Shown one piece after another: positions 1 to 11,814 of a DNA stretch of 11,814 nucleotides. Numbering within the stretch: position 1 is the first letter of the stretch; the number at the start of each line of letters is the position of its first letter. The notes under the pieces were generated by a model. It worked only from the letters and a program-made list of their open reading frames with translations, had not been told where the DNA came from and did no database searches. Source of the stretch: Planctomycetota bacterium (lineage in GTDB: Bacteria > Planctomycetota > UBA1135 > UBA2386); assembly GCA_027621295.1 (NCBI GenBank), contig JAQCBR010000129.1, positions 1 to 11,814 on the forward strand, written 5' to 3'. The position numbers and the translations under genes were made by a program.

Positions 1-74
1 GTGGGCTGGGCCGGATGTCGGCGGCGGTGCGCTCCGCTGCCGACGCCGGGCTCCCGCTGTCGATCCGCGGCTGA
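1..74 (+). CDS. Probable 3' end of an upstream CDS running off the window start (reading frame starts at base 3; ...GLGRMSAAVRSAADAGLPLSIRG*, TGA at 72..74)
   Basis: Frame 3 shows near-exclusive G/C at third codon positions (strong coding signal for this genome); the other two frames do not. The in-frame stop at 72..74 precedes the next gene. No product assignable from 24 residues. Confidence 0.3.
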   Translation, partial: GLGRMSAAVRSAADAGLPLSIRG

Positions 75-140
75 GCGGGCGCGGGGTTTGGGTGTGGTCG
101 GCCGCCTGGAGGCGGTTACCGTGACGCGCTCGCGCGCCGC

Positions 141-2156
141 ATGGCCGGCGCAGCCGCTCTCCCTCCATCGCAATCGATCCGCATGCTCACCGGACACCCG
201 AAGGGGCTCTACCGCCTGTTCTTCATCGAGATGTGGGAACGCCTGGCCTTCTACACGATGGTCGGGATCCTGCTGCTCTACGCGACCGACACCGAGACCG
301 GCGGGCTCGGGTGGTCGAGCGACGTGGGGAACGAGATCTACGGGCTCTACCTCGCGTTCGTGTACTTCACGCCCTACCTGGGCGGGCTGTTGGCGGACCG
401 GTTCCTCGGCTATCGGCGGTCGGTGCTGATCGGTGGCCTTCTGTTCGCGACGGGCTTCTTCATGCTCGCGTCGGGACAGAAGTGGGCGTTCCCGACCGGG
501 CTCGTCTTCCTCTGCTGCGGGAACGGCTTCTTCAAGCCGAACATCTCGGCGATGGTCGGCAACCTCTACGAGAAGGGGGATCCGAAGCGCGACGCCGGGT
601 TCAACATCTTCTACATGGGGATCAACATCGGCGCGTTCATCGCCAACTTCCTGGCGGCGATCATGCGCAACCAGTGGGCGTGGTACGCGGTCTTCGTCGC
701 GGCCGGCGTCGGCATGCTGATCTCGGTCGTGATCCTGCTGTCGAGCTGGAAGGTGCTCGAGAAGGCGGACGTCGAGCCCGGCAACAAGCCGGGTGACACG
801 CCGTTCGCCGAGATCATGCAGAAGATCCTCGGGCCTGCGCTCGTGCTCGGCGTGATCGGCTGGGCGTTCGCGGCCTACGTGCTGCCGCCGTCGGTCACGA
901 AGCTCGTCAAGGCGACCGACATCGGCTTCCTGATCGGCTCGATCCCGATCCTGCGCTTCTTCGTGCGGCTGTCGCACCAGGCGAAGGAGGAGGAGAAGCC
1001 CGGTCTGCGTGCGCTGCTGCCGATCTACCTCGCGGGCGGGACGTTCTTCATGGTGCTGCACCTGAACGGCAGCGCGATGACCACCTGGGCGAACGAGAAC
1101 ACGGCCCGTCAGCTCGGGCAGTCGGACCCGATCTGTCTGATCGCGGATGCGGTGTGGGTGAAGGGTGACCCGGTCTTCGCGCAGGACGCGCTGCCCGGCT
1201 ACTACGGCAACGCGGCCGACGACCTGCCGCGTCCCAACAAGCTGACGCTGTTCGGTGGCGGGACCGACGAGCAGGCGACGATGTTCGGCAAGAAGAAGAT
1301 GGATGCGGCCAGTCTGGAGGCCCTCACCGCGAATCTGCCGAGCGACGTCCGCGTCGAGGCACTGCCGATCGGGGCCGAGCTGACCGACGAGCAGCGCCGC
1401 TGGAAGAAGTACAGCGTCGACATCTACGACAAGGTCGAGATCAAGGAGGGCACCGACAGCCACGGGCTCCCGAAGATCAGCGTCGAGGTCGCCGACGGCG
1501 CGCCGATCCAGAAGCGCGTCGCGTTCGTCCGCGAGAACGGCGAGGCCGGCGGTGACTACGCGACCTACGTGACCACGCAGGACAAGTTCGACGCGCTCTA
1601 CGTCGAGGGGGCGACCGAGCTCGAGCCGGGGCGCTACGTCCAGCTCGCCAACGCCGAGCTCTACCAGTCGTGGAATGCGTTCTTCGTCGTGCTGTTCACG
1701 CCGCTCGTGATGATGTTCTTCGCGTGGGCTTCGCGACGTCAGATCGACTTCAGCACCGCGCGCAAGATCCTCGCGGGCATGGTCATCACCGCGATCGCCG
1801 CTGCCTTCATGGCGATGGCGGGATTCGTCAGCGACAACGGCGCGGTCAAGGTCAGCGGCATGTGGCTGATGGGCTTCTACGCGATCATCACGGTCGGCGA
1901 GCTGTTCCTGTCGCCGATGGCGCTGTCGCTGGTCACCAAGCTGACGCCCAAGCGCTTCGTCGGGCTGACGATGGGCGGCTGGTTCTTCGCGACCGCCGTC
2001 GGAAACAAGTTCAGCGGGTTCCTCGGCGTGCTGCAGGGAGCGATGGAGCCGGCGATGTTCTTCCTGGTCATCGTCGGGGCGGCCGTCGCGGTGGCGGCCT
2101 ACATCCTGTCGGTGCTGCCGAAGCTCGACGAGGCGATCAAGAAGTACGGGGCGTGA
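141..2156 (+). CDS. Proton-dependent oligopeptide transporter (POT/PTR2 family, DtpT-like di/tripeptide permease) with an ~190-aa hydrophilic insertion
   Basis: The N-terminus reads HPKGLYRLFFIEMWERLAFYTMVGILLLY, matching the PTR2 family signature (FxxEMWERFSYYGM). About 12-14 predicted TM helices follow, with typical POT motifs (GGLLADRFLG, FKPNISAMVG). Start could be ATG 141 or in-frame ATG 183 (MLTGHPKG...); neither has a strong SD. A large hydrophilic block (~aa 320-515) interrupts the C-terminal helix bundle. Confidence 0.9.
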   Translation: MAGAAALPPSQSIRMLTGHPKGLYRLFFIEMWERLAFYTMVGILLLYATDTETGGLGWSSDVGNEIYGLYLAFVYFTPYLGGLLADRFLGYRRSVLIGGLLFATGFFMLASGQKWAFPTGLVFLCCGNGFFKPNISAMVGNLYEKGDPKRDAGFNIFYMGINIGAFIANFLAAIMRNQWAWYAVFVAAGVGMLISVVILLSSWKVLEKADVEPGNKPGDTPFAEIMQKILGPALVLGVIGWAFAAYVLPPSVTKLVKATDIGFLIGSIPILRFFVRLSHQAKEEEKPGLRALLPIYLAGGTFFMVLHLNGSAMTTWANENTARQLGQSDPICLIADAVWVKGDPVFAQDALPGYYGNAADDLPRPNKLTLFGGGTDEQATMFGKKKMDAASLEALTANLPSDVRVEALPIGAELTDEQRRWKKYSVDIYDKVEIKEGTDSHGLPKISVEVADGAPIQKRVAFVRENGEAGGDYATYVTTQDKFDALYVEGATELEPGRYVQLANAELYQSWNAFFVVLFTPLVMMFFAWASRRQIDFSTARKILAGMVITAIAAAFMAMAGFVSDNGAVKVSGMWLMGFYAIITVGELFLSPMALSLVTKLTPKRFVGLTMGGWFFATAVGNKFSGFLGVLQGAMEPAMFFLVIVGAAVAVAAYILSVLPKLDEAIKKYGA

Positions 2157-2165
2157 CCGACGGGC

Positions 2166-2387
2166 TCAGGTCCGCGCGTCGTCGTGCTGATCTTCGGGCT
2201 GTTCTGACGGCGCGGTATTTCCCTGGACGGGGGGCACCCGCCGTCCGCGGCGCCTGAGCGCGTCGCGGAGCAGCCACTCGATCTGGCCGTTGAGGCTTCG
2301 CATCTCCTCGGCCGACCACGCTCGCAGCTCCTCGAGGAGCTCGGGCGGGACGCGGAGCAGGAAGCCCTTTTTGGGTTTGGGTGCCAA
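2166..2387 (-). CDS. Arc/MetJ-type ribbon-helix-helix DNA-binding protein (Arc family), 73 aa, TTG start
   Basis: Translation MAPKPKKGFLLRVPPELLEELRAWSAEEMRSLNGQIEWLLRDAL is the canonical Arc-family N-terminal beta-strand + two helices (K-G-F-L-L-R-x-P-x-E-L; RSLNxxIExLL), followed by a disordered acidic tail. Start is TTG at 2387, 16 nt downstream of the SPFH stop (likely co-transcribed). No obvious SD. Confidence 0.72.
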   Translation of the reverse strand: MAPKPKKGFLLRVPPELLEELRAWSAEEMRSLNGQIEWLLRDALRRRGRRVPPVQGNTAPSEQPEDQHDDART

Positions 2388-2403
2388 GGGGCCGGTCGCG
2401 ATC

Positions 2404-3306
2404 TCAGTGGTAGATGGTGCCGGTGTTGACGACCGGCTGCGTGCCGCGCTCCGAGCAGAGCACGACGAGCAGGTTCTGGACCATCGCGGCCTTGCGCTCC
2501 TCGTCGAGCTCGACGACCCCGCCGGTCTTCAGCTCGTCGAGGGCCATCCGCACCATGCCGACCGCGCCGTCCACGATGCGGGTCCGGGCCGCGATGATCG
2601 CGTCCGCCTGCTGGCGCTGGAGCATCGCGCTCGCGATCTCGGGCGCGTAGGCGAGATGGGCGAGGCGCGCCTCGAGCACTTCGATGCCGGCCATGTCGAG
2701 CCGTTCGGTCAGCTCGCGCGCGAGCTCCTGGCTGACGACGTCGGCACTGCCGCGGAGCGAGGTCTCGCCGGGCCGGGCATCGTCCGCGTCGTACGGGTGG
2801 TTGGCCGCGAGCGTCCGCAGCGCGGACTCGGTCTGCACCTCGACGTACGACTCGTAGTCCTCGACGTCGAACTGGGCCTGGGCGGTGTCGCGGACCCGCC
2901 AGACGACGACGGCGCCGATCTCGATCGGGTTGCCGACCTTGTCGTTCACCTTCAGCCGGTCGCTGTTGAAGTTGTGCGCGCGCAGCGAGACGTCGCGTCG
3001 CACCGTGAACGGGTTGACCGCGAAGAACCCGTCGCGCCGGAGCGAGCCCTTGTACTTCCCGAACAGCAGGATCACCTTGCTGTGGTTCGGGTTGATGAGC
3101 GTCAGGCTGGCGATCATCAGGGCGAACGCGAGCACGCAGCCGAGGCCGGTGAGGAGCGGGGTCAGGAAGGGCTCGTCGGCCTTGCCGTGGATGATCGCCA
3201 TCACGATCCGCCAGATCCCGATGCCGAGGGTGGCGATCGCCAGGATCAGCGTCGGGATGCCGGGGAGGGCGCCGCGGTAGGGGAGTTCTCGGGAGCGTGA
3301 CTGCAT
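2404..3306 (-). CDS. SPFH/Band-7 (stomatin/prohibitin/flotillin/HflK-C superfamily) membrane protein, 300 aa
   Basis: Two N-terminal hydrophobic helices ([23 protein letters not shown]; [21 protein letters not shown]) precede a typical SPFH core ([61 protein letters not shown]...). A coiled-coil-like Ala/Gln-rich C-terminus follows. The annotated 487-aa ORF is trimmed to ATG at 3306: the 187 upstream residues are Arg/Pro/Gly-rich wrong-frame sequence overlapping the helicase gene. AAGG lies ~10 nt upstream of the ATG. Confidence 0.88.
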
Positions 3307-3330
3307 CGTCGGACCTGGCCTTGGGAAAGA

Positions 3331-3354
3331 TTGCAGGATGATATCTTCATGCAA
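3331..3354. promoter_or_regulatory. Imperfect 24-bp palindrome TTGCAgGAtGATATCtTCaTGCAA in the only AT-rich patch of the window, in the helicase-SPFH spacer: candidate operator/promoter element
   Basis: Sequence 3331..3354 has perfectly inverted outer arms (TTGCA / TGCAA) and an inner GATATC core, with one mismatch per side. The local GC is ~45% against ~70% background. It sits 25-48 bp upstream of the SPFH ATG (3306), and TTGCAT resembles a -35 hexamer. Confidence 0.4.
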
Positions 3355-3404
3355 CTGTGGCGGGGCCGCCGAGTTTCGCGGGGTGGCTGGACTCCCGGTG
3401 GGGC

Positions 3405-5363
3405 TCAGCCGTGCTCGTCGACCGCGCCCTCGGGGAGCGCGGCGAGGAAGTCCCGGCCGTATCGCTTGGTCCGCGCCCGGGGGTCGAGGATCACGACCTC
3501 GCCGCGGTCGCCCGCCGTCCGGACGAGGCGGCCGAAGCCCTGGCGGAACTTCAGGATCGCCTCGGGCAGCGTCTGCTCGAGGAACGCATCCCCACCGCGC
3601 GCCTGGATCATCCGCTGGCGGGCCATGGTCAGCGGGTGGTCCGGCTGGCCGAACGGCAGGCGGGTCAGGAAGACGAGCGTCAGCGCATCCCCCGGCACGT
3701 CGATCCCTTCCCAGAAGGTCTCGGTCCCGAGCAGCACGGTGGACGGGTCCTCGCGCTTCCGGCGCAGCAGGTCGCGCATCGGCGCCTCGCCCTGGACCAG
3801 GAGCTCGATGCCGCGCTGGGCCAGCGGGCCGCGCAGCGCGTCGGCGAGCCGGCGGACGAAGTTCCATGACGTGCAGAGCACGAGGGCTGAGCCGCCGTTG
3901 CGGATGGTCCGCGTCTGGATCTCACGCCGGCACGCATCGAAGAAGCCCTGCGGGTCGCCGGACGGGTCCGGCACGTCGACGGGCAGCGTTACTGTCACCT
4001 GGCTCCGGTAGTCGAACGGGGAGCCGAGCCGGAGGGTCTCGACCCGCTCGTGCGCGCCGAGTCGATCGCGGATCCAGCGGAAGCCGGGGTCGCCGCCCGG
4101 ACCGAGCGTCGCCGACACCAGGATGTTGCAGCGGGGCTCGCCGAACTGGTGCTTCTGCAGCGCCTCCGACACGTCGAGGGGCGCCGCCCGAAGGCTGACC
4201 CCGCGCTTCTCCTGCTCGATCCAGCGGACCTTGTCGACGGAGCCCGGGCCGCAAAGGCTCAGGAATACCGCGTGCAGCGAAGTCAGCCCGCGCGCGCGCG
4301 CCTGCAGCTCGGTGCGGAGGTCGACCTTCTCGACGCCGAGCGCGCAGCGGTGGATCTCGGCGGCCAGCTCGGCGAGGAGCTCGGACACCGGGTCTTCGAC
4401 GAGGTCGTCGGGCTCGAGTGGCAGGGTCCCGTTGCCGCGGAGCCGCGCTTCGAGGAGCGCGAAGAACGCCTCCGCCGCCTGGCGCACCTGCTCGAGCAGC
4501 AGCATCGCGTGCGGGTTCCCGTACTCGGCCAGCAGGCTGCGCCGCGACCGGCGGGGGTGCAGGCGCTTCACGTGCCAGAGGACGGAGCCGAGCGTCAGCC
4601 GGAGCCCGAGGCTCTCGGTCGCGATCCGCTCGAGATGGTGGGCCTCGTCGAAGATCGCGATCCGGTGATCGGGCAGGTAGCTCGCCCCGGCCATGCGCAG
4701 CGCGACGTCCGCCATGTACAGCGCATGGTTGACGACGACGATCTGCGCGGAGTCGAGGCGGCGCCGGGACCGCTGGTACGGGCAGTCGTCGTAGTGGGGG
4801 CAGGCCTTGTAGAGGCAGTTGCCGTGCTCGGCCTTCACCTCCTCCCAGACCTCGTCGTCGACGGGCTCCGGGAGCTCGAAGCGCAGCCCGTCCCGCGACG
4901 ACTGGGCCCAGTGCACGACCCGGTTCAGCTGCGCCTCGCGGTGAAGGTCGTCGAAGACGACGCCGCGCTCGCGGTGCGCGAGGTGCATCCGGCGGTGGCA
5001 GATGTAGTGGTTGCGGCCGACGGCGGAGACCGCGGTCCACTCCATCGGCGTGACCGCCTGCAGGAACGGGAGGTCCTTCCGCTCCAGCTGCTCCTGCAGC
5101 GCGATCGTCCGGGTCGACACGATGATCGGACCCTGGCCGCGGTGGGAGACCGCGTGCAGCAGCGCGGGCAGCAGGTAGGCGAACGACTTGCCGACGCCCG
5201 TTCCCGCCTCGGCGAACAGGTGGCGGCCCTCGCGGAGCGCGTGCTCGATCGCGCGCGCGAGCTCGACCTGCTCCGGCCGCTCCTCGTAGCCGGGAAGCCG
5301 CCGCGCGATCACGCCCTCGGGCCCGAGGAACGCGTCGAGGGTGATCGGGTCCGGCGTGCTCAC
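3405..5363 (-). CDS. dinG: ATP-dependent DNA helicase, DinG/XPD (Rad3-related) family with 4Fe-4S domain, 652 aa
   Basis: Walker A is [18 protein letters not shown]. Four Cys lie between Walker A and B (YICHRR ... [15 protein letters not shown]), the Fe-S cluster signature of DinG/XPD. DEAH box is IFDEAHHL. C-terminal helicase motifs are LVLCTSWNF and [29 protein letters not shown]. The start is set to GTG at 5363 because (i) the 238 upstream residues of the 890-aa ORF are low-complexity R/P-rich and overlap the neighbouring gene, (ii) the GTG overlaps that gene's TGA (GTGA), and (iii) GGAG lies 12 nt upstream. The resulting N-terminus ([42 protein letters not shown]) looks like a native DinG N-terminus. 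Confidence 0.88.
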
Positions 5364-6130
5364 TTCAGGAAGTCGCTCCGGTGCGCGAGACGGCTGGAGC
5401 GGGGCCTCGCCGTGTCGTGGAGGACCGGCAGCGTGGTCGCTTCGCTCTCGATCCGGGCGCCGAGCGGCGTGTGGAGGCCGACCCAGTGTCGGGCGCGGTG
5501 GGTGTTCCGCGTCTCGTCGTCGAACTCGTAGGACACGCGCCGTTGGGGTGGGTACGCGCCGGGGACCGGACGGTGGTCGAGGACCCTGGCGAGGGTCAGT
5601 CGCCCCTGGCTCAGCAGCAGGCGCTGCCCGAACGCGCCGCGGAGGTAGATCCCGAGGACGAACAGCCCGGGGAGGCCAGCCAGTCGGAGCCAGCGAGAGA
5701 ACGGGGACCACGGCGGTGCGCGGTGGGAGCCCTCGATCCTCGCGAGCTCGGGCGCGTGGGGCAGGAACTCGATCCGGACATCGGTCCCGACGGCAGGCGG
5801 GCGGACTTCGGGTGGGACGAAGGACGAGGCCTCGACCTGCGCGTCGCCCGGCCGCGGCTCGAACCGGAACGTGATCCGAGCACCTCCGCCGCCGGGCCAG
5901 TCGTCCGGTGCGCTCGCCACGACCTTCCCGGTCGTGCGCGACGAAGATGCATCGAGCGCGTCGTCGCCGAGCGGGAGCACGTCCCGGGCATTCGCGAGGA
6001 ACAGGATCGCACCGGCGATCGCGGGCAGCACGAGGACGGCGGCGAGGACGCCCAGGGGCCAACCCCTGCGGAGCCATGCCCCCGCCCGCGGCCGTCGCGG
6101 GGCCGCGGGGAAACCGTCCAGATCGCCCAT
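5360..6130 (-). CDS. Double-pass membrane protein with two TM + small beta-rich domain repeats (DUF3592-like architecture), paralog B, 256 aa
   Basis: MGDLDGFPAAPRRPRAGAWLRRGWPLGVLAAVLVLPAIAGAILFLA is TM1, followed by a beta-rich domain (GKVVASAP...ARITFRFEPRPG...VGTDVRIEFLP...RIEGS). TM2 is LRLAGLPGLFVLGIYL, followed by a second small domain (RRVSYEFDDETRNTHRARHW). Start is trimmed to ATG 6130 (AAGG SD 6 nt upstream, 11 nt after the stop of the upstream paralog). Clearly paralogous to 6142..7053. Its stop overlaps the helicase start. Confidence 0.7.
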   Translation of the reverse strand: MGDLDGFPAAPRRPRAGAWLRRGWPLGVLAAVLVLPAIAGAILFLANARDVLPLGDDALDASSSRTTGKVVASAPDDWPGGGGARITFRFEPRPGDAQVEASSFVPPEVRPPAVGTDVRIEFLPHAPELARIEGSHRAPPWSPFSRWLRLAGLPGLFVLGIYLRGAFGQRLLLSQGRLTLARVLDHRPVPGAYPPQRRVSYEFDDETRNTHRARHWVGLHTPLGARIESEATTLPVLHDTARPRSSRLAHRSDFLK

Positions 6131-6141
6131 GTCCCGCCCTT

Positions 6142-7053
6142 CTAGCCCAGCCAGGCGTGGGGCGGAAGCGCGCGGGAGGTCGATGCGGATGGAGCGAAGT
6201 CGGACGCGGCGACGAGACGGTTGGCCTGGGGCCGCTTGCGGTCGTGGATCACGCAGAGTCGCGGCAGGTCGGACGAACGGACAGTCTGCCACTCGGTCGG
6301 AACGACGGGCGCGAGGCCGCGCTTGGGGGTCCAGAGCACGCGGGGCGCGGTGGGAGGGCGTGCGGCGGCGACCGACATTCGCTCGCCGAGCTCCGAGCGG
6401 GCGAGCAGCCAGTGCCGCCCCTCGCGGACGTTCGCCGAACGATCGCGGAACCGGAACCGGACCTCGAGCATCGACGGGATCATGAACGGGACGCGTCGTA
6501 CCTCGACCGGCTCGGCGATCGCGACGTCGCCATCGCGCAGCACGCGGCGCAGCCGCAGCACCGACGCGAGCCAGAGGATCAGCAGGCCGGCGCCCGGGAC
6601 GACCGTCGACCAGAACGCGGTCCCGGTCGCGTCCATCGGTTGGACGAGCGATCCGCCGAGCACCCGGCTGTCGCCGGTCCGCGCCGAGTACTCGATCTCG
6701 ACCTCATCGCCCACCCGGTGCGCGCCCGGCGTGAAGAAGCTCGCGCCCTCCTGCGGGACTCCGTCGTCGGCCGCGAAGCGGAACCGTACGAGGTCCATTG
6801 CATCCCCTCGCCAGCTGGACCGGGGGGCGACTGCGGTCACGGTGCCGACGAGGACCTCGCGTTCCCGGTCGAGTGTACGGTCGGCCTCCGTGTAGTACGA
6901 GCCGCGGTCGGAGATCCACAGCAGCAGCGTCAGCACGCCGCCGTAGACCAGCAGCACGGCTCCGGCGAGGCACATCCCGAACGCCCGCCAGACCACCGCG
7001 CGCGCGCGCACGTCGCGGGGTGCCGGCGGGATGTCGCGGAGCTCGAGAGCCAT
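6142..7053 (-). CDS. Double-pass membrane protein with two TM + small beta-rich domain repeats (DUF3592-like architecture), paralog A, 303 aa
   Basis: MALELRDIPPAPRDVRARAVVWRAFGMCLAGAVLLVYGGVLTLLLWI is TM1, followed by a beta-rich domain (LVGTVTAVAP...LVRFRFAADDG...VGDEVEIEYSARTGDSRVLGGS). TM2 is GAGLLILWLASVL, followed by a second domain (EVRFRFRDRSANVREGRHWLLARSELGERMS). Motif order matches paralog B (PAPR...W.R; TFRF/VRFRF; RHW; C-terminal LPxL..HD..RP..RL..SDF). AGGA/GGAGG lies 9-15 nt upstream of the ATG. Confidence 0.7.
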   Translation of the reverse strand: MALELRDIPPAPRDVRARAVVWRAFGMCLAGAVLLVYGGVLTLLLWISDRGSYYTEADRTLDREREVLVGTVTAVAPRSSWRGDAMDLVRFRFAADDGVPQEGASFFTPGAHRVGDEVEIEYSARTGDSRVLGGSLVQPMDATGTAFWSTVVPGAGLLILWLASVLRLRRVLRDGDVAIAEPVEVRRVPFMIPSMLEVRFRFRDRSANVREGRHWLLARSELGERMSVAAARPPTAPRVLWTPKRGLAPVVPTEWQTVRSSDLPRLCVIHDRKRPQANRLVAASDFAPSASTSRALPPHAWLG

Positions 7054-7093
7054 GGAGCCATCCTAGCCTCCACAGACCGCTGCGGGGGCGCTG

Positions 7094-7109
7094 GCGATCC
7101 TTGCATCGC
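7094..7109. promoter_or_regulatory. Short inverted repeat GCGAT-ccttgc-ATCGC containing TTGCAT in the divergent intergenic region between paralog A and pfp
   Basis: Seen directly in the 148-bp divergent spacer 7054..7201. Function unknown. Confidence 0.2.
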
Positions 7110-7201
7110 GCCCGAGCGCCCAAGACCATCTCGATCCCCTCGGCGAGCCGCAACCGACGGCCGAGCCGCGCGCCCGATCCCCTCCCTCCCGTCTCCGATC
7201 C

Positions 7202-8506
7202 ATGACCCAGGTCTTCGACCGTCCCACGACTCCCGCCCACCGCTACGACCGCGTGGCGATCCTCTTCTCCGGGGGGCCCGCACCGGCCGCGAACGCGGTG
7301 ATCTCGTCGGCGGCCGTGTCCTTCCTGCGCAACGGGACGAGCGTCGTCGGCATCAAGAACGGCTACTCGAAGCTCGTCGAGTTCGGGCCGGATCGCCCGT
7401 TGGTCGAGGGCCGCGACTACCAGCTCCTCGACCACAAGGCGCTGCGGCGGACCCGGAATCGCCCCGGAATCATGGTCGGCACCGCGCGGACCAACCCGGC
7501 CAAGCAGGTCCGGGAGCCAGCCCATCTCGACGACGCCGAGCGGACGGCGCCGCTGCGCACGGTCTACGAGGCGCTGCGCTCGATCGGCGTCGATGCGCTG
7601 ATCTCGATCGGCGGCGACGACACGCTGAAGACCGCGAACATCTTCCGAGCATGGCAGGATCGGCTGCCGAGCACCGAGCGCCGCATCTCCGTCGTCCACG
7701 TCCCGAAGACGATCGACAACGACTACAACGGCATCGACTTCACGTTCGGATACTTCACCGCCGTCGACACGCTGGCCGGACTGATCCGCAACCTGCTGTT
7801 CGACGCGGAGGCGACGCAGGCCTACTTCCTCGTCGAGTCGATGGGGCGCAGCGCTGGCTGGCTGGCCTACGGGGCTGCGATCGCCGGCGAAGCGAGCCTC
7901 GTGATCGGCGTCGAGGACATCCGCGACGACATGCGGACGACCGAGGAGATGGTCGACCCGAACACCGGGGAGACGAGCGTGCGCTCGATCATGAACATCG
8001 AGGCGGTCGTCGAGCACATCGTCGAGGTGATGATCGCGCGTGAGGACGAGGGCAAGGACTACGGGGTGATCGTCCTCGCCGAAGGTCTCGCCGAGCTCCT
8101 GCCTTCGGAGCGCCTCCAGAAGGTCGGCCGCGACGACCACGGTCACATCTCGATCGGGTCGCTGAACCTGTCGCGGATGTTCGAGAAGCTCGTGCCCGAC
8201 GCCTACGCGGAGCGCACCGGGCGTGAGCGCAAGGTGAAGGGCGTCCAGCTCGGCTACGAGGCCCGCTGCGCGGCGCCCCACGCGTTCGACGTCGTGCTCG
8301 GCAGCCAGCTCGGTGTCGGCGCCTACCGTGCGCTGGCGGAGAAGGGGCTCGACCGCGTGATGATCTCGGTCATCGGCCAGCTCGACCTCCAGTACGTCGA
8401 CTTCGCGAAGCTCGTCGACCCGAACACGCTGAAGACCGTCGTCCGGCTGATCGAGCCGGGCAGCGACTTCCACCGGCTGGCCCGGCTGCTCGAGACGTAC
8501 CACTGA
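7202..8506 (+). CDS. pfp: 6-phosphofructokinase, PFK-A family; active-site residues predict pyrophosphate-dependent type (PPi-PFK), 434 aa
   Basis: PFK-A motifs are present: RVAILFSGGPAPAANAVI (GGxxPGxN-like nucleotide loop), ISIGGDDTL and PKTIDNDY. Established knowledge: ATP-PFKs carry GGDGS and PGTIDND, whereas PPi-PFKs carry Asp and Lys at these two positions (E. coli Gly104/Gly124 equivalents). Here both are the PPi-type (GGDD, PKTIDND). Confidence 0.9.
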   Translation: MTQVFDRPTTPAHRYDRVAILFSGGPAPAANAVISSAAVSFLRNGTSVVGIKNGYSKLVEFGPDRPLVEGRDYQLLDHKALRRTRNRPGIMVGTARTNPAKQVREPAHLDDAERTAPLRTVYEALRSIGVDALISIGGDDTLKTANIFRAWQDRLPSTERRISVVHVPKTIDNDYNGIDFTFGYFTAVDTLAGLIRNLLFDAEATQAYFLVESMGRSAGWLAYGAAIAGEASLVIGVEDIRDDMRTTEEMVDPNTGETSVRSIMNIEAVVEHIVEVMIAREDEGKDYGVIVLAEGLAELLPSERLQKVGRDDHGHISIGSLNLSRMFEKLVPDAYAERTGRERKVKGVQLGYEARCAAPHAFDVVLGSQLGVGAYRALAEKGLDRVMISVIGQLDLQYVDFAKLVDPNTLKTVVRLIEPGSDFHRLARLLETYH

Positions 8507-8514
8507 CGGTACGC

Positions 8515-8540
8515 GCGGCGCCTTTGCTCCCGAGCGCCGC
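8515..8540. terminator. GC-rich inverted repeat GCGGCGC-N12-GCGCCGC between convergent pfp and CRTAC1-family genes: possible bidirectional terminator hairpin
   Basis: The 7-bp perfect stem lies in the 40-nt convergent gap 8507..8546. No U-tract follows on either strand, which is common in high-GC genomes but weakens the call. Confidence 0.2.
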
Positions 8541-8546
8541 CGCCGG

Positions 8547-10415
8547 TCACTGGATGGTGATCGTCACCGCGTCCGGGAACACGTTGCGGACGCCCGGGTA
8601 GCCGGCGGGATCGAGCACGATCGCAGTTGCGCGCAGCGTGATTCCGGACAGGAACGGCAGGTTCGGGATCGTCAGCGCCGAAGTCGCGGCGGTTCCGTTC
8701 GCGGGGATCGTGCCGAGCGGCGTCGGCAGCAGCAGGTTGCCGACGCCCAGCGCGTAGACGGTCAGCGAGTCGACCTGGATCGGCAGCGTCAGGCCGTTGG
8801 GGAGCGGCGTGGTCCCGGCCGGCGACGCCGACAGGAACATCAGGTAGGGCAGGCCCGCGTCGTTCGGCGACGCGAGGCGGAGCCCCGCCGTCGTGCCGAC
8901 CTGCGGCACGCCGACGAGGTCGAAGCGCGGCTCGACGATGTCGACGACCTGGTCGACGGCCACGCCCGTCAGGTGCTGCTCGGTGCCGGAAGGCCAGCGG
9001 ACGAGGATCTCGTCGACAGTCGTCGCCGCGCCGAGCCCGAACTGCAGCCGGCGGTCGTTGCCGGTCTTGTAGCCGATGCCGCTCCGGACCCACTGGCGCT
9101 GCACGTGGCTGCTGGTGCGGACCGTCACGCGTGCGCCGAAGCCGTCCCGGTTGCTGACCGTGCCCTCGGTTCGGACCTTCAGCCAGTGGCCGCGCGAGAC
9201 GTTGTTCCGGTAGACCTGGACCGGCTGCGGGTTGCCGAGGAAGCGGTCGAAGTTGAAGCGCTCGACCAGGTCGACGCCGCCGTCCTCGTCGAGGTCGACC
9301 GGGACCGCCGCATACTGGCCGTAGAAGCTCGAGATCCCGAGCGGGAACGAGACGTCCGTCCACGGACCCGGCGCCGACGTGCCCGGGTGCCGGAACAGCT
9401 GGTTGGGCGCCGCGTAGTGGACGACGTGCAGGTCCTGCCAGCCGTCGTTGTCGTAGTCGAACCAGTGCGTCGACCAACCGAGGCTGATGCCCGACAGCCC
9501 GTAGGTGTAGGTGTCGTCGACGTAGACCTGCGCGTTCGGGTCCCACTGCAGGAACAGGTGATCGCTCGGGCTGTCCGTGCAGAAGATGTCGACCCCGCCG
9601 TCGCAGAACACGTCGAGGAAGTCGACGCCCATGCCGTCGATGGCCTGGTTGCAGTTGATCTGCGCGCCAATGTCCGCGAACGTCCCGTCGCCGAGGTTCC
9701 GGAACATCGTGTTGGGCACGCCGTTGTTGCCCTTGTCGTTCGCGATGTAGAGGTCGGGCCAGCCGTCCTCGTCGTAGTCGATGAACGGAGCGACGAGCGT
9801 CAGGCCGAGGTGGTCGACGCCGGCCGCGGTGCCGACCTCGACGAAGCCCGTGCCGCCGAGGTTGCGGAACAGGTAGTTGACCTCGCCGAGGCTCGTCGAC
9901 GCGGTCTGGCGGTTGCCGACGTAGACGTCGGTGAAGCCGTCGCGGTCGTAGTCGCCGAACGACAGGCTGAACACCGACGACGACGAGTTGATGCCGAGTG
10001 CGGGCGCCTGGTCGACGAAGCGGCCGGTCCCGTCGTTCACGTAGAGCTGGAGCGGCGTGCGCCAGTTGCCGACCAGCACGTCCTGGTCGCCGTCGTTGTC
10101 GAAGTCGAACGCGCCGATCGCCGCGGGCGCGCCCGCGATGCCGAGGCCCGACACCGCGGTGTCATCGGTGAATTGGAGGTTCCCCTGGTTGCGGAACAGC
10201 CGGACCGTCAGGCCGCCGGCGTCGGGCATGACCAGGTCGACGTCCCCGTCCCCGTCCACGTCCACGCACGCGAAGCCGGTCCCGTAGGCCGTCGTCGTGT
10301 TCTGCAGGCCCGTGACCCCGGCGCGGGCGGTGAGGTCGGTGAACCCCTGGCCCAGGGCGAGGGACGAGCAGACGGCGCAGGCGGCCGCCGACCGGAGAGC
10401 GCGGATTCGAGACAT
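8547..10415 (-). CDS. Secreted CRTAC1-family protein: signal peptide + multiple FG-GAP/VCBS beta-propeller repeats + C-terminal ASPIC/UnbV domain, 622 aa
   Basis: N-terminal signal peptide MSRIRALRSAAACAVCSSLALGQG. Repeated Ca-binding-like DxDxDGxxD motifs follow (DVDGDGDVD, DFDNDGDQD, DYDRDGFTD, DYDEDGWPD, DYDNDGWQD, DLDEDGGVD) with FRN/LFRN repeats typical of FG-GAP blades. C-terminal GHWLKVRTEGTVSNRDGFGARVTV is the ASPIC/UnbV signature. Confidence 0.85.
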   Translation of the reverse strand: MSRIRALRSAAACAVCSSLALGQGFTDLTARAGVTGLQNTTTAYGTGFACVDVDGDGDVDLVMPDAGGLTVRLFRNQGNLQFTDDTAVSGLGIAGAPAAIGAFDFDNDGDQDVLVGNWRTPLQLYVNDGTGRFVDQAPALGINSSSSVFSLSFGDYDRDGFTDVYVGNRQTASTSLGEVNYLFRNLGGTGFVEVGTAAGVDHLGLTLVAPFIDYDEDGWPDLYIANDKGNNGVPNTMFRNLGDGTFADIGAQINCNQAIDGMGVDFLDVFCDGGVDIFCTDSPSDHLFLQWDPNAQVYVDDTYTYGLSGISLGWSTHWFDYDNDGWQDLHVVHYAAPNQLFRHPGTSAPGPWTDVSFPLGISSFYGQYAAVPVDLDEDGGVDLVERFNFDRFLGNPQPVQVYRNNVSRGHWLKVRTEGTVSNRDGFGARVTVRTSSHVQRQWVRSGIGYKTGNDRRLQFGLGAATTVDEILVRWPSGTEQHLTGVAVDQVVDIVEPRFDLVGVPQVGTTAGLRLASPNDAGLPYLMFLSASPAGTTPLPNGLTLPIQVDSLTVYALGVGNLLLPTPLGTIPANGTAATSALTIPNLPFLSGITLRATAIVLDPAGYPGVRNVFPDAVTITIQ

Positions 10416-10428
10416 GAGGTCGGTCGAA

Positions 10429-10461
10429 TAGACTCGGAGAGTCTACCCCGCAACGCCGGGG
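10429..10461. promoter_or_regulatory. Two adjacent inverted repeats directly upstream of the CRTAC1-family gene start
   Basis: TAGACTC-gga-GAGTCTA (10429..10445; 7-bp perfect arms) and CCCCG-caacgc-CGGGG (10446..10461). The first begins 14 nt from the ATG at 10415. No SD is apparent. Confidence 0.3.
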
Positions 10462-10570
10462 CGGCCGGGCGAGGTCGGCGCGGTCTCTGGGTTCGCGGCC
10501 AGCCATCGGCGGATCCGTGCGCCATCGACGGCGCGGGCCCGGGGACCACAGCGCCGGTGCCATGGGTGGT

Positions 10571-10954
10571 TCAGCCTTCGTCCGCGGACCGGCCGACGCC
10601 CCTCGCCAGCAGGATCCAGCCGGCGATCAAGAGGACCCCGCCGATCGGCGTGACCGCGCCGAGCCAGCGAGGCCCGGTGACCGCGAGGAAGTACAGCGTG
10701 CCCGAGAACACCGCGGTCCCGGCGAGGAACGCCTGGGCGGCCTTCTCCGCACCCCTCTCACCGAGCGAGGCCCGCCACGCGCAGGCGAGCAGGGCGAGCG
10801 CGTGGAAGAACTGGTAGCGGACCGCGATCTCGAACGTGTCGGCGGTGCCGCGCTCGTCGAGAAGGGCCTCGAGCCCGTGCGCGCCGAACGCGCCGAGGGC
10901 GACCGCGAGGCCGGCGACCAACGCGCCGGACTGGAAGATCCGTTCTGGGGTCAT
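10571..10954 (-). CDS. DUF423 (YgdD/TMEM256-like) small inner-membrane protein, 127 aa
   Basis: ALVAGLAVALGAFGAHGLEALL...AVRYQFFHALALLA matches the DUF423 hallmark (GAFGAHGL ... YQ.YHAL.LL). Four predicted TM helices. The ATG at 10954 lies 7 nt after the kinase stop (likely co-transcribed). Confidence 0.8.
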   Translation of the reverse strand: MTPERIFQSGALVAGLAVALGAFGAHGLEALLDERGTADTFEIAVRYQFFHALALLACAWRASLGERGAEKAAQAFLAGTAVFSGTLYFLAVTGPRWLGAVTPIGGVLLIAGWILLARGVGRSADEG

Positions 10955-10961
10955 CGGGGAT

Positions 10962-11814
10962 TCAGGCCTTCGGGTAGGTCGCGTTCAGTGCGGTGACCGC
11001 CTCGTCGTAGCGGCAGCGGACCTCGGCGTAGCGCTCGATGTGTTCGGCCGACGCCGTCACGTCGACGAGTCCGCGATCGAGGTCGAGGGACGCGCGGCAC
11101 GCGTGGAGCGAGAGGTCGGACTCGCCTTTTGCCCGCCGCCACGTCCAGAGCGCCTGGACCGCGGCGCCCATCGCGGCCGCATCCGCATCGACGCCGGCGC
11201 GGACCGGCACGCTGGTGACCGCGGCGACGACTTCACGCCACGTCTGGCTGTGGCTCCCGCCGCCGGTAAGCCTCAGCTCGTCGATCCGGACGTCGAGCGC
11301 GCGGAGCCGGTCGAGCAGACGGCCGAGCGCGAGCGTCGCACCCTCCATCGCCGCGCGCGCGAAGTGGGCCTGCGTCGTCGTGGTCGGGCGGAGTCCGAGG
11401 AAGCCCGCGGTCGCGGTCGGCAGGTCGGGGCTCCGCTCCCCGGTGAAGAACGGCACGCAGAGCACGCCGTCGCTGCCGCAGGGGACCGACGCGGCCGCAC
11501 GTTCGAAGGCGTCGAGGTCCAGCCCGAACAGTCCGCGGACCACCTCGGTCGCGACGGTGGCGTTCATCGTGCAGCCGAGCGGGAGCCAGCCGCCGGCGCT
11601 GCCGCAGAACGGTGCGATCTCGCCCTCGGGGTCGCAGACCGGCGCGTCGGCGTGCGCGAACACGGTCCCCGACGTGCCGAGGCTCAGCACCGCGACGCCG
11701 GTCGCGACCGCGCCGGCACCGAGGGCTGCCGCCATGTTGTCGCCGGCTCCCGCCGCGACGAGGACGTCGTCGCCGAGCCCGAGCTCGGCCGCGAGCTCGG
11801 GGCGGAGCGTGCCG
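10962..11814 (-). CDS. FGGY-family carbohydrate kinase (xylulokinase/glycerol-kinase-like), C-terminal portion; 5' end lies beyond the window end
   Basis: GTSGTVFAHADAP ... FLGLRPTTTTQAHFARAAMEGATLALGRLLDRLRALDVRIDELRLTGGGSHSQTWREVVAAVTSVPV matches the FGGY C-terminal domain (GTS.. ; GGG(A/S)xSxxWxQ(I/V)xAD(V/I)xxxPV). The reading frame stays open to the window edge (…LRPELAAELGLGDDVLVAAGAGDNMAAALGAG…). Confidence 0.85.
   Translation of the reverse strand, partial: GTLRPELAAELGLGDDVLVAAGAGDNMAAALGAGAVATGVAVLSLGTSGTVFAHADAPVCDPEGEIAPFCGSAGGWLPLGCTMNATVATEVVRGLFGLDLDAFERAAASVPCGSDGVLCVPFFTGERSPDLPTATAGFLGLRPTTTTQAHFARAAMEGATLALGRLLDRLRALDVRIDELRLTGGGSHSQTWREVVAAVTSVPVRAGVDADAAAMGAAVQALWTWRRAKGESDLSLHACRASLDLDRGLVDVTASAEHIERYAEVRCRYDEAVTALNATYPKA

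Follow-up and report, generated by a model that had tools for sequence, protein, structure and literature searches.

The five minus-strand genes between positions 2166 and 7053 of the window, which here means the whole 11,814-nucleotide stretch of Planctomycetota DNA that was analysed, form two independent units rather than one system. Two membrane proteins (A and B) and a DNA helicase are encoded in a vertically inherited, lineage-specific and translationally coupled operon, and an SPFH/Band-7 protein and a ribbon-helix-helix (RHH) protein make up a separate, widespread two-gene module. The explanation that we favour, and to which we give somewhat better than an even chance, is that the operon combines co-translated DUF3592-like membrane proteins with a housekeeping repair helicase and that the SPFH-RHH pair represses its own expression separately. 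A sequence-only reading of the same DNA had joined all five genes in one membrane-tethered helicase module; the five open reading frames were recovered at the positions it had given.

The helicase (positions 3405 to 5363, 652 aa) is a DinG/YoaA-type (XPD/Rad3-like) Fe-S superfamily-2 DNA helicase, in agreement with its earlier assignment to the DinG/XPD family. Pfam identifies Helicase_C_2 (129 bits), DEAD and DEAD_2 (30.7 bits) domains, and alignment with E. coli DinG (6FWR, E-value 3.4e-55) matches its Walker A (AGTGVGKS) and DEAHH motifs as well as all four Fe-S cysteines, with YIC, GNC, KAC and DDC of the window protein aligning with YVC, ASC, RNC and REC of DinG. An exonuclease domain is absent. 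The best NCBIfam model is that of YoaA (NF053712), the score of 514.3 bits lying below the equivalog cutoff of 680. Clade-specific insertions or extensions that could provide a docking site were looked for in the helicase and none were found.

Upstream lie the genes for A (6142 to 7053, 303 aa) and B (5360 to 6130, 256 aa), separated by 11 nt. The two are true paralogues with 26% identity over their full length (BLASTP E-value 4e-20) and AlphaFold2 predicts two long transmembrane (TM) helices in each (pLDDT 78 for A and 90.5 for B), as expected of the paralogous double-pass membrane proteins described in the sequence-only reading. In the model of A, a cytoplasmic N-terminal IPPAPR motif is followed by TM1, a periplasmic OB-like barrel, TM2 and a second, cytoplasmic OB-like barrel; the model of B has the same architecture. 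Both appear to belong to a divergent branch of DUF3592 (PF12158), with an N-terminal PPxPR motif followed by TM, OB-like barrel, TM and OB-like barrel. The branch shares with DUF3592 the TM / beta-barrel / TM layout, which is present in the AlphaFold2 models of A and B, but it differs in its second barrel after TM2, in its invariant N-terminal PPxPR motif and in its obligate position upstream of a helicase, and A and B fall below the Pfam gathering score. For B there is a weak match at residues 182-251 (17.3 bits against a gathering score of 25.3), for A there is no Pfam match to PF12158, and seven of 20 family members match it, the best with an E-value of 2.2e-7. For the function of DUF3592 the literature offers context hints only (PMC12482557; bioRxiv 10.64898/2026.07.15.738315).

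The conserved and positively charged regions of the membrane protein are those facing the cytoplasm, namely the N-terminal PPxPR motif and the C-terminal OB-like barrel. Across 32 A-like proteins, mean column conservation is 0.76 for the N-terminus and 0.67-0.71 for domain 2 against 0.48 for the periplasmic domain 1, with net charges of +4.6, +5.4 and -3.7, respectively. The top Foldseek matches for both models are exclusively OB-fold single-stranded DNA (ssDNA) binders (SSB, RPA70, LEF-3, POT1 and PriB), although these matches are weak, with none at an E-value of 0.001 or below and per-domain TM-scores of 0.4-0.55. An OB fold by itself is no proof of DNA binding, and one of the two OB-like barrels is predicted to be periplasmic.

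Word-indexed protein searches found only four to nine relatives; an exhaustive HMM search gave 2018 matches at E-values up to 1e-3 and 91 at up to 1e-30. In the gene-neighbourhood comparison, which had been proposed along with the sequence-only reading, each of the 38 related loci with both gene types had one or two family genes immediately upstream of the helicase, and a stop/start overlap of 4 or 8 nt with the helicase is present in 35 of them. In the window this overlap is the GTGA at positions 5360-5363, formed by the B stop and the helicase start, from which co-translation of the three genes had already been proposed and which the similar overlaps in related loci now support. A is the conserved copy, which the family HMM finds immediately before the helicase at every related locus, while B is a second, faster-evolving copy; a second copy is found in about one-third of related loci (L010-12, L014, L015, L099, L101, L121 and L126), and its gain or loss leaves the junction intact, with the last copy, whichever it is, overlapping the helicase. 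Searches anchored on the helicase found a family gene at each of the 13 Planctomycetota genome loci where upstream sequence was available, and those anchored on the membrane protein found the helicase at each of the 21 metagenome loci that extended far enough downstream. The linkage is retained where the helicases share as little as 53% identity and the membrane proteins about 25-30%, and three distant family members (profile E-values of about 1e-17 to 1e-29) likewise adjoin a helicase; beside the more than 60 outgroup DinG genes (at most 36% identity), no family member was found. Because a family gene always lies upstream and overlaps the helicase in 35 of 38 loci, a membrane-associated helicase module is a reasonable inference. 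The linkage is confined to one lineage, an uncultured Planctomycetota clade, and shared ancestry therefore contributes to these counts. A description of DUF3592-helicase pairing was not found in the literature.

The locus of A, B and the helicase is of vertically inherited, core-genome character. Its flanks consist of syntenic housekeeping genes (PFK, DUF423, FGGY and POT), the neighbours within the window being PFK, POT and ASPIC, and this flank synteny decays, with PFK gone in loci at 53-59% helicase identity. The GC content is uniform across the window, without anomaly, and window-wide scans found no tRNA, integrase, CRISPR array or Rfam family. A scan of positions 2100-7300 for sigma-70 promoters and terminators gave no sites, a result that is weakly informative for a planctomycete of 70% GC.

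Between the helicase and the SPFH gene is a spacer of 98 nt, noted as palindromic in the sequence-only reading, which contains the 24-bp palindrome TTGCAGGATGATATCTTCATGCAA with the core GATATC (positions 3331-3354, 25-48 nt upstream of the SPFH start), which is probably the operator for the RHH protein as well as the promoter region of the pair. The SPFH/Band-7 membrane protein (2404 to 3306, 300 aa) has N-terminal TM segments and is followed after 16 nt by the Arc-type RHH protein (2166 to 2387, 73 aa, TTG start). This spacing and both family assignments had been correctly read, the SPFH protein scoring 76.8 bits on Band_7 (PF01145, gathering score 23.6) and the RHH protein 22.3 bits on Arc (PF03869, cutoff 20.4); the latter is also an Arc-like repressor by PHROG and carries the NCBI name 'Arc family DNA-binding protein'. 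The absence of NfeD that had been remarked on likewise extends to all 10 proteins of the window. In common with the SPFH proteins of stomatin/NfeD and HflK/C operons, this one has an SPFH/Band-7 domain and an N-terminal membrane anchor. However, it is encoded without NfeD, scores 15.7 on the HflK equivalog against a cutoff of 159, and has as its partner an Arc-type RHH protein with a conserved palindromic putative operator.

Homologues of the SPFH protein at 42-65% identity occur in six phyla, and in this widespread subfamily a small RHH gene usually follows; tblastn located RHH homologues directly after SPFH in other phyla. The pair is seen in at least six phyla, with neighbours that are unrelated; it occurs, among others, in Deinococcota, Bacillota, Bacteroidota, Actinomycetota and Alphaproteobacteria. 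A homologous palindrome with the consensus TATC-N4-TGATATCA-N4-GATA precedes SPFH in 23 of the 25 loci that have an RHH gene and in none of the three that lack one, and in most high-GC loci the only GATATC is the one at the palindrome. Most likely, to judge from this sequence pattern, the RHH protein represses its own promoter via the TGATATCA-centred palindrome upstream of SPFH. Of 28 loci in the clade, about 16 have the pair downstream of the helicase and about 12 lack it there. Given the unrelated neighbours of the pair elsewhere, its own putative operator and these absences, the RHH protein most likely autoregulates the SPFH-RHH pair and not the helicase operon; the autoregulation put forward in the sequence-only reading is thus retained for the pair alone, and the inclusion of SPFH and RHH in the helicase module is abandoned. 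A general association of SPFH-RHH with helicases was also considered and rejected, as a helicase is nearby in only three of 11 annotated non-Planctomycetota contexts, which was taken as chance. The best reading is that lineage synteny alone has placed the pair next to the helicase in this window, though with about 16 of the 28 clade loci showing it in that position there may be a looser functional link. No description of SPFH-RHH pairing was found in the literature.

It is considered very improbable that all five genes make up one membrane-tethered helicase system, serving in defence, abortive infection or envelope stress, in which SPFH is the scaffold for A, B and the helicase and RHH regulates the whole cluster. 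The common strand of the five genes, the presence of SPFH-RHH after the helicase in over half of the clade loci and the occasional helicase near the pair in unrelated taxa (RecQ in Qipengyuania and a DEAD/DEAH helicase in Deinococcus sp. NW-56) would favour it, but the conserved putative operator of the pair, its unrelated neighbours in six phyla, the scarcity of helicases in its contexts outside Planctomycetota and its absence from the remaining clade loci argue against it. PADLOC (PADLOC-DB v2) matches to the helicase include typeIV_DinG and could also be cited in its support; however, these are generic DinG models only, the SPFH protein has one marginal match (E-value 0.009), and A, B and RHH have none. 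CasDinG (Csf4) of type IV-A CRISPR and other defence DinG proteins belong to the same helicase superfamily, but on the Csf4 equivalog (TIGR03117) the window helicase scores 93.5 against a cutoff of 400, compared with 514 bits for YoaA, and CasDinG structures match it only at E-values of about 1e-8. The locus has no Cas genes, csf genes, CRISPR array or mobile-element marks. Zorya, in which the ZorAB membrane complex is combined with a ZorC/D helicase-nuclease, is alike in concept only, having membrane proteins encoded beside an SF2 helicase; none of the five proteins has a Zor match in PADLOC, there is no MotAB-like channel, and the distribution is neither patchy nor island-like. Defence-system and island prediction, also suggested with the sequence-only reading, returned no complete system and no island signature. 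With housekeeping flanks and uniform GC, the defence or abortive-infection role once suggested for the cluster is unlikely.

For the operon itself, the membrane protein would, in the favoured explanation, be a dedicated accessory or tethering subunit in the role that chi (HolC) has for E. coli YoaA. The cytoplasmic parts of A and B may bind the helicase, and possibly ssDNA, and the complex would act at the membrane in the repair of replication forks or DNA, and not against phages. Published reports state that YoaA requires chi for a functional helicase complex and that chi mediates its interaction with SSB (PMC9826845, PMC12122834, PMC11213134). In both cases the Fe-S helicase belongs to the XPD/DinG family, measures about 640 aa and lacks an exonuclease domain, and YoaA has a small dedicated accessory protein linking it to SSB-coated ssDNA (PMC9826845, PMC12122834). 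They differ in that the window helicase does not reach the YoaA equivalog cutoff (514 against 680), the proposed partner is of an unrelated kind, a membrane protein with two passes and two OB-like barrels, and this putative partner is in the helicase operon, whereas holC is not. Co-transcription without partnership, in which lineage history has left genes for unrelated processes (such as envelope and DNA repair) with a shared promoter and overlapping codons, is rather unlikely. It would fit the restriction of the linkage to one clade, the synteny of the unrelated flanks PFK, POT and DUF423 over part of that clade and the lack of a clade-specific docking feature in the helicase, yet the membrane protein-helicase junction persists in every locus, nearly always with its overlap, where flank synteny decays, it survives gain and loss of the second copy, and constraint is concentrated on the cytoplasmic face of the membrane protein. 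A more specific form of partnership, with the tandem OB-like proteins as obligate ssDNA-binding or adaptor subunits anchoring the helicase to the cytoplasmic membrane, is put forward only tentatively and is itself unlikely. A transmembrane sensor, whose periplasmic barrel would detect an envelope signal and whose cytoplasmic barrel would switch the helicase on or off, is quite improbable: the two-pass topology does leave one barrel in the periplasm and the other in the cytoplasm, and the periplasmic one is fast-evolving, as ligand-sensing domains often are, but A and B contain no signalling domain or known sensor fold and the idea is purely architectural.

For an uncharacterised SPFH subfamily, a regulon that spans phyla is ready to hand in the SPFH-RHH pair with its conserved 24-bp putative operator. 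The position of the pair here also holds a lesson for annotation, in that same-strand adjacency of helicase, SPFH and RHH misleadingly suggested a five-gene system. DinG/YoaA helicases are widespread repair enzymes whose recruitment is, to our knowledge, understood in E. coli only, via chi, and chi is largely confined to Proteobacteria. If the anchoring of the helicase by A and B were true, it would be the first membrane-tethered XPD/DinG-family helicase complex, a functional replacement of chi and SSB recruitment and the first function for a DUF3592 branch, and it might act in membrane-coupled DNA processing such as fork repair at the membrane-attached nucleoid or DNA uptake and export. The partnership between A/B and the helicase, if real, would give a DUF3592-type protein its first functional context open to testing, and an invariably co-translated, membrane-anchored partner would represent a different answer to the targeting of DinG/YoaA-type helicases in a whole lineage of Planctomycetota.

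All five minus-strand ORFs of the sequence-only reading were found, with unchanged coordinates, in a window of ~70% GC that is identical to freshwater and other metagenome contigs (NCBI label 'Planctomycetota bacterium'). They encode the membrane proteins A (6142-7053, 303 aa) and B (5360-6130, 256 aa), a helicase (3405-5363, 652 aa), an SPFH protein (2404-3306, 300 aa; Band_7, 76.8 bits) and an RHH protein (2166-2387, 73 aa; Arc, 22.3 bits, cutoff 20.4). The flanking genes code for a POT transporter, a PPi-type PFK, an ASPIC/UnbV protein, DUF423 and an FGGY kinase, and no tRNA, Rfam family, repeat array or GC discontinuity was detected across the window. The POT/PTR2 transporter (141-2156, plus strand) is unusually long at 671 aa, with ~180 residues (roughly aa 330-510) between the halves of the transporter fold left uncovered by the Pfam PTR2 match. 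Throughout the clade the extended form is kept at 60-78% identity, the clade being here the uncultured Planctomycetota lineage whose helicases are more than 50% identical to that of the window.

Helicase, SPFH and RHH proteins are each an ordinary representative of a known family. Identification of the helicase as a DinG-like Fe-S enzyme is upheld by its Helicase_C_2, DEAD and DEAD_2 domains and by alignment with Escherichia coli DinG (6FWR, E 3.4e-55), in which the Walker A motif, the DEAH box and the four Fe-S cysteines all line up. Its top curated model is YoaA (514 bits, below the cutoff of 680), while the CasDinG/Csf4 model scores 93.5 (cutoff 400).

A helicase scan using one genome per GTDB species identified 15 Planctomycetota loci with helicase identity above 50% (13 full-length at 53-67%, two partial at 66% and 94%), the next relatives, from Opitutales, Syntrophomonadaceae and others, reaching at most 36%. 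One or two genes of the A/B-type, DUF3592-like family lie directly upstream of the helicase in 13/13 Planctomycetota loci with upstream sequence; at the outgroup helicase loci neither tblastn nor the family HMM found any. Scanning metagenomes from the membrane protein gave 27 loci, with the helicase next in all 21 having enough downstream sequence and the other six contigs stopping before its position. The helicase also follows each of three distant family members (profile E ~1e-17 to 1e-29), and P0104, a distant member from the profile search, overlaps the next gene by 4 nt. In the window, the end of B and the beginning of the helicase gene share the four bases GTGA. At 35/38 loci the last family gene likewise runs into the helicase gene, its stop sharing 4 nt (NTGA) or 8 nt with the helicase start, with gaps of 71-134 nt at two, the 38 including one locus without a resolved junction. 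Two family copies are present at about a third of the loci, the upstream being a conserved A-like copy (HMM E 1e-80 to 1e-105) and the second a divergent B-like copy (E ~1e-31 to 1e-37 in distant loci), and it is whichever comes last that overlaps the helicase. The membrane proteins diverge down to ~25-30% identity versus 53-68% for the helicase, and synteny with PFK, DUF423 and POT is partly kept. The proposed co-translation of A and B with the helicase is supported by invariant adjacency within the clade and by the stop/start overlaps, the neighbourhood scans having found that homologues of the pair do co-occur with this helicase in other genomes. Judged by its conservation pattern, the locus is a vertically inherited core operon.

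The paralogy of A and B is confirmed by a full-length BLASTP alignment (E 4e-20, 26% identity). Their AlphaFold2 models (pLDDT 78 and 90.5, respectively) have a common architecture. A short N-terminal segment leads into a long transmembrane helix and a beta-barrel of five strands; another long transmembrane helix, predicted to pack as a pair with the first, and a second beta-barrel follow. In A, residues 232-262 (6268-6360) form a 31-residue insertion in barrel 2 (pLDDT <50) that is specific to close relatives of the window and absent in B and almost all other family members. The family is placed as a divergent two-barrel branch of DUF3592 on the basis of PF12158 matches in 7/20 members (best E 2.2e-7) and a sub-threshold DUF3592 match in B. 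An exhaustive profile search returned 2018 cluster representatives with E ≤1e-3, of which 91 reach E ≤1e-30, those among the matches listed being mostly of 250-290 aa with the layout of A and B. Among more distant relatives, P0121 (541 aa), P0132 (546 aa), P0139, P0149, P0151 and P0157 (609 aa) consist of two to three fused TM/barrel/TM/barrel units, and P0121 and P0139 have a lower-GC-like composition.

Foldseek comparison of both models with the PDB gave only OB-fold nucleic-acid binders as top structures (SSB, RPA70 DBD-A/B, LEF-3, POT1, Teb1 and PriB), with weak matches (no E ≤0.001; per-domain TM-scores ~0.4-0.55). An OB-like fold of the barrels is supported by this comparison, and ssDNA binding by them is no more than a lead. 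Over 32 A-like proteins, mean column conservation and mean net charge were 0.76 and +4.6 for the N-terminal segment (predicted cytoplasm; P9, P12 and R13 invariant), 0.48 and -3.7 for barrel 1 (predicted periplasm), and 0.67-0.71 and +5.4 for barrel 2 (predicted cytoplasm). By these regional values, the A-like protein fits an N-in/C-in topology, and the functional constraint sits on its cytoplasmic face.

The SPFH and RHH proteins had been assigned to the same module as the helicase, an assignment which is not retained. In a plasmid collection that includes some mislabelled chromosomes, tblastn identified SPFH homologues (42-65% identity) in Deinococcus, Bacillus, Qipengyuania, Nonomuraea, Bosea, Parabacteroides, Prevotella and Acetoanaerobium. 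Most of these SPFH genes are followed, within 10-60 nt, by the gene of a small RHH homologue, whose annotation varies between Arc family, HicB family antitoxin and hypothetical; beyond the pair, the gene neighbours are unrelated. Within the clade, the pair lies after the helicase in ~16 loci and is missing in ~12 with sufficient sequence. At two related loci, L010 (9965-11779) and L015 (9930-11345), extra DNA of 1.4-1.8 kb parts it from the helicase, so the two units can be split. That of L015 contains an ORF of ~428 aa.

The palindromic spacer noted between helicase and SPFH is present, with a 24-bp palindrome (3331-3354) in its 98 nt. The consensus is TATC-N4-TGATATCA-N4-GATA with an invariant TGATATCA core, found upstream of SPFH in 23/25 RHH-bearing loci versus 0/3 RHH-less loci and in at least six phyla (palindrome loci: the window, L003, L010-L018, L079, L090, L091, L093, L094, L096, L097, L103, L105, L109, L116, L126, L130, L131). 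In most high-GC loci it is the sole GATATC within 4-18 kb. The palindrome probably serves the RHH protein as operator, in an SPFH regulon so far undescribed. Given the unrelated neighbours, the conserved upstream palindrome and the patchy presence in the clade, SPFH-RHH is an autonomous module, probably autoregulated; with its own palindrome upstream of SPFH, the RHH protein is not considered a regulator of the helicase operon. On the small Deinococcus wulumuqiensis plasmid pDrdIV (L130, 2203-5914) the pair sits amid IS elements and toxin-antitoxin and Abi genes (AbiEii/AbiEi, a Fic fragment, AbrB/MazE), indicating that it can also travel on mobile DNA.

Echoing the window, helicases lie one to two genes from SPFH-RHH in three unrelated taxa, namely RecQ in Qipengyuania (L093, 969-2738), a DEAD/DEAH helicase in Deinococcus sp. 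NW-56 (L090, 4340-5764) and PcrA in B. thuringiensis (L091, 1-1254). As this applies to just 3/11 annotated contexts, with none in the other eight, the proximity is probably due to chance, and a general SPFH-RHH/helicase neighbourhood was dropped.

For the operon itself, the membrane protein might bind the helicase via its PPxPR motif, the basic OB-like barrel or both, and would then tether or regulate it at the membrane. Such a partnership is given roughly even odds, since a search for a clade-specific helicase insertion marking a docking site found none. Simple co-transcription of the membrane genes with the helicase is a less probable account of the same overlapping genes. A five-gene defence system is very unlikely; the conservation pattern is that of a vertically inherited core operon and not of a mobile defence island, and SPFH-RHH stands apart.

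The accessory protein chi occurs mostly in Proteobacteria, and YoaA-like helicases of other bacteria therefore have to rely on different partners. The nearest functional analogy to the proposed membrane protein/helicase partnership is E. coli YoaA, which is reported to form a functional helicase complex with chi, the latter also mediating YoaA-SSB interaction (PMC9826845, PMC12122834, PMC11213134). In the literature found, neither the SPFH-RHH pair nor its putative operator, shared between phyla, appears to be described. No published description was found of a DinG/YoaA-type helicase paired in this invariant, translationally coupled way with a two-barrel DUF3592-like membrane protein. The association has a function that is only proposed; confined to an uncultured lineage, it is genomically clean and testable.

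Follow-up and report, generated by a model that had tools for sequence, protein, structure and literature searches.

The window, the whole 11,814-nucleotide stretch of Planctomycetota DNA analysed here, carries two adjacent genes for small membrane proteins that run directly into a gene for an iron-sulfur DNA helicase, and all of the features described below lie on the minus strand. Gene A (6142..7053; ATG at 7053, stop at 6142) is the upstream, A-type paralog and encodes a tandem-DUF3592-like membrane protein of 303 aa; gene B (5360..6130; ATG at 6130, stop at 5360) is the downstream, B-type paralog and encodes 256 aa. Gene callers give the same A (303 aa) and B (256 aa) calls on four public contigs, and a longer open reading frame for B, starting from GTG at 6292, was set aside because it would overlap A. 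The helicase gene (3405..5363; 652 aa; Pfam Helicase_C_2, DEAD, and DEAD_2) begins with a GTG codon placed over the TGA stop codon of B, giving a GTGA overlap at 5360..5363. Downstream and in the same orientation lies a gene of the SPFH/Band_7 family (2404..3306; Pfam Band_7, E = 2.8e-21), called as a 300-aa gene on public contigs. A promoter and terminator scan of positions 2300 to 7300 found nothing and is uninformative at 70% GC in a planctomycete.

Paralogy, architecture, and topology of A and B

A and B are paralogs that cross the inner membrane twice, each built from a short Arg-rich N terminus with a PPxPR motif, a first transmembrane (TM) helix, a first beta domain, a second TM helix, and a second beta domain. 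In line with the sequence-only reading, which had described them as tandem paralogs alignable along their full length, BLASTP aligned the two proteins end to end (26% identity over 287 columns, E = 4e-20), and the N-terminal halves (E = 9e-12) and the C-terminal halves (E = 3e-13) also matched when compared separately. The N-terminal motif of A, IPPAPRDVR (residues 8 to 16; 7006..7032), is predicted to be cytoplasmic; P9, P10, and R13 are invariant in a 25-sequence alignment, and IPPAPR is found in nearly all A-type genes adjoining helicases. The counterpart of IPPAPRxVR in B, FPAAPRRPR (residues 7 to 15; 6086..6112), aligns with the A motif in BLASTP and is kept in the B orthologs P0002 to P0004.

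The TM segments that had been proposed are visible as Kyte-Doolittle peaks at residues 25 to 47 of A (6913..6981; up to 2.3) and 144 to 166 of A (6556..6624; 1.8), and at residues 24 to 46 of B (5993..6061; up to 2.75) and approximately 143 to 165 of B (5636..5704), the last of these being weak (1.45) and aligned with TM2 of A. The AlphaFold2 model of A places helices at residues 25 to 51 and 142 to 174, with a beta domain after each, and the models are confident (pLDDT of 90.1 for A and 94.6 for a second model). Domain 1 of A (residues ~62 to 135; 6649..6870) is an acidic, DUF3592-like beta domain, predicted to be periplasmic, with modelled strands at residues 66 to 79, 85 to 94, 100 to 107, 117 to 122, and 129 to 131, and it aligns with domain 1 of B (residues ~62 to 135; 5726..5947). 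Domain 2 of A (residues 175 to 288; 6190..6531) is a second DUF3592-like, OB-like beta domain, basic and predicted to be cytoplasmic. It contains a lineage-specific insertion (residues 228 to 265; 6259..6372) that, in the 25-sequence alignment, is confined to A and to its nearest relatives, P0006 and P0007, and that is modelled with a pLDDT of 54 to 69. Domain 2 of B (residues 166 to 256; 5363..5635) is an OB-fold-like barrel in the modelled reading and includes the tail LPVLHDTARPRSSRLAHRSDF at 5369-5431.

Charge is distributed unevenly along these proteins. The mean net charge across the family is +3.0 for the N terminus, -2.3 for domain 1, and +5.5 for domain 2, with values of -6 for domain 1 and +11 for domain 2 in A, and -4 for domain 1 in B. 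Counts of Lys plus Arg in 15-residue flanks, again family-wide, average 3.5 before TM1, 1.4 after TM1, and 3.0 after TM2. Together with the model, the positive-inside rule predicts that the N terminus and the basic domain 2 are cytoplasmic and that the acidic domain 1 is periplasmic.

The sequence-only reading had also proposed that domain 2 echoes domain 1 through an internal duplication. Pairwise alignment gave no sign of this, the best BLASTP match between the halves being nonsignificant (E = 0.16 to 0.4); family profiles were needed to see the duplication. When profiles of half 1 and half 2 were built from the 96-sequence family alignment, hhalign matched them with a probability of 97.8% (E = 7.8e-13), and domain 1 still matched domain 2 after removal of the TM helices (97.5%, E = 7.2e-12); none of thirty column-shuffled controls exceeded 1.9% (E = 0.026). 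TM2 of A aligns with TM1 in the hhalign comparison, and the VRFRF and xRFRF motifs noted earlier in the two domains pair up in the alignment of the halves. A and B each derive from an ancient duplication of a TM-plus-beta-domain unit, discernible at the profile level only.

Relationship to DUF3592 and the nature of the C-terminal tail

A word-index homology search returned few relatives (5 and 11 matches), and an exhaustive representative search with phmmer and A as the query returned 133 family representatives at E <= 1e-3, corresponding to ~133 clusters. A resemblance to DUF3592 had been suspected but left for a profile search to confirm. Against the Pfam profile PF12158, A gave no match at E <= 1 and B gave a match of 17.3 bits (E = 0.0079; residues 182 to 251, spanning profile positions 9 to 82 of 84), so that neither protein reaches the Pfam gathering threshold of 25.3 bits. 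The relatives found by phmmer with A nevertheless connect the two proteins to DUF3592 through intermediate sequences: 28 of 96 aligned relatives match PF12158 at E <= 0.01 (best, 1.4e-15), and in distant relatives each half matches the profile independently. In P0108 both halves exceed the gathering threshold (30.6 and 31.7 bits), in P0103 both score 21 to 23 bits, and one relative is already named “DUF3592 domain-containing protein” by NCBI. The layout is likewise of the DUF3592 type, in which a beta-rich domain of ~80 residues comes after a TM helix and usually before another one; hydropathy and the AlphaFold2 model show TM1, domain 1, TM2, and domain 2 in that order with no TM helix after domain 2. 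The resemblance is upheld, and the family is a divergent, clade-specific tandem-DUF3592 subfamily. A further match of A, to the Rv1733c family of NCBIfam, scored 15 bits against a cutoff of 80 and was taken as nonsignificant.

In the model, domain 2 resembles an OB-fold barrel. Foldseek, run with domain 2 against the PDB, returned nothing significant, and a sequence profile search of the PDB found no solved relative, its best hit (Mediator Med11, E = 0.025) being taken as chance. If the model is right, it would supply a structural reading for DUF3592 as a pair of OB-like barrels with the membrane between them.

Both proteins end in a related tail, and it had been suggested that this is a conserved cytoplasmic docking motif placed immediately ahead of the helicase start. 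The conservation is borne out, since the pattern V-[VI]-H-D-x3-P-x3-R-L-V-x3-D-F runs across the family, but the view of the tail as a separate docking motif is not. In A, the tail DLPRLCVIHDRKRPQANRLVAASDF (residues 262 to 286; 6196..6270) forms the last strands of domain 2 (residues 266 to 270 and 278 to 281 in the AlphaFold2 model), and hhalign aligns it with the end of domain 1, EVEIEYSARTGDSRVLG, in the VEIEY...SRVLGG region. In B, it falls inside the PF12158 match. It is also present equally in A, which does not adjoin the helicase. The tail makes up the final two strands of the barrel in the model. It is thus the strand pair that closes the second DUF3592 domain, and probably no distinct docking peptide; specific to domain 2 of the subfamily is only the terminal D-F, with its invariant Phe.

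Coupling to a YoaA/DinG-family helicase

The helicase encoded downstream has the features of the XPD/DinG iron-sulfur helicase superfamily, namely, DEAD_2 and Helicase_C_2 domains, a Walker A motif (G54-T55-G56-x-G58-K59-S60), a DEAH box (D239-E240-A241-H242), and four cysteines (C122, C183, C188, and C194), and these motifs and cysteines are invariant in seven orthologs. Its best NCBIfam model is the YoaA equivalog NF053712, at 514.3 bits against a cutoff of 680 bits, which marks it as a member of the YoaA/DinG family and no certified YoaA ortholog.

The genes of the A/B family are co-oriented and translationally coupled with this helicase, and the arrangement is conserved in the helicase clade. 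In a survey of helicase loci in which the clade was defined by scores of at least 742 bits and the distant set by scores of at most 571 bits, 17 of the 18 species-level genomes of the clade had one or two family genes immediately upstream and on the helicase strand, against none of the 61 distant loci; L020 is the clade genome with no family gene upstream. A search from the protein side placed a family gene directly upstream of the helicase in all eight distinct contexts collected. Most related loci have an NTGA overlap at this junction, two others having a gap of ~80 to 110 nt instead, and the coupling that had been read from the GTGA overlap in the window is real and conserved.

Gene order suggests that A and B act as a membrane-bound accessory or anchor of the helicase, a reading that we hold to be the likeliest and to which we assign a probability of about 0.5. 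A family protein encoded by a single copy would form a homo-oligomer and two copies would form an A/B hetero-oligomer, and the oligomer would act at the membrane as an accessory subunit of the helicase or as its anchor. Contact with the helicase would be made through the cytoplasmic domain 2, the N-terminal motif, or both, and single-stranded nucleic acid might be contacted as well. Chi (HolC), the obligatory partner of Escherichia coli YoaA, would offer a loose parallel to such a role.

A and B might instead be generic DUF3592 envelope proteins that share a transcript with the helicase through inherited gene order, with no joint function, and we regard this as possible, at odds clearly short of even. 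The neighborhood is broadly syntenic over ~10 kb across the same genomes, taking in genes for PFK, DUF423, an FGGY kinase, a PTR2 transporter, and Band_7, and the co-occurrence may therefore partly reflect simple vertical inheritance. The absence of a family gene in L020 points the same way, as do the settings of DUF3592 proteins elsewhere, which include positions next to GntR or an unrelated 517-aa gene, T7SS LXG loci (PMC12482557), and the role of predicted MptB cofactor in mycobacteria (bioRxiv 10.64898/2026.07.15.738315). Against this, the start/stop overlap has been kept although the helicases are only 53 to 67% identical and the family proteins 30 to 45% identical, and the pairing persists in L014, where both flanks have changed, Band_7 being absent and a transposase lying upstream. 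The helicase-linked subfamily, moreover, has features of its own (PPxPR, the basic domain 2, and the terminal D-F) that are missing from distant unlinked relatives. We consider it improbable that A and B are NfeD-like partners that bind or regulate the stomatin-like SPFH/Band_7 protein encoded two genes downstream. NfeD proteins do pair with SPFH proteins in operons, binding or regulating them, Band_7 comes after the helicase both in the window and at most of the related loci, and TM helices joined to a small OB-like barrel recall the short NfeD proteins; as in NfeD-SPFH pairs, membrane-anchored OB-like proteins share a gene cluster with an SPFH/Band_7 protein. A and B, however, have no Pfam match to NfeD (PF01957) and neither a top structural match to NfeD nor a close one to its C-terminal OB domain. 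The helicase lies between them and Band_7, and the pairing does not depend on Band_7, which is frequent in the cluster but absent from L014, L022, L026, L027, L029, and L033; this reading was downgraded on both counts.

Combinations of a helicase with small TM proteins are found in many defense systems, and a two- or three-gene antiphage or abortive-infection module, in which the DinG-like helicase senses foreign DNA and the membrane proteins are the effectors, would fit that pattern; the helicase matches the PADLOC type IV CRISPR DinG models (E = 2e-118). The helicase is nonetheless closest to housekeeping YoaA/DinG, A and B match no PADLOC model at E <= 0.1, and the locus shares a conserved core gene order with metabolic genes, vertically inherited in the clade, with no integrases, other defense genes, or CRISPR or Cas genes nearby. 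The lack of PADLOC matches for A and B and the core synteny led us to reject this explanation, which we hold to be very improbable.

The accessory or anchor reading can be carried further, to a picture that we put forward as doubtful. The helicase of this Planctomycetota clade would be a membrane-tethered machine in which the place of soluble partners like chi is taken by a tandem OB-fold membrane protein (A alone or A together with B). That protein would hold the helicase, and perhaps single-stranded DNA through the basic cytoplasmic OB domain, at the inner membrane, and its periplasmic domain could couple this activity to the state of the envelope. We know of no characterized precedent for a membrane partner of a DNA repair helicase, a point against the accessory or anchor reading as well. 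Either way, DUF3592, a widespread membrane family with no assigned function, gains a testable genomic partner in the coupled iron-sulfur DNA helicase. A physical partnership would represent an unusual membrane anchoring of a replication- or repair-type helicase and would reveal a way for YoaA-like helicases to recruit partners where chi is possibly not used; without physical contact, what is left is an operon of hypothetical membrane proteins peculiar to one lineage.

Comparison with known systems

A and B share with DUF3592 proteins a TM helix followed by an ~80-residue beta domain that ends in a strand pair resembling V-x-V-x-[YH]-D-x3-P-x3-[RS]-x-L. They differ in that the unit is doubled within one polypeptide (TM-D-TM-D), in that domain 2, which is strongly basic, generally escapes Pfam because of its divergence, and in that the subfamily adds the N-terminal PPxPR and the terminal D-F and is fixed upstream of a helicase. 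For the putative barrel of domain 2, the closest known systems include OB-fold nucleic-acid-binding domains, such as the CsaA/Trbp111-type tRNA-binding domain and those of SSB and PriB. For the locus as a whole, the comparison is with YoaA and chi. Three papers on YoaA (PMC9826845, PMC12122834, and PMC8378479) describe it as acting in complex with a partner protein, a small accessory one. Among curated families, the helicase adjoining A and B is most similar to YoaA and carries the XPD/DinG iron-sulfur features; it scores below the YoaA cutoff, and it is gene order only that suggests the partner role of A and B. Unlike A and B, chi is soluble; it belongs to the clamp loader and has no relation to DUF3592.

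A co-oriented gene row with tandem paralogs

In the window, whose GC content is 67-73%, gene A (7053 to 6142; 303 aa), gene B (ATG at 6130 to 5360; 256 aa), a gene for a YoaA/DinG-family Fe-S helicase (GTG at 5363 to 3405; 652 aa), an SPFH/Band_7 gene (about 3306 to 2404; 300 aa in public-contig gene calls) and, directly after it, a small Arc/ribbon-helix-helix-like ORF (2387 to 2166; 73 aa, beginning MAPKPKKGFLLRVPPELLEELRAWSAEEMRSLNGQIEWLLRDAL) form one co-oriented row on the minus strand. A phosphofructokinase gene (from 7202) is divergent from A. The 11-nt spacer between A and B contains the purine-rich sequence AAGGGCGGG, and the stop codon of B overlaps the start codon of the helicase gene as GTGA. 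On four independent public contigs with an identical B, gene callers arrived at the same lengths of 303, 256, 652 and 300 aa. Longer mechanical ORFs for the helicase (3405-6077; 890 aa) and B (5360-6292; 310 aa) were supported by neither gene callers nor homolog alignments; the long overlaps are apparent, because in high-GC DNA mechanical ORFs extend far upstream of the real starts. At the position of the 73-aa ORF (2166-2387, minus strand), related loci L005, L007, L009 and L012 have a gene with a Pfam Arc/RHH_5 match, and this ORF probably encodes a ribbon-helix-helix regulator at the end of the row. On the other side of A, a gene for a 622-aa FG-GAP/ASPIC-UnbV repeat protein (8547-10415, minus strand) lies between the DUF423 and phosphofructokinase genes; it is missing from the otherwise syntenic loci L005 and L006 and thus represents an indel within conserved synteny.

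BLASTP aligned A and B end to end (26% identity, E 4e-20), as expected of the tandem paralogs proposed in the sequence-only reading, with a single 33-column gap where A has additional domain 2 residues. Taken separately, the N-terminal and C-terminal halves gave E values of 9e-12 and 3e-13, respectively.

Internal duplication and DUF3592 affiliation

Each protein had also been proposed to be an ancient internal duplication, consisting of two units of a transmembrane (TM) helix and a beta-rich domain. Within each protein, the half-repeats showed no significant pairwise similarity by BLASTP (best E 0.16-0.4). The family was therefore collected for profile comparison. An exhaustive phmmer search with A against 1.84 billion cluster representatives returned 133 proteins at E<=1e-3, 80 of them reaching E<=1e-10; most are 250-280 aa long and match over their full length. 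Half profiles cut from a 96-sequence family alignment matched each other in hhalign with a probability of 97.8% (E 7.8e-13, 93 columns), superposing TM1 and domain 1 onto TM2 and domain 2; when the TM helices were excluded, the match remained at 97.5% (E 7.2e-12). Thirty column-shuffled domain 2 profiles reached at most 1.9% probability, with E no better than 0.026, and a reversed domain 2 profile reached 0.6%. These results establish the duplication as genuine and ancient. The echo of VRFRF motifs between the domains recurs in this alignment, where LVRFRFAADDG pairs with EVRFRFRDRSA, and the conserved C-terminal tail, RLCVIHDRKRPQANRLVA, falls opposite the end of domain 1, EVEIEYSARTGDSRVLG.

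A has no Pfam match, and B matches DUF3592 (PF12158) below the gathering threshold (17.3 bits against 25.3, E 0.0079), its residues 182-251 covering profile positions 9-82 of 84. Among the 96 aligned relatives, however, 28 match PF12158 at E<=0.01 (best 1.4e-15), and no other family recurs; one relative already carries the NCBI name "DUF3592 domain-containing protein". In all five relatives that were split into halves, the first half matches PF12158, and in the two most distant of these, P0103 and P0108, both halves do, those of P0108 scoring above threshold (30.6 and 31.7 bits). These matches indicate that the earlier guess of a DUF3592-type architecture was right, and that A and B are divergent tandem-DUF3592 proteins, individually below the Pfam threshold and joined to the family via intermediates. 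DUF3592 is an uncharacterised family. One member, encoded in a T7SS LXG locus, is a transmembrane protein of unclear function (PMC12482557), and another is a predicted MptB cofactor in mycobacteria (bioRxiv 10.64898/2026.07.15.738315). The literature searched contains no description of a tandem DUF3592 protein or of a DUF3592-helicase link, and the family is so far unannotated or generically labelled.

Predicted membrane topology, fold and conserved motifs

Kyte-Doolittle hydropathy (19-residue window) peaked at residues 25-47 (2.3) and 144-166 (1.8) in A and at 24-46 (2.75) in B, where a second, weak peak lies near 143-165 (1.45), in keeping with the two TM segments described for each protein. 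A confident AlphaFold2 model of A (mean pLDDT 90.1, pTM 0.78), for which the family alignment served as input, likewise contains both helices. Its first half comprises a helix at 25-51/53-63 and five strands at 66-131, and its second half a helix at 142-174, strands at 176-217, a helix at 221-231 and, beyond an insertion that is poorly predicted, strands at 266-281. The earlier description is accurate. The insertion, of about 38 residues (228-265; 6259-6372, minus strand; pLDDT 54-69), is common only to the closest relatives (P0006, P0007), and B and most of the family are without it. Across the 96 family members, the mean net charge is +3.0 in the N-terminal segment, -2.3 in domain 1 and +5.5 in domain 2, and Lys plus Arg per 15-residue flank averages 3.5 before TM1, 1.4 after TM1 and 3.0 after TM2. 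Under the positive-inside rule, this distribution predicts a cytoplasmic N-terminus and domain 2 and a periplasmic domain 1.

Modelled separately, domain 2 of B (pLDDT 94.6) resembles an OB-like barrel; no solved structure stands out as a specific relative. Foldseek found no significant PDB match (E>=0.1, TM<=0.53), and its non-significant list consists mostly of CsaA, SSB, PriB and RPA; the entries listed under the fold are the PheRS beta B2 domain, DNA-ligase OB domains, eIF1A, eIF5A and S1, Mop domains and proteasomal ATPase OB rings.

The tail, earlier suggested to be a helicase docking motif, is indeed strongly conserved in the family (V-[VI]-H-D-x3-P-x3-R-L-V-x3-D-F), but the docking idea finds no support in its original form. 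It is part of domain 2 rather than an appendage, because it lies within the PF12158 match of B, lines up with the closing segment of domain 1, forms barrel strands 4 and 5 (residues 68-73 and 81-83 of the B domain 2 model) and is also present in A, which does not adjoin the helicase. Domain 2 of this subfamily is set apart only by the final D-F, the Phe of which does not vary in 46 sequences. A second subfamily motif, [IVLF]-P-P-x-P-R-x-[VP]-R, which had been listed merely as alignment, lies at the N-terminus, and its P9, P10 and R13 are invariant in 25 A-type sequences.

Conserved pairing with a helicase and its possible meaning

The helicase contains Pfam domains Helicase_C_2, DEAD and DEAD_2. 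Its best curated match is YoaA (514 bits, under the 680-bit equivalog cutoff), followed by DinG models, with Walker A, DEAH and four cysteines unchanged in its orthologs. In all eight distinct contexts collected from family proteins, among them those of relatives just 30-36% identical to A, the helicase gene is immediately preceded by one or two family genes. From the helicase side, we surveyed 80 loci on one-genome-per-species contigs, ranked by similarity, scanning six-frame ORFs with the family HMM. In 19 of them, all Planctomycetota by title or automated name, the helicase scored at least 742 bits (53-67% identity). One of these loci ends at the helicase, and a family gene lies directly upstream on the same strand in 17 of the remaining 18; the exception, L020 (1-1917), has a divergent 471-aa Pro/Gly-rich ORF in its place. 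Below the clear score gap (next best helicase, 571 bits), the scan found no family gene within 6 kb in any of 61 loci, among them further Planctomycetota (Pirellula, Phycisphaerae) and members of many different phyla. In most linked loci the stop codon of the family gene forms part of GTGA, ATGA or TTGA, consistent with an overlapping helicase start, as in the window; in L009 and L027 a gap of about 80-110 nt separates the genes. The coupling proposed from the window alone is now well documented and is the most interesting element of the locus.

Two distant tandem-DUF3592 proteins without PPxPR and D-F have no adjoining helicase. In L097 (34-1244), the gene for the distant P0103 overlaps an upstream GntR-family regulator gene by 4 nt, so that the same architecture occurs here in another pairing that looks conserved.

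In a neighbour-joining tree of locus-derived family proteins, every upstream copy and most single copies form an A-type clade, and every downstream copy and the single copy of L014 (8001-8771) form a B-type clade. The pattern is consistent with a single old gene duplication, the order A then B being fixed and B later lost in many genomes, although its timing is uncertain because the midpoint root could be distorted if the B clade evolves faster. B is missing from many genomes and shortened in L007 (180 aa; 7891-8427), L018 (144 aa; 5128-5562) and L021 (183 aa; 5448-5999), which suggests that constraint on the second paralog has relaxed or is shifting.

On these observations, we put the probability at about 0.5 that the membrane proteins serve the helicase as an accessory or anchoring subunit; such a role could be exerted via the basic, predicted cytoplasmic domain 2, the N-terminal motif or both. 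Compared with helicases lacking the partner, partner-linked helicases have 37 positions conserved only among themselves, no clade-specific insertions and a C-terminus about 8 residues shorter. A cluster of these positions at about 225-277 (A225, Y229, R234, R246, E250, W263, H264, H269, R271, S276 and L277), flanking the DEAH box (239-242), is a candidate surface, nothing more. Co-transcription alone, with no joint function, is considered less likely. That the proteins act on the downstream SPFH protein in the manner of NfeD seems improbable: the Band_7 gene does follow the helicase gene in the window, but it is absent downstream in L022, L026, L027, L029 and L033, and also in L014, which retains the family gene-helicase pair despite a transposase upstream. 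A defence module appears very improbable indeed, and a small share of the probability is given to no particular reading. An accessory subunit would have a parallel in E. coli YoaA, which functions in complex with the small partner chi (PMC9826845, PMC12122834, PMC8378479), making a lineage-specific helicase partner plausible; the likeness would be an analogy of role, not homology.
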